Position numbers and translations under genes: made by a program. From positions 2,176,001 through 2,240,000 of the forward strand of contig OY759599.1 in NCBI GenBank assembly GCA_963662465.1: a stretch of 64,000 nucleotides of DNA. The letters are read 5' to 3'. Below, in pieces: positions 1 through 64,000 of this stretch (within the stretch, counting starts at the first letter, position 1; every line of letters starts with the position of its first letter). The notes below the pieces were generated by a model. That model was not told the DNA's origin. It ran no database searches and saw only the letters and a list, made by a program, of their open reading frames with translations. The stretch is from Desulfatiglandales bacterium (GTDB taxonomy: Bacteria; Desulfobacterota; DSM-4660; Desulfatiglandales; Desulfatiglandaceae).

Positions 1-103
1 CGATGGAATCCCTCAATCGCTTTAAAGCCTGGTGATTCATTATCCGGCAATGAGCGTAACGCAACTCCAGCAAATGAATATCAACGGTTCGGATGGATTC
101 CAT
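1..103 (-). CDS. ParB N-terminal-like protein, 5' part only (runs off window)
   Basis: Manual translation from ATG at 103: MESIRTVDIHLLELRYAHCRIMNHQALKRLRDSI; GGGAG RBS; overlaps upstream ORF; resembles ParB-like ORFs found next to IS21-family istA genes. Confidence 0.6.
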   Translation of the reverse strand, partial: MESIRTVDIHLLELRYAHCRIMNHQALKRLRDSI

Positions 104-500
104 ACCCAGTCTCCCGAAAGATTTCCTCTATGGTTTCTCCAAGACTGACCCAATTTCCTTGCCGGATCTCCTTTACCTGTTTCACAATCACAGGACGTCT
201 GGGAAGCGAAAGAACCTGAAACAGACGGCCATCAAACCCAATCAGATCCTTGTCCAACAAGCCATCGCGGGCATCGATATATTGATCCAAATGCACCTTT
301 AAAATCCGGCAGATTCTGTCGTAACCATAATAAGAGAGCCCGTTTTTGTCAGATACCAACACCAGAAAAATGTAGAGCAGCAGCTCATGATGATTCAGGC
401 TCTCCCAAAAGCCGTTTCTCAAAAAACGATGCTCCAGAAAGCCGAAGCTTCCATTGATGACACGCACTCTTTCGGGAAAAAGGACTCTTTTTTTGATCAT
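81..500 (-). CDS. hypothetical (likely winged-HTH) protein of putative IS21-associated accessory cluster
   Basis: 139 aa ORF with GGAG RBS; ELLLYIFLVLVSDKNGLSYYGYDRIC resembles Rep-type wHTH segments. Confidence 0.65.
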   Translation of the reverse strand: MIKKRVLFPERVRVINGSFGFLEHRFLRNGFWESLNHHELLLYIFLVLVSDKNGLSYYGYDRICRILKVHLDQYIDARDGLLDKDLIGFDGRLFQVLSLPRRPVIVKQVKEIRQGNWVSLGETIEEIFRETGYGIHPNR

Positions 501-512
501 TTTTTTCTCCTG

Positions 513-929
513 TCATGGATATGGGGTTTTCTCAAAGCCTGTTACATCTGAAAAAACCCTCCCTGCATAAGCACGGCGAGGAAAATGGTCCACAACAACC
601 CCGATCGACCCGCAAAAAAGACAGCTGGGTCGGTTCCCCGACCGCTTTTTGGGTTCAATATCACAGTCTTTTTGAGGTGTTGAACTATCATCACCAGGGT
701 TCAGTCCATTTTTTTTGGATTTTTTTGTTTTTTCGTACAAACGACGGCGCTCTTTCCCTTTTTTCGAATTGCGGTATTTCCCCTGAGCTTTCCGGTGCAG
801 CTGTCTTTGGCGTATCCTGCGACATCGTTCCCCACAATAGGCCTGGCCACGCCAACACGACCGACAGACGTGAAAAAAGCAACCACAACATCGGCATTGA
901 ACCACTCTTAAAAGGACATCTCCCATCAT
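513..929 (-). CDS. Cys-rich basic hypothetical protein (IS21-associated type); start uncertain
   Basis: CxxC-x6-CxxC-x-RGQAYCxxxC followed by a basic helix, plus C-terminal CxxC. Confidence 0.6.
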   Translation of the reverse strand: MMGDVLLRVVQCRCCGCFFHVCRSCWRGQAYCGERCRRIRQRQLHRKAQGKYRNSKKGKERRRLYEKTKKSKKNGLNPGDDSSTPQKDCDIEPKKRSGNRPSCLFCGSIGVVVDHFPRRAYAGRVFSDVTGFEKTPYP

Positions 930-1005
930 TCCGGCCTTGCAATTGGCCGGAAACACACTTATATAAAATTGGCGTGTGTGTGGCTTCCGGCTCTATCCGG
1001 TGGTC

Positions 1006-1041
1006 AAAAAAGAAGGCCCGAAGCGGCTACTTCGGGCCTTC
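1006..1041 (-). terminator. intrinsic terminator-like hairpin
   Basis: 12-bp perfect stem GAAGGCCCGAAG/CTTCGGGCCTTC followed by T6 on the minus strand. Confidence 0.6.
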
Positions 1042-1285
1042 ACCATCCATTCTACAAAGTAAATCGCATTTCCACTTAACCAAGCCTCTGTCTTGGAAGA
1101 AGAAAACCAAATCCAAAGAAAATAGATTTTATAAAAATTTATTGAAAAGTAAATCTACATCAACGACTCCTTTGCCGCCACTTATGGATCCCTCATCGTC
1201 CGCTATACCTGAGGGCCGTACTCACCGGCGGTGACAGCCAATGGTTCAATTTCCATTAGCAAACTTGGTTCAGTTTTGATTAGCG

Positions 1286-2221
1286 TTGAAGACGGTTCTT
1301 GAAAGGTTTTTGAACCGAAGCCCTGAACAACTTGTGGGGTCTCTCCCTCGCCCACTCCAGGAAAAGCTCGATATTTTCCTCTCCAAATACGGGTGTCGCG
1401 CCCGCCATAGAACCCTTTACCTGAAACGATGGGCGGAAGCGCCGGAGGAGGTTCTCGGGATGATGGCAGCCCTTCTCGGAAATCCGGTGAACGGGGGTAA
1501 AGCGGAAAGCGCCGGGCCTGATGACCCTGTGATAGTCATACGGCGGAAATTGCCATGGCGCCTCCGTGTCGTACTCCGACCCCTTTTAAAATTTACCTGC
1601 AATTTTTTAAACCTGCGGGAAGATCTAAGATTTTTGCTCGACAAAATCCTCTATCTTGTCAGGCAATCCGTGATAACCCTTGGAAAACACACGGGCCTGG
1701 GTGAAGGCGTCCTGTTTCTGACCCAATCCGAATTGGACCAGGTGGTTGACGGCAGTATCGATTTTGAAGATGCAAGGCTGTTGGCCGATGCCGGGCGAGA
1801 TGCATTCCTGAAGCAATCCGATGTTTACACGTTTTATATTGACGGCAGGCCAATGGATGAACTCCCGTCAAACGCAAAAATCATGCGGGGCATTGGAACC
1901 AGTCCCGGCAGGGCAACGGGAAGGGCCAGAATCGTGGATGATCCAACAAAACACCCTATTCAAAAAGGGGATATCCTGGTTGCCAAAAATACCGATCCCG
2001 GCTGGACGCCCATCTTACGGATCGTCAGCGGGATCGTTGTCGAAGAAGGGGGAATACTGAACCACTGCTCTATCGTGGCCCGGGAACTGGGAATCCCGGC
2101 GGTTGTCGGCGTCCGACAGGCCACCCGAAAAATACCGGAAAACGCCCTCATTACCATCGACGGGGGCTTTGGCGCCGTTCAAATGGCGGATTCAGGGCTG
2201 CGCACCAAAACCCATTATTGA
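1286..2221 (+). pseudogene. 5'-truncated PEP-utilizing enzyme (PEP synthase/rifamycin phosphotransferase-like), C-terminal swivel phosphohistidine domain
   Basis: GIGTSPGRATGRAR...TDPGWTP...GGILNHCSIVARELGIPAVVG; no ATP-grasp domain; ORF begins at the IS-like end. Confidence 0.7.
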
Positions 2222-2427
2222 CATTTTGGGCTTGGTCCTAACTTTTCCCACTGTTAAGCGCCTGTTTAAAAGAGAACCGCGGAATGCTTTTCTTTTCTTT
2301 GACAGCGCTCAAAAAATAAAGCAGAATAAACATCCCTCAATTCCATGAAATCCGTTGAAGTTCACCCAGCGTTTGTCAGGAGCGATTCAGCGCTTTTGCC
2401 AACCGTTGAAAATCCCGGAGGCCCATT

Positions 2428-4287
2428 ATGCCGGAAACCAATCCCCCTCCCCCCTTTCGGATTCTGCTGGTGGAGCAGGCGCCCCTGGACCGGCAGGCAT
2501 TTTGCCGGGCCATGAAAGAGGGCGGAATTCCCTGTGACTTCACCGAGTGTTCCCGGGCAGACGAAGCCCTGGAACGGATTGCGGCGACCCCCTCGCCTTT
2601 CGATCTGGTGGTGGTGGACCATCTGCTGCCCGACATGTCCGGGCTTGAGTTGTGCCGGCAGGCGGCCATGCGAAAAACCCCTTCGCCGCTTCTGTTTCTC
2701 ATCCCCGCCGGTTCGGAAACCCTGGCGGCGGCAGCGATCAAGACCGGGGCTACCGCCTATATCATAAAAGATCCCTCCAATGGATATCTCAACCTGTTGC
2801 CGGTGGCGGCGCCGGAGGCGATAAAACGATACCGGGATCGACTTGCCCACACTGAAACCGAAGCGGTTTTGAGAGAAAGCGAGGCGAAATACCGGTTTAT
2901 CACCGATACCATGCTGGATATGGTGTGGATCGTGGGGCTCGACTTACAGACCACCTACGTGAGCCCTTCCATTGAGCGGGTGCTCGGGTTTACGCCGGAA
3001 GAGCGAAAACAACAATCGTTTAAGGGGAATGTTACGCCTGAATCCTATCAGAGAGTCCTGGAAAGGCTGGCGGAAGAACTTCGGCGCGATCATGAAAACG
3101 CTCCTGACCCGAATCGATCCATCGTCATCGAGGTGGAATACTACCGCAAGGACGGGACCACCCTCTGGATGGAGAACAGGGTCCAGGCCATCCGCGATTC
3201 GAAAAACGCCATTGTGGGCATTATGGGGGTGTCCCGCGATATTACCGAACGTCGAGAGGCGGAAGCGGCTTTGCGGGAGAGTGAAAAAAAGTATAGAACC
3301 CTTTTTGAAAACGCGCCCATAGGGATCGGGATCACCGACGGGGCCGGCAATATTCTGGATTTCAACGAGGCCATGCTCAGGCTTCACGGGTATAAACCAG
3401 GGGACACGCTTCCCAGTGGACGTACGGTCAACTATTACCACAACCCCGAGGAGAGGGAGAGGACTGTGGCCCTCCTTTTGAGGGACGGCTTTGTTGACCG
3501 GGAGGAAGTTTATCTGAAACGCAAGGACGGCACGCCGTACCACGGACTTCTCAGCATGCGGCCCATGGAGATGGAAGGCAAATCCTGCTGGCTCTCCATG
3601 ATTCAGGATATCAGTGAGCAATTGAAAAAAGATGAGGCCCTGCGAAAATCCGCCCAGGTCCAGGAGGTGCTGGTTCGAGAGGTCAACCACCGGGTCAAAA
3701 ACAATCTCTCCGCCATTATCAGCATGATCCACAAGGAGGAAGATCACGCCATGGCAACGGAGAACCGGGAACGGATCCCCCTCTTGCGTGATCTCTCTTC
3801 ACGGATTCAAGGGCTCTTGACGGTCCACAGCATGCTCTCCCAAAGCGGGTGGCGTCCCCTTAACCTTCAGACCCTTTGTGAGGGGATCATTCAGGGGACC
3901 CTCAAGGGCGCTCCTTTCTCAAAAAAGATGGCGATCCATGTGGCGCCCAGCCCGGTTGCGGTCAACAGCAACATTGCCCACCACCTGGCCCTGGTGTTGA
4001 ATGAACTGGCCACCAACAGCATGAAACATGCCGTAAATGACCGCCATGTCTGCCATATCGCCGTTAATATTCATGAGGACGGCGAACAAGTATCCATTTG
4101 TTACAGGGATGACGGACCGGGCTATCCGGAAGCCATGATTCGAGAAAGCGCATCCGGGGAAAATATCGGCTTTCAACTGATACAGGGCATCGTTACCCGG
4201 AGCCTTGGGGGCAAAGTCCGAATCGAAAATAAAAATGGCGCCGTGACGAGGATTACTTTCAGGAACAGCGAGAATTCAAAAAGATAG
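2428..4287 (+). CDS. REC-PAS-PAS histidine kinase (HisKA_2 type)
   Basis: N-terminal receiver, two PAS/PAC, H-box EVNHRVKNNL, NELATNSMKHA, DDGPG. Confidence 0.9.
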   Translation: MPETNPPPPFRILLVEQAPLDRQAFCRAMKEGGIPCDFTECSRADEALERIAATPSPFDLVVVDHLLPDMSGLELCRQAAMRKTPSPLLFLIPAGSETLAAAAIKTGATAYIIKDPSNGYLNLLPVAAPEAIKRYRDRLAHTETEAVLRESEAKYRFITDTMLDMVWIVGLDLQTTYVSPSIERVLGFTPEERKQQSFKGNVTPESYQRVLERLAEELRRDHENAPDPNRSIVIEVEYYRKDGTTLWMENRVQAIRDSKNAIVGIMGVSRDITERREAEAALRESEKKYRTLFENAPIGIGITDGAGNILDFNEAMLRLHGYKPGDTLPSGRTVNYYHNPEERERTVALLLRDGFVDREEVYLKRKDGTPYHGLLSMRPMEMEGKSCWLSMIQDISEQLKKDEALRKSAQVQEVLVREVNHRVKNNLSAIISMIHKEEDHAMATENRERIPLLRDLSSRIQGLLTVHSMLSQSGWRPLNLQTLCEGIIQGTLKGAPFSKKMAIHVAPSPVAVNSNIAHHLALVLNELATNSMKHAVNDRHVCHIAVNIHEDGEQVSICYRDDGPGYPEAMIRESASGENIGFQLIQGIVTRSLGGKVRIENKNGAVTRITFRNSENSKR

Positions 4288-4298
4288 GAGGCCCAATC

Positions 4299-6281
4299 AT
4301 GAACGATCCAAAACCCATTCGCGTCCTTGTGGCTGAAGACGACTTTCTCATCGGTGAAGAAATCGTCCGGGTCTTGAAAAAGCTGGGGTATGATGCCGTC
4401 GGCACAGCCGCCAATGGCCGGAAGGCGGTTGAGATGACCGGCGCCCTCCATCCCGATGTGGTACTCATGGATCTGAAGATGCCGGTGCTGGACGGGATTA
4501 GCGCCACCCGGCAAATTCAAGCCGCCTGTCCCACGCCGGTGGTCATCCTTACGGCCCACGAGTCCCGGGATCTCGTGAAAGAGGCCGGGGAGGCAGGGGC
4601 ACTGGCATACCTCACCAAACCGCCCAGGGAAGATGAAATCGGACGAGCCATTGCCATCGCCATGGCCCGGCATGAAGATTTCATGGCCCTGCACCGTCTC
4701 AACCGGGACCTCAACCACCAGAAAGAAGCCCTTCACAAGTCCGAAACCTGGCTCCAGAGCATCTTCAATTCCCTGGAAGAAGGGGTCTTTGTGGTTACCC
4801 CCGACCGGAAGATAGCGAACATGAATAATGCGGCCCAAAGGATGTTCGGATATGCACGGGAGGAGCTTTTGAACCGCGCCCCTGATTTCCTTCATATGGA
4901 TCAGGCGCATTATGAGGAATTCGGCCGACGGATCAACGAGGCTTTCGATAAGGGGAGGGTAGCTAACTTCCAATTTGAAATCAGGCGAAAAAACGGTGAA
5001 ATATTTCCCTCCGAACACACCGTCACCCCCCTGAAAAGTCCAACGGGCGAGCCCATGGGCATTGTCAGCGTGGTTCGAGACATCACAGAGCGGAAAAAGA
5101 CGGAGGAAGCACTTCTAAAAGCCCGAAAGCTCGAATCCATGGGCATCCTTGCGGGCGGCATTGCCCACGACTATAACAATCTGCTCTCCATGATTATGGG
5201 CAACCTATCCCTGGCCAGGGAAGATGCAAAGCCGGAATACGGGATTTCAGAATTCCTGGAATCGGCTGAGGACGCGGCCGGGAGAGCCGCTGAGTTAACC
5301 CGTCAAATGCTGCACCTTTCCAAGGGGGGCGGCTTCCTGGCCAAAAGAACGGCCGCCATCGGAGGGGTCATTGAGAAAACCGCCGCGAAGGCTTCGGCGG
5401 GTTCCGGGGTTACCTGCGATTTTTCCATTCCGAACGATCTGTGGCAGGTTGAATTCGATGAAGATCAAATGAAACAGGTCATCGGCAATGTGGTAACAAA
5501 CGGGGTGGAAGCCATGCCCAAGGAGGAAACCATCGCCATAAAGGCGGAGAATGTTATCCTGCGTGAAGACAGCCAAAATCCCGACCTTCCGCTCGCAGCG
5601 GGAAAATATATAAAGATCTCCATTCAAGATCAGGGAATGGGCATTCCCCCGGAGCACCTCCCCAAGATCTTTGACCCCTACTTTTCAACCAAGAAGATGG
5701 GGGTCCAAAAAGGAATGGGGCTGGGCCTTGCAACGGCCCTTGCCATCGTCAAGCGGCACGGGGGGCACATTGGCGTAACATCGCGGGTGGGGGTCGGAAC
5801 CACCCTCCGCATTTTTCTGCCGGCTTCCGAAGAAAAAGTCCGGCAACCCATATCCGCCGCGGGTACGCCCCCAATGGACCCGCAACCCTCCGAAACAAAG
5901 AGAATTCTCATCATGGACGATGAAGAAATGTTGCGAAACCTCGGCAAAGAGATGCTCACTCGCCTGGGCTATGCGGTTGAAACGGCCGGGGACGGGGCTG
6001 AAGCCATCCGGTTGTACAGGACGGCACGGGAATCGGGGGAACCTTTTGACGCGGTCATTCTGGATCTGACCATCAAGGGCGGCATGGGCGGGAAAGAAGC
6101 CATTCGGGAATTGCAAACCATAAACCCTGAAGTGAAAGCCATCCTGTACAGCGGCTATTCCGAAGATCCCATCATGACCCACTTCCGGGAATATGGGTTT
6201 TGCGCCGCCATGGCCAAGCCTTATCAGTTGAAGGATTTGGCGGATAATTTGACGAAGATCCTGGGGAAAGAAAGGAAGTAG
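4299..6281 (+). CDS. hybrid histidine kinase REC-PAS-HisKA-HATPase-REC
   Basis: GGIAHDYNN H-box, DQGMG, GMGLGL, two receiver domains. Confidence 0.92.
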   Translation: MNDPKPIRVLVAEDDFLIGEEIVRVLKKLGYDAVGTAANGRKAVEMTGALHPDVVLMDLKMPVLDGISATRQIQAACPTPVVILTAHESRDLVKEAGEAGALAYLTKPPREDEIGRAIAIAMARHEDFMALHRLNRDLNHQKEALHKSETWLQSIFNSLEEGVFVVTPDRKIANMNNAAQRMFGYAREELLNRAPDFLHMDQAHYEEFGRRINEAFDKGRVANFQFEIRRKNGEIFPSEHTVTPLKSPTGEPMGIVSVVRDITERKKTEEALLKARKLESMGILAGGIAHDYNNLLSMIMGNLSLAREDAKPEYGISEFLESAEDAAGRAAELTRQMLHLSKGGGFLAKRTAAIGGVIEKTAAKASAGSGVTCDFSIPNDLWQVEFDEDQMKQVIGNVVTNGVEAMPKEETIAIKAENVILREDSQNPDLPLAAGKYIKISIQDQGMGIPPEHLPKIFDPYFSTKKMGVQKGMGLGLATALAIVKRHGGHIGVTSRVGVGTTLRIFLPASEEKVRQPISAAGTPPMDPQPSETKRILIMDDEEMLRNLGKEMLTRLGYAVETAGDGAEAIRLYRTARESGEPFDAVILDLTIKGGMGGKEAIRELQTINPEVKAILYSGYSEDPIMTHFREYGFCAAMAKPYQLKDLADNLTKILGKERK

Positions 6282-6586
6282 GTCAGGGTGCGGCGCGTCC
6301 CATTCTTTCCTCTGATGCTGTTGAATCCCAAATGGGTTGAAATCCATCAAACGACCGAAAAAACCCCAACGCGCCGTTCCCTGACATTCTTACAACCACC
6401 CCAACGTCGCCAATGGGATTATCGGTTTATGCCGAATCAATGTCAGGTAATCCCGCGTGTGGACATGTGGGATTTTGTACGTTCATGGGGGTTGGCATGA
6501 AAATCGAAATTTCGAGGTAAAAATGTGAACGCGGGACAACCTGACCTACGGACTACGGGCTATACGGCTTTTCCCCTCCGGGAAAG
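6278..6586. repeat. GTAG-type REP/REPIN-like element
   Basis: GTAGGTCAGG (6278) and CCTGACCTAC (6549) inverted ends; 6434-6586 recurs nearly identically at 46305-46450. Confidence 0.75.
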
Positions 6587-6604
6587 ATAATGCTTCATTC
6601 TTCA

Positions 6605-9061
6605 TTAAACGGTTTCCGTAATGACATCATGGACCGTTTTGGCCAGGGCTTGCCTGTCAAACGGTTTCGGCACCACCCCCTGAAAACCGTATTCCCTGAA
6701 ATTTGACATGACCGGATCATTGGAGTAACCGCTGCTGACGATAGTCTTCACACCAGGATCGATTTCCCGCAGTTTCCCAATGGCCTCCTTTCCTCCCATG
6801 CCGCCGGGGATGGTCAAATCCAGAATCACCAGATCATAGGGGGTCCCGGATTCCCGGGCCGCCTTAAACAGGGCAATGGCTTCGGCCCCGTCCGCGGCAA
6901 ACCCCATCTCATATCCCAGTCGCTCCAGCATCCTGCCGGCAACTTTTCTCAAGCCTTCCTCATCGTCCATGATCAGGATCTTTCCATGGGCCTCAAGGTG
7001 TCCCTCCGCCTTCACAGTCTCCATCGGAGGCTGTTTCGCCAGGGCGGGCAGGTAAATATGGAAGGTCGTTCCCACGTTCAATCGAGATTCAACGGTGAGG
7101 TGCCCGCCGTGCCTTTTGATGATAGAATAGGCCGTGGCAAGCCCAAGCCCCCGCCCTTTCTCCTTGCTGCTGAAATATGGATCGAATATTTTGATCAGGT
7201 GTTTTTCCGGGATGCCGATCCCCTGATCCTGAAAGGATATCCTGACGTACTTCCCCGGCTGAAGGGGCAAACCATGGCCCGACGCGATGACCGAATTCTC
7301 CGCGTCAATTCGAATGACCCCGCCCTCGGGCATGGCCTGGTCCGCGTTGAGTACCAGGTTCTGCACGACCTGGCTGATTTGTCCGCTGTCCACTTCCGTT
7401 GCCCAGAGATCATCCGGGGTATGGAAATCACATCCGGTTTTCGAGCCCCGGAGCACAAACAAAGACGTTTCCCGGACGATGTCGAAGACACTGGCCAGGG
7501 CCTTGATGGGCGCCCCACCTCTGGCAAAGGTCAGCAACTGTTTCGTAATATCCTGGGCCCGGGCCGCGGCCCGTTCCGCTTCGGCCAGCATTTCAAATGC
7601 GTCTTCTTCGGGTTTCAGATCCATCTTCGCCAGGGAAACATTTCCCATGATAATGGACAGGATGTTGTTGAAATCGTGGGCCAAACCGCCCGCCAGAATC
7701 CCGATGGATTCGAGCTTCTCCATTTTCAGAAGCTCTTCCTCCATTTTCCTGCGCTCGGTGATATCCCTGACAACGGCCACCATCCCATGGACTTTTCCAT
7801 CCTCTAAAATGGCCGTTCCGTTGACTTCACCGAACTTTTTCCGTCCATCCTTGGCCGTAAATTCCCGCGTTGCCGAAAGGATGTTTCCCCCCGTAAAAAC
7901 GCTTTGCACAAGGGAGATGGCTTCATCCAACTGGTCGGGGGGCACAATATCCAAATCCGGAAAGGGCCTGCCCACAAGCTCCTCCGGTTTGTACCCCAGA
8001 AATTTTTCGATGGATGGCGACACGCTGAGGACTTCAAGTTCAGGACCGATGGCGTAGATCACATCGGATACATTCTCAAAATGCAACCGATACCGCTCCT
8101 CGCTTTCCCTCAACATCTTCTCCGTCTTTTTGCGCTCGATGATTTCTCTTTCCAGATCCAGCATTTTCTTTTCCAGCTTCTTCACCAGCCGTTCGCTGTA
8201 AAGCCTGAGATCTTCCCCGTTTTCTTCCGGCGCCGTTATTTTAGGCACGATCCTGCCCCATTGAATATCCGTGATCATATCATCTATGATCTTTAGAAAG
8301 TGATCAGGCTCAACGGGCTTTCGAATGAATCTATCCGCTCCTATGTGAGAAGCGAATTCCTCATCCTTTTGATCGGTGTAGGTGGCGGTGTAAAAAACAA
8401 ACGGAATCTTTTTGAGCCTTTCATCTCCTCTGACCCGCCGGCAGAGCTGAAAGCCATCCATCACCGGCATGAGGATATCGGAAATGATCACATCAACAGT
8501 TTCGGAGCGAAGCCTCTCCAGTGCCTCGGCGCCGTTTCGCGCCGACACCACCTGATGCCCATGGGTCTTGAGCAGGGTTTCCAGCATATAGAGGCTCTCT
8601 TTGTTATCGTCCACGATCAGCAGATTCATCTTCCGGTCCTCCCGCAGATATTTTTTGACCTCTTTGCCGAAACCGTAGGGGTCAATGGGTTTTGGGATAT
8701 ACCCGGAGCAGCCCGCTTCCAGGGTCTTTTCCCGGTCTCCCCGCATGGCATGGGCCGTCAAGGCCACCACCGGAATGCCGGCCAGCCGTTTATCCGCCTT
8801 GATCCGGCGGGTGGCCTCATAACCGTCCATAAGGGGAAGCTGCATGTCCATGAGGATCAGATCGGGAACATGTTGGGAGGCCATTTCCAGGGCCTCCAGG
8901 CCATCTTTGGCCTCGATCACCTGAAACCCTTCCTTCTCCATCAGCACGCGCGCTATGTAAAGGCTCTTTTGATCATCTTCCACAATTAGGATTGTTGATT
9001 GTTGATTGTTGATTGTTGATTGTGGAGTGGCAATTGTGGATTGTTGATTTGATGGTGCCAT
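6605..9061 (-). CDS. hybrid histidine kinase REC-REC-PAS-HisKA-HATPase-REC
   Basis: Three receiver domains, GGLAHDFNN, GRGLGL; start placed at MAPSNQ after GGAGG. Confidence 0.9.
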   Translation of the reverse strand: MAPSNQQSTIATPQSTINNQQSTILIVEDDQKSLYIARVLMEKEGFQVIEAKDGLEALEMASQHVPDLILMDMQLPLMDGYEATRRIKADKRLAGIPVVALTAHAMRGDREKTLEAGCSGYIPKPIDPYGFGKEVKKYLREDRKMNLLIVDDNKESLYMLETLLKTHGHQVVSARNGAEALERLRSETVDVIISDILMPVMDGFQLCRRVRGDERLKKIPFVFYTATYTDQKDEEFASHIGADRFIRKPVEPDHFLKIIDDMITDIQWGRIVPKITAPEENGEDLRLYSERLVKKLEKKMLDLEREIIERKKTEKMLRESEERYRLHFENVSDVIYAIGPELEVLSVSPSIEKFLGYKPEELVGRPFPDLDIVPPDQLDEAISLVQSVFTGGNILSATREFTAKDGRKKFGEVNGTAILEDGKVHGMVAVVRDITERRKMEEELLKMEKLESIGILAGGLAHDFNNILSIIMGNVSLAKMDLKPEEDAFEMLAEAERAAARAQDITKQLLTFARGGAPIKALASVFDIVRETSLFVLRGSKTGCDFHTPDDLWATEVDSGQISQVVQNLVLNADQAMPEGGVIRIDAENSVIASGHGLPLQPGKYVRISFQDQGIGIPEKHLIKIFDPYFSSKEKGRGLGLATAYSIIKRHGGHLTVESRLNVGTTFHIYLPALAKQPPMETVKAEGHLEAHGKILIMDDEEGLRKVAGRMLERLGYEMGFAADGAEAIALFKAARESGTPYDLVILDLTIPGGMGGKEAIGKLREIDPGVKTIVSSGYSNDPVMSNFREYGFQGVVPKPFDRQALAKTVHDVITETV

Positions 9062-9211
9062 TGGTTGTCTTTCCTCCAGAAAATGCCGGGTTATTTGGTG
9101 CATCGCGGATTTACGTGTTACTCAGGTTTGCTCTCAGAAAAACCTTGTTCAGGTGCCTCCCCCCATTACTTATCCTCCCAATCAACAATCAACAATCGCC
9201 AATCAACAATC
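8990..9211. repeat. inverted pair of heptamer tracts, (GATTGTT)n at 8990-9048 and (AATCAAC)n at 9179-9211
   Basis: Directly visible 7-nt periodicity; first tract encodes NQQSTI-type peptide. Confidence 0.85.
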
Positions 9212-9212
9212 C

Positions 9213-11609
9213 TCAAAGGTTCTCCAGCGCCTGCTTGATATCCCGCAGGAGATCCTCTTTCCTGAAGTCCCCTTTTTGGATAATCTTCTCGATGTTGCCG
9301 TTGAGATACCCCACCTCTTCCCGGGTCAACTCCTTGGCCGAGACGATCATAATCGGGATGCCCTTGGTCCTCTCGGACTTTTTCAGATGGCGGATCACCT
9401 CAAAGCCGTCGATTTCCGGCATCATCAGGTCCAGGATGATCAGATCAGGGCTTTTCTCCTCTATGCCGGCCAGTCCTTCCTTTCCGCCGTAAGCCTTTCT
9501 GATGGTATAGCCATCTTCCTCACCGATGTACCGGGCTACGAGTTCCACGGCCTTGGGGTCATCGTCAATCACCAGGATATCGCGGATATCAAACCGCTTC
9601 TCCAATCGGCGGAGTTCATCGATCAACCGGGTTTTATCCACGGGCTTGACCAGATATTCAACGGCCCCCAGGGACAGGCCCAGTTCGCGGTTATCGACCA
9701 TGGAGATACAGATGACCGGGATGGTTTGCGTGAGGGGATCGTCCTTGAGCATATGCAGGATGTCCCAGCCGTCCTTGCCCGGCATAATCACATCCAGGGT
9801 GATGGCAAAGGGCCGGTATTTCCGGACCAGTTCCATGGCCTCCAGGCCGCTGTAGGCCTGCATGACCTCATACCCTTCGCTTTTCAGATAGGTCCTGAGG
9901 ATCTCCTGAGCCTCATATTCATCGTCAATGGTGAGGACCAGTTTCCTGGAGGGATCCAACTGTCCCGATGACATTAACGACCGGCCTTTTGATGACGGCA
10001 TCTCATTCAGGGGGAGGGTAAAGCGGAATCGGGAACCCTTTCCGTACTCGCTTTCGGCCCAGATCCTTCCTTCCATCATCTCCACCATCTTTTTGGAAAT
10101 GGCAAGCCCCAGGCCGGTGCCGGCCGGTTTTTCCTTTAAGGGACCCTCAAGCTGCTTGAATTCATCAAATATGTCCGCCAGATGCTCGGGTTTGATCCCG
10201 ATCCCGGTATCGGTTACGCTGAACTGGATTGTTGATGGTTGATTGGTGATTGTCGATTGCCCTTCGGTTGCCGATTGAAGGTCCTTGATTTCGCTATTCA
10301 CTTCCAGCAGGACACGTCCGGACTCCGTGAACTTAATGGCGTTTGAAAGAAGATTGATGAGGACCTGTTTGATGCGATTTTTGTCATGAAACAGGGTCGC
10401 GGGCAGACCCTCGGAGAGGGCCACCTGAAGGGTCAGCCCCTTTTCTTCCGCCAGAGGCGAGATCATTTTCTCTACCATTTGGATCAGGTCTTCCAGCTCG
10501 AAAACGGCGGGGACAATCTCGATCTTCCCCGCCTCAATCTTGGAGAGATCCAGAATATCGTTGATCAGCCCCAGGAGGTGTTTGGCGCTGTCATAAACCA
10601 TGGTGAGTTCTTTTCGCTGCTCATCATTGAGTTCCCCCACGATCCCCTGAAGGATGATGCCCGTAAACCCGATGATGGAATTGAGGGGGGTCCGCAGTTC
10701 ATGGCTCATGTTGGCCAGGAACTGGCTTTTCAGACGGGTGGCCTCTTGAAGTTTCCGGTTCGCCTCCTCCAACGCCCGGGCCTTCAGTTCCAGTTCATGA
10801 CGGCTTTTCTTCAGGCCTTCCTCGCTCTGTTTGAGATCCCTGAAAAGAAGATCGTAAGGTCTCACAAGGCCTGTTTCGATGATGGCCTTGTAAATGAGGT
10901 AAAATGAAATGAGCTTCAAAAAATGCCCTATGAGATTGGAAAGGCCATAGACGCTCACATAGAACGTGAAGGCCAGTTCGGCGCCGATGGTGAGGATGAT
11001 GGATGCTGCCAGCAACCGGAATACGGCCCTGTCGAAATCCTTGCGTTTCTGATAAAGGGATGCCATGGCGCACAGGAGAAGCATGGAAATGACATACTCG
11101 CTTATCTTTTTAAAAGGCGTCAGGCCCACTCCCTCCACAAAACATTCGGGGAACAGGCGCCCGTGGAAAACAACCCCCAGCAAGACGGCCGTCGCCAGGG
11201 CATAAACGCTGAACATCAGCGCGGGTTTGATCTTTCGATGAACAAACCAGGGCGCCAGAAGAAGGGAAACGCTTTCCATGTATCGGGCGATGATCCACAG
11301 CTGGGTCGGCAGATTGGGGCCATATCCGCTGAACACGCCCATGCCTTTGTACGCCAGGGTATGAACCAGATCGATGCCGCCGATGAACAGGTAGGCAATG
11401 CCGATGAACAAAAAATAGTTGTTTTGCAGCAGTCGACGGACATTCCATGTCACAATGAAGATGGCGCAGGCCACCACAATGCTGAATATCTCAACGAGAC
11501 TGTGAAAGAGCAGATAGCTGTACAGGCCGGCAAGATACAGCCCGAATAGAACCATAACCCCCGAGAGGATGCCCGGGAGCCCGAAACGCACGCCGGATTG
11601 ATTTTCCAT
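9213..11609 (-). CDS. membrane-sensor (MASE3-like) hybrid histidine kinase with two REC domains
   Basis: Multi-TM N-terminus YLLFHSLVEIFSIVVA...HTLAYKGMG; FLANMSHELRTPLN; GTGLGL; start at MENQSG. Confidence 0.9.
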   Translation of the reverse strand: MENQSGVRFGLPGILSGVMVLFGLYLAGLYSYLLFHSLVEIFSIVVACAIFIVTWNVRRLLQNNYFLFIGIAYLFIGGIDLVHTLAYKGMGVFSGYGPNLPTQLWIIARYMESVSLLLAPWFVHRKIKPALMFSVYALATAVLLGVVFHGRLFPECFVEGVGLTPFKKISEYVISMLLLCAMASLYQKRKDFDRAVFRLLAASIILTIGAELAFTFYVSVYGLSNLIGHFLKLISFYLIYKAIIETGLVRPYDLLFRDLKQSEEGLKKSRHELELKARALEEANRKLQEATRLKSQFLANMSHELRTPLNSIIGFTGIILQGIVGELNDEQRKELTMVYDSAKHLLGLINDILDLSKIEAGKIEIVPAVFELEDLIQMVEKMISPLAEEKGLTLQVALSEGLPATLFHDKNRIKQVLINLLSNAIKFTESGRVLLEVNSEIKDLQSATEGQSTITNQPSTIQFSVTDTGIGIKPEHLADIFDEFKQLEGPLKEKPAGTGLGLAISKKMVEMMEGRIWAESEYGKGSRFRFTLPLNEMPSSKGRSLMSSGQLDPSRKLVLTIDDEYEAQEILRTYLKSEGYEVMQAYSGLEAMELVRKYRPFAITLDVIMPGKDGWDILHMLKDDPLTQTIPVICISMVDNRELGLSLGAVEYLVKPVDKTRLIDELRRLEKRFDIRDILVIDDDPKAVELVARYIGEEDGYTIRKAYGGKEGLAGIEEKSPDLIILDLMMPEIDGFEVIRHLKKSERTKGIPIMIVSAKELTREEVGYLNGNIEKIIQKGDFRKEDLLRDIKQALENL

Positions 11610-11726
11610 CTGCTTTTCCCCAATTGGAGATTGATGTTCAAGCATACGCTGTTTTGTTCCTGGATGGCAAGATTCTTTCTTTTCGTGACAGGATTTCAGG
11701 AATAAGGTAATTAAAAGATATTGCTT

Positions 11727-11784
11727 GTAGGGGAAGACCGGTGTATCTGCCCAGTAAAGGGCGAACACACAGGTTCGCCCCTAC
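11727..11784. repeat. GTAG REP doublet
   Basis: GTAGGGGAAGACCGGTGTATCTGCCC...GGGCGAACACACAGGTTCGCCCCTAC, inverted pair of hairpins. Confidence 0.75.
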
Positions 11785-11824
11785 GTCTCCGGCAATCGGA
11801 TCGAGGAAAGGAGCCCTTAAAATC

Positions 11825-13207
11825 ATGGATATCTATGATGTAATCGTAATCGGCGGCGGGCCGGGAGGTTATGTGGCGGCGGCGCGTGCCGCTCAACTGG
11901 GAATGAAAACGGCCCTGGTGGAAAAAGAAGCCCTCGGCGGCACATGCCTGAACTGGGGCTGCATTCCCACAAAATCCCTGCTTCAAAATGCCGAAGTCAT
12001 TCACCTCTTGAGCCGGGGCCGGGTTTTTGGTTTTTCCTTTGACAACCTGGTGGTGGACTACGCCGAGGCTCACAAGCGAAGTCGCCAGGTGGTACTGCGG
12101 CAGAATCGCCGTATAGCAGCCCTCATGAAGAACAGCGGCGTCACCCTCTACGAGGGGACAGCACGCTTTGTCGACCCCGACACCCTCATGGCAGCGCCTT
12201 CCGGCACCGGCCTTCAGGCCGGGCATATGGTCATTGCCACGGGCGCCGCAAGTAGAGAACTCCCCGGCTTTGCCTGTAACGGAGAAAGCATCATCAACTT
12301 CCGACATGCGTTGGAGCTGACCGAAGCACCGAAATCCGCGATCATTGTGGGCGCCGGTCCCATCGGCATGGAGTTTGCCACCCTCTGGAACCGCTACGGT
12401 TGCCGTGTAACGGTGGTGGAGGCCATGGCCCACGCCCTGCCCTTTGAGGATGTCGAGATCAGCATGGCGGCTGAAAAGCAGTTTAAACGAAACGGCATCA
12501 CCCTGAAAACACAAACCCTTGTGGAAACCGTTACCCCCATGGACCGGGGGGTGGCAGTCACCGTAAAAACCGGAGATCAGCATGAAAGGTTAACCGTCGA
12601 TACGGTATTGGCGGCCATTGGTTTTACGCCCAACTGCGAATCTCTGGACCTGGACAAAGCCGGTGTGCTTCTCTCAAAAGGCGCCATCCAGGTAGATGAA
12701 TCCATGCGAACCAATGTGCCGCACATTTATGCCATCGGCGATGTGACTGCCAAGATGGGCCTGGCGCACGTGGCTTCGGCCCAGGGCATGATTGCGGCGG
12801 AGACCATCGCAGGCAACGCCGCTGCCCCGCTTAATTATACCGATATCCCTCGATGCATTTATGCCCACCCGGAGGTGGCTTCCGTGGGACTGACTGAGGC
12901 CCGTGCCCGAGAACTGGGCCATGAGGTGATCACCGTTCGTTCTCCATTCGCGGGAAACGGCAAGGCGGCAGCCATGGATGACAACGGCGGTTTTGCCAAA
13001 ATCGTGGCCGACGCTGAAAGCCATAAAATCCTCGGCGTACACCTGGTGGGCGGGCATGTCACGGAGCTGGTGGCGGGCGCCGCGGGAATGATGGCCCTGG
13101 ATGCGACCACCGAGCAAATGGCCGATACGGTGTATCCACACCCAACCCTGAGCGAAGCGCTCATGGAGGCGGCTCATGCACTTTGCGGCCATGCCATCCA
13201 TATTTAG
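11825..13207 (+). CDS. lpdA: dihydrolipoyl dehydrogenase
   Basis: GGGPGGYVAA, GGTCLNWGCIPTK redox disulfide, HPTLSE C-terminal motif. Confidence 0.9.
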   Translation: MDIYDVIVIGGGPGGYVAAARAAQLGMKTALVEKEALGGTCLNWGCIPTKSLLQNAEVIHLLSRGRVFGFSFDNLVVDYAEAHKRSRQVVLRQNRRIAALMKNSGVTLYEGTARFVDPDTLMAAPSGTGLQAGHMVIATGAASRELPGFACNGESIINFRHALELTEAPKSAIIVGAGPIGMEFATLWNRYGCRVTVVEAMAHALPFEDVEISMAAEKQFKRNGITLKTQTLVETVTPMDRGVAVTVKTGDQHERLTVDTVLAAIGFTPNCESLDLDKAGVLLSKGAIQVDESMRTNVPHIYAIGDVTAKMGLAHVASAQGMIAAETIAGNAAAPLNYTDIPRCIYAHPEVASVGLTEARARELGHEVITVRSPFAGNGKAAAMDDNGGFAKIVADAESHKILGVHLVGGHVTELVAGAAGMMALDATTEQMADTVYPHPTLSEALMEAAHALCGHAIHI

Positions 13208-13254
13208 CAACGATGATCAAGGCCAAAATGCGTCATAGATAGGTCAAACACAGT

Positions 13255-16224
13255 TCAAGGCGTTATGGTTACCATTTGCAGTATGAGTGACCCCTGCGGT
13301 GCAGCTGGGGCTGTGCGCAGGATGGTGTCGCGGTTTTGTGTTTCGAAAGAGGAATCCCACCCCCCTTGGAGCGTGAGTACCTTGGACTGATTCAGGGTAA
13401 TCGTTTCCGTATAAGTTCCTTCGGCAATTCGTATGACCGATCCGCTTGTTGTTGCCGAAGCGTTGATAGCTTCCTGAATTAAAGAGAAACATGGGAGGTT
13501 ATCACCGCAAGTTCCCGTGGTGCTGACGAACACCAGTGGGGAAGACCCGCTGAAGTTAGCCGTGGCCGTTGCAGCGGCGCTCATGAGCAGGGTTGTTACG
13601 GGAGACTGGACGTTATAAACCAGGGCATTCGCTGAAACGGTCCAGTTTACGAATGTAAAGCCGGCGGACGCGCTTGCGGAAACAACAAGGGGTGTATAGG
13701 TGTTGTTTGTACCGGCGACCGGGCTGGTCACTCCTCCGGAGGCGGGACTGGCGGCCATGGTGAGGGCATATTGCCCGGCGGTACCAGCGCAGCGTGCCCA
13801 GACCAGGTCCATAAAATTCGGCGCCCCCGAAGCATATATAACGGTCGAGGCGGCGTTCGCCGTGCTGTTGGGATGAGAGTCGCCCGAGTCGCCGCCGTAA
13901 GCGGCCTTCAGCATGTTCGAGTATGTGGCGCCTGCATCGGCATTGGCCAGGATGTCGAACCAGTCGAAAATCTCGACATTGTTGAGACCGGTCCTGGTTT
14001 TGTAGCCTGGCAGCCAGGTTTGCTTGAGCCAGTCGTTGAAGGTCCTGGCATTGTCGCCGGTGGCGGCCGTCGCGTCGGCATAGCATTCAGGCGGGGCCGT
14101 GACCGGGATAAAGAGCGTATCGGGGTTGGCGGCAAAAATGTCTTCAAGGGCATAATAGCTGTGACCGTTGTGGGGGTAGACCGTTCCGGCGCCGGATGCG
14201 TTCCTGAACACCGCCTGGTAATTGACAATGGTGTGGGCCGAGTCGAACGGGTCCCCGGGAAGGGTTCCCGTCTCCTCGATATGGCTGTTCGGGAAGCAGC
14301 TCTTGAACATAATGATCTTGTTGGTTCCGGCGGCACATTGAAAGGTCTTTACGGAAGCGAGATAGTCGTTGAACCAGTAGAGCCAATCCGACATGTCTGT
14401 GAGATCCCCAGGAGTTGCTCCAAGGGAGACGGGGCGCCCCGCATCCGGCGCCACCACATCGCCGTATGTGACCTCATTGACCTCATCGATATAAGACTTG
14501 GCTTCCAGAGCGACCCTGAGACTGTTGTCAAGCCAGTTCTGCCCGCAGGAATGATGGATGAACATCAGATTGCAGGTTGCAGGGCTCACTCCTACCACGC
14601 CCTCATAGGCGCCCATGTCCACGGTGCCCCCCTGGATTCGAGTCTGCCCCGCAATATCGGTGGTGAGTGTTCCAGGAACAGCCTCATTGGACCCGGTATT
14701 CATCGAGGGACTGCCCACGGTCAAATGGAGGCCGTCGTCGAGGGTTCCATAAACACCGTCCGCTCCCGGAGGATTTGAGGCATTGAAAAACAAGGGATTT
14801 TCATTGATGCAGTCGGTCCCGAAATAGGTTTCTCCGGTTCCCCCCTCAATGTTCGAGTAGGTGGCCTGCGCAGGACCGGCCGCAAAGACGCTGATGGCGT
14901 TCGGGGTGTTGCCCCTGTACACTTCATTGTACAGCGATGCCACATGGGCCGCGGCTTCCGCGTAATAGGTCATGCCGCCGCCATCCGATGCCCTGTTGTT
15001 GTAGAAGGTGTTGTTGATGAGGTTCGCACCGCCGGCGTTGGCGCTCAAGGAAAGTCCGCCGCCCGACCCTTCGGTAAGCCCCGCCTGGTTGTTCACGAAG
15101 AGGTTTTGAACAATGTTCGCGCGGGTGATACCGGTTTCGAGAAAAACGAACGCTCCGCCGCCCATTCCGGAGTTCTGATTTCCGGCAAAGATATTGCCGA
15201 TCATTTCAAGCGTCCCGCCCAGTGCATCAAGGCTTAAACCGCCGCCGATGCCGTTGGGATCGAGGTTTTTGTTGTTTAGAAATTGATTGCCGTTGATGGT
15301 GAAGTTTCCACCTGCACAATAGACATGCGCTCCTCCTCCGTAGATCTGAATTGGGACCCCTTCCGGTAGCGGCCCGGCGGTATTTCCAGAAAAGGTGTTT
15401 CCCCGGATGATGATGGTGTTGTTTTGATGGAGTAGGTGGAGCGACATCCCGCCGGCGCCTTCGTAGGAGAGATTGTTGTTGATGGTGTTGTTCTCGATGG
15501 TGAAGCTGTGTCCCGACCCTGATGTGCCAAGGTGGTAAATCATCAAACCTGCGCCGTCGCAATTCCCGATGGGGCTTAGGTTGTGATTCAACGTATTGTA
15601 GCTGATATCGTTGTTTCGCACGATGGCGTTTCCGGCTGCCGTTTCCGAGTCGAAATAAAGATAGAGGCCGCATCCGTCGTCAGCTGTTCCCTCATCGCAG
15701 GAATTGTGGGTGAACGAAGAATTTGTCACGGTAAGATCGCCGTTCTCCCCCCCAATCCATGCACCTCCGGTATTCTTGACGGACGTGCTGCCTGTCACGA
15801 CACACCGGTCGATTGTAATTGCGCCATCCGCGCTGTTGTTGGCGAACAACGCGCCCCCCAGACCGCCCACGGCGCCGTTTCTGCCATTTTGCAGGGTCAA
15901 ACCGCTTATGGATATATCACCGCTTCCAGTTCCTGTCAGGTTCATGATCTGGACTGAACTCCCACCGTCGAGAATGGTGGCGGAAGCGGCTGCGCCCACA
16001 AGGGTAAGATCAAAATTCTGGGTTGTGTCATAAGTCAGGGTCAAGCCGATGTTGTAGGTCCCGGCCGAGACATTGATGGTGTCGTTCTGGCCGTTCGCCT
16101 GAGCAGTGGTGAGTGCGGTCTGAAATTGGAGGGGTGTGGCGACATTGAAGGTTGCGGCCTGAAGCCCTGTTGAAAAATAAAATAAGGATGCCGGTATTAC
16201 ACTCCAGATCAGTATCTTAAACAT
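13255..16224 (-). CDS. large secreted multidomain protein: right-handed beta-helix, choice-of-anchor-Q-like segment, SGNH-like domain, B-repeat-like domain
   Basis: Signal peptide; N/G-rich FxxN...GGG repeats; DMGAYE; FIHHSCG...DSHPN; GFTFVNW. Confidence 0.75.
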   Translation of the reverse strand: MFKILIWSVIPASLFYFSTGLQAATFNVATPLQFQTALTTAQANGQNDTINVSAGTYNIGLTLTYDTTQNFDLTLVGAAASATILDGGSSVQIMNLTGTGSGDISISGLTLQNGRNGAVGGLGGALFANNSADGAITIDRCVVTGSTSVKNTGGAWIGGENGDLTVTNSSFTHNSCDEGTADDGCGLYLYFDSETAAGNAIVRNNDISYNTLNHNLSPIGNCDGAGLMIYHLGTSGSGHSFTIENNTINNNLSYEGAGGMSLHLLHQNNTIIIRGNTFSGNTAGPLPEGVPIQIYGGGAHVYCAGGNFTINGNQFLNNKNLDPNGIGGGLSLDALGGTLEMIGNIFAGNQNSGMGGGAFVFLETGITRANIVQNLFVNNQAGLTEGSGGGLSLSANAGGANLINNTFYNNRASDGGGMTYYAEAAAHVASLYNEVYRGNTPNAISVFAAGPAQATYSNIEGGTGETYFGTDCINENPLFFNASNPPGADGVYGTLDDGLHLTVGSPSMNTGSNEAVPGTLTTDIAGQTRIQGGTVDMGAYEGVVGVSPATCNLMFIHHSCGQNWLDNSLRVALEAKSYIDEVNEVTYGDVVAPDAGRPVSLGATPGDLTDMSDWLYWFNDYLASVKTFQCAAGTNKIIMFKSCFPNSHIEETGTLPGDPFDSAHTIVNYQAVFRNASGAGTVYPHNGHSYYALEDIFAANPDTLFIPVTAPPECYADATAATGDNARTFNDWLKQTWLPGYKTRTGLNNVEIFDWFDILANADAGATYSNMLKAAYGGDSGDSHPNSTANAASTVIYASGAPNFMDLVWARCAGTAGQYALTMAASPASGGVTSPVAGTNNTYTPLVVSASASAGFTFVNWTVSANALVYNVQSPVTTLLMSAAATATANFSGSSPLVFVSTTGTCGDNLPCFSLIQEAINASATTSGSVIRIAEGTYTETITLNQSKVLTLQGGWDSSFETQNRDTILRTAPAAPQGSLILQMVTITP

Positions 16225-16415
16225 TTCACCCTCCTTCATAAATCTTGAGTATCACTTCATCCAATGAATACCGATTTTTAACCATTTGTAAAGCAAAAAA
16301 ATCAAAATATGGTGGACCCGATGGTCAAGACAGTTTTTTTTGAAATCATAAGATACGAGGGCTGGCTGGATACCACGAAACTCTTAATCCTGGATGAATT
16401 ATACAAAATGCCGGG

Positions 16416-16444
16416 GTGGAAATTCGCAGGGGGTTCGACTATTT
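16416..16444 (+). repeat. 29-bp direct repeat, copy 1
   Basis: GTGGAAATTCGCAGGGGGTTCGACTATTT, identical at 17536-17564. Confidence 0.9.
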
Positions 16445-16689
16445 GGGTCTTCGCGGATTAACGTGAAAAAGAGAATTTTGTTGTTCTCTCGGGCTGGTTC
16501 CCATGCTCTGCGTGGGAACCTACCTTGGACGCTCCCGCGTCCGACAATTCGTCTTTTGAACCGCTACAGGCCCATTTCTTAGGGGTCCAACCGAGACGCA
16601 GAGCGTCCGAAAACCGTTCCCACGCAGAGAATGGGAACGAGTGCGAAAGCGAAGTCAGTAGCGATTTTCACGTTAATCCGCGATGAGCC
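16445..16689. mobile_element. MITE with 25-bp TIRs and GTTCCCACGCAGAG-type REP cargo
   Basis: GGGTCTTCGCGGATTAACGTGAAAA ... TTTTCACGTTAATCCGCGATGAGCC; inverted partial copy at 46481-46681. Confidence 0.8.
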
Positions 16690-16744
16690 AAATTACTTAA
16701 CCCTGCCGGCCTCAATGGGTTATTGAGAACTTTGGGCTCTCAAA

Positions 16745-17122
16745 TCATGAATAAAGATTAACGATTTTGAGCCCTTTTTTCCGATACAACTCAAAATGCG
16801 AATCGGTGGTATAGATTTCGGTACAGCCAGGCACTAAAAGTGAACTCAGGATTAATGCATCAAGCCCCGGTATGCCGGTACCGTGACCGATATGGCTTGC
16901 CTTTAGAGCAGTTTCCTTATTAACGGGCATAACATCCACGGCTTCGCTGATATCCGAAATAATCGTTGGCCATCCCTTAAATCCCCCTTTTAGAAGCTTT
17001 TTTTGGAGTTCGTACAAAACGATGACCGACGTTATTGTTTCACGTTCCCGCCAGATACGGAGCGTTACCGGGTTTTGATCCTGTAGTGCAAAGAAAAACC
17101 CGGCATCAAGACCTGTCAGCAT
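16745..17122 (-). CDS. PIN-domain (VapC-like) toxin
   Basis: LDAGFF...VLYEL...DALIL...TTDSHF acidic PIN motif; overlaps upstream small gene. Confidence 0.85.
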   Translation of the reverse strand: MLTGLDAGFFFALQDQNPVTLRIWRERETITSVIVLYELQKKLLKGGFKGWPTIISDISEAVDVMPVNKETALKASHIGHGTGIPGLDALILSSLLVPGCTEIYTTDSHFELYRKKGLKIVNLYS

Positions 17123-17375
17123 CTGCTCCCGTCCTTTCCCCGTGAATATCTTCCCAGTTCCCAAGAGGTTTTTCCTTTACAAGAATGTTTAGCACACGTT
17201 TTTTGGCTGCATTCCTTTGGTTGTCCTCCATATCCTTTTTCAGGGATTCAATAAACTTGTCCATGCCGATGACGGCCGCCTGCTGGATACTGGAAATTTT
17301 TCCCGCAGTTTGGAGTTCCCTGAGAGCTTTCCATATTTCGAATGGTATTCGGATGGTTACTCGTTTATCTTGCAT
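17106..17375 (-). CDS. putative antitoxin (RHH-like N-terminus)
   Basis: KRVTIRIPFEIWKAL beta-alpha pattern; directly upstream of the PIN gene. Confidence 0.7.
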   Translation of the reverse strand: MQDKRVTIRIPFEIWKALRELQTAGKISSIQQAAVIGMDKFIESLKKDMEDNQRNAAKKRVLNILVKEKPLGNWEDIHGERTGADADRS

Positions 17376-17535
17376 TCTTTCTCCTTTCCATCAGATGTAA
17401 ATACACCCTAACACCATAACACGGAAACACTAATATGATCAATTTTTTTCCAGCAATTCTCATTAAGTTGAAGATAAGGTTTTAGGTGTCCGATCCGGAG
17501 AATCAAGACGCTGACTCCCTGGACAGAAGAAAGGA

Positions 17536-17564
17536 GTGGAAATTCGCAGGGGGTTCGACTATTT
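17536..17564 (+). repeat. 29-bp direct repeat, copy 2
   Basis: Identical to 16416-16444. Confidence 0.9.
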
Positions 17565-17730
17565 AAAATCGCTGCTGATTTGATTCCCGGCATCGGAGAT
17601 ATCAGGAAATCGGTTTCTATAAGATGCCCTCTTTTTTGATTTGACAGAGGCATTCTCTCAGGGTATAAAATCATTATCTAAGTTTAGGCAACATTCATTA
17701 TATAAAAATAGGCACTTCGGAGAAAAACCA

Positions 17731-18281
17731 ATGGATATCCGCTTTCTCCCCCATAATACACATCTTGAAGATCCTGATTCGTTCGCGGTGCGAGACCCCC
17801 ATTTGAGACAGCTGCGGATGCAGCCACTGGTTCACCGGTCCCACCTTCTCGCGGAACTCCCATTTCATAACCCCGGAATTTACACAATCGGGGGCGGGGG
17901 TCAGATCGGCAAGAGACCTTAATGAAGCAATGGATGGCGCTTCTCCTCGAGGACGGTGTAGCGCCGGAAAGGATCGCATATTTCACCGGCGAACTGATTG
18001 ATGATCATCATTCCCTGGTACGTCTGGTCGGGGACACCTTGAATGCCATGTAAGGAGAGGTTGACCTTGCCTACATCGCCCAAAATTACTTCCGGCCTGT
18101 GGAGGTAAAATGGGCAGGACAGCTCCGACCAAAGGATCTCAAGCAGATCGCCAAATATAACAATGCCCGGATATTGACCAAATCAAAGCAGTTCGGTCAG
18201 ATACTGGGCATCCCCACGGAACCTTTGCCTTTAATGCTTTTCCGCCTCGACGCACGAAAAACGCCACCCGCTAATTGCTAA
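17731..18281 (+). pseudogene. degraded AAA+ ATPase (AAA_14/DUF4143-like) remnant
   Basis: Walker A GGGxQIGK frameshifted near 17915, stop near 18052, then C-terminal EVDL...VEVKW; middle of gene missing. Confidence 0.7.
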
Positions 18282-18469
18282 ATTGCTATTGGAAAATTTG
18301 GGAAGGAAAGCTACATATCACTTTTGGCGATCAAACCTTTTCGGAGGGCATACTGGAGGGTGTAAATTACGGCTGTTGGAGAATTAGGCTGTCAACTGCT
18401 TCAGAGTGTCGGCGGTTTGGCCGTAAGTGGCCACAAAGGTCATAGGTTATAGGATTCTGCCGCCATTTT

Positions 18470-18525
18470 CAATCGCTTTTAAGCTAATGGCTAATAGCTA
18501 ACTGCTAACGGCTGTATTTCCATGG
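18470..18525 (+). repeat. partial copy of GCTAAnn heptamer element
   Basis: CGCTTTTAAGCTAATGGCTAATAGCTAACTGCTAACGGCTGTATTTCCATGG. Confidence 0.75.
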
Positions 18526-18666
18526 TCAACAAGAGCCTCATGAAAGCTACCCCGGCACATAGCATTTGCCATTTTATGAAGCCATCTGGTATGATACATA
18601 CTATAAATGGGTTAGACTGCTACATTCAATCCAACAAATCAAAAACCGTTCAGAGAGGTGCCGGAA

Positions 18667-20388
18667 ATGAAAAAGCGCATCTTATACGCCGAGGCCAACT
18701 ATCCGGCCATTGTCCGCAAAAACGGCTATTTCGTGGACAAAACAGGCTATATTGAAAAGCTGGAGGAAATAGACAATCCTGTGTTCCTCCGCCCGAGGCG
18801 GTTCGGCAAGTCGCTTCTGTGTACCATGCTGGAGAGCTATTACAGCGTTATCTTCAAGGACCGGTTTGATGAACTCTTCGGCCACACCTGGATCGGTCGG
18901 AACCCGACGCCCCCGCACAATGCCTTTTTCGTGCTGCACCTGGATTTTTCCATTGTTGAAACCGGGGAAATGCCGGTCATGAAGGCCAGTTTTGACAGTA
19001 CCGTGAATCGGGAACTGGAGAACCTCATATTCCTCAACAGAAACCTGTTTCACGGTACGACCGCCATCAACCGGGAAAAGAGCGCAACCGATAATCTCAG
19101 TAATGTACTGAGAAGCATTGCACGTCAAGATTTGCCGAAACTTTACGTCATCATCGACGAATACGACAACTTCGCCAACCAACTCATCACCGGCCACAAG
19201 GATCGGCTCTACAAGCAGCTCATGGCCGATGAGGGGTTTTTGAAAACCTTCTTCAAGCTCTTAAAAGAAGGCCGCAAGACCGGGGCCATTCACAATGTGT
19301 TCATCACCGGCGTACTTCCAATAACAATTGATGAACTGGCATCCGGCTTCAATATCGCCAATTTTATCACTCTGGAGCCGGACTTTGAAAACATGCTGGG
19401 GTTTACCCAGACCGAGGTGGACCACCTGCTGGATGAAATTTATAAGGATTATGAGTTTGATCCAGCCACCCGATCTGAAACAGACGCTTTGATCAAGAGC
19501 AACTACAACGGGTATCACTTTGTGACTCCGGACGACGAACCAGTGTACAACGCCACCATACTAATCTATTTTCTCAACTATTTCACGCGATATGGCGAGT
19601 ATCCGGAGTATCTGACGGACCTGAACCTCAAAACCGATCTCATGTGGGTACGCCGCATCACCGGATCGAATCCGGAAAACACCAAAGAGTTTGTAAACCA
19701 GCTTCTCCTGCACGGTAACATTGCATTCGACAAAACCTTTTTGATCTCCAAATTCAATATGAGTCAGTTCTTTGAAAAGGGGTTTTTTCCCATTTCCTTT
19801 TTTTATCTGGGTATGCTCACGAGGCAGGATGACTTCAGCCTTACCCTTCCCAATCTGAACATGCACCGGATCTTCGTGGAATATTTCAATGAACTGCACC
19901 GGATTGACGTGTCCACCCGATACCGGGAGATCATGCAGGGCTTTCTAAATAACCTGGATTTGCACGCGCTGTTTGGGGGATACTGGAAGGAATACGTCTC
20001 CCAGCTCCCGGAGGCGGTTTTCCAGCAGGTCAATGAAAATTTCTACCGCACCACCTTTTATGAGCTGTGCAGCCGCTACCTTTCCAGGTGGTTTGTATGG
20101 AATGTGGAAAGGTCCTACCCCAAGGGCCGCACGGACCTGGAATTTGTGGGCAAGTACAGTGAGTGCTTTGCCGGAGTGCGCATGGTGATCGAGTTCAAAT
20201 ACTATTCCAATGCAAAATTTGAAAAGCTCAAAACCCCTATCGACGATTTTGAACCGCTGGAAGCGGATACAGAACAGATTGCGGGGTATGTGGAAGGATT
20301 AAAACAGGAATATCCCGAGGCAAAGGTTTCGCGGCATGTGATCTACTGCTTCGGGAATCAGGGGTATCGGGTGTTTGATGTTTTGTGA
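18667..20388 (+). CDS. AAA-ATPase-like protein with C-terminal PD-(D/E)XK nuclease domain
   Basis: YFVDKT, RPRRFGKSL, IIDEYDN, FITGV, GRTDL...IEFKY. Confidence 0.88.
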   Translation: MKKRILYAEANYPAIVRKNGYFVDKTGYIEKLEEIDNPVFLRPRRFGKSLLCTMLESYYSVIFKDRFDELFGHTWIGRNPTPPHNAFFVLHLDFSIVETGEMPVMKASFDSTVNRELENLIFLNRNLFHGTTAINREKSATDNLSNVLRSIARQDLPKLYVIIDEYDNFANQLITGHKDRLYKQLMADEGFLKTFFKLLKEGRKTGAIHNVFITGVLPITIDELASGFNIANFITLEPDFENMLGFTQTEVDHLLDEIYKDYEFDPATRSETDALIKSNYNGYHFVTPDDEPVYNATILIYFLNYFTRYGEYPEYLTDLNLKTDLMWVRRITGSNPENTKEFVNQLLLHGNIAFDKTFLISKFNMSQFFEKGFFPISFFYLGMLTRQDDFSLTLPNLNMHRIFVEYFNELHRIDVSTRYREIMQGFLNNLDLHALFGGYWKEYVSQLPEAVFQQVNENFYRTTFYELCSRYLSRWFVWNVERSYPKGRTDLEFVGKYSECFAGVRMVIEFKYYSNAKFEKLKTPIDDFEPLEADTEQIAGYVEGLKQEYPEAKVSRHVIYCFGNQGYRVFDVL

Positions 20389-20400
20389 AGGAAGCTCTCC

Positions 20401-22485
20401 TTACGCCGCATCTGAAAAACGGGGCGGCGTCCAGGTTTTGCGGGCTTTTATGGCCAGCCTTCGGACGCGCGAGATGTCATCATCGGTAAAGATCCCGTTG
20501 ACCCCTGAAATGGCCGCCAGCTTCATACCGTGTTTCAGACCCATCTTGTAGATTTCCCGCACCTTTTCCCATTCAATCTCGCGGCCGATGGTGAAGATCT
20601 CAAATCGCCCTTCCAGTGCCAGCACAATGGTTTCAGCAAGACAGGCATAGGCCACCTTTGGGGGGAGACCGATATCCTTCATTTCCGGGTTGCCGGGCAG
20701 CTCGATTTCACCGGATTCGATGACCAGCACGTCCGGGCGTTTGGCCACATCTTCCGGAGACAGGTCCAGGGGACGGGCCACGTCGGTAATGACACACCCG
20801 GGCTTGACCCGCATAATGTCCAAAACAGCCTTGCCGGCGCCGGATGTGGCCGTGACAATCACATCCATGTCCGGCAGATAGCGGTCAGGACGGGTTGAGA
20901 TGTGAAGTGTCACGTGGGGTGTTTCTTCCAGGATGGCTTCCCGCAGGGCCAGCAGCTTGGCCGTATTCCGGCCCACCATGTAGACTTCTTCAAAGGCTTT
21001 TGCCAGTAGACGGCAACACACGGAACCAATGGCTCCGGTAGCCCCGAAAACCATGGCTTTTCCTTTAATAATTTCCCCTTTTTCCACCTGGATCAAGCCC
21101 ATGCGACGCACGGCATCGGCTCCCGCCCACAACGCCCCCGAAGCGCTATAGCTGTTCCCCGTGGTAATGGGGATATCCGCTTTTTTGGCTACGGTCACCC
21201 CGGCATCCCCCACCACCTTGGTAAAGGCCCCCAGCCCCATGATCTGCGCCCCCAGCCGTTTGGCCATTTTGGCCGCCTGCAAAAGACGATCATAGGTAAA
21301 CTCCGCCTTGTGGGCCAGCATCTGCTTAGGCGTTCCCCCCACTGAAATTAACCATCCTTCCGCTTCCACGCCGGTGGGGCTCTTAATGCCGGTCACCTTT
21401 GAATAAAGAAAGGGCGGCGCATAGGCAAACACCTTTTCAACAGCGTCCATGAAAAGCGGGGGCGCAAACCGGCTGACCATATCCAGGGTCTTTTCTTTTT
21501 TGAGAAACTCCTGGGAAAGGGGATGGATCACAAAGGCGAAACGATTCACCCGCTTGGGCGTACCGGACGGGTACACCACCCTGGGGGCCATATTCTGTTC
21601 ACAGATAAGCTCCAGAATGTCATCATCCGTGATCTGATCCTGCTTCTTGCCAAGCGCCGACAACATGAGGGCTTCCAGCACATTGAGGCCCACGACTTTT
21701 TCGAGGACCTTGGGAGCGGTATCGATGACGACATCCACACCGCGTTCCCGCAGAAACGTCACCCGATCATCATAAGCGCAGGAGGTGATAATGATCTTCC
21801 CCCCCAACTCATCCAGGGTGGCATGTTCCAGATATCGATAAAAATCATAATGGGGCGCCACAATGACCTGGGCCTGTTGCATGGCTTTTTTTATCAGATG
21901 GATATTCCACAGACGCGCGGGCATAAAATTGGCGGAGAATTTCTTGCTGGGCACCCACTTCAAAATTTCATGAACGCCGCTGGCGTAGAGTTCCAGATCC
22001 TTTACGGACGTTATGAATTTGCTGATCCCGTTTTCAAGAACGGGGTCCGCAAAGATCAAGTTTTCGGTAAATTCGCTCATCACCCGTGCGATCTTGTGGT
22101 TGGCCAGGCCTGAAAAAAACAGGACCCTGGCGTTGTCAAAGTATTTGCCGAATACAAACTCCACATGCCGGATAGACCATTCGTGGACGACGTTTCGAAG
22201 GGCGCTGCCCATGGTGACAGGCGTGTTGACCCGATCACTCAACAACCGAATCTTCTCGGCCCGCCTCTCCAGAACATATTTCGGACCAATGGCATTGGGA
22301 AATCTCATGCTGCCCAGACCGATGGCATCGGCTTTCCCGTCCCATTGCAACAGCAATTCCATCATGCGCTCCAGATCCCCATCCGTTCCAAAACGGCGAA
22401 TGGAGAAGTCATGACCCAGAAATTCCGTTTCCAATTCATAATCGGCTGTTTTCGGACCAAGGCTGATGCTGACGACCTGTTTCAC
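20401..22485 (-). CDS. two-domain protein: uncharacterised N-terminal domain plus acyl-ACP reductase-like NAD(P)-dependent reductase
   Basis: FAFVIHPL, GLGAFTKVV, TTGNSYS, GATGAIGS, DVARP, YACLAETIVLALEGRFE match motifs of the cyanobacterial AAR family. Confidence 0.7.
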   Translation of the reverse strand: MKQVVSISLGPKTADYELETEFLGHDFSIRRFGTDGDLERMMELLLQWDGKADAIGLGSMRFPNAIGPKYVLERRAEKIRLLSDRVNTPVTMGSALRNVVHEWSIRHVEFVFGKYFDNARVLFFSGLANHKIARVMSEFTENLIFADPVLENGISKFITSVKDLELYASGVHEILKWVPSKKFSANFMPARLWNIHLIKKAMQQAQVIVAPHYDFYRYLEHATLDELGGKIIITSCAYDDRVTFLRERGVDVVIDTAPKVLEKVVGLNVLEALMLSALGKKQDQITDDDILELICEQNMAPRVVYPSGTPKRVNRFAFVIHPLSQEFLKKEKTLDMVSRFAPPLFMDAVEKVFAYAPPFLYSKVTGIKSPTGVEAEGWLISVGGTPKQMLAHKAEFTYDRLLQAAKMAKRLGAQIMGLGAFTKVVGDAGVTVAKKADIPITTGNSYSASGALWAGADAVRRMGLIQVEKGEIIKGKAMVFGATGAIGSVCCRLLAKAFEEVYMVGRNTAKLLALREAILEETPHVTLHISTRPDRYLPDMDVIVTATSGAGKAVLDIMRVKPGCVITDVARPLDLSPEDVAKRPDVLVIESGEIELPGNPEMKDIGLPPKVAYACLAETIVLALEGRFEIFTIGREIEWEKVREIYKMGLKHGMKLAAISGVNGIFTDDDISRVRRLAIKARKTWTPPRFSDAA

Positions 22486-22515
22486 CTTATCTCCTCCCCT
22501 GTTTGGAACCCGCCA

Positions 22516-24303
22516 TTATTGGCCGCTCAACTCTTTTAAAATCTCCGCCAGTTCACGGGTATCCCGCTCCGGCGGTTCCGGTTGATGGGTACTGCAATAC
22601 CGAGAATCCGCCATTGCGTGTTTCCTGCACTGTTTTCCCCTCCGAGTGAATGCCTGGCATCTGGCGGGGTCCGTATCCAGCGCCACATGGGTCTCAAACA
22701 ACCTCTCCCCGTGATCTTCCAACCCTTCCAGCAAATGCACATCCGTTTCCGAGAATGCTCCGTGCATACCGCAGTATTCAGATCCCGGGACCGCCCGCTT
22801 CTTGCACCGCCCACCCTCTCGGGTCACGCCTTTACAGCGCATCTCCTGGTATGTATCGTGCAAAACCAGGGGCGCCTCCTCAATGGCGCCTGAATCCACC
22901 AGTTCCACAAGATGCGCCAATTCATCTTCGAACCCTTCCAGAAGCGCTTCCCCATCGGGCATCAATCCCTCATCAACGGCAATGCCGACGCTCACCCGAC
23001 CATTATAACTCATGATACTGACGCCCAACCCCACATCTCCGGCCCTCGGCACCCAGAACATAAGATTTTTAATTTCACTGCCCGCAAAATAGAGGGGTTC
23101 CGTCGGGCCCGGCACATTGGTCAGAATCCCGGAGGCCTTATTGCTGAAGTAATGGGCCAGGCTTTTTGCGATCCCGGGCGGCATGATGCCCACCGTGCTG
23201 AGGAGGCCAAAATTCACCATGGTATCGGGCGCTTTTTTGAGATCGTCCATCCGACGCTTGACCTCTTTTAATCGCAGAACCACGTCCTCAATATAAACAG
23301 GGAGGGTCAGAAAAATAAGACTGAACTTATTTCCCAATTCAACTTCAGTGCCCGGCTTCCGGATATTGACCGGGACCAGCACATTCAGGTCAAGCTTATT
23401 TACCGGATAGTTCCTGCTTTTCAAATAACGACGCATGGCGCCGGTAACCGTTGAAATCAGCACATCGTTGATGGTGGCCCCGTGAATGGCGCCTCCGACC
23501 TTCTTAACGGATTCCAGGGGTATGGGGTCGGTCCAGACCGCATTTTTCCGCGTTCCGAGTTTCCCTTTAAATGCGGTGGACGGATCCGGGGGCATGAGCG
23601 CCAATTTTGCCAGCACCCCTCCCGCATCCGCTGAAATATGGGTGCTTTTCTTTGCCAGATCCATCAGGCGATCCAGGTCAAAAACCGCATCTTTGAGTTC
23701 CTCCACCACCTTGAGCCCGAATTTCTGCGTCGTATCCCTGACTTTCTGAACGCCCCGAATTAACCCGGCAACAGGCCACTGGAAGTCAAAGGAAGATATT
23801 TTTCGCTCCTTTTCCGGCAGTTCCTCAGGCCATGGCGCGCCGGGTTCATGGTCCGCCGCCGCAAGCAGTACGTGAACCAGAGCAATGCCGTCGGCAATGC
23901 AGTGATGAATCCGAAACAGGACCACACAGCCTTCGCCATAATTCTCAATCAAATGAACTTGCCAGAGGGGTTTATGAGGATCCAGGGGGGCAGCCATCAT
24001 ATCACTCACCATTTCCTGAAGTTCCGCCTTGCTCCCCGGCGACGGCAGCGCCACCCTGTGAATATGGCTTCGGATATCAAAATGCCGATCCATCTCCCAG
24101 GTGGGGGTCCCCATCCCCGAAACCGGCTTCACCACTTTTTTCCTGAACCGCGGAAAAGATGAAATACGGGATTCAATGGTGGCCCGCAGACGTTTGAAAT
24201 TGATGCACTCTTCAAACGCCATAAACGCGGTGATCATCATCAGATTGGTGGGATCATCCATACAGAGCCAGAAATTATCGGCATTGCTCATGGATTGACT
24301 CAT
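22516..24303 (-). CDS. wax ester synthase/diacylglycerol acyltransferase (WS/DGAT) with two C-terminal CCCH fingers
   Basis: PLW, catalytic HHCIADG, ATINDV, TNVPGP, SYNG motifs. Confidence 0.92.
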   Translation of the reverse strand: MSQSMSNADNFWLCMDDPTNLMMITAFMAFEECINFKRLRATIESRISSFPRFRKKVVKPVSGMGTPTWEMDRHFDIRSHIHRVALPSPGSKAELQEMVSDMMAAPLDPHKPLWQVHLIENYGEGCVVLFRIHHCIADGIALVHVLLAAADHEPGAPWPEELPEKERKISSFDFQWPVAGLIRGVQKVRDTTQKFGLKVVEELKDAVFDLDRLMDLAKKSTHISADAGGVLAKLALMPPDPSTAFKGKLGTRKNAVWTDPIPLESVKKVGGAIHGATINDVLISTVTGAMRRYLKSRNYPVNKLDLNVLVPVNIRKPGTEVELGNKFSLIFLTLPVYIEDVVLRLKEVKRRMDDLKKAPDTMVNFGLLSTVGIMPPGIAKSLAHYFSNKASGILTNVPGPTEPLYFAGSEIKNLMFWVPRAGDVGLGVSIMSYNGRVSVGIAVDEGLMPDGEALLEGFEDELAHLVELVDSGAIEEAPLVLHDTYQEMRCKGVTREGGRCKKRAVPGSEYCGMHGAFSETDVHLLEGLEDHGERLFETHVALDTDPARCQAFTRRGKQCRKHAMADSRYCSTHQPEPPERDTRELAEILKELSGQ

Positions 24304-24328
24304 AATTTACCCCTTTGGCGGTTTACAG

Positions 24329-24589
24329 TTACTCATTTAAAAGACGTGATGCCAAATCAACATAGGACTGCATGGCCGCATTTTTGCCTGTGCCCTTCTG
24401 TTTTGCCCATGCATCATATTTGGCCCGACCCACCATATTGGTAAAACCGGGTCGTTTTCCGGACACATCGCCATTTTTTGCCTGTTTGTGGTAAGCATAC
24501 AACGCCAGGAGCGTGTTGTTGTCAGGTTTTTTTGACAATTTCTGCACATCCTGTGCAGCGGTCTCAAATCTGGAACTTAAATCGGCCAT
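24329..24589 (-). CDS. acyl-CoA-binding protein
   Basis: LLALYAYHKQAKNGD...RPG...GRAKYDAW...AMQSY; GGAGG RBS before MADLSS. Confidence 0.9.
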   Translation of the reverse strand: MADLSSRFETAAQDVQKLSKKPDNNTLLALYAYHKQAKNGDVSGKRPGFTNMVGRAKYDAWAKQKGTGKNAAMQSYVDLASRLLNE

Positions 24590-24723
24590 TAATAATTCCT
24601 CCTTGCAAATGATGATGTCAAAAGGACAAAAACCGATAAAAAGAAACTCACACATCTTCATATCAATCAATTTCACCTAACATCAAACCCTGTTGTTGTC
24701 AACTTATTCGGTGTACGGATCAG

Positions 24724-24999
24724 TCATGAAGTCTCCCGGTCGAGTCTATTCACAAAAAATATTGAATAGTCCCGCCTGACCGGCGGCTCGCATGGGTTGA
24801 AATGTACATATTCCAACCGATCCCCCCCTTTGAGGATATGATGGGAAGAAGCGGTATCGCCATTTACCAATACCTGTCCACAGTGAATCAGATCTTCCCA
24901 GGCATTGCGCTCATGATAGGTGAACCGCCGGCACAGGAAATCCAGCAATTGCACCCCTGTATTTTCGGAAGGAATGCGAATGGAATCGCGTCTTTTCAT
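24724..24999 (-). pseudogene. RluA/RluD-family pseudouridine synthase remnant
   Basis: S4-like domain joined directly to NRLDRETS, then stop. Confidence 0.75.
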
Positions 25000-25009
25000 G
25001 GGTGTTTCT

Positions 25010-25516
25010 TCAGATACGAAACCGCCATTTGCAGAACATATCCCGTGGATGAGGGTCGGGCGGTGCAAAAAGGCATTCAACCCGAATGCGCTCATCTATC
25101 CCTCGGGCAAACCCTTCAAATTCTCCGCGATGCATCTCTTTGCAAACAAACTCATCCAGGCCCCGTTTCAGTCTGGCCTCCTGGGTCGGACAGGACGGCA
25201 CGGAAATGGTCACTTCATCTTCGGTTTCTTCGATGTGGTAATCCACCAGAATACACCAGGGGAAAAGCTTCAGGGCTTTCACAAAACCCTTGAGCCCCTT
25301 TTCTTGAATGGCAAAGCGCGGCGCCAAATCTTTCGCCGCCATTCCCGCAACCCTGCCCCAGACCTTTTCATTGAGCCGCTCAGCAGTGGGTTGGTCGAAA
25401 CGCTCGGCCACATTGATAAACCAGAACGCATCCATCACCCGATAGTGCCACAATAAAAATTCAATATACTGTTTAAGCTCCGATTTATCCATTTTGTCAA
25501 AGATGTCGAGATTCAT
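25010..25516 (-). CDS. DUF6125-like protein (possible V4R-type metal-binding fold)
   Basis: DAFWF...CPTQEAR...CKEMH...[19 protein letters not shown]. Confidence 0.7.
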
Positions 25517-25590
25517 TGTCAGCTCCTTTCGGGTTTAATTCCGGATGCCGATCCTTCCGGCATCGTGAAAACATCATGTCAAATCTTTTT

Positions 25591-25745
25591 GGCTCATCGT
25601 GGATTCGCGTGAGATTTGGCTTCTGAGCCGATTGTAGGTGCGACTTCAGTCGCACATTAAGCCGACCCTGTGCGACTGAAGTCGCACCTACAGCCCGAAC
25701 CGAAACAATCTCAAAGCGCGATTTCACGTTAATCCGCGATGAACC
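25591..25745. mobile_element. MITE with 25-bp TIRs, 8-bp TSD ATCTTTTT and internal GTAG REP doublet (25634-25691)
   Basis: ATCTTTTT at 25583-25590 and 25746-25753; GTAGGTGCGACTTCAGTCGCACA and its perfect inverse inside. Confidence 0.88.
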
Positions 25746-26066
25746 ATCTTTTTAATTCGCAACATACATACCTTGCTCACCCCACCCTCGTTTTTTTTAT
25801 GACGCATTAAAGGATTCAGCAAGCAAAAAAGCACAATTTGCTACGAATTCCTGAGTATAATCAAAGCTCGCAGAAAGCCGGGCTCACGGCATGTATCATA
25901 ATTTGACGGATAGTGGTAATTTTGACGATTTACCCATACAAGAGGTTTAAATAAAATAACATTCAACTGCATGTTATCATTGCTTTTATAAGATAGTTGC
26001 TTAATTGATGCGAATTATGCACGTTTCTTGCATTACATTCTATCAAATCACTAAGGAGGGAACTTC

Positions 26067-26363
26067 ATGGAAACAAACAGCATTTCACAAGCAGGAATAG
26101 ATTCCAATCTGATCAATCAAAAGATGAATGAACTAAGTCAGCAAACCCAATCCAAATCGGATAAGGAAAAAGTTGGCCCCATTGGCAGCACGGACACTGT
26201 CAAGATAACAGCGAACATTTCAGAAAAACCGGCAATAGCGTTTGAACCCATTGATGAAGAACAAGCGAATATCCTGGCACAATTGGCAGCGAATGATTTG
26301 AGTAAACAATCTTTCGGCATGTCTACCCAAACAGGAGTAGATGCTTTGAGGGCTTTTATTTGA
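26067..26363 (+). CDS. hypothetical protein
   Basis: Strong AAGGAGG RBS, 98 aa, AT-rich upstream region. Confidence 0.75.
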   Translation: METNSISQAGIDSNLINQKMNELSQQTQSKSDKEKVGPIGSTDTVKITANISEKPAIAFEPIDEEQANILAQLAANDLSKQSFGMSTQTGVDALRAFI

Positions 26364-26458
26364 ATGAAAGATTAGTTTTTCTTAAGTGCCGGCGGTCAAC
26401 TTTAATGGGATGCTCATGTGAGCCAGGTGAGGTTATGAAAAAAGGCGGCAGCGCCAAC

Positions 26459-27553
26459 TCACCCCTTATCGGAGACAACCCTGTTTCCCCCGGCATTTCT
26501 TGCGGACTCAAGAGCCTCAAGCGTACGCCGTGTAACCGTTCCCGCGGTATCCCCATTTTTAAACCGGGTTACACCCATGGAAATCGTGAAAGAAAGGACA
26601 TGCTCACTTCGCATATCATCCAGCGTATACTTGCTCTTCGCAATGGTTTTGCAAAACTGTTTTGATCTTTTGACGGCCTTTTTGAGGGATTCACCGGGAA
26701 AGACCATAACAAAAAGCCCCGCCTGATAACGTGCCGAAAAATCGCCCGTTTTTAGAAATTCTCTGCATTTCTCCGCGATGGCCAATACAACCCGATCACC
26801 CAGTTTGCGTCCGTAGGTTTCTTTAATCTTGTCGAATTCATCAATATCCAGGGCCACCATTGAAAAAGAGGTACGATCAATGGCATTTCCTTCCACGGCC
26901 TTTCGGATATACCTTTCAAAGGCATCCATGTTGTAAATACCGGTTAAGCCATCCCTCAGGGTCCCCTTCTCCGCCTTTTCCAGCTCCTCGGAAAGCGCTT
27001 TGATCTTTTCCGTAAGCATCGCTTTCTGTTTATCATCTCGGGACTGCTTTTCCCTGACCTTTTCCCGCACCTCTTCAATCACCATTTTCAAGGCGCTTTT
27101 CATTTCCTTAATATCGCTCAGGGTTGTGGCTTGCTCTATTCTGCTGGTTTGGGCCAGCATTTTCTCGGAGAAATCGTCATTGTCTACGCTGACTTTCGCC
27201 ATGGCACGGGTTAAAAAATCAATCATTTCCTTAAATTCAGTTTCCCTGGCTGCCAGATAAAGATTCTGTTCCTTAATAAAGAGGTGCATCATTTTTTTAT
27301 TTTTTTCAAAAAATGATCCGACCTCCTTAATTTTTTTCCCGGTCTTTATTTTCTGAGCCAATGCCGCAATCACACTTCTGAATTCCTTGGTATTCAGTTC
27401 CTTTGCATTCAAGGAAAAAGCCTTAAGAAAAAGAAGCAGCACCCCTATGAAATCAGAAATGAACCGTTGAACCTCTTCGTTCTCCTTAGAAGTTTTTGAG
27501 GATTGGATAGTTCCTTCGGAAGCTCTTTTTTTTCTTCTGAAAAGGTTTCTCAT
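26459..27553 (-). CDS. coiled-coil plus degenerate GGDEF-domain protein
   Basis: DGLTGIYN, LDIDEFDKIKETYG..GD, but active site reads RYQAGLF. Confidence 0.85.
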   Translation of the reverse strand: MRNLFRRKKRASEGTIQSSKTSKENEEVQRFISDFIGVLLLFLKAFSLNAKELNTKEFRSVIAALAQKIKTGKKIKEVGSFFEKNKKMMHLFIKEQNLYLAARETEFKEMIDFLTRAMAKVSVDNDDFSEKMLAQTSRIEQATTLSDIKEMKSALKMVIEEVREKVREKQSRDDKQKAMLTEKIKALSEELEKAEKGTLRDGLTGIYNMDAFERYIRKAVEGNAIDRTSFSMVALDIDEFDKIKETYGRKLGDRVVLAIAEKCREFLKTGDFSARYQAGLFVMVFPGESLKKAVKRSKQFCKTIAKSKYTLDDMRSEHVLSFTISMGVTRFKNGDTAGTVTRRTLEALESARNAGGNRVVSDKG

Positions 27554-27582
27554 TTTTTTCACCCCGTCGTCAAAACATAGTT

Positions 27583-28749
27583 CTAATGGGCCATTACCCG
27601 CGACAACAGATGCCCGACTCTTTTGAGACTCTGAAGGCTGTCCGCCGCCATAAAGTGATCCACGTATGGAAGGGCAATATTCATCCCCCGGCAAAGGGGT
27701 TCATAATCCGGGTCCCCTGCCAGGGGGTTCAACCAGATCACGCAATGGCACTTGCGACTCAAATGATCCATTTCCCTTCTCAAAAGATCTTTGACCCCCA
27801 GATCCCATCCATCGCTCAACACCACCACCACGGTCCTTTGATTGAGAAGCCGTTGGCCATGAATTTCATTGAATTGATGCAGGGAAAAGCCGATGCGGGT
27901 GCCCCCTGACCAATCCGGAACTTCCCGTGCAATACGGGAAACGACTTTTTCAAAACTCATATGGCGAACGCTGAACGTAATGGAGGTCAATGAAGTGGAA
28001 AACACAAACACTTCAGACCTGGAGCCCACCCCCCGAAGGCCTAGAAGAAAGGGCATAACAAATTGAGCATACCGATCCATGGAACCGCTCACATCCGCCA
28101 GAATCACCAGGCGCTTGAGCCTCTTTTTTTTCTGTTTGTAAAATAGTTCCAGAGGCGTTCCGCCGGTTTTGAGGCTTTTCCGGATGACGCGTTGAAAATC
28201 CATTCCCCCGGATTTTCGCGTTCTCCTGGAACGTCTTGATTTATCGATCTTAAAAGGCGCCATCATCTTCTTGAGTGCCAGGTTGGCCACCTGAACATCG
28301 GCTTTGTTAAAACGACCCAGATCTTTTTTCTCAACCGTTGATACGATAGGGCTGTACGCCACGCCTTCAAGCCACTCTCTGTCCTCGGAATCCTTTTCTT
28401 TCTCCGATTGTTCGCTTTTGGCTTCCAATTGACACGCATCCCCATCTCCGATATTTTCGGCATCCGGGTTAGGCGTTTTCGGATCATCTTCCGCTTTTTT
28501 GACGGGTTCATCCATCCGGGTCCAGAATTCGTCAAAAAGGGGTTCAAACTGCTGCCACTCAAGATCGGAGGCCACCAGATTGGAACGGAGACAGCAAAAG
28601 AAGTCCGCTTTGTTCTCAAGAGAGATGGCCTCAAGTCCCCGTAACGCATCCTGAATACTGCTCTGAAAAACCTTAAAACCGCGATCCTTGAGAAACGCCG
28701 CAAACTGGATAATTTTCCTTACAAGACCTTCATTTTCGAATGTCATCAC
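27583..28749 (-). CDS. CoxE-like VWA domain protein
   Basis: DVSGSM, WSGGTRIG, SDGWD, WLNPL. Confidence 0.9.
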   Translation of the reverse strand: MMTFENEGLVRKIIQFAAFLKDRGFKVFQSSIQDALRGLEAISLENKADFFCCLRSNLVASDLEWQQFEPLFDEFWTRMDEPVKKAEDDPKTPNPDAENIGDGDACQLEAKSEQSEKEKDSEDREWLEGVAYSPIVSTVEKKDLGRFNKADVQVANLALKKMMAPFKIDKSRRSRRTRKSGGMDFQRVIRKSLKTGGTPLELFYKQKKKRLKRLVILADVSGSMDRYAQFVMPFLLGLRGVGSRSEVFVFSTSLTSITFSVRHMSFEKVVSRIAREVPDWSGGTRIGFSLHQFNEIHGQRLLNQRTVVVVLSDGWDLGVKDLLRREMDHLSRKCHCVIWLNPLAGDPDYEPLCRGMNIALPYVDHFMAADSLQSLKRVGHLLSRVMAH

Positions 28750-28774
28750 TTCACCGCTAAAATGGCCTGGTCGT

Positions 28775-29713
28775 TCATTCGTCCCTTAACCGGCGCCCCA
28801 AATATTCTTCCCGGATATTGGGATCGAACCAGATCTCCTGAATAAAGCGCCCGATATCCTCCTGGTACTTGAGGAAACATCCCAGGGTTTCCTGGACCAC
28901 GGCTTCATCCAGATACTTTTTTTCCATGACCATCAGGGCTTTCGCCCAGTCAAGGGTTTCGGAAATCCCGGGCTTTTTCAAAAAATCAAAGGACCTGATC
29001 TTCTGCATAAAATGGGTAACCTGCCCGGCAAACCGCGATTCAATTCCCGGCAGGCGGGTCATGATGATCTCGTACTCCTTTTCAAAGGTGGGATAATCAA
29101 TCCAGTGATACAGGCAACGCCGCTTCAGGGCGTCATGAACATCACGGGTGCGGTTGGAGGTTACCACCACCATGGGTTTCTTTTTGGCTTTCAGGGTGCC
29201 GATCTCGGGGATGGTGATTTGAAAATCGCTCAGCACTTCCAAAAGAAAGGCTTCAAACTCCTCATCGGATCGGTCAATTTCATCAATGAGAAGAACGGGG
29301 GCTTTTTCATCGGACTTCCGAATGGCCTCCAGCAGGGGGCGTTCCACCAAAAATTCGGGACTGTAAATGAGCGCCTCAATCTCATCTTGTTTCTTTTCTC
29401 CCCGTTCTTCAAGCCTGATGTGTAAAAGCTGTTTGGGATAATTCCATTCATAAAGGGCTGTTGAAGCGTCCAGACCCTCATAGCACTGAAGACGGATCAG
29501 ATCCGTTTGAAAAAGCCGGCTCATGACAATGGCCACTTCCGTCTTACCCACACCCGGTTCGCCTTCCAGAAAAATAGGTTTTTCGAGTTTGTGGGCTAAA
29601 AAAAGTACGGTTGCCAGAGCACGATCCGCCACATAATGCCCCTCGGCCAACTCGCTAACCACCTGTTCTATTGATTCGAAATGGGAAAACAAAAGTTCCT
29701 CCTTCCACGCCAA
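28775..29713 (-). CDS. MoxR-family AAA+ ATPase (CoxD-like)
   Basis: GEPGVGKT, RLQCYEG, LLIDEIDR, DALKRRC. Confidence 0.92.
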   Translation of the reverse strand: MAWKEELLFSHFESIEQVVSELAEGHYVADRALATVLFLAHKLEKPIFLEGEPGVGKTEVAIVMSRLFQTDLIRLQCYEGLDASTALYEWNYPKQLLHIRLEERGEKKQDEIEALIYSPEFLVERPLLEAIRKSDEKAPVLLIDEIDRSDEEFEAFLLEVLSDFQITIPEIGTLKAKKKPMVVVTSNRTRDVHDALKRRCLYHWIDYPTFEKEYEIIMTRLPGIESRFAGQVTHFMQKIRSFDFLKKPGISETLDWAKALMVMEKKYLDEAVVQETLGCFLKYQEDIGRFIQEIWFDPNIREEYLGRRLRDE

Positions 29714-29817
29714 GCCGGGTCAGAAAAAAACACATCCTTGATTTGAAAACTGCTATACTTTATGATTGGGATTGAGGTCAAGACATTACCCCTTATCAAG
29801 GATAACCATCCTCGGCC

Positions 29818-30054
29818 ATGAGAAAAAAAAAGAAAAAGGAAAAAACCCCCTCCCCTGAATTATTGAGCAAACTGGTAATTCTGGAAAATACAGCGGCGGA
29901 AAAGGGAATACAAGTTCATTATGACCGACTTGAGGCTGCGGGCCTGAGGCTCAACGGCGGTCTATGCGCCCTCAATGGAGAATCTCACCTTTTTATTGAA
30001 AAGCGCAAATCCATTGCGGACAAGATCGATTTTCTCAAGCATTATCTTGATTGA
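29818..30054 (+). CDS. small hypothetical protein
   Basis: 78 aa, GGLCALNGE motif, divergent from the MoxR gene. Confidence 0.6.
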   Translation: MRKKKKKEKTPSPELLSKLVILENTAAEKGIQVHYDRLEAAGLRLNGGLCALNGESHLFIEKRKSIADKIDFLKHYLD

Positions 30055-30057
30055 CAC

Positions 30058-31440
30058 ATGTCAGTCATGAAAATTTCGGTCGGAAGGGATAAACAAAAAT
30101 TCATGGAAGACCTGATACCTCAGCGAAACCGACAGAAAAAAGCCATTCATGGAAAACGGATGATCTTCTTGTATGCCACAGTGTTCCTTCAGCTTTTTTT
30201 TCTGTTCCACCCCCCTGATTCGGACGCCAAAAAATGCATTTCATGCGAACGTCAAATCAAAAGCAGCGACTCCTTCCTGGTGGCAACATCCTCGGGAAAA
30301 ATACTCTTTGAAAAAAATGCCGGAAAACAGCGCATTCCAGCATCGACCCTCAAGGTATTGACAGCCCTGGCGGCACTCAACCATTTTGGACCTTCCTATC
30401 GCTTTCAGACGGAATTCTACATGGATCCCCATCAAAATTTGAAAATCAAGGGATATGGCGACCCGCTGCTCATCTCTGAAGTCCTGCATCAGATAGCGGA
30501 CATCGTGTCAAAACGGACGGGGTCTTTCCGAAACATTATTTTGGACAACACCTATTTTTCATCCCGAATCAGCGTACCCGGATGCGAAAACACAACGAAC
30601 CCCTATGATGCGCCCATTGGCGCCCTGTGCGCAAATTTTAATACCATCGCCTTTAAATTCAGAAAAAACAGACCTTGTTCCACCGAAAGCCAAACGCCCA
30701 TGGTCCCTTTCATGGCGCATCAAATTCGAGCCCTGGGCCTCCAAAGCGGCAGGAGAACCTTCACCCACAATTCAAAAGAGGCGGCCCTTTATGTGGGAGA
30801 ATTACTTCGACATCTTTTGAAAGAAAGAGGCGTCAAAACCCGGGGGACCATCCGTTTCGGCACGGTTCTCCCCTCGGACACCCTCATCTTCACCTACAAA
30901 TCCATATTTCCCCTGGAAACAGTTGTGGAAAAAATGCTTCATTCTTCCAGCAACTTTATGGCCAATCAGATTTTTGTTGCACTTGGGGCTTCGGTTTACG
31001 GCCCGCCGGGCACCCTGGCCAAAGGCATCCGGGCAACCCAGGCGTATATCAAAAAAGAACTGGGTCTAAAACATATTAAACTGGTTGAGGGGTCCGGCTT
31101 ATCGCGGCAAAATCATCTCTCCGCATACGATATGCTGGCCATTCTGGAAAAATTCAAACCCTATAGAAATCTTCTTAAAAGACAGGATCAAGTTCTTTAC
31201 AAAACGGGCTCTCTTAAGGGCATCAGCGCACGGACCGGATACATCGAGGACCCACCCTTTGCACCATACTACTTTGCCGTCTTTTTTAACCGAACAGGAT
31301 CAAACATGGCAACCATGGTCAGCTGCCTTAAAAAGGCAATTGAAAAGGCGGCCGGCAGCCAAACGGGATTGATTAAAGTACACCCCCGGCAGGACGCTCC
31401 CACTTTTTCAAACATCACGCAGTCCTTCCCTAAACCCTGA
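30058..31440 (+). CDS. dacB: D-Ala-D-Ala carboxypeptidase/endopeptidase (PBP4, peptidase S13); true start probably further downstream
   Basis: PASTLK, GYGDP, SSN, GSGLSR, KTG. Confidence 0.88.
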   Translation: MSVMKISVGRDKQKFMEDLIPQRNRQKKAIHGKRMIFLYATVFLQLFFLFHPPDSDAKKCISCERQIKSSDSFLVATSSGKILFEKNAGKQRIPASTLKVLTALAALNHFGPSYRFQTEFYMDPHQNLKIKGYGDPLLISEVLHQIADIVSKRTGSFRNIILDNTYFSSRISVPGCENTTNPYDAPIGALCANFNTIAFKFRKNRPCSTESQTPMVPFMAHQIRALGLQSGRRTFTHNSKEAALYVGELLRHLLKERGVKTRGTIRFGTVLPSDTLIFTYKSIFPLETVVEKMLHSSSNFMANQIFVALGASVYGPPGTLAKGIRATQAYIKKELGLKHIKLVEGSGLSRQNHLSAYDMLAILEKFKPYRNLLKRQDQVLYKTGSLKGISARTGYIEDPPFAPYYFAVFFNRTGSNMATMVSCLKKAIEKAAGSQTGLIKVHPRQDAPTFSNITQSFPKP

Positions 31441-31456
31441 ACCTAGACGCCGCTGC

Positions 31457-31735
31457 TTATTTTTTGAAAAGCGCCTCAAGGGCTGCTTTCGCATCGTCGG
31501 TCCTGCCGTTCCTTTTCACGGGCGTCCCTCTCGGACTGTAATATCCACAAAAATTGGCCCGTTCTTTGTCCGTAATGCGCTCCGCCATCACTTCTTTGCA
31601 TTCATTATAGGCATGATGGTCAAAAAACTGACACTGCTTGCAGCATCTCAAATCCATTGAACAGTGAGGACACGTGTCATTTCGCATCACCTTATCTTCC
31701 AATATAATCTCCGCCCCACAAAAAGCACAATTCAT
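31457..31735 (-). CDS. small Cys-rich hypothetical protein
   Basis: Three CxxC-type pairs, KERANFCGY, C-terminal LEALFKK; GGAGG RBS. Confidence 0.8.
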   Translation of the reverse strand: MNCAFCGAEIILEDKVMRNDTCPHCSMDLRCCKQCQFFDHHAYNECKEVMAERITDKERANFCGYYSPRGTPVKRNGRTDDAKAALEALFKK

Positions 31736-31823
31736 CAGACTTCCTCCATAATTAACAATCACCATTATGTTCCCACCGGAACAAAAAATTGACAAACCAA
31801 ATTGAAACGCCTACTCTTTTTTT

Positions 31824-31907
31824 ATGGATTTAAACAGACCCGAATTTGGGACCTTCGACCATACCGCTGACCTGGGGCTCGTGGTAATTAGAAATTCAAA
31901 TGGTTGA
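31824..31907 (+). pseudogene. archease N-terminal remnant
   Basis: Manual translation MDLNRPEFGTFDHTADLGLVV; DHTAD is the archease signature. Confidence 0.7.
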
Positions 31908-32185
31908 CCGGATTTACGATCATGAAACAGACTTTTGGCGCCTGTTGCCACGGCAAGGGCCGCGTCCTCAGCCGAACACAGGCGCTGAAAATAGCCAAGG
32001 GCCGATCAATCCATCGCGAATTGGAGGATAAAGGCGTCTTTGTTCAATCCAGGAGCAAACGAATTCTTAAAGAGGAAATGCCGCAAGCCTACAAGAACGT
32101 ATTCCAAGTCGTTCGAGTGGTCCATGAAACCGGGCTGGCTCACAAAGTTGCCAGGTTAAGACCGTTGGGCGTTACTAAAGGTTGA
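31904..32185 (+). pseudogene. rtcB: RtcB RNA ligase C-terminal remnant
   Basis: TFGACCHGKGRVLSR...EEMPQAYKNV...KVARLRPLGVTKG. Confidence 0.85.
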
Positions 32186-32424
32186 AAGGTCTGTCAGGCA
32201 GCCGAAATTTTCTGTCATCATGTTTAAAAGCTATCTTTACTTTTTTGATTCCCTCAGGTCAACCAAAAAAACGACGGACCCTTTCAACGGGGTTCCATCA
32301 GCCATTCCAAACGAAGATAGGCAAATTTGCCATGCCCGCAAGATAAGAAATTCTCGGTAACCGGTCAAGGACAACCCTTTTCCACTTGACGCATTCAACG
32401 AATTTTCCTATTTTCCCCGTCATC

Positions 32425-33234
32425 ATGGAAAAAGAAAACAGAACAGCATCCATCATCCTGGCCGCCGGTCGCGGCAGCCGCATGAAAGGCTATGAGGGCA
32501 ATAAAACCCTTCTACCGTTGGTTCCCGAAGCTTCACCCTTTTCGGGAAAACAGCCAATCCTGTTTCATATTATTGAAAACCTGCCGCCCGGTCCAAAGGC
32601 AGTGATAGTCAACCACAAAAAAGAAGACATCCGCAAGGCGACCCGCCGCCTTGGCATCGCCTATTGCGAACAACCCGTCCTGAACGGTACCGGGGGCGCG
32701 CTGCTTTCAGCCACACCTTTCCTGAAAACACGGGACTACCAGCAGGCCATCATCACCATGGGAGACGTGCCTTTTGTGGCGCCGGACACTTATTTAACGA
32801 TGCTTAAAGCGCTTGAAATCCATGGTCTGGTGGTCCTGGGCTTTATGCCCAGGGACAAAAAACAATACGGCGTGCTTGAAATCCGGGAAAATCAGGTCCG
32901 GAGAATCATTGAATGGAAATACTGGAAACATTATCCGGAAGAAAAACAACGGGCGTTGCCGGTCTGCAATTCAGGGATCTATGCGGCAAAAAAAGAGACC
33001 CTCCTTCATTCCCTTTCAGTCATGGCATCAAAACCCCATGTGGTGCAAAAAGAGGTTGACGGCGTTATCCGCGATCAGGAAGAATTTTTTATCACGGACA
33101 TGGTGGAACATCTGGCCGGGGAAGGACACACCGTTGGATGCATCATCGCCGCCGACGAAAACGAGGTGATGGGAATTGATGATCTTTCCGCCCTTTTAAG
33201 GGCGCAGGAAATATACCGAAGCCGCCCAAATTAA
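32425..33234 (+). CDS. nucleotidyltransferase resembling the GlmU N-terminal domain, stand-alone
   Basis: LAAGRGSRMK, GTGGA, GDVPF, YG, NSGIY, EFFITD; no hexapeptide domain. Confidence 0.85.
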   Translation: MEKENRTASIILAAGRGSRMKGYEGNKTLLPLVPEASPFSGKQPILFHIIENLPPGPKAVIVNHKKEDIRKATRRLGIAYCEQPVLNGTGGALLSATPFLKTRDYQQAIITMGDVPFVAPDTYLTMLKALEIHGLVVLGFMPRDKKQYGVLEIRENQVRRIIEWKYWKHYPEEKQRALPVCNSGIYAAKKETLLHSLSVMASKPHVVQKEVDGVIRDQEEFFITDMVEHLAGEGHTVGCIIAADENEVMGIDDLSALLRAQEIYRSRPN

Positions 33235-34268
33235 TCTCCGGACAAGATATGGCCGAGCTTTTCCAGGTCGCCGATGGGCCCGAGGGCGATCAATATGGTG
33301 CCGGCTTCCATTGCAACATTCGAAGATGGGTTAAAACTCATAACGCCCTCTTTGTCCCGAATGGCCACAATAATTACATTCATATCCTGTCGAATGCCCG
33401 AATCCTTTAAACGGACCCCGTTCAACTTGGATTTCTCTCCAACCTTCAACTCCTCCATTTTCAACGCAATGTTCTTATCCTGCATGGCAAAGTCAAAAAA
33501 GTCGGTCACGGCAGGCCTCAAAATCGTGTGAACCATCCTGAGCCCCCCGATCAAATAGGGCATGACCACTTTGTTGGCTCCCGCCCGAATCAACTTTTTT
33601 TCCGTCGCTTCCTGATCCGCCCGGGAAAGAATGAAAAGCCCTGGGTTCATGCCCCTGGCCGACATAGTGATAAAGAGGTTGTCGGCATCGGAAAGGACCA
33701 CCGTAACAAGACCTTTGGCCCGATGAATGCCGGCTTCCACCAGTACATCTTCGCTGGTGGCGTCATCAATGATATAGGGAATGCCGTGACTTCTCAATTT
33801 CTCCTTGGACTGGGGGTCCTGTTCGATCACCATGATGGGGATGCCGTTGGCCATCAGTTCCTGTGCAATCACCATCCCGATCCGCCCATACCCGCATAAA
33901 ATATAATGGTTCTTGATGTTTTTCAATTTTAATCCCAGCTTACGCCTGCCAATGAGATCTCGCACCTGAAATTCGACCATGATCTGTGCGACGATCCCAA
34001 GGGTATAGGCCATGATGCCCATACCCGCAAAAATAAGGAAAACCGTAAAAAGCCTTCCCGGCTCTGAAACCGTCCTCACTTCGCCATATCCTACGGTTGT
34101 AATTGTGATCACCGTCATATAGAGGGCATCCAGCAAAGGCCATCCCTCTATAAAAACATAGCCCACCGTGCCAAAAAAAAGGACCAGAGACAGCAGTAAG
34201 GCGCCCCGAATGATACTCCTGAAACCTTTGCTGGAAATGGCGTTTTCTTCACCCGTATTCTCACCCAC
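33231..34268 (-). CDS. two-TM potassium channel with RCK (TrkA-N/C) domains
   Basis: TTVGYG filter, GYGRIG. Confidence 0.92.
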   Translation of the reverse strand: MGENTGEENAISSKGFRSIIRGALLLSLVLFFGTVGYVFIEGWPLLDALYMTVITITTVGYGEVRTVSEPGRLFTVFLIFAGMGIMAYTLGIVAQIMVEFQVRDLIGRRKLGLKLKNIKNHYILCGYGRIGMVIAQELMANGIPIMVIEQDPQSKEKLRSHGIPYIIDDATSEDVLVEAGIHRAKGLVTVVLSDADNLFITMSARGMNPGLFILSRADQEATEKKLIRAGANKVVMPYLIGGLRMVHTILRPAVTDFFDFAMQDKNIALKMEELKVGEKSKLNGVRLKDSGIRQDMNVIIVAIRDKEGVMSFNPSSNVAMEAGTILIALGPIGDLEKLGHILSGD

Positions 34269-34270
34269 AT

Positions 34271-35311
34271 TTAAATCCCGGACGATGAACTAACCGCTTC
34301 CACGGTGAACTCACTCAGATCATCGGGAAGTTCAGCAAAAACAATCATGAAAGGAACCGTTGCGCCGGATGCCACATCAATATTTTGCCTTGCCATGCCG
34401 TCACGGTTGTCCGCTGCCTTTGTGATCTCATCCAATGGCAGCGTTTTGAGTTCCTCTTCGCTGAAGGTATTCCCCGCATAGGCGGTTTTAGCAATAACCA
34501 CACTCCCTTTATTGTTCAAGATACTCCCTTTAATCAAAATATAACGCCTGTTTTCCGGGTATTTGTTGCTAACCATCCCACGAATAACAAAGAGGGGGCC
34601 GCTTTTCTCTGAATCAACAAACACCCCGCTCACTGATCCGAACTGAAGAAGGCGGGCGCCGGCATCGGTTGCTTCCTTTTTTTCCGAAGAAGGCTTCACC
34701 AAGGAAAGCAGTGAAGGCGGAATCAAGTCGGCTTTCCACGCAACCACGGCGCCGCCGGCCCCCAAAAAAATGAGAACCAGCGGAATCACCACAGCCATGG
34801 AAAGCTTTGAGGATTTTCTTTTGGAAGACGATTCCCTTAGCAGGTCATCGTCCTTATCCGTATCATCTTCCATCGTATCCATGGAAGGAAAAGTTATAGC
34901 CGGGCGCCGACCCGATTGTTCTTCGTCCAGACCGGCTTCTTTAAATACATCCTCAAGCGCATCATCGGAACCGGTTTTCTCATCCGGACCACTGCGGTCC
35001 ACTTCCCTGAAAACATCCCGGTAAATAACGTCCAGGTCCGATTCCAACCCCAACCCCGTGCCGTTTTCTTTATCCTTTTGGCCGCCCTTTTCAACTTCGG
35101 CAATGACGGCATCCTTCTTTTCCACTGAGGCGGGGTCAAATTCTTCAAAAACGTCGGAAATTTCCACCTTTTCATCGGTTGGCGCAAGCGCCGAAGGGTA
35201 GGCGGTAAAAACATGGCGACATCGCGAGCATCTGACTTTTGTCCCCTCTTCCTTGAGCAAGGATTCATCGAGATTAAATACAGTTCGGCAGCTTTCACAC
35301 TGGATGACCAT
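34271..35311 (-). CDS. MJ0042-type zinc-ribbon/DUF3426 membrane protein
   Basis: CESC...VRCSRC, acidic linker, single TM, PFMIVF C-terminal domain. Confidence 0.8.
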   Translation of the reverse strand: MVIQCESCRTVFNLDESLLKEEGTKVRCSRCRHVFTAYPSALAPTDEKVEISDVFEEFDPASVEKKDAVIAEVEKGGQKDKENGTGLGLESDLDVIYRDVFREVDRSGPDEKTGSDDALEDVFKEAGLDEEQSGRRPAITFPSMDTMEDDTDKDDDLLRESSSKRKSSKLSMAVVIPLVLIFLGAGGAVVAWKADLIPPSLLSLVKPSSEKKEATDAGARLLQFGSVSGVFVDSEKSGPLFVIRGMVSNKYPENRRYILIKGSILNNKGSVVIAKTAYAGNTFSEEELKTLPLDEITKAADNRDGMARQNIDVASGATVPFMIVFAELPDDLSEFTVEAVSSSSGI

Positions 35312-35365
35312 AATACCCTCCCACGTAATGTATTTATCCTGCCTTAAAGCCTATTTAGCGGCCTT

Positions 35366-35893
35366 TTATTTCAAGCGGTAGATCTCAGGTAAATAGCGGT
35401 ATTCTTCATTACAATCAAGTCCGTAACCCACCAGAAAACCATCTTGAATCCGGAATCCGCAATAATCCACAAAAACATCTTTTTCTTTTCGTTCCAGTTT
35501 GTCAATCAGCGCACAGATTTTGAGAGAAGATGCTCCTCTTCGCTCAAATTGTTCTTTTAAATATGAAAGCGTTAACCCGGAATCTACAATGTCCTCAATC
35601 AAAATGACGGGTTTCCCCACAATAGGGATTTCAATATCTTTGGTCAGCCGAACCGATCCGCTGGACTGCATCTGAGAACCATAGCTGGCCGCCCGCACAA
35701 AATCCATTTTGGTAGGGATGCGTATGGCTCGCATTAAATCCGCAAAGAAAAAAATAGCGCCGTTAAGGACTCCGATCAAGACCGGCTCCTCCCCCTCATA
35801 ATCGGAGCTGATCTTTATTGCAAGCTCCAGAACACGCTGCTGAATCGCTTCCTTTGAAATACACAGTTCCCTTTCCAATCTCTCCCCTTTCAA
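35366..35893 (-). CDS. hpt: hypoxanthine phosphoribosyltransferase
   Basis: LNGAIFFFADL, IEDIVDSGLT, FLVGYGLD. Confidence 0.92.
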   Translation of the reverse strand: MKGERLERELCISKEAIQQRVLELAIKISSDYEGEEPVLIGVLNGAIFFFADLMRAIRIPTKMDFVRAASYGSQMQSSGSVRLTKDIEIPIVGKPVILIEDIVDSGLTLSYLKEQFERRGASSLKICALIDKLERKEKDVFVDYCGFRIQDGFLVGYGLDCNEEYRYLPEIYRLK

Positions 35894-35906
35894 CGGTTTT
35901 GAAGGT

Positions 35907-36010
35907 AACCCCTCATGACAAGAGGGTTTGCCACCCCCGCGGCTGAAAATAACATCTACCGCTTTTAAGCTAACAGCTAATCGCTAACGGCTGTATTTTC
36001 ATTGTAAAAC
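35907..36010 (+). repeat. ~105-bp dispersed repeat with GCTAAnn heptamers
   Basis: ATGACAAG...TGAAAATAACATCTACCGCTTTTAAGCTAACA...TATTTTCA; second copy 41196-41302. Confidence 0.85.
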
Positions 36011-36048
36011 ATATGAAAATACCATGTTTTTGTCAAACAATTGGCGCA

Positions 36049-36486
36049 TCACGACTTTTCGTCTAAAAAAGGCAGCCGTTCCCTTTTTCGGTAGGCAAGG
36101 GCCTGACAGGAAGCAATCAGCGTACCCTTTTCATCGGTAACGTTGATATCATAGGTGGCTGTTTTTTTTGAACGATGTCGTTCTCTGGATTCAGCCCTCA
36201 GTGTGCAATTAAACTCAGCCGGCGCATGGAACGTCACATTCACATTAAGGGCTACGGCCATCCTTCCGTGGGAATTGCATGAAACTTGAAATGCCTCATC
36301 CATCAGTGAAAAAATGGCGGCGCCATGAACCATACCGAAAATGTTGGCGACATCACTTTTGGGCCTCATCTCCACCACGGCGCGACCGGACGACAATTCG
36401 ACCAGTTTTAACCCCAATTTTTCCGCATAACCCTCAGTAGATACCCGCTCCATGATGGCGGATTTCACTTTTTCATCCATGGTCAA
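36049..36486 (-). CDS. PaaI-family hot-dog thioesterase
   Basis: NIFGMVHGAAIFSLMDEAF..SCNSHG. Confidence 0.9.
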   Translation of the reverse strand: MTMDEKVKSAIMERVSTEGYAEKLGLKLVELSSGRAVVEMRPKSDVANIFGMVHGAAIFSLMDEAFQVSCNSHGRMAVALNVNVTFHAPAEFNCTLRAESRERHRSKKTATYDINVTDEKGTLIASCQALAYRKRERLPFLDEKS

Positions 36487-38831
36487 TCTTCGCTCCCTTC
36501 TTTTCCAGAAACTCCCGTTTTAGGTAGAGACAAGGCATGCCTTGTCTCTCCCCCCCCCCCCGCGGAAGGAAAAACCACCGTAAACATGCTTCCGCCGGAA
36601 TGGTAACAATCAAGGGGCGTCTTACAATACTTGCACTGTGCAATATCCCCGGGACAAAAATCTTTCTCCTGGGACAAAAACCCGCACCGCGACGAAATCA
36701 TATCAATCTTAAAATTATAGCGCTCAGAAAAAATTTTCATACGTAATAAATCCGCTCCCTTGCCGCCGGCATTGAAATCGAATTCCCGTTTCGATGAATA
36801 ATCCATGGTACTCTGGGTGACCCAGAAGCCTTCAAAGATACGGCGCCGATCATCACCCGTGATCCCCACGCCGTAATCACGGACCACCAATTCCACGCTT
36901 TCTCCAACCGTTTGAACGTTGATCTCGACCTTTCCACCGTCCGGCGTATTCTCGATGGCATTCTTGATGAGCCCGAAAACGATCTTTTCCAAAACCGCCG
37001 CCGGCAAAAAAATGGGCGGAACATCTCCAAGATGGCAAATGAAATCGATATTTCGGCCACAAGATTCTACTTTGACCGTTTCCATTGCATCGGAAACAAA
37101 CCGATCCAGTAGAATTGCCTCCGGATCATCCTGTTTGGGTAGAAAGACGTCGTCAATCCGCTTTCTCAATTTTACGATAGAGACGCCCTCGCCCGTATCT
37201 TCTGCCACAAAGGACTCTAAAACGTCAATACACTCCTCCAGCAATACGGACATCAGATTGTGTGCATCATAGTGTTTCGCCTGCATAATGTCTTCCACTT
37301 CATACTGCAATTGAAGGATGCGGTCCAGATTGCGTCTAGCCCGTTTCATGGTGGGTTCCCAACGCGTCTCCGGCAATGTTGCCAGTCTTTTCCCCAGGAT
37401 ATTCATGGAAGCGCCCAACACTGCTACCGGCGTCTTCAATTCGTGGGAAAGATGATTGATCACCTTGTCCTTGGCCCGGCTCAGACCCGAAACTTCCTTG
37501 TAGGACTCTGTCAGGGCCTTTTTAAACCGTGCGTTTTCAATGGAAAGGGCAACGGTTCCCGAAATGGTATTCAGCACTTCGATATCCGTTTCATCGAAAT
37601 CCCCTCGCTTCTTATTGATGACGCATAACACCCCGATAATCCGGTCGCCGCTTCTTAAAGGGACATCCAGCATGTTTTTGGTTTGAAAACCGGCCTGTGC
37701 ATCCGCCACGGAATAATAATCGGAATCACTGGAAACATTCGTGACCAAAACCGGCTTGCCGGTGCGAATCACTTTGCCGGAGACCCCTTTGTCAGCCGGG
37801 TAACGGACCTCCTTTGCCCTTTTTTCGGTGGCAAGATCGTCATGGGCCGCACTCTTGAAATAGAGTTCGCCGGTTTCTTCATCCAGCAGGATCACCAGTG
37901 CCCCCTCGGCCTCCAGAAGGTTCTTGATTTCCCCACCGATATAGCTCAACAGATGGTCCAAATCAGAATATTCGGGAAGGGCCAGACTGGTACGCAGCAA
38001 TGCTTCGTTATTTCGTTGTATCCGTTTTTCCTGGGAAATATCCCGCAAAAGCGCCAGAAACCCCGAGGGTTTCCCTTCGGTTTCAGCATACACCGCAACA
38101 CTGAAAACCACATCCAGAACCCTGCCGTCCTTTGTGAGGCGCTGGGTTTCCTGGCGCAGGATGACCCGATCCCGCAACAGTTTTTCCCTGCTTTCACTGA
38201 CGGATTGTTCAAGATGGGCGGGAATATAGGGAATTTTTTTCCCCACCAGCTCCGACAAATGCCACCCGAAAGTTTCCGTAAACGCCGGATTCAGATAGGA
38301 AACCCGTCTGTCCAGTGTAAACACCACGATGGGGTACAGCAGAAAGTCAAGGAGGGTTCGAAATCGTCTTTCAGATGCCTCCAGTGCCCTCCGGGTCTTA
38401 AAACGACTGGTGACATCCCTGGCAATGCCGCGAAACCCCACGGTCTTACCATCTTTAGCGACAATCAAATTGGCCGAGAGCTCAATCATTCGGGTCTCAC
38501 CACTCTTGGCCTTGAATTTCCACATGAGATCGGAAAACCCCTTGCCGGTTCGATGAATCCGATTAAAGGTTTCAAGGGCTTTTTTTGCATGGACCGGTCT
38601 CATGAATTTCGAGAAATTCTGAAAGCGTACCTCTTCCGGTGGATATCCCAAAACCCTGCAAAAAGAGTTGTTAAAATAGAGAAAGTTACCCAGAAGATCC
38701 ACCTCGTAAACGCCTTCCTCAATATTTTCAATAAAGGCCTGGTAACGTTCACTGGAGACGCGGTCGCAGGAAACCGGAAGGCTTTCTTCAGAGACACTGC
38801 TTTCATTTTCGATTTTCTCGGAGTTTTTCAT
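36483..38831 (-). CDS. PAS-PAS-GAF histidine kinase with Cys-rich insert
   Basis: SHELKTP, NAIENTPDGG, DYGVG, NKKRGDF GAF motif. Confidence 0.9.
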   Translation of the reverse strand: MKNSEKIENESSVSEESLPVSCDRVSSERYQAFIENIEEGVYEVDLLGNFLYFNNSFCRVLGYPPEEVRFQNFSKFMRPVHAKKALETFNRIHRTGKGFSDLMWKFKAKSGETRMIELSANLIVAKDGKTVGFRGIARDVTSRFKTRRALEASERRFRTLLDFLLYPIVVFTLDRRVSYLNPAFTETFGWHLSELVGKKIPYIPAHLEQSVSESREKLLRDRVILRQETQRLTKDGRVLDVVFSVAVYAETEGKPSGFLALLRDISQEKRIQRNNEALLRTSLALPEYSDLDHLLSYIGGEIKNLLEAEGALVILLDEETGELYFKSAAHDDLATEKRAKEVRYPADKGVSGKVIRTGKPVLVTNVSSDSDYYSVADAQAGFQTKNMLDVPLRSGDRIIGVLCVINKKRGDFDETDIEVLNTISGTVALSIENARFKKALTESYKEVSGLSRAKDKVINHLSHELKTPVAVLGASMNILGKRLATLPETRWEPTMKRARRNLDRILQLQYEVEDIMQAKHYDAHNLMSVLLEECIDVLESFVAEDTGEGVSIVKLRKRIDDVFLPKQDDPEAILLDRFVSDAMETVKVESCGRNIDFICHLGDVPPIFLPAAVLEKIVFGLIKNAIENTPDGGKVEINVQTVGESVELVVRDYGVGITGDDRRRIFEGFWVTQSTMDYSSKREFDFNAGGKGADLLRMKIFSERYNFKIDMISSRCGFLSQEKDFCPGDIAQCKYCKTPLDCYHSGGSMFTVVFPSAGGGGETRHALSLPKTGVSGKEGSED

Positions 38832-38987
38832 GAAGCCCTGATCTCCTAAATTTTTATCCGTTTTTTTTTGCCTTTTGAAAAATTTCCTTATAGTATAAAA
38901 AAATAAATCTTTTTACAATATTCTACTACAACCTCTTTTTGCACAAAGATTGATTCGCAAAACACGAAAAATAGAGGGACCATTGAG

Positions 38988-39629
38988 ATGACCAAAATCC
39001 AAAAGATACCCAAGGCAACCATCACCCGGCTTTCCATGTACTACCGGCAACTGGAACTGCTGGAGTTTGACGGGTATCGAATGGTTTCCTCTGAGAAAAT
39101 GGCATGGTTATGCCAGATCAATCCGGCGCAAGTGAGAAAAGACCTCGGCTATTTTGGAGAATTCGGCATCAGGGGTGTGGGTTATGATGTCATTGAACTT
39201 CAAACTCAAATTAAGAAAATACTGTCCGTCAATCGAGACTGGAATCTTGGCATTGTCGGGATAGGCAACATGGGATGCGCAATTTTGCTGCACAGAAACC
39301 TGGCTCTCAGAGGCTTCAAGTGTGTCGCGGCATTTGACAATTCCCCGGACAAAATTGGAAACCCGCTTCCCGGGGGGATGAAAATACGGGATATCAAGGA
39401 ATTGAAAACAGCCATCAGGGATCTGGACATTGAAATCGGCGTGATCACCACCCCGGTTTCCGAGGCCCAGAAGGCAGCGGATCTCTTGCTGGATGGCCAT
39501 GTGAACGCTATTTTGAATTTCGCGCCCACCCGCATCAAGGTACCCGACTGCTGCCTGGTTGAAAATATCGAATTTACGGTTATCCTGGACATCCTGGCTT
39601 ACAAACTCCATCAGAAAATGGCCGCTTAA
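38988..39629 (+). CDS. rex: redox-sensing transcriptional repressor
   Basis: IPKATITRLSMYYR, QVRKDLGYFGEFGIRGVGY, GIGNMG, ILNFAP. Confidence 0.95.
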   Translation: MTKIQKIPKATITRLSMYYRQLELLEFDGYRMVSSEKMAWLCQINPAQVRKDLGYFGEFGIRGVGYDVIELQTQIKKILSVNRDWNLGIVGIGNMGCAILLHRNLALRGFKCVAAFDNSPDKIGNPLPGGMKIRDIKELKTAIRDLDIEIGVITTPVSEAQKAADLLLDGHVNAILNFAPTRIKVPDCCLVENIEFTVILDILAYKLHQKMAA

Positions 39630-39677
39630 GGCTTAGGAAATAACAATGGTTAATAAAAAAACAGGGAGGAAAAATTT

Positions 39678-40760
39678 GTGAAAAAACTAATGGTAATCAT
39701 CATCGGACTTTTTTCCGTCGCCCTCTGGGTAAACGTAGCTTTCTGCCAAAACGATGTGGGACCCAGAATGGTGGTCGAGGAACGGGAATTCGATTTTAAA
39801 GAGGTCAAAGAGGGAACAACCCTGGAACATGCCTTTATAATCCGCAACAAAGGCAATGAACCCCTTGAAATCATCAGCGTCAGACCCGGCTGAGGCTGTG
39901 CGGTGGCCAATTTTGACAAGGCCATTCCTCCGGGTGAGGAAGGAAAGATAACGCTTAAGGTCAGAACCAAAGGATATCAGGGAATGATTCGCAAGGCTGC
40001 CAGGGTCAAAACCAACGACCCAGCCAACCAAAATGTGGTGCTGGTGGTCAAAGCCATCGTCAAAACCCCCATTTATGTATCTTCCCGGTATGTTCGGTTT
40101 TCCGGCAAGGGGGATCGGGAGATCGGAAAAACCATTAAAATCCGTGGGGAACTGGATAAGCCCCTGAATCTCACGGTGGCTGATTTCACCCTTAAAGACA
40201 AGCTGAAATACACCATTGAAACCATTCTGAAGGAAAAAGAATACCAGATTCAGTTCGCATATCTACCCACCATCAAAGAAAATTTCAACGGAATCCTGAA
40301 AATCAAAACCGACTATCCGGAAATGCCGGAGATTACCATTGTGATTCATGGCCAATTTAACCAAACCCGCCCCCCTGGAAATGCCGGATTACAAAACATG
40401 AAAAAGAGGGCGCCGGCAAAGCCCCCAACCGTCATTAAGGCGCCTATTTACGTTTCTTCTCGCTATATCCGACTTTACGGGAAAAAAAATGAGGAAATCA
40501 GCAAGGTTGCGGAAGTACATGCAAAACTGGATAAGCCCTTGAATCTCACGGTGGCTGATTTCACCCTTAAAGACAAGCTGAAATACACCATTGAAACCAT
40601 GGAAAATGGGAAAAAGTACCAAATAAAATTTACGACCTTACCGGGCGTCAATCACAAGTACAATGGTATTTTGAAATTGAAAACCAATTATCCGGAGATG
40701 CCGGCAATCACCTTCGTCATTCATGGTCGATTCATGGAAAGCAAAGATAATGTCCAATAG
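39678..40760 (+). CDS. exported DUF1573-type Ig-like repeat protein, probable selenoprotein (TGA 39891-39893)
   Basis: Two in-frame ORFs joined by one TGA give VRPG-U-GCAVA; signal peptide; GGGAG RBS; downstream hairpin. Confidence 0.8.
39902..39926 (+). promoter_or_regulatory. candidate bacterial SECIS hairpin
   Basis: GTGGCC-AATTTTGACAA-GGCCAT starting about 10 nt after the in-frame TGA, G in loop. Confidence 0.55.
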
Positions 40761-41205
40761 TCCACAAAAAGTGGTTGAAATTTTTACGGATGGCGCCTGC
40801 AGCGGCAATCCGGGGCCGGGAGGGTACGGCGCCCTGCTTAAATGCGGCCCAACGACAAAAGAGATTTCGGGCTGTGAACCGGACACCACCAACAACCGTA
40901 TGGAGATGATGGCCGTCATTGAGGCCCTTCGCCGGCTCAAGCGTCCGTGCCGTATCATTCTGACAACGGATTCTCAATATGTCATGAAGGGAATGACCCA
41001 GTGGATTCATGGCTGGATCAAGAAAAACTGGATGAATTCCCAGAAAAAGCCCGTCCTGAACAAGGACCTTTGGGAGGAAATGCTGCAGTTGAGCAAGCCT
41101 CATCAGATCCAATGGAAATGGGTCAGAGGACACCAGGGACATACTGAGAATGAACGTTGCGATTATCTGGCCACAGAGGCCCTTAAAAAATGCAAACCTT
41201 TATGA
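40750..41205 (+). CDS. rnhA: ribonuclease HI
   Basis: [38 protein letters not shown]. Confidence 0.95.
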
Positions 41206-41302
41206 CAAGGGATTTGCCGCTCCCGCGAATGAAAATAACATCTACCGCTTTTAAGCTAACAGCTAACGGCTAACGGCTAACAGCTGTATTTTCATGGTAA
41301 AA
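41196..41302 (+). repeat. second copy of GCTAAnn heptamer element
   Basis: Matches 35907-36010 with one extra heptamer; contains the rnhA stop codon. Confidence 0.85.
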
Positions 41303-41325
41303 CGCATTGATACGGAGCTTCCAAG

Positions 41326-42432
41326 ATGAAATGCCCCAAATGCAACTACATCAGTTTCGATTTCAACCGGACCTGTCCGAAATGCGGGAACGATAACACA
41401 GAGGAACAGGCCCGGTTGAACCTGTCTCCCAATAAACCAAATCCACCCTTCTTTCTAGCCGCTCTTATTGGGGTACAGGATTCTCCAAATTACGAAATCT
41501 CCGCCAACGAAAATGACATTGCTTTTCCCGGGACACCCCACGAAGAGTTTGATGCACAGGAATTGTTGATTGCCCTTGACGACCTGCAAACGGATGAGTC
41601 CAAACCGGATGTTCTGGAACCGCTGGACAGCGGGGAAAATGAAATTTTATTTGAGCTGGATCCAACAGAGGACTCCCCAACCACCGAGAAGCCGTTAGAC
41701 GAAATAGAGTTTTTCAGCGCCGAAAATACACCGGAAGATCCGAATGATGAGGAATTGTTGCTGACTCTGGACGATTTCCCGGAAAATGAATCCACTTCGG
41801 ATACTTTGGCGTCAAGTCAACCCAAAGAAGAGGAAATTGCCTTTGAACTGGATGATCCATTTGAACCGGTAAACCCACCTGTCGAAAAAGGCACTCTCAA
41901 TAAATTTGACGACATCCAGACGGATGAACAAGATGTTTTCCTGGAAGAAGTTCCCGAGCCAAGCAATGAAGTGGATCTTTTCCTGGAAGAGGACGTCCCG
42001 ATCATAGAGATACGGGAAGACGAAGCAGAACTTTCCAGCGATCAGAATATGCCGGAAGAATTGGATGCTCAGGATTTATTGCTAACCTTTGATGACCTCA
42101 CGGAAGATGATGTTACAACTGATCCCCTGACGTCAAGTCAACCCAAAGAAAAGGAAATCGCCTTTGAACTGGATGATCCATTTGAACCGGAGAGCCTACC
42201 TGCCGAAAAAGACAAAGATGCCTTTGAAGAGAAGGGATTCTGGAATTCCGACGAAATAGAAAAACAAATGGCTGCCTTTGGCCTTGAAGAAACCGATGAA
42301 AAAAAAGCGGATATCGCTCAGAAAGAAACGGTTGACGAAAAAAAGAACGATGATTTTTTTCTAGAGTTGGATCTGGAACCTTTGGATCTTGAATTGCCTT
42401 TCGAAGATACGGAGAAAAATCCTCAGCCTTGA
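41326..42432 (+). CDS. zinc-ribbon protein with long acidic repetitive tail
   Basis: MKCPKCNYISFD...CPKC; repeated SSQPKExEIAFELDDPFEP. Confidence 0.8.
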   Translation: MKCPKCNYISFDFNRTCPKCGNDNTEEQARLNLSPNKPNPPFFLAALIGVQDSPNYEISANENDIAFPGTPHEEFDAQELLIALDDLQTDESKPDVLEPLDSGENEILFELDPTEDSPTTEKPLDEIEFFSAENTPEDPNDEELLLTLDDFPENESTSDTLASSQPKEEEIAFELDDPFEPVNPPVEKGTLNKFDDIQTDEQDVFLEEVPEPSNEVDLFLEEDVPIIEIREDEAELSSDQNMPEELDAQDLLLTFDDLTEDDVTTDPLTSSQPKEKEIAFELDDPFEPESLPAEKDKDAFEEKGFWNSDEIEKQMAAFGLEETDEKKADIAQKETVDEKKNDDFFLELDLEPLDLELPFEDTEKNPQP

Positions 42433-42500
42433 TCATCGTTCCAGCCATCCTGCGCAGGTCATTCCCCCTGTCCCCTGACAACTGCCCCCTGTGAACGGAT

Positions 42501-43139
42501 TTAAGACATCAAAACTGCTCGGACCGGCGCCCCCTCCCCTCCCCCGATTTTCAGGGGAAAACAGTACAGGGCATATTTGCCGACAGGAACCCCCTTCAGA
42601 TTAATACCTTCCAGGATCAAAATGTCGTTTCCAAGAATTTGCCGGTGTACAAAAGAGTCCGTGCTGCCATACTTTTCGATACTGATGTAATCGATCCCAA
42701 CCAGCCCAACCCGTTTACGGACGCACCAATCCGCTCCCTCCGGCGAGAGATAAACGAAGTCCTCTTGAAAAATTCCATTTTCAATGCGGCCCGTTGTTGA
42801 ATTTTGGGTTTTAAAAAGGATCGCCTCCCCGGACCGGACCTTCACCTTTTCCAGTTCCCGAACTGCAATTGACGTGGCGCTTCCAATGGGGACCACATGG
42901 GCCGAAAGAATGAATTTTTCAACGGGAAATTGGTCAATGGTTTTCCCGTCTGAAAAAAAATGCGACGGCGCATCCAGGTGCGTACCGGCGTGGGCGCTCA
43001 TGGTAATTTCGGAAAGATTACAATCATCCCCGCCTTGAATGGTTTGCACCATTTTTCGTTGATACGGGGTATCTCCGGGATAATTGATGGATTCAACACC
43101 CAGCAAAACGGATATGTCGTAGAATTTTTTGTGTGTCAT
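42501..43139 (-). CDS. cyclase family metal hydrolase (kynurenine formamidase-like)
   Basis: HAGTHLDAPSHF, VGIDY, GAPVRA. Confidence 0.9.
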   Translation of the reverse strand: MTHKKFYDISVLLGVESINYPGDTPYQRKMVQTIQGGDDCNLSEITMSAHAGTHLDAPSHFFSDGKTIDQFPVEKFILSAHVVPIGSATSIAVRELEKVKVRSGEAILFKTQNSTTGRIENGIFQEDFVYLSPEGADWCVRKRVGLVGIDYISIEKYGSTDSFVHRQILGNDILILEGINLKGVPVGKYALYCFPLKIGGGEGAPVRAVLMS

Positions 43140-43388
43140 CCGTCATTTCCTTGATTCAAATTTCGAGAGAAACCGGCATTTATCCTGCCACTTTTGAGAT
43201 GTCGCTTCATTTCAGGAGGTTTCGAAAGATACTCGCTGTATGATAGCCTTTGGCTCCGTATTTGACAACCACGAAAAAGTCAACATTGATTTAGTCGTTA
43301 TTAGCTTGTTTCTATTTAGTAAAAATATTATCGTATTGAAACTGCCTTACAGCCTGCCCCCGCAACCCAAAAGAAAGGACTTTAAAAA

Positions 43389-44261
43389 ATGAAACCACTT
43401 GCGGCATGTGCTCCGTGTGTTCTGGAATGGACCTTTGGGAGAACGGCATCTTCGATGGGTGAAAACGAAAGTATTGAATTGATGCGGACCCTGTTAGGGG
43501 TATTGCATAATGAATTCAAGGTAAATCAAAACTTAGGTTTCATTGCAAAGAGGCTCCTCGATGCGGTCAATCCCCAAATATTGGATGCCGCCGTTCTTTA
43601 TGATGAGATCAAGAAGAACACCAATCTCGCTGTAAAAGCATTGTTGCCCGCTGCCAGGCAATTTGTCCAAACAGGTAAAACACCGCAAGAACGTTTCGAG
43701 AGGGCGTGTTGCCTCGCATCAACGGGCAATGTTTCACCTCTCGCCGCACCCTCCGGAGTTCTCGAATTTTCCGATGCGGAAGGGTTGATGTCGGGAAGCG
43801 GTCCCTTCCCCATCGTAACAGACGATGTGTATGAAGCCGCCCGAAACAAAAAACGGGTGTTGTTCCTTTGCGATAACGCCGGGGAAATTGGTTTTGATTC
43901 CCTGCTCATAGAGCAACTCAAAACCATGGGGAGTACTGTTACCCTCGTCCTCAAGGAGGCGCCTTTTTTTGAAGATGCCACCCTTCAAGATGCCGTTTAC
44001 TTCGGTCTCGACAAGCTGAGCGACCGTATGCTGAGCGTCAAAACCCTTTTCATCCCCGGTGAGGAGGCCCCATCCGTGCTGGATGAAGCCTATCAGGAAA
44101 GTGATCTGGTGATCGCAAAAGGCACTTTCAATGTTGAGTCTCTTTACGGGGAAACCTTTGGAAAACCCGTCATTTTTATGCTGAAGGCCAAATGCGGGCC
44201 CCTTTCAAAAAAATTTGGCGTTGATCAGGGGAGTTTTATCGTCAGGCTTGAAAACGGTTAG
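43389..44261 (+). CDS. DUF89/ARMT1-like damage-control phosphatase family
   Basis: N-terminal CAPC, DNAGEIGFD, IAKG, LKAKC. Confidence 0.8.
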   Translation: MKPLAACAPCVLEWTFGRTASSMGENESIELMRTLLGVLHNEFKVNQNLGFIAKRLLDAVNPQILDAAVLYDEIKKNTNLAVKALLPAARQFVQTGKTPQERFERACCLASTGNVSPLAAPSGVLEFSDAEGLMSGSGPFPIVTDDVYEAARNKKRVLFLCDNAGEIGFDSLLIEQLKTMGSTVTLVLKEAPFFEDATLQDAVYFGLDKLSDRMLSVKTLFIPGEEAPSVLDEAYQESDLVIAKGTFNVESLYGETFGKPVIFMLKAKCGPLSKKFGVDQGSFIVRLENG

Positions 44262-44329
44262 CGTATGAGACGAAGAGGCGCTAACATGTGGGAACAGACA
44301 AAACGGAAGCGCTGGAATGGCCAACCGCC

Positions 44330-44470
44330 CTTTCATGGCGAAAGGGGAAAACCGAAGCGCTGCATGCACGATTCGTCATAGGCGCAGACGGCGCTGCTTC
44401 CGTGGTCCGCAGATCCATATTCCCTGATCTGAAGGTTCGTTTTTCGGGTCCCATCCGGGAATCACAGCCC
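44330..44470 (+). pseudogene. FAD-dependent (geranylgeranyl reductase-like) oxidoreductase fragment
   Basis: ARFVIGADGAASVVRR motif in a short ORF. Confidence 0.6.
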
Positions 44471-45052
44471 CGGGCATGGGGATATATATAGCCGCGTATT
44501 AAAGTAGATAGATATACCTTCGATGCTATCCTTAATAATCATACTGAATAGCTCTTCAGCAGTGTAGGTGCTTCTTCCGTAATATTGGGACAAATCGTCA
44601 GTGTAGAATTGAATATTTGCCATCTCTGTGATGAGGTGTACACTGGACGGTAAATCTGGTAACAACGCCCTGAGTGCGACTGAATGGACATACTGATTCC
44701 ATTTAAAAACAATATCCATCGCATACTTAATCACTTCGGGAGTAATGGCAATGGATGGGATAACGATTTCTGCGCCGCTTGTGTCTAAGACAACGATGTT
44801 TGTGTCTTCAATCTGCTCCCTGAGTAAAAGTTTAAGCGCTGCTCCGAACCAATCCTCAGTCGTTGCACGGATGGTAATGGTATAGCTGTCTTCATTTATT
44901 ACCGGCTCATTGATCTGGACCCTGTCGTCCAGACCGATAGCGTAAATCAGCTTATTGTAGGCGACCCACTCTGGGGGACTCAGTGCGCTTGCGTGAGAAA
45001 ACATACCAAGGATTGCTACCGAAATGAGGGCCAAACAAAATCTCTTTTTCAT
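44462..45052 (-). CDS. exported hypothetical protein
   Basis: Signal peptide MKKRFCL...ASA; GAGG RBS. Confidence 0.75.
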   Translation of the reverse strand: MKKRFCLALISVAILGMFSHASALSPPEWVAYNKLIYAIGLDDRVQINEPVINEDSYTITIRATTEDWFGAALKLLLREQIEDTNIVVLDTSGAEIVIPSIAITPEVIKYAMDIVFKWNQYVHSVALRALLPDLPSSVHLITEMANIQFYTDDLSQYYGRSTYTAEELFSMIIKDSIEGISIYFNTRLYISPCPGL

Positions 45053-45303
45053 ATCTACACCTCTTTGTTCTGTGTTATGGGGCTAGATCAGCCAAAGGGG
45101 ACCACGAAACTTAAAAAAACAATACCATGGGCAACCATATCGCACAAGCCATTTATCAGCGCTATCGCATGAAATAATATTAAAAAGTCTCCGTGGTTGT
45201 TTATGATCGGAAAGGCAGGGTACTATACGCTTGTTTTTCACTTGGTGGGTATGGTATTTTTCAAAAAAACAAGGATATTTCATTCCCCAATGGAGGTAAA
45301 AAT

Positions 45304-46221
45304 ATGCGTTTAGTTACAAGATCAGATTTTGATGGCCTCGGATGTGCGGCCGTTCTAAAGGAAGTGGGCAAGATTGACGACATCAAATTCGTACACCCCA
45401 AAGACATTCAAGACGGCATCATAGAAATCACTTCGAAAGATATCTTGGCCAACATACCCTACGTACCGGGCTGCGGGATCTGGTTCGACCACCACTCAAG
45501 CGAACACGAACGTAAGGCATTCGGTGACTTCGAAGGAGACAGCGATCCCTCGGCTCCCAGTGCTGCCCGGGTGATCTACAACTTCTACGGTGGATACGAC
45601 AAGCTGAAAAATGACCATCTGAACAATCTGGTCCAGGCAGTGGACAAGGCCGATTCGGCACAATTTACCAGGGAGGAGATTCTCGATCCCACTGGATGGG
45701 TACTCCTATCTTTTGTAATGGACCCCCGCACCGGTTTGGGTCGATACAGAGATTACCGAATCAGCAACTATGCCCTCATGATGGACATGATCGACTATTG
45801 CCGAGAGAAGACCGACAAGGAGATTCTCGATATCTCTGACATCAAAGAGCGAACCGACCGCTATTTCGAACAGGACAAACTGTTCCGCGAAATGCTGCTC
45901 AAAAACAGCACAAAGCACGAATCAGTGGTGCTGGTTGACCTACGCAATCAGGAGGAAATATATACAGGAAACCGCTTTCTGCTATACAGCCTCTTTCCTG
46001 AGCAGAACATTTCAATGCAGGTCATGTGGGGATTTAAGCGTCAGAATATCGTGATTACCTGTGGTTACAGCATCATCAACAGAAGCGCTACCGTGGATGT
46101 GGGATCCTTGATGCTGAAGCATGGAGGCGGCGGGCACCACAAAGTAGGAACCTGTCAGATACCTGTAGAAAAAGCGGACGAAGTAATTCAGGAAATCCTG
46201 GAAACGCTGAACAACGAGTGA
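45304..46221 (+). CDS. DHH-family phosphoesterase
   Basis: RSDFDG, FDHH, GGGGH; GGAGG RBS. Confidence 0.88.
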   Translation: MRLVTRSDFDGLGCAAVLKEVGKIDDIKFVHPKDIQDGIIEITSKDILANIPYVPGCGIWFDHHSSEHERKAFGDFEGDSDPSAPSAARVIYNFYGGYDKLKNDHLNNLVQAVDKADSAQFTREEILDPTGWVLLSFVMDPRTGLGRYRDYRISNYALMMDMIDYCREKTDKEILDISDIKERTDRYFEQDKLFREMLLKNSTKHESVVLVDLRNQEEIYTGNRFLLYSLFPEQNISMQVMWGFKRQNIVITCGYSIINRSATVDVGSLMLKHGGGGHHKVGTCQIPVEKADEVIQEILETLNNE

Positions 46222-46304
46222 TCGTAAAGAAAAGGCTTGACCCGGCAGAATTCGGTGCATTCGTCATAAAGAATCGTATGTATTCGGAGCCCAACGATCC
46301 CATA

Positions 46305-46475
46305 GAATCAATGTCAGGTAATCCCGCGTGTGGACATGTGGGATTTTGAACGTTCATGGGGGTTGGCGTGGAAATCGAAATTTCGCGGTAAAAACGTGAA
46401 CGCGGGACAACCTGACCTACGGACGATACGACTTTTCCCCTCCTGGAAAGTTTTCACGTTAATCCGTGATGGGCC
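46305..46475. repeat. second copy of the 6434-6586 repeat followed by a MITE TIR (46451-46475)
   Basis: Direct sequence match to both elements. Confidence 0.85.
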
Positions 46476-46480
46476 AAAGG

Positions 46481-46681
46481 GGCTCATCGCGGATTAACGT
46501 GAAAATCGCTACTGACTTCGCTTTCGCACTCGTTCCCATGCTCTCCGTGGGAACGGTTTTCGGACGCTCTGCGTCCCGGTTTGGACCCCTAAGAAATGGG
46601 CCTGTAGCGGTTCAAAAGACGAATTGTCGGACGCGGAGCGTCCAAGGTAGGTTCCCACGCAGAGCATGGGAACCAGCCCGA
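46481..46681. mobile_element. truncated inverted copy of the 16445-16689 MITE
   Basis: Near-identical reverse complement; second TIR missing. Confidence 0.85.
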
Positions 46682-46862
46682 TCCGAAACTTCGGGAGCTG
46701 CTGGAGACGATCATCCCTGAAAACAATATGTTTGAAGATTTTGAGGTGGTCCACGATTTTCCCGGCATCGGCAGAAAAAAGATGCTGTTAAACGCCCGTA
46801 AAGTGAAGGGCGCAGTGAAGGAAAAGACGTTGATTTTGCCGGCCATGGAAGAGGTTGCGTGA
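46682..46862 (+). pseudogene. C-terminal PAS fragment (CheR-associated type)
   Basis: PKLRELLETIIPENNMFEDFEVVHDFPGIGRKKMLLNARK. Confidence 0.65.
46789..46862 (+). repeat. 74-bp direct repeat, copy 1
   Basis: Two mismatches versus 47632-47705. Confidence 0.92.
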
Positions 46863-46931
46863 GGGGGTTGCAAAACTGAGGCAGGCCCACAAAATAGAGA
46901 CCATCGGCAGGTTATATTTTCCGGCAGCGGT

Positions 46932-47192
46932 ATGGAGGCAAAAATGACAAAATTACTCAGAGAAGCATTTACCATGGCATCAGAAAGATATAATAGTCAG
47001 CAGGACAGGCTTGCATGTCTTATGATTGAGAATATGGACAGACTTTATGAACTTCTGGAAGAAGAGGCGGATGAACGAAATTTTGATGTTTGTGTCATTG
47101 AAGCTGTCAGCTCAGAAAAAATACGGAAACTGTTCGGAAAGGTAGCGGAAAAATACAGTTCCCAGAACTTAACTGAGATGAAGATAAAATGA
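46932..47192 (+). CDS. small acidic protein, putative antitoxin (start may be 46944)
   Basis: MTKLLREAF...; ATGA overlap with the next gene. Confidence 0.6.
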   Translation: MEAKMTKLLREAFTMASERYNSQQDRLACLMIENMDRLYELLEEEADERNFDVCVIEAVSSEKIRKLFGKVAEKYSSQNLTEMKIK

Positions 47193-47644
47193 AACGTATC
47201 CTTATTACCGACAGTTTTCGCAGGATTCTGAAAAAACACAGAAAGCACTTTAAGGAACAGGATATTGTGCTTAATATGAGGGAGTTTGTCCGTATCGGTT
47301 TCAGAAAAGGCGAAAGCAGACTGAAAACATTTATATCAGAAGGTGTTACAATTGAAATTGTCAAACTTCGCATCCGTCTTGCTCAGTCAGTAGGGCGTTA
47401 TCTTCTCGCAATCATAGACGGAAATGAACATATCCCGTTTTTTATTGATTTGAAAACAGGATATTATGGAAAGAATCTGAGTTTTGAGACAAATAAAAGA
47501 GTGGTTTCAATGCTGGAAAAGGCACTTGAAAATGCGATGACCGATTATTTGGAACATACGGAAGGAAACCTGAAAGCAGAAGAATATCTGATTGAGCAGG
47601 AATCAGATGAACTATCTGAGCAACGGACAACTAAACGCCCGTAA
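47189..47644 (+). CDS. hypothetical protein, putative RelE-like toxin
   Basis: ILITDSFRRILKK start, KLRIR...GRYL; translationally coupled to upstream gene. Confidence 0.5.
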   Translation: MKRILITDSFRRILKKHRKHFKEQDIVLNMREFVRIGFRKGESRLKTFISEGVTIEIVKLRIRLAQSVGRYLLAIIDGNEHIPFFIDLKTGYYGKNLSFETNKRVVSMLEKALENAMTDYLEHTEGNLKAEEYLIEQESDELSEQRTTKRP

Positions 47645-47705
47645 AGTGAAGGGCGCAGTGGAGGAAAAGACGTTGATTTTGCCGGCCATGGAAGAGGTTG
47701 GGTGA
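47632..47705 (+). repeat. 74-bp direct repeat, copy 2
   Basis: Matches 46789-46862. Confidence 0.92.
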
Positions 47706-47762
47706 TGGATTTCCAAAGATGTCTCACGCAAAGGCGCAAAGAGTCGACAAAGGAGTTGGATC

Positions 47763-49853
47763 ATGAAAGAAACCGGGGAGAGCAGCCCTGAAACCACCAA
47801 CCTGCGAAAGCGAGCCGAGAAGTTCCCGCACAAACCCCTTTCCGACCTAAAGGAATTGTCCCCGGAAGAGCTCAAGGGGTTGATCGAGGCGTTGCGCATC
47901 CACCAGGTGGAGCTGGAAATGCAGGGGGAGGATCTGCGTCGGTCCCATGGGGAACTGGAAGACGCCCGCAATCGGTATCGGGAGCTGTACGATTTTGCGC
48001 CGGTGGGATACCTCACCGTCAGTGAAAAGGGGATGATTCAGGCGGCAAATCTTTCTGCCGCCACCTTGCTGGGGGTGGGCCGGAGTACCCTTGTGGGGAT
48101 ACCGTTTTCCGGTTTTGTGGCCAAAAGCGACCAGGATATTTTCTATCTCCATAGAACGATGCTTCTGGAGACCCGGGAAAAACAAACCTGTGAATTGAGA
48201 CTCGTGAAAAAGGATGGCCGGGAATTCTATGCCCAACTGGAATGCATCGTGGTGGCGCGTAACGGCGAAAAACCCATCAGCATCTTCAGCGTTTTCAGGG
48301 ATATTTCAAAGCGAAAAAAAGCCGAAAAAGCGCTTTCGGTCAGCGAGAAACGCCACCGCATGATGATCGAGAACATGAGCAGCGGTGTGGCGGTTTATGA
48401 GACGAAGGATAATGGGGCCTCCTTTGTTTTCAAGGATTTCAATCCGGCGGCGGAGCGCATCAGTCATATCAGCCGAGAAAAAGTGATCGGCAGGGAGCTT
48501 CTGGAACTTTTTCCCAATATGGATCGGTTCGGACTGGTGGACGTCCTTAAGCGGGTATGGAAGACCGGGCAAAATGAAAGGCTTCAGGCCGGGTATTATG
48601 GTGATGATCAGCGCCGGGGATGGCGGGATAATCGCATCTACAAACTCCCCTCCGGGGAGGTAGTAGCCATCTATGATGATGTGACGAAAGAAAAAGAGGC
48701 GGAAGAAAAACTGCAAAAAAGCGAAGCGAAATACCGAGACCTGGTGGAGAACATTAATGATATTATCTATGCCGTTAATGTGGACGGGGTCATCACCTAC
48801 ATCAGCCCCACCGTGAAGGGGCTTTTGGGGTATCAGCCCGCGCAAATGGTCGGCAAAAACATTCTGGAATTCATGTATCAGGATTGTTGGGATGAGGTGC
48901 GACAGGATTTGAAAAAGATGGCGGTGTCGGGGTGTTCAGAACCCAAAACATGTCGCATGGTCACCCGGAAAAGCGACGTGGTCTGGGTCAGGAATTCCAT
49001 ACGCCCAATGGCTCAAAACGGCGCCATAATCGGTGCTCAGGGGACGTTAACGGATATTACCGAATCGAAAAAACTGGAGGAGGAACTCAGGCAGGCCCAC
49101 AAGATGGAGGCCATCGGCAAACTGGCAGGCGGCATCGCCCATGAGTTCAACAACGTCCTGGGCATCATTTTGGGAAACGCCGAACTGGCGCTCGATGATG
49201 TGCCGGACTGGAATCCGGCCAGGGAGTCCTTAAGTGAAATTCGGGTCGCATCTCTCAGGGCCAAGGCAGTGGTGCAGCAAATTCTCAGTTTTGCCCAAAA
49301 AACCATGACGGGCTTAAAACCCGTGGAGATGACCGAAATTATCAGGGAATCTCTCAAACTGATGCGCGCGGCAGTGCCGGCCACCATTGAAATCCGGCAG
49401 GAGTTGCCTTCAGAACCCCGGATGATCCTGGGGCATCCGGACGAAATCCGTCAGATCCTGATGAACCTTTGCACCAATGCCGCGGACGCCATGAAAGAGA
49501 GGGGTGGGGTCCTTGAGGTGAGCCTCCGGAATGAAGAATTGAGAGTGAAGAATGATACCCTGGGTCTGGCGCCGGGCAGCTATACCAAGCTGACCGTGAA
49601 AGACAACGGGAACGGCATCCCCCGCGAGATCTTGAAAAAGATTTTTGACCCCTATTTTACCACCAAGGACGTGGGCCAGGGAACCGGGATGGGACTGGCC
49701 GTGGTGCAGGGACTTGTCAAGAAATGCCATGGCGCCATCGACATCCGAAGCCCCATGGGCCGGGGAACGGTTGTGGATGTTTTTTTCCCGAATTTGATAA
49801 TATCTGAAACAAAGGAGCCGGAACATGCAAAAAACCGGGAAGACGAACCTTAA
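47763..49853 (+). CDS. triple-PAS histidine kinase
   Basis: HQVELEMQ coiled coil, GGIAHEFNN, GTGMGL; no receiver. Confidence 0.9.
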   Translation: MKETGESSPETTNLRKRAEKFPHKPLSDLKELSPEELKGLIEALRIHQVELEMQGEDLRRSHGELEDARNRYRELYDFAPVGYLTVSEKGMIQAANLSAATLLGVGRSTLVGIPFSGFVAKSDQDIFYLHRTMLLETREKQTCELRLVKKDGREFYAQLECIVVARNGEKPISIFSVFRDISKRKKAEKALSVSEKRHRMMIENMSSGVAVYETKDNGASFVFKDFNPAAERISHISREKVIGRELLELFPNMDRFGLVDVLKRVWKTGQNERLQAGYYGDDQRRGWRDNRIYKLPSGEVVAIYDDVTKEKEAEEKLQKSEAKYRDLVENINDIIYAVNVDGVITYISPTVKGLLGYQPAQMVGKNILEFMYQDCWDEVRQDLKKMAVSGCSEPKTCRMVTRKSDVVWVRNSIRPMAQNGAIIGAQGTLTDITESKKLEEELRQAHKMEAIGKLAGGIAHEFNNVLGIILGNAELALDDVPDWNPARESLSEIRVASLRAKAVVQQILSFAQKTMTGLKPVEMTEIIRESLKLMRAAVPATIEIRQELPSEPRMILGHPDEIRQILMNLCTNAADAMKERGGVLEVSLRNEELRVKNDTLGLAPGSYTKLTVKDNGNGIPREILKKIFDPYFTTKDVGQGTGMGLAVVQGLVKKCHGAIDIRSPMGRGTVVDVFFPNLIISETKEPEHAKNREDEP

Positions 49854-51906
49854 ATCCACCGACCTGCGAAGGCGGGCCGAGGAATTCCTACACAAAACCC
49901 CTTCAGACATGAAGGCGATGACCGCCGAAGACCTAAAGAGCTTGATCGAGGAGTTGCAGGTCCACCAGGTGGAGCTGGAAATGCAGGGAGACGAACTGCG
50001 AAAATCCCATCTGGAATTGGAGGAGTCCCGCGATCGGTATCTGGATCTCTATGATTTTGCACCGGTGGGATATTTCACCGTCAGTGAAAAGGGGATGATC
50101 CTGGAGGCGAATCTTACGGCTGCCACCCTGTTGGGAGTGGCGCGGAGCACCCTTGTGGGCATGCTGTTTTCCGGGTTTATTGCGGAAGAAGATAAGGACC
50201 TTTTCTATTTTCATCGGCGGAAGCTGCTGGAGAGTCGGGATCGAGAGCGCTACGAATTGAAATTCGTAAAAAAGGATGGCCCGGAATTCTACGCCGGACT
50301 GGAATGCGTTTATGTGGAAAAGCCCGAGCAGGAATTGAAGGGCTTTCGCATTTCCCTGATCGACATCGATGAACGGAAAAATGCGGAAATGGCCCTGACT
50401 GAATCCGAATGGCAAAAAACCTTGATCCTTAATTCCACCACCGCAAGGATTTTCTTCGTGGATAAAGGGTTGACGGTAAAATGGGGCAACCGGGTGGCCC
50501 GTGAATTGGCGGGTCTTTCGGCAACGGAACTTGAGGGAAAGTCTTGCTATGAAATCTGGCAGGGACGTGATACCCCTTGCGAAAAATGTCCGGTATTGAG
50601 CGCCATTGAAACGGGGGAACCCATGGAAGGTGAAATGACGGATCCCAATGGGACCTATTGGTATATGAGGGCCTATCCCGTATTTGGAGATGACGGTAAG
50701 CTTCTGGGCATATCGGAGGTCTCACATGATATCACAAAGCAAAAAGACCTTGAGGCGCAACTCCGGCAGTCCCAAAAGATGGAGGCCATGGGAAGTCTGG
50801 TCGGCGGCATTGCCCATGATTTCAACAATATTCTGGCCGTTATCCTGGGAAATGCGGAACTGGCCGTCGATGACGTGCCCCCCTTAAATCCCGCGAGCCT
50901 ATGTTTAAAGGAAATCCGCATCGCCGCCATCCGGGCGAAAGAAATGGTTCAGCAACTGCTGGCCTTCAGCCGCAAGAGCGGCCAGACGAACAACCCTCTG
51001 GATATAGCGCCCATCATTCGGGACTCCATAAAAATGCTTCGTTCCGCCATCCCCACCAGCGTGGTTTTCAAAGAGCACATTGCGGAAGACCCCTGCGTCG
51101 TTCTGGCGGATGCCGCTCAGATCAACCAGATCATGATGAACTTGGTGACCAACGCGGCACATGCCATGCCTGAAGAAAAAGGCCTTGTGGAAGTGACCCT
51201 TGAAAACCGATTTTTTCGGAAAGAAACGCCATGTTTTAACTGGGTACTGCCCCCCGGATACTACGCGAGGCTGAGCGTGAGGGATACGGGCGAAGGCATG
51301 GATCCCAGTCTTATGGATCGGATCTTCGACCCCTATTTTACCACCAAGGAAGTGGGCAAGGGGACGGGCATGGGTCTTTCGGTGGTACACGGCATCGTAA
51401 AGCAACACGGGGGCGGCATAAGAGTTGAGAGCGAACCGGGGAAGGGAACGCTCTTTGAGGTTTATTTTCCTGCGGTGAAAAAGCCCATTATGGAAGAAAA
51501 AGAGCCCGAGGGAGATATGAGCGGGGGTTCCGAGAACATCCTGTTTGTGGATGATGACGCTGCCATCGTGAACCTGAACCACAAGCGCCTGGAACGGCTG
51601 GGGTACAGGGTGAACAGTACCCGGAAGCCCGAAGAAGCTCTGAAATGGTTCAAGGCCGACCCGGAGGGGTTCGACCTGGTGATCACGGACATGACCATGC
51701 CGGGGATCACCGGGGACAGACTGGCCATGGAGATCCTGGAAATCCGGCCCCATATGCCAATTATCCTCTGTACCGGCTACAGCGGGAGGATGTCCGCAAC
51801 GGAAGCGGAGGCCATGGGAGTGCGCAAATATCTTGAAAAGCCCTTCAGCGCCGGAGAAATAGCATCGGCCATTCGAGAGGTTTTGGAGGAGAAGGCGGGA
51901 TGCTGA
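49825..51906 (+). CDS. PAS-PAS hybrid histidine kinase
   Basis: GGIAHDFNN, GTGMGL, C-terminal receiver. Confidence 0.92.
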   Translation: MQKTGKTNLKSTDLRRRAEEFLHKTPSDMKAMTAEDLKSLIEELQVHQVELEMQGDELRKSHLELEESRDRYLDLYDFAPVGYFTVSEKGMILEANLTAATLLGVARSTLVGMLFSGFIAEEDKDLFYFHRRKLLESRDRERYELKFVKKDGPEFYAGLECVYVEKPEQELKGFRISLIDIDERKNAEMALTESEWQKTLILNSTTARIFFVDKGLTVKWGNRVARELAGLSATELEGKSCYEIWQGRDTPCEKCPVLSAIETGEPMEGEMTDPNGTYWYMRAYPVFGDDGKLLGISEVSHDITKQKDLEAQLRQSQKMEAMGSLVGGIAHDFNNILAVILGNAELAVDDVPPLNPASLCLKEIRIAAIRAKEMVQQLLAFSRKSGQTNNPLDIAPIIRDSIKMLRSAIPTSVVFKEHIAEDPCVVLADAAQINQIMMNLVTNAAHAMPEEKGLVEVTLENRFFRKETPCFNWVLPPGYYARLSVRDTGEGMDPSLMDRIFDPYFTTKEVGKGTGMGLSVVHGIVKQHGGGIRVESEPGKGTLFEVYFPAVKKPIMEEKEPEGDMSGGSENILFVDDDAAIVNLNHKRLERLGYRVNSTRKPEEALKWFKADPEGFDLVITDMTMPGITGDRLAMEILEIRPHMPIILCTGYSGRMSATEAEAMGVRKYLEKPFSAGEIASAIREVLEEKAGC

Positions 51907-52067
51907 ATTCCGCCCCTCATTGCTTCTACTTTCACAACCGGAATGAGGCTTCGATCTGAGTGAATACCATCAAGAAATGAAAGGAGACTGTTAATGCCTT
52001 ATCCAGAAGATCTCAATATCACTGGATCCTGTTGAAGATTTAGAAAAGGGTCTTTAGAGGTGAAAGC

Positions 52068-52226
52068 ATGAGAGAGTCAATAAAGGAGGCAATAGGCGAG
52101 ACTGTTCAGAATTTAATGGACGCCGGTATCAAGACATCTTTTACCGAAAGGGAACTGCGTTCACTTGGCGTCAAAATCCCGGAGGTTCAGGGTCTTGAAC
52201 ACGATTCACAGGATTTATCACGATGA
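52068..52226 (+). pseudogene. truncated small gene, probably the N-terminus of an XRE/HigA-like antitoxin
   Basis: MRESIKEAIGETVQNLMDAGIKTSFTERELRSLGVKIPEVQ then runs into an inverted-repeat element; GAGGTG RBS. Confidence 0.5.
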
Positions 52227-52353
52227 ACAGGATTAGAAAACGACGTTCGGGCAAGTTCCTTAAAACAAAATGACACTCCTCGTTCTGATTTGTTTGCAGT
52301 TTATCGGTCAGTGGTAATCCTGTCCATCATTTAATCTTTTAAATCGTGTTCAA
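52195..52353. repeat. inverted-repeat element with ACAGGAT-type short repeats
   Basis: TTGAACACGATT (52195) / AATCGTGTTCAA (52353); ACAGGATT vs AATCCTGT inside. Confidence 0.7.
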
Positions 52354-54371
52354 ACAGCGACATTCACCGCCCCCCCCTGACCGGTTCCAAAAAGAACCGA
52401 CATTTCCGCAAGCTTTTCCGGTGACGCCAAAACCACGATGATATCGTTTTCCAGAAACAGGGTATCGGCGTCGGGATCGGAGATAATCTGTTTTTTCCGG
52501 CTGATGGCCAGGAGGGTCACCCCGTATTTTCTCCTTAACTCGATTTCCGAAAGTGTCTTTCCGGCAAAGGGAGAGTCGCCGTGAACCCGCAGGGTACTGA
52601 TCTGCACCTCGGGGAGGTAGGCTTGCAGGTCGCAGGCCGAGGGGGTGTTCTTGGCGAGGCTTCGAAGCATGCCGTATCCATCGGCTCGCAACTCCCCCAC
52701 GAAGCGTTCAATTTCATCTCTGGGGATGAGATATTTGGTCAGAACCCTGGAAAAAATTTCCACAGAGGTCTCCAGTTCTTCGGGGATCACTTCGTTCGCC
52801 CCCAGTTCGTAGAGATGCGGCATTTCCTGAACAAAACGGGTTCGGGTGATAATGTGGATATTGGGATTCAGATGTCTGGCCATGACCGTAATCCGCTGGG
52901 TCGCCGCGGGATCGACGATGACCAGCACAATGACCCTGGCGGTTTTAATTTGCGCATGGGCAAGAACCTCTTCCTGGCCCGCATCGCCGTAAAAGATGGG
53001 CTCCCCCTTCTTCTTTTCCACCCGCACCGTTTCAGGATTCATCTCAATAATCACATAGGGAATTTTTGCCAGCTGCGCCGTTCGGGCGACATTCCGCCCC
53101 ATAACCCCGAAACCCACGACGATCAGATGGTTTTTGAGATTCCCTTCTTTACCGGTATCGGTTAACGCCTGAAACGGGTAAAGCCCCGTTCGAAGCTTCC
53201 CAGGCATGGGCAGACGGGAAAAAAATCCGGATATTTCATGTCCGTAGGAAATAATGAAGGGGGTTGCCGCCATGGTCAGAACGGAGACGGACAAAAACAA
53301 CTGAAAGGCCTCTCCATCCAGAAGCCCGTATTTGAGCCCCGTTTCCGACAGGATAAATGAAAATTCCCCCACCTGGCCGAGCTCCAGCCCCACCAGGGCG
53401 GCGGTGCGAAAGGGGAGGCCCAGGCTGAGCGCCGCAACGGTTGCCAAAAAGGACTTTACAAAAATCACCGCCAGGGTCAGCAAAAACACCAGTATCGGGT
53501 TGGCCAACAGAAACCGGATATCCAGGAGCATGCCGATGGAGAGGAAAAAGAAACTGGTGAAAATATCCCGAAAGGGAAGAATATTCCCCAGGGCCTGATG
53601 GCTGTAGGGAGATTCGGAGATGGTCAGCCCCGCCATGAACGCGCCCAGGGCCAGGGATAGATGCATACTGTGGGTCAGCCAGGCCACGGCCAGGCATAGG
53701 AATACGATGGTCAGCAAAAAGAGTTCCCGACTTCGAGTCCGGGCCATATAATAGAGTATTTTCGGGACCACCCATTGAGACCCCACGATAACCATCACAA
53801 TAATGCCGACGGCCTGGACCGCCAGAAGCGGCAGGGATAGCCCCGATCCTTCGGCGCTTCCCGCCAGCATAGGGGTAAAGATGATCATAGGGACAATGAT
53901 GATGTCCTGAAAAATGAGGATGCCGAGAATGGTTTGTCCATGGGGGCTTTCCATTTCGGCCCGTTCCTGCAGCAGCTTCAACACAATGGCGGTACTGCTG
54001 AGCGATATGAGAAAACCCGCGAAAACAGCGCCGCCAAAAGTCTGATGAGCCTGTGTGAGGAGTCCCCATACAACCGCAATGGTCAACAGCACCTGGGCCG
54101 CGCCGCCCAGCAGCACCGCCCGCTTGATGCGAATGAGATCCTTGATGGAAAACTCCATGCCGATGGTAAAGAGGAGCATCACCACCCCGATTTCCGCCAG
54201 GACTTTGACTTCTTTATCGGCGGTAATCAACCCCAGTCCGTGGGGGCCCGCCAGCAAACCGGATACCAGAAACCCGACGATGGCCGGAATCCGCAGTCGG
54301 TGACAGATGAACAGCACCGCCATGGAGAGTCCAAACAAAATAATGATGTCTTTAAAAAGCGGTATTTCCAT
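52350..54371 (-). CDS. CPA2-family (Kef-like) cation/H+ antiporter with TrkA-N and TrkA-C
   Basis: SLSSTAIV, FQD, GEFSF, GFGVMG. Confidence 0.92.
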   Translation of the reverse strand: MEIPLFKDIIILFGLSMAVLFICHRLRIPAIVGFLVSGLLAGPHGLGLITADKEVKVLAEIGVVMLLFTIGMEFSIKDLIRIKRAVLLGGAAQVLLTIAVVWGLLTQAHQTFGGAVFAGFLISLSSTAIVLKLLQERAEMESPHGQTILGILIFQDIIIVPMIIFTPMLAGSAEGSGLSLPLLAVQAVGIIVMVIVGSQWVVPKILYYMARTRSRELFLLTIVFLCLAVAWLTHSMHLSLALGAFMAGLTISESPYSHQALGNILPFRDIFTSFFFLSIGMLLDIRFLLANPILVFLLTLAVIFVKSFLATVAALSLGLPFRTAALVGLELGQVGEFSFILSETGLKYGLLDGEAFQLFLSVSVLTMAATPFIISYGHEISGFFSRLPMPGKLRTGLYPFQALTDTGKEGNLKNHLIVVGFGVMGRNVARTAQLAKIPYVIIEMNPETVRVEKKKGEPIFYGDAGQEEVLAHAQIKTARVIVLVIVDPAATQRITVMARHLNPNIHIITRTRFVQEMPHLYELGANEVIPEELETSVEIFSRVLTKYLIPRDEIERFVGELRADGYGMLRSLAKNTPSACDLQAYLPEVQISTLRVHGDSPFAGKTLSEIELRRKYGVTLLAISRKKQIISDPDADTLFLENDIIVVLASPEKLAEMSVLFGTGQGGAVNVAV

Positions 54372-54499
54372 GGGGCGATCATATGGGAATGCGGTCTTTG
54401 TGTCAATCCGTGCGAGGGGGAAATAATGTTTTCATATTCTTGGGTATTTTGATAGACTTCAAAAAATGTCTTGGCTGGAGAGGCGATATAGAGGATTTT

Positions 54500-56485
54500 A
54501 TGATGGTCGGAAAACCTATCTGCGAAGAATTGGAACAAAGGGTCAAGGAATTGGAGCATGAAGCGTTTGAACGTAGGGGAGTCGAAGAGGCGCTGCGGGA
54601 AAGCGAAGCAAAATACAGGAGAGTTTCCGATAACTCACCTGCCGTCCTCTACCAGTTCATGATGACGTCGGATGGCGCCTTCAGTTTCCCCTATGTGAGC
54701 GATGTGGTGGATGCCACAATGGGCATCAGCGCTGAAGAGATCATGAAGGATGCATCAAATATGTTTGACGGGGTGCATCCCGAGGACCAAAAATTATTTC
54801 AAGAAAGCATCAGGAAATCCGCCGAATCTCTTGCATCCTTCCCCGTAACATTCCGCTACATGAAAGATGGGGAAGTGATATGGATGGAAGCGCGTGGAAC
54901 GCCTTCGCTCCTGGCGGACGGCGGCATTCTCTGGGACGGGTTTTTACTGGATGTCACTGAACGCAAACAGATGCAGGAAGCGTTGCGGGAAAGTGAAAAA
55001 AAGTATCGTTCAATGATGGAATCCATGCATGACCCCGTGTACATCTGTTCTCCGGATTACCATGTGGAATATATGAACGCGGCCATGGTTAAACGGATTG
55101 GTCGCAATGCCGTGGGGGAGCTTTGCTATAAAGCGTTAAACGAACTGGACCATAAATGTCCGTGGTGTGTTTACGATAAAGTGCAGAAGGGTGAGAATTG
55201 CGTGACGGAAATTTTCAGTTTGAAGGACGACCGTACTTACAGCATTTCTCATTCCCCTGTTCATCATTTGGATGGGTCCGTTTCAAAACTATCCATTTAC
55301 CGGGATATTACTGAAATAAAGGCCATTGAACAACAACTTCAACAATCCCGGAAAATGGAGGCCATCGCAACCCTGGCCGGGGGGGTCGCCCATCAGTTCA
55401 ACAACGCGCTCTCCGCCATTACCGGCTATACCGAATTACTTGAGATGAATTACCCTCAGGATGAGACGATCGTAGCCTATGCCGGGACCATGAAGCAGGC
55501 CGCCCATCGCATGGCCCACCTCACCCATCAGTTGCTTTCCTATGCCAGGGGAGGGAAATATATGCCGCTGCCCATATCCCTGAGCAGGTTCGTTGAAGAT
55601 ACCCTACCCTTGATTCGACATACCCTGAAACCGGGTATCCGCCTGGAAACCGACTTTCCGCCGGATGTTATGAATGTGGTGGCTGATAAAACCCAGATGC
55701 AGCTGGTCCTTTCCGCCATCGTGGCCAATTCCAATGAGGCCGTCGATGAGCCGGGTCGGATCAGGATTTCTCTAAGAAACATAGTGGTTGAAGGGGATTC
55801 CAGAAAGGATCATCCGGATCTTAAACCCGGTCCTTATGTCTGCCTTTCCATTGAAGATGATGGAAAAGGGATGGATAAGGAGACCCGAGACCGAATATTT
55901 GAGCCCTTCTTCACCACCCATTTTATCGGTCGAGGACTTGGAATGCCGGCGGCCTACGGTATTGTCAAGAATCACCATGGCGCCATCGCCGTTGACTCGG
56001 AATTGGGGAAGTGGACCCTCGTCAAACTCTATCTTCCCGCCATTGGGAAGATGGAACCGGCGGCGGAGGAAGTTGTTTCAGGGCCCGAGGCGGCGCCTGC
56101 CGAAGGAGAAGGCACCATCCTGGTGATTGAGGATGAAGCGCCTTTGTTGAAGATGAACAGGTGGATACTGGAGAAACTCGGTTATCGGGTCCTTGAAGCC
56201 ATGACCGGGGAGGCGGCGCTTGCATTGGCCAGAACCTTTGATGGTCGGATCGATCTGGCATTGCTCGACATGAAATTGCCTGATATGTACGGCGACAAAG
56301 TGTATCCGCTTATCATGGAAGCGAGACCAAATTTGAAGGTGATCGTGTGCAGCGGTTACGACATAGACGGTCCTGCCCAGGAGGTCCTTGATGCGGGCGC
56401 TGAAGGCTTCGTCCAGAAACCCTTTTCCATCGCCATACTGGCCGATAAATTAAAGGAGGTGCTGGGCGGGATTTCTTTTGCATAA
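54500..56485 (+). CDS. PAS-PAS hybrid histidine kinase
   Basis: GGVAHQFNN, GRGLGM, C-terminal receiver. Confidence 0.9.
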   Translation: MMVGKPICEELEQRVKELEHEAFERRGVEEALRESEAKYRRVSDNSPAVLYQFMMTSDGAFSFPYVSDVVDATMGISAEEIMKDASNMFDGVHPEDQKLFQESIRKSAESLASFPVTFRYMKDGEVIWMEARGTPSLLADGGILWDGFLLDVTERKQMQEALRESEKKYRSMMESMHDPVYICSPDYHVEYMNAAMVKRIGRNAVGELCYKALNELDHKCPWCVYDKVQKGENCVTEIFSLKDDRTYSISHSPVHHLDGSVSKLSIYRDITEIKAIEQQLQQSRKMEAIATLAGGVAHQFNNALSAITGYTELLEMNYPQDETIVAYAGTMKQAAHRMAHLTHQLLSYARGGKYMPLPISLSRFVEDTLPLIRHTLKPGIRLETDFPPDVMNVVADKTQMQLVLSAIVANSNEAVDEPGRIRISLRNIVVEGDSRKDHPDLKPGPYVCLSIEDDGKGMDKETRDRIFEPFFTTHFIGRGLGMPAAYGIVKNHHGAIAVDSELGKWTLVKLYLPAIGKMEPAAEEVVSGPEAAPAEGEGTILVIEDEAPLLKMNRWILEKLGYRVLEAMTGEAALALARTFDGRIDLALLDMKLPDMYGDKVYPLIMEARPNLKVIVCSGYDIDGPAQEVLDAGAEGFVQKPFSIAILADKLKEVLGGISFA

Positions 56486-56532
56486 ATATCGTTCGTCAAA
56501 ACACTACACCGTGAATAAAGGAAGGAAAAACT

Positions 56533-57345
56533 ATGGAATCAATTTTAGCTCAAATAAAAGAAATTCTGACTATTTATGGAATCCGCATCATCGCGGCCCT
56601 GGCCATATTCGTGATCGGTCGATGGGTTAGCAAGGGTATTCGAAACCTGATTCATCGCATCATGACAAGAAGCAAGGTGGACAAAACGCTCATTTCATTT
56701 GTCTGCAGCCTGTCCTATGTGGCCATGCTGGCGTTCGTGATCGTTGCCGCCCTCAGCAAATTGGGCATCGAAACCACTTCGATCATTGCCGTCATGGGCG
56801 CCGCGGGCCTGGCCATTGGTCTGGCCCTGAAAGGATCACTGTCCAATTTTGCCGCCGGCGTACTGATGATTATCTTCCGCCCTTTCAAAGTCGGAGAGTA
56901 TATCGAGGGAGGGGGAACCGCAGGCACGGTGGAAGAGATTCAGATCTTCAGCACGCAGCTCAAAAGCGCGGACAACAAAACCATTATCGTTCCCAACGCC
57001 AAGCTGCTCGACAGCACTATCATCAATTACTCGGCCAAGGGAACCCGTCGTGTGGATATGACATTCGGCATCGGCTATGACGACGATATCGATAAGGCGC
57101 GATCCGTCATTCGAGAAATCATTGATAAAGACGAACGGGTGATGAAAGATAAGGACATAATGGTGGTCGTTTCCGCCCTGGCCGACAGCAGCGTGAACTT
57201 CACGGTTCGGGTCTGGACGAAATCGAGCGACTACTGGGGGGTTTTCGTCGATACCACTGAGGCCGTCAAGAAACGGTTCGACGCTGAAAGCATCAGCATC
57301 CCCTACCCCCAGCAGGACGTTCACCTTTACGAGCATAAATCATAG
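56533..57345 (+). CDS. mscS: small-conductance mechanosensitive channel
   Basis: GAAGLAIGLAL..SLSNFAAG, RPFKVG, IPYPQ. Confidence 0.92.
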   Translation: MESILAQIKEILTIYGIRIIAALAIFVIGRWVSKGIRNLIHRIMTRSKVDKTLISFVCSLSYVAMLAFVIVAALSKLGIETTSIIAVMGAAGLAIGLALKGSLSNFAAGVLMIIFRPFKVGEYIEGGGTAGTVEEIQIFSTQLKSADNKTIIVPNAKLLDSTIINYSAKGTRRVDMTFGIGYDDDIDKARSVIREIIDKDERVMKDKDIMVVVSALADSSVNFTVRVWTKSSDYWGVFVDTTEAVKKRFDAESISIPYPQQDVHLYEHKS

Positions 57346-57349
57346 CGTT

Positions 57350-58162
57350 TCAAAGGTATTCCCGCCGCAGTTGCGCCACGATGTCGTCGGTCAATTTTTC
57401 GCGCTTTCGAAGTTCGGCAAATTTATCCAGGAGATCATCCACCGACAGGTGCGCCTTTTCACTGGCTGGGATATCGTCGATGATTCGCCCCTGGTGCATC
57501 ATAACGGTCCTGTTTCCCAGTTCAATGGCCTGCTGCATGCTGTGGGTCACCATGATGGTCGTTAATTTGCCCGCCTCGATGAATCGGCGGGTCAATGCAA
57601 TCACCTGAGCGCTTGATTTGGGATCAAGGGCCGCAGTGTGTTCATCCAGGAGAAGGACCTTGGGTTTCCGGATCACCGCCATGAGCAGGGTCAGGGCCTG
57701 ACGCTGCCCACCGGACAGGGTTCCGATAACATCTTCCAGGCGCGTCTCCAGCTGCATTTCCAGGAGCGCCACTTCCTTTTTAAAGCGGACCATCATCTCT
57801 TTGTTGAGGCTGACCCGGGGGTAATGTCCGCAGCCCCTCAGGATCGCCATCAAAAGGTTTTCGGCAATGGTCATCCCGGGCGCCGTGCCGGTATAGGGAT
57901 TCTGGAAAACGCGGGAGATAGACCCGGCCCGCTTGAAATCCCGCTGAAAAGTAACATCTTTTCCGTCCACGACAATGCTCCCGGAATCCGGGAAAAACGT
58001 GCCTGCCACCGCATTCAAAAGGGTGGATTTACCAGACCCGTTGGTGCCGATGATGGTGACAAAATCGCCTTTTTGCACATGAAGCGCGATGCCTCTCAAA
58101 GCATAGACCTCATTGGGGGTCCCAGCATTGAATCTCTTGTGAAAATCGCTGATCCGTATCAT
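57350..58162 (-). CDS. ABC transporter ATP-binding protein
   Basis: GTNGSGKST, LSGGQ, LLLDEHTAALDP. Confidence 0.93.
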   Translation of the reverse strand: MIRISDFHKRFNAGTPNEVYALRGIALHVQKGDFVTIIGTNGSGKSTLLNAVAGTFFPDSGSIVVDGKDVTFQRDFKRAGSISRVFQNPYTGTAPGMTIAENLLMAILRGCGHYPRVSLNKEMMVRFKKEVALLEMQLETRLEDVIGTLSGGQRQALTLLMAVIRKPKVLLLDEHTAALDPKSSAQVIALTRRFIEAGKLTTIMVTHSMQQAIELGNRTVMMHQGRIIDDIPASEKAHLSVDDLLDKFAELRKREKLTDDIVAQLRREYL

Positions 58163-58919
58163 GGCTTTCCCTCTATCCGTGCGGCCCGACCGTGGATACA
58201 GGTGGCATCAGCCAGAAGATCGTTCGGCAGGGAAATCCCCAGCTCCCTTGCCACATCCAGGTTCAAACCAAAGGTCATTTTCCGGTAACGTTCAAAGGGA
58301 ATTTTTGCCGGGTCCTCCCCTTTCAGTATCCGGTCCACCAGACGCGCCGCCTGCATGCCGCTCATGGCATAATCATAACCGAGGGTCGCCAAAGCGCCAT
58401 CCGACAAGCGCTCCACGTCGCTCATGAATATGGGAATTTTCCCGGATCGGGCGGCTTTGACCACCGATTCAAAAGCCGAATAAACAATGTTGTCGGGCGC
58501 CAGCACAAAGGCGTCAATCCCCCGGTTCACCAGGGAACGGGCCGCCTCGTACACCTCGGATGAACCGGTAATGGCGGCCCCCACGACGGTTATATGACCG
58601 GATGCGGCCGCAGCCTTTTTCAGGTTCTCCACATTGAACACGGAATTGGCATGGGCGGGATCCCATATGGTTCCGATGGTAATCGTTCCCGGAACGAGCC
58701 TGCGAACAATCTCAAGGGTCTTTTCCATGGGGACCCACCCATCAGAGTTCCTGGTAAATGACCTTTACGCAACTTAACTGTTTGAAATCGTTATACTGGA
58801 GCTTCTCATAATTTCGTGTGCATTTCAGATTTTAGTGCAGCGTAACTAGCTGAAAATATTAGGTGGGGCAAAATATTTTTTTTATTGACAAATGAAAACT
58901 GAAAAATTATCTTCAGACC

Positions 58920-61187
58920 ATGATTGTCAAAACAGAAAAAATTAGCGACCTATCCATATGGACCGAGCGGGATTGGAAGGAAAAAATCACTGTTACGGTT
59001 TATCATGAGTATCGTCCTGTCGTCAGTTTCGATCCTGGGAAGATAAATGATAGGAGACTCGCTGCCGTACAACTTGTCGAGCTTGGTTATTGTAAAAACC
59101 GGGTTGCCGGTAAAATCTGTGGGTTTCACCGCAATACGGTTGGCAAACTGCTTCGCACCAAAAGACTTTTAGGTGTTGAGGCCATATTTGAGGACAACCG
59201 TGGTCCCAAGGCTCCCTGGAAATATATTGGCAGCATTCGCAAAACCATCAAAAAACTTATCCGCGAGAATCCTGACTGGACTGACCAGCAGATTGCAAAT
59301 GCCGCGGAAAAGCAAACTGAAACGACTATTTCGAGAAGTGCTGTAGCTCGTATCAGAACCGCGGACCAAGATGCAGAAACTGAAAAGCCTACAAAGCATG
59401 ACTTGGAGCAACTGGCTAAAATTGCGGATAGTATTGATTTGAAGCAACACGACGAGCGACAGCTTTCTTTCAACTTTGAGGCTGATTCTGAGTTCAAAAA
59501 GAAGGTAGATGAATTTGCTGATGAGGATACACCCAAGCCACAAACCGATACAGATAAAGTATTCCTGGATTATCTTCAACAGGGACAACGCAATGTCTTT
59601 GCCGGCATGCTTCTTCACCATCTGTTTTTAGATCATATCAACTTCCCAAATGCCTTTGATTTGCCTTCTTATTCCAATAATATGTATGATAATTATGAAG
59701 TGATGGAAACTGTCCTTTTCGGGTTGAACATCGGGTTGCCATCTATCGAATCCCATAAGCTGGTCAACAGTAGGGACATGGGGCTTTTGCTGGGACGAAC
59801 CAGTTCCCCCGATGAGACCACTATTCGGTTGCGTTTAAAACAGATGGCCGAGTTCAAGCCCTCAGAGAGCCTGATAGATTATTTCGCAAACCTGTTTCTA
59901 TCGTTGGGGTTCATCAACCCAGAGGTGTTTTTTATCGATGGGCACTTCCTTCCCTATTATGGACTGAAAGTTCTATCCAAAGGCTACCATACCGTGAGAC
60001 GAATTGTCATGAAAGGAAACGAGATTTATGTTGTCAGCGACCTTGACGGGAAGCCTTTCTTTTCAATTACCGAAGGGTGTGATATCGATTTCAGGCCGAT
60101 CATCATAAGAGCGGCCGACAAGATAATCAGCCTGGGTGTCGACCGCCCCATTGTGGTTTTTGATCGCGGTGGTTATGGTGTTCACTTTTTCAGTCAATTA
60201 TCGAAAAGGGCTGACTTTATTACGTGGGCCAGGTATGTGAAAAAAGATGAATTGAAAGACTTGGAATATACGAGCTGCTTGATGTTTAATGGGAAAAGAT
60301 ATCTCATTGCCGAGAAAACAAAACTGATTCGTGAATCGATTTCTACAGCTGCCAAAGAAGGCCGAACAGAGGCAACTTCGACAGAAGTACGTATGGTTGT
60401 TTTCAAGGAATTGGACAAGGATAGACCTGTGGCAATATATACCAGCAATCATCAAAAGCCTGCTCCTGATATTGCCGCATATATGCTTTCACGATGGGGA
60501 GAGTCTGAAAACTTTTTCAAAGAGATGATGTCCCTGTACAACTTCAATTATCATCCCGGTTATGATCTTAAAGAACTTGAAGAACAGCCTCTTGTAGATA
60601 ATCCTGAGGTAAAAACAATCAAAAAAACGATCAAGGGAATTAAACAAAAGATGGGGCAATTGGCGCTTGCAAAACAACAAACAGAGTCCAAAATAGAAGC
60701 ACGAAAAGATCTTCGTCTTAAAAAAAAGCTAAACACGCTCCAGGAAGAGATAGAGAAATACGACAAAGAGCTTGACGGTTTTCAGGCAGCCTTAAAAGAA
60801 ATGCCTGACAAAGTATCGATAATTGAAGTGCTGAAAGGCAGACCAATGAACAAGGCAGATCTGGAGAAAAAGAAGCTCTACGACCTGATACAAATGATTG
60901 CCTTTCACTCACGCGAGCATCTGGTTGGCCTGTTCCGTTCATGTTATGATGATCCGCGGGATGTGAAACAGATCCTGACAAAGGTCACAAAACTCCCTGG
61001 TTATGTGAAATTAGTCGGGAAAACACTTGTTGTGCTTTTAGATTGGATAGAGGACAAAAAGCATCGGAAGGCAGCAACAAGATTTTGCCATCTGATAAAC
61101 ACTATGTCGCCCAAATTGAGAGGTCGCATGGAGTTCGACCTTTATTTTCGCATCTCCTCAATCCCTCAAGTGGGTTATTGCTGTTAA
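58920..61187 (+). CDS. large DDE transposase with N-terminal HTH
   Basis: FIDGH, VFDRGGY, Y-x3-RWGESENFFKE; sole long ORF between the TIRs. Confidence 0.9.
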   Translation: MIVKTEKISDLSIWTERDWKEKITVTVYHEYRPVVSFDPGKINDRRLAAVQLVELGYCKNRVAGKICGFHRNTVGKLLRTKRLLGVEAIFEDNRGPKAPWKYIGSIRKTIKKLIRENPDWTDQQIANAAEKQTETTISRSAVARIRTADQDAETEKPTKHDLEQLAKIADSIDLKQHDERQLSFNFEADSEFKKKVDEFADEDTPKPQTDTDKVFLDYLQQGQRNVFAGMLLHHLFLDHINFPNAFDLPSYSNNMYDNYEVMETVLFGLNIGLPSIESHKLVNSRDMGLLLGRTSSPDETTIRLRLKQMAEFKPSESLIDYFANLFLSLGFINPEVFFIDGHFLPYYGLKVLSKGYHTVRRIVMKGNEIYVVSDLDGKPFFSITEGCDIDFRPIIIRAADKIISLGVDRPIVVFDRGGYGVHFFSQLSKRADFITWARYVKKDELKDLEYTSCLMFNGKRYLIAEKTKLIRESISTAAKEGRTEATSTEVRMVVFKELDKDRPVAIYTSNHQKPAPDIAAYMLSRWGESENFFKEMMSLYNFNYHPGYDLKELEEQPLVDNPEVKTIKKTIKGIKQKMGQLALAKQQTESKIEARKDLRLKKKLNTLQEEIEKYDKELDGFQAALKEMPDKVSIIEVLKGRPMNKADLEKKKLYDLIQMIAFHSREHLVGLFRSCYDDPRDVKQILTKVTKLPGYVKLVGKTLVVLLDWIEDKKHRKAATRFCHLINTMSPKLRGRMEFDLYFRISSIPQVGYCC

Positions 61188-61241
61188 AGCCTTGCTCATC
61201 GTTTCAGCCATCCTACGCAGGGTATCGTGTTTCGACCACAT

Positions 61242-61267
61242 GTAGGGGCGAAAAATCTTTCGCCCTA
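61242..61267. repeat. single GTAG REP-like hairpin inside the IS
   Basis: GTAGGGGCGAAAAATCTTTCGCCCTA. Confidence 0.65.
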
Positions 61268-62666
61268 ATGGCCGAAACAATGATCAAGGCCGCTGTTGAA
61301 CTAAATGCACAATTTGAATTGAGAAAAAACGTCATTTACTATGATGTCTGACCCATACACGCCGGTCACATTTTGAAGATGCGCCGTTTCCGATTCCCCG
61401 GCCCCGATGAGAAACGGATTTGCCACCGTGGCAAACACCACGGGGCGGTCCTTCACCTTGTTGATGGCGGCCTGGGTACATGCCGTGGAAATGGGAACCA
61501 CAATATCCACATTCCGCTGCAGGAACTTGTCCAGAATCGTATTGACCGTCGCAAGATCGCCATTGGCGTTTTCAAGCATGATCTCAAAGTGGTTGTCCTT
61601 CTCGTAGCCCAACTGCGCCATCTCTTTGACAAAGCTGTCGCGGGTGATATTCAGCAATCCATGATCCACCACCTGAACAATCCCGATGGTGGTTGTCCGT
61701 GAATGATCCGACGGCCCCTGCATATGGCTCCTGAAAACTACCAAACCGAGAAGGATGATCCCCATGCCCACCAGGCCCAGGGTGATCCTCCGGGTGGTAA
61801 AGAGGGCTGTAATCCTTGCAAACATGTTACGAGTGCCCCCGATCCGTTTTGAAACCACGAGGGTCGCCAGCACAAAGGCGGCCGTCAGGAGTTTGAGATC
61901 AATGGGATTCATCCCCATGTAGAGCGCCGCGGCAATCATCAACCTGAAGATCACCGAACCGAGAATCACACTCAGAACGATGGCAAACATGGAACGCATT
62001 CTCAGAACGGCTTCGCCGATAATGACCGAAGCAAGGCCGATAACGATGGTCCCAATCCCCATGCCGATGTCCGCAAATCCTTGATATTGCGCAATCAGAC
62101 CACCGGACACCCCCACCAGGCCATTGGCCAGGGCCACACCGAACACCGTCATCCGGTTTACATGTATCCCCGCCGCCGCGGCCATGTCCGAATTGTTGCC
62201 GGTCACCCGCATGGCAACCCCCATGTCGGTCTTGAGAAAGAGCGACATCCCCCACCAGAACAGCGCCATGATGATCAGTAGCGCCAGTGTGATCCATGCC
62301 TCCTCGTGAAAACCCGGGTTTATGCTTTCAATCCAGGTAAAGAGGGTGATCCGGTTGAGAAGGGGGATATTGGACCGGCCCATGACATGCAGGTTGATGG
62401 AATAAAGACCGGTCATGACCAGAATTCCGGCCAACAACCCGTTGATCTTGAGGCGGGTATGGATGAGCGCCGTGATGCTTCCGGCGGCGGCGCCCGCCCC
62501 AAAAGCCGCCAGGAGCGCCACAAAGGGGTTGACGCCCGACACCATCAGAACGGCCGCTACAGCAGCCCCGGTGGTAAAGCTGCCGTCCACCGTAATATCC
62601 GGGAAATCATGCACCCGGAAGGTGAGAAACACCCCCATGGTCATGAAGCCGTAAAGAAATCCGAGG

Positions 62667-63917
62667 TTAAGGGCGCCGATCCAGAGTTCCATTCGTTTCT
62701 CCCACTTCCATCTCCACCACGCCCACGACCCCGTTTTTGAAAAGGCTGCGACCCATGAGATGCTGAATTCCGAGGGGTTCAAACTCAGTCAATATGCGCA
62801 GGATCTCATGTTCAAAACCGGCCGGATCAGTGCTGAAAAGCCCCTTGCCGAAGAGACCCGCATGCACATGGAAATCCTGCCCCCTGGGGATGCATGACTG
62901 CATGGATCGGGGTAGAAGCCCCCTCTCCCTCACCGCAATTCCCACACCCGCAACCACATGGTGGATAAAGGCCGGTTCCACCGGTAGATCCATCCAGTCA
63001 TGGATGTGGGCAGGGCTAAAAATATCTTCTCCCGCCCCGGTCTGAAGGTCGCTTATGGGAACCCGCTTGAGATGCATCCCCCATATCCCCCTGCTCTCCC
63101 CCAGGAACACCAAGCCCAGAAGAGGGGCATCTGAAATTTGGAAAAGGGCCTTGATCAGGTTATCCAGAGACGCCCCGCAGTCCGCGCCCTCAAAGGCTGC
63201 CACATGGCGGTATGCTCCCTGGAAAGTGAGTCCATTTAAAAACCGGTATGGAATAGGCGGGTTCCCTTTTGACCAGAGCATGAAGTCCACGGCCGCTTGT
63301 TTAACCGCCGGATAGAAAAAGAAATTGTGATCAATCACCATAGCCTCGCCGAAGAGGTCCTTGAAATGATCCCATTGCCGGCCAAGGCTTCCCAGTCCCA
63401 AACCGAACTTCATGTGGCAAGACTGAACCGTGGCCACGTCCCCCGCTTCATAGGCGGCATAGATCAACCCCTTCGGGTCTCCCAGAAGGTTCATTGAACC
63501 CGGGGACCCTTCTTTTTCCAGACAGTTGAAGCGAATGCCGCAGATGTTTTTTGAAACCGGTTCTGAATCTTTTACGTCATCCCGAACCGTCAGGGCAGCT
63601 TCCTCCCGGGTCGCAACAATGCGAAAAAGCGTATCCAGACCGCTCATCTTCAGCAAATCCTGAACATCCGGCTGAACATGGGCCATGATAATCTGCCCCC
63701 CCACCCGCATGAGTTTTTTCTGAGCCGTCAAAAAAACGCGGATGCCCGCGCTGCTCATATAGTTGACCCCTTCCAGGTCCGCACCGATAATCCGTTCACC
63801 GGCGGCCAGAAGCGCATCCAGCTTCCGACCGATTTCTCCGGCGCTCATGGCATCTATACGGCCCTTCAAGATCAGCCATCCAAGACCGAAACTCTCTTCA
63901 TTGGTGCATTCAAGCAT
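62667..63917 (-). CDS. STAS (anti-sigma antagonist) domain fused to ~300-aa uncharacterised domain
   Basis: GRIDA...DLEGVNYMSSAGIRV; overlaps the start of the permease fusion. Confidence 0.85.
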   Translation of the reverse strand: MLECTNEESFGLGWLILKGRIDAMSAGEIGRKLDALLAAGERIIGADLEGVNYMSSAGIRVFLTAQKKLMRVGGQIIMAHVQPDVQDLLKMSGLDTLFRIVATREEAALTVRDDVKDSEPVSKNICGIRFNCLEKEGSPGSMNLLGDPKGLIYAAYEAGDVATVQSCHMKFGLGLGSLGRQWDHFKDLFGEAMVIDHNFFFYPAVKQAAVDFMLWSKGNPPIPYRFLNGLTFQGAYRHVAAFEGADCGASLDNLIKALFQISDAPLLGLVFLGESRGIWGMHLKRVPISDLQTGAGEDIFSPAHIHDWMDLPVEPAFIHHVVAGVGIAVRERGLLPRSMQSCIPRGQDFHVHAGLFGKGLFSTDPAGFEHEILRILTEFEPLGIQHLMGRSLFKNGVVGVVEMEVGETNGTLDRRP

Positions 63918-64000
63918 CCTTGCTTCCTTCCGCTAAGGCTTTCCGGGTTTTGCAATCTCGCCTATTCGTCCTCGGACTTGACTTGAACAAAATTACCGGT

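Follow-up and report, generated by a model that had tools for sequence, protein, structure and literature searches.

Positions 39678–40760 of the window (the whole 64,000-nt stretch of DNA analyzed here) very probably hold a single gene for an exported selenoprotein of the OS_HP2/DUF1573 family, likely a periplasmic selenol/thiol redox protein. We regard it as close to certain that the product is a genuine member of OS_HP2 decoded with selenocysteine (Sec). The protein belongs to an already described selenoprotein family, and proteins of this kind have been in print since 2007–2008. New, as modest leads, are a rex-OS_HP2-rnhA module occurring in 17 genera and the thiol-redox and sulfur-transfer neighborhoods of paralogs.

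The locus is made up of two open reading frames (ORFs). The first, of 71 aa (39678–39893, GTG start), is closed by a TGA at 39891–39893, and the second, of 285 aa, runs in the same frame from a GTG at 39903 to a TAG at 40758–40760, with the codons GGC TGT GCG lying between the TGA and this GTG. A sequence-only reading of this DNA had proposed that the two form one frame split by nothing but the TGA, and this was confirmed from the sequence. With the TGA read as Sec (U), translation of 39678–40760 gives 360 residues with the stretch ...ISVRPG-U72-G-C74-AVANFDK.... The signal peptide that had been expected on this readthrough product is supported by a hydrophobic N-terminal helix and by the ends of orthologs, the aligned orthologs having VLA, SLA or PLA before a Q at the predicted end of the signal peptide. 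The features of the gene and its surroundings are as follows.

38988–39629, + strand: rex, redox-sensing repressor (NF003993, 269.3 bits against a cut-off of 217; Pfam Put_DNA-bind_N and CoA_binding)
39664–39669, + strand: GGGAGG, ribosome-binding-like, 8 nt 5' of the GTG start, as read from the sequence
39678–40760, + strand: OS_HP2/DUF1573 selenoprotein gene, 360 codons and TAG, with TGA as predicted Sec
39678–39746, + strand: predicted signal peptide, residues 1–23 (helix 2–21 in the model, ortholog alignment; putative cleavage site)
39771–40058, + strand: DUF1573 Ig-like domain, residues 32–127 (PF07610, 2.2e-21; PF22544, 4.6e-14)
39891–39893, + strand: TGA, predicted Sec codon U72 (139 of the 146 family matches listed have TGA in the homologous column)
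39897–39899, + strand: TGT, Cys74 of the U-G-C motif, invariant across a 27-sequence alignment
39903–39925, + strand: predicted SECIS hairpin, arms 39903–39908 and 39920–39925, 11-nt loop, conserved G39915
39926–39940, + strand: possible second stem of 5 bp, over the codons of P-P-G-x-E-G (here P-P-G-G-E-G)
40056–40370, + strand: C-terminal beta-sandwich module 1, residues 127–231, from the model, without a Pfam family
40431–40745, + strand: C-terminal beta-sandwich module 2, residues 252–356, 62% identical to module 1 (blastp)
40750–41205, + strand: rnhA, RNase HI (NF001236, 233.7 bits against a cut-off of 160; Pfam RNase_H, 1e-51)

The 360-aa protein scored 122.2 bits against the NCBIfam model NF041425, "OS_HP2 family (seleno)protein", for which the cut-off is 100, and the same profile aligned to the genome DNA with 111.5 bits across one TGA inside the match, in single copy in the genome. 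DUF1573 and a HYDIN/VesB-like Ig domain were placed on residues 29–127 by Pfam, with the U-G-C motif inside DUF1573. Membership in OS_HP2/NF041425 is indicated on three counts, namely a score above the cut-off, a DUF1573 domain with UxC/UGC, and Sec/Cys alternation. The TGA had been claimed to lie at the first Cys of a C-G-C motif of DUF1573, and this agrees with the PF07610 match and with Cys homologs carrying CGC. Cys-type DUF1573 proteins (PF07610), including that of Porphyromonas gingivalis (PDB 2qsv), have the Ig-like fold but C-G-C where U-G-C is found here, with Cys instead of Sec and without a SECIS.

OS_HP2, for "Olavius symbiont's hypothetical protein 2", was described as new among selenoprotein families in a 2007 paper (section 12 and Table 2 of PMC1976440); it is entered as "OS_HP2, pfam07610, UxC" with 354 Cys homologs in a 2008 ocean-sampling paper (PMC2398784), and "DUF1573, UGC" stands in tables of reviews from 2022 and 2026 (PMC9312934, PMC13188914). 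Compared with the family as described, the protein of the window shows no difference in kind: the domain, the position of U-G-C at the same column, the Sec/Cys alternation and the hairpin behind the UGA are all the same. Specific to its subgroup are the two C-terminal modules, where most relatives have one, and the fixed site between rex and rnhA, neither of which is mentioned in the passages of this literature that deal with OS_HP2; these passages also cite no experimental Sec insertion for the family. The description of the selenoprotein as hidden in the sequence-only reading consequently holds for gene callers but not otherwise, as the family is in print and the NCBIfam model is passed.

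A search of a large public protein set with the 360-aa query returned 56 proteins. The best record (P0002) is a 285-aa protein from the source contig itself, with 100% identity and 79% coverage, and the next 37 records (P0003–P0039) are 275–288 aa long with 77–79% coverage, those that are named being called "DUF1573 domain-containing protein" or "hypothetical protein". From these 285-aa and 275–288-aa forms it follows that gene callers cut the gene at the TGA, as had been foreseen. In the set searched, near-full-length orthologs are represented only as 275–288-aa fragments without signal peptide and active site, because of which their domain architecture, localization and chemistry are misread.

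The genome (8.16 Mb, one contig of 8,161,625 nt) was checked for selA, selB, selC and selD, as the earlier reading had suggested, and the absence of Sec machinery, which it had named as counter-evidence, was not what was found. The set is complete, with selA (a match of 525 bits), selB (a SelB winged-helix domain within a 673-aa frame), selD and one tRNA-SeC(tca). The selD gene (C1:5156011–5156934, L004) has one in-frame TGA itself, which makes the organism's selenophosphate synthetase, SelD, a predicted selenoprotein as well. A genome-wide reassignment of TGA was considered and rejected: of the window's 34 long non-overlapping ORFs, 14 end in TGA, which is therefore a normal stop here.

Among 101 genomes of the host's bacterial family, 92 have a match to NF041425. 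Exactly one TGA lies inside the match in 139 of the 146 matches listed for that family, the other seven having none, and all 41 parsed Sec-type loci have the TGA as the first codon of U-G-C. A Cys codon was read directly at the TGA column in L022 (with C-G-C at the motif), L051, L094, the second copy in L095, and L106. Across the phylum, 116 of 301 genomes have a match, with TGA and Cys rows both listed. Alternation of Cys and TGA among homologs was thus seen within the host's bacterial family as well as across the phylum, and the situation in which the TGA is unique to this strain and its orthologs all carry Cys was not encountered. Contigs of two short-read runs of the organism, possibly from the assembly's own sample, cover 38900–40194 including the TGA with 0 differences. 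A close relative is represented by a contig of 252 nt from an environmental RNA library; this contig spans the TGA and keeps it, and the two differences listed for it in the gene (39809 A>G and 39890 C>T) are synonymous third positions. From two metatranscriptome runs only short pieces of a relative with 95–99% similarity were obtained, with holes.

In bacterial SECIS elements the distance from UGA to loop is 16–37 nt, and the fdhF-type SECIS of Escherichia coli is a stem-loop just 3' of the UGA, within the coding sequence, with a G in its apical loop. The hairpin that had been noted about 10 nt downstream of the TGA was confirmed at 39903–39925, where G39903–C39908 pairs with G39920–U39925 (6 bp); it starts 10 nt after the TGA and its loop begins 18 nt from the U of UGA. 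Viewed in this sequence alone the hairpin is weak (6 bp, 11-nt loop), with an A-A at a position that is paired in relatives, and the 76-nt single-sequence fold has z = 0.33, with 122 of 200 shuffles folding as well. An Rfam scan of 39800–40050 at E up to 10 gave no SECIS family, its sole match being a chance-level RsmY. Comparison nevertheless gives 41 Sec loci with a hairpin in this position. Among 17 window-like sequences, paired cells make up 79% of the stem, as against 43–56% with the partner slid, and seven pairs are changed on both sides, a figure reached by 3 of 500 shuffles; the loop G-A (39915–39916) is at least 90% conserved. In the other subgroup (20 sequences) the stem is GCCUC/GAGGC or GUCUC/GAGAC, with the register one base off and 88% of cells paired. 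The second stem at 39926–39940 is 89% paired with one pair changed on both sides, its register differs in the other subgroup, and it may merely reflect the peptide motif encoded there. The case for a SECIS is accordingly a comparative one only, since the fold energy is no better than that of shuffles: conservation and covariation at the expected site favor the predicted element, while single-sequence stability and Rfam do not. The legend to Figure 5 of the 2007 paper characterizes the element by a stem-loop immediately 3' of the UGA whose apical loop carries a conserved G (PMC1976440). The hairpin at 39903–39925 has both features, with the single-sequence z given above. Its likeness to the fdhF-type SECIS lies in its placement just behind the UGA in coding sequence and in the G of the apical loop; it differs in having no sequence similarity to it, no Rfam match and a larger loop (11 nt).

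The AlphaFold model, built from the 27-sequence alignment, has a mean pLDDT of 85.3 and consists of the N-terminal helix (2–21) followed by three beta-sandwiches, with a disordered linker (232–251) before the last. The DUF1573 domain is modeled as a beta-sandwich with pLDDT above 90 except for the block with U-G-C, which lies in a loop between strands 63–70 and 77–79 and is the only low-confidence block of this first domain. Invariant in the alignment are H51, N57, G59, L63, U72, G73, C74, G89, T97 and D114; in two further sequences (L036 and L061) H51 is replaced by R. Most relatives (232–250 aa) have one C-terminal module and same-genus orthologs have two, which in the window appear as a direct DNA repeat (40150–40357 and 40525–40732) of 77% identity. 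Despite this overall figure the modules share at least 61 nt of identical DNA (40540–40600 and about 40165–40225), where contig depth is doubled (repeat family D1), and this stretch may be a patch of recent gene conversion. A sequence search of the PDB with the window protein gave no match at E up to 1. Foldseek with the whole model returned generic tandem Ig/ASH arrays from the PDB (ciliary central-pair proteins, titin, cadherins, RTX adhesin), with the P. gingivalis protein of unknown function, 2qsv, at rank 31, and no functional clue came from these matches.

The gene had been placed right behind rex, and the NF003993 match together with the pair of Pfam domains confirmed this, the gap from the end of rex being 48 nt. 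On the other side rnhA begins, with its ATG, inside the final codons of the selenoprotein gene. No terminator-like site was found between the three genes, and one follows rnhA at 41273–41287. Co-transcription of the gene with rex and rnhA is likely, given this short gap, the stop/start overlap and the lack of a terminator-like site between them. To assess how far the arrangement extends, 83 loci of the host's bacterial family were inspected (the 30 best matches, 13 chosen by length, and 40 that ranked next). Rex upstream and rnhA downstream were found in 37 of these, from 37 different genomes and 17 genera; rex was present at one further locus cut by a contig edge, and two others had rnhA with a glycosyltransferase upstream. 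In 20 loci from the phylum's other families (tblastn, E up to 1e-5) neither rex nor rnhA was found within about 2.5 kb. From this layout and synteny we infer a coupling of the gene to Rex. Among the papers matched in full text for DUF1573 no title deals with Rex, and the passages on the family in the two reviews are table entries only.

The consensus of the Rex operator is TTGTGAA-N4-TTCACAA. With up to three mismatches of this consensus, from which the operator of the host's clade may differ, no match was found near the gene; the one match in the window, at 54447, is far from it, and 3.9 are expected by chance. Nor was a shared palindrome found in the approximately 130 nt upstream of rex; these were read in 36 loci, two of the 38 orthologous ones that match rex having no upstream DNA and being left out. 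The missing match to a Rex box is not evidence against regulation of the unit by Rex.

Just after rnhA, 41237–41297 is a short dispersed repeat with tandem GCTAACR heptamers that overlaps the terminator-like hairpin; contig depth in the organism's runs rises there from about 43 to 1200–3600, and 41206–41325 has 95 blastn-short matches in the genome. The next frame (41326–42432, + strand) encodes a 368-aa protein in which a zinc-ribbon-like CPKC...CPKC N-terminus is followed by a long, highly acidic body of repetitive sequence; the protein matched no Pfam or NCBIfam family and is kept downstream of rnhA within the genus. Elsewhere in the window, a frame of 93–97 aa (31892–32185, + strand) matches positions 341–426 of the 426 of the RtcB RNA ligase profile (6.5e-26). 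With a stop closing the frame upstream and only the last 86 profile positions matched, it has the appearance of an rtcB gene reduced to its C-terminal part.

The neighbors of paralogs point to thiol chemistry. In 11 of the 83 loci (L021, L030, L050, L052, L059, L064, L069, L074, L084, L085, and L089) OS_HP2 is in a thiol-redox or sulfur-transfer cluster beside genes for thioredoxin, DsbD_TM (CcdA), DsbC, rhodanese or MauE. Two gene orders occur. The first is thioredoxin, DsbD_TM/CcdA, OS_HP2 and DsbC, with OS_HP2 directly between the DsbD_TM/CcdA and DsbC genes in L021 and L030. The second is thioredoxins, CcdA, an SBF-type transporter, OS_HP2, rhodanese and MauE/DoxX, sometimes followed by a CDF exporter; L052, L074, L084, and L089 repeat the order of thioredoxin(s), CcdA/DsbD_TM, SBF/ACR3-type transporter, OS_HP2, rhodanese, MauE/DoxX and CDF exporter. 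ArsR and the ArsP permease are part of the cluster in L085, and rhodanese and MauE also adjoin the gene in L091, from outside the host's bacterial family. The database homolog P0057 has DUF1573 fused to DsbA/thioredoxin domains. A gene for a small protein (PF04060, "Putative Fe-S cluster") precedes OS_HP2 in L064, L069, and L089.

In a quick tree built from 106 columns of 81 domains, a branch with 98% support parts a clade of 53 rows from one of 28. The larger holds all 37 rex-linked rows, which need seven changes on the tree, and nine redox-cluster rows, these being eight of the 11 thiol-redox loci and L035, a locus with CDF and TauE neighbors. The window's gene is thus in the same major clade as eight of the 11 thiol-redox loci, and by this grouping it has close paralogs embedded in envelope thiol chemistry. 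In the smaller clade are found loci of the FG-GAP, TPR and CcdA-DsbC types together with the host family's two Cys forms (L022, L051). A subgroup of OS_HP2 proteins of approximately 340 aa always adjoins the gene of an FG-GAP repeat protein of approximately 400 aa (eight loci: L017, L019, L020, L023, and L025–L028).

The sequence-only reading had put forward a redox or metal-binding envelope protein. For the protein itself we give an even chance to a periplasmic selenol/thiol redox role with a reversible U72–C74 selenenylsulfide, a role argued from the neighbors of paralogs in other genomes, the window's own neighbors being rex and rnhA only. SelB with Sec-tRNA would bind the hairpin and Sec would be inserted at U72, after which the protein would be exported by way of its predicted signal peptide. 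In the apparently exposed loop between two Ig-like strands U72 and C74 would then alternate between selenol/thiol and selenenylsulfide, exchanging electrons with partners in the envelope. The two C-terminal beta-sandwich modules may serve as spacers or docking domains, and co-transcription with rex would tie the level of the protein to the NADH sensor.

Two known systems offer an analogy. The N-terminal (alpha) domain of DsbD is a periplasmic electron shuttle with an Ig fold, supplied with electrons by the membrane domain DsbD/CcdA. The likeness lies in a reactive chalcogen pair on an exported Ig-like domain and in the paralogs encoded between DsbD_TM/CcdA and DsbC genes; the difference is that DsbD alpha has two Cys on separate strands and the present protein U-x-C in one loop. 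None of the seven Pfam families matched at E up to 0.1 is related to DsbD, and the resemblance is one of working alike, with no relationship implied. C-G-C redox motifs are known from the shuttle disulfide of Erv2 and from CGC peptide mimics of protein disulfide isomerase. These share with U-G-C the spacing and the middle Gly of a redox-active pair, but the fold is unrelated and Sec here takes the place of the first Cys.

The main rival to the redox role, because cation-efflux, Ars and ACR3-type genes are found in the same clusters, is that U-x-C of the same selenoprotein is a binding site for soft metals or metalloids such as Zn, Cd, Cu(I), Hg or As(III), the protein being a periplasmic chaperone, buffer or sensor with no electron shuttling. 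We consider this possible, if somewhat doubtful. Cation_efflux (CDF) genes adjoin the gene in L035, L050, L069, and L089, the ArsR and ArsP genes of L085 and the SBF/ACR3-type transporters of L074, L084, and L089 fit the same pattern, H51 and D114, invariant in the 27 sequences, could add ligands, and CxC is a motif known from copper chaperones and metallothioneins. However, thiol-redox genes (thioredoxins, CcdA, rhodanese, MauE) are always present in those same clusters, H51 is R in L036 and L061, and rex, in the context of the window, is a sensor of redox and not of metal.

That U-G-C would instead be a fixed, non-catalytic structural selenenylsulfide in an Ig-domain scaffold or adhesion protein of the envelope appears improbable. 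Three tandem beta-sandwich domains, nearest solved folds that are structural Ig/ASH arrays, and 14 loci in the other clade with FG-GAP or TPR genes as neighbors would suit such a bridge. Costly Sec kept at one position is, however, typical of reactive sites, and it is so kept in 139 of the 146 matches listed; a bridge spaced by two residues in a loop stabilizes little, and the neighborhoods of paralogs are those of thiol redox. Scarcely credible is a true stop at the TGA, through nonsense mutation, sequencing error or two separate genes, for although public gene calls give a 285-aa product (P0002) for the source genome and the single-sequence hairpin is unexceptional, the NF041425 profile aligns across the TGA, the codon is conserved in the matches listed, the contigs of two runs show no difference, the changes flanking the TGA in the relative are synonymous, the Sec machinery is complete, and the 71-aa piece would amount to a signal peptide and half an Ig domain.

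Returning to the redox role, a broader and decidedly speculative proposal, which we think unlikely to hold in full, is that rex-OS_HP2-rnhA is a fixed module of the bacterial family in which Rex, as cytoplasmic NADH sensor, would set the level of a periplasmic Ig-fold Sec-x-Cys electron shuttle. This shuttle would be a selenium-based stand-in for DsbD alpha, coupling envelope thiol/selenol redox to NADH/NAD+, with duplicated paralogs recruited into CcdA/thioredoxin/rhodanese/MauE clusters.

As a discovery the finding is of small importance, and its practical value is in annotation. The linkage to rex and the clusters around paralogs yield a concrete hypothesis on the function of the family, that of an envelope selenol/thiol shuttle which would be tied to the redox state of the cell.
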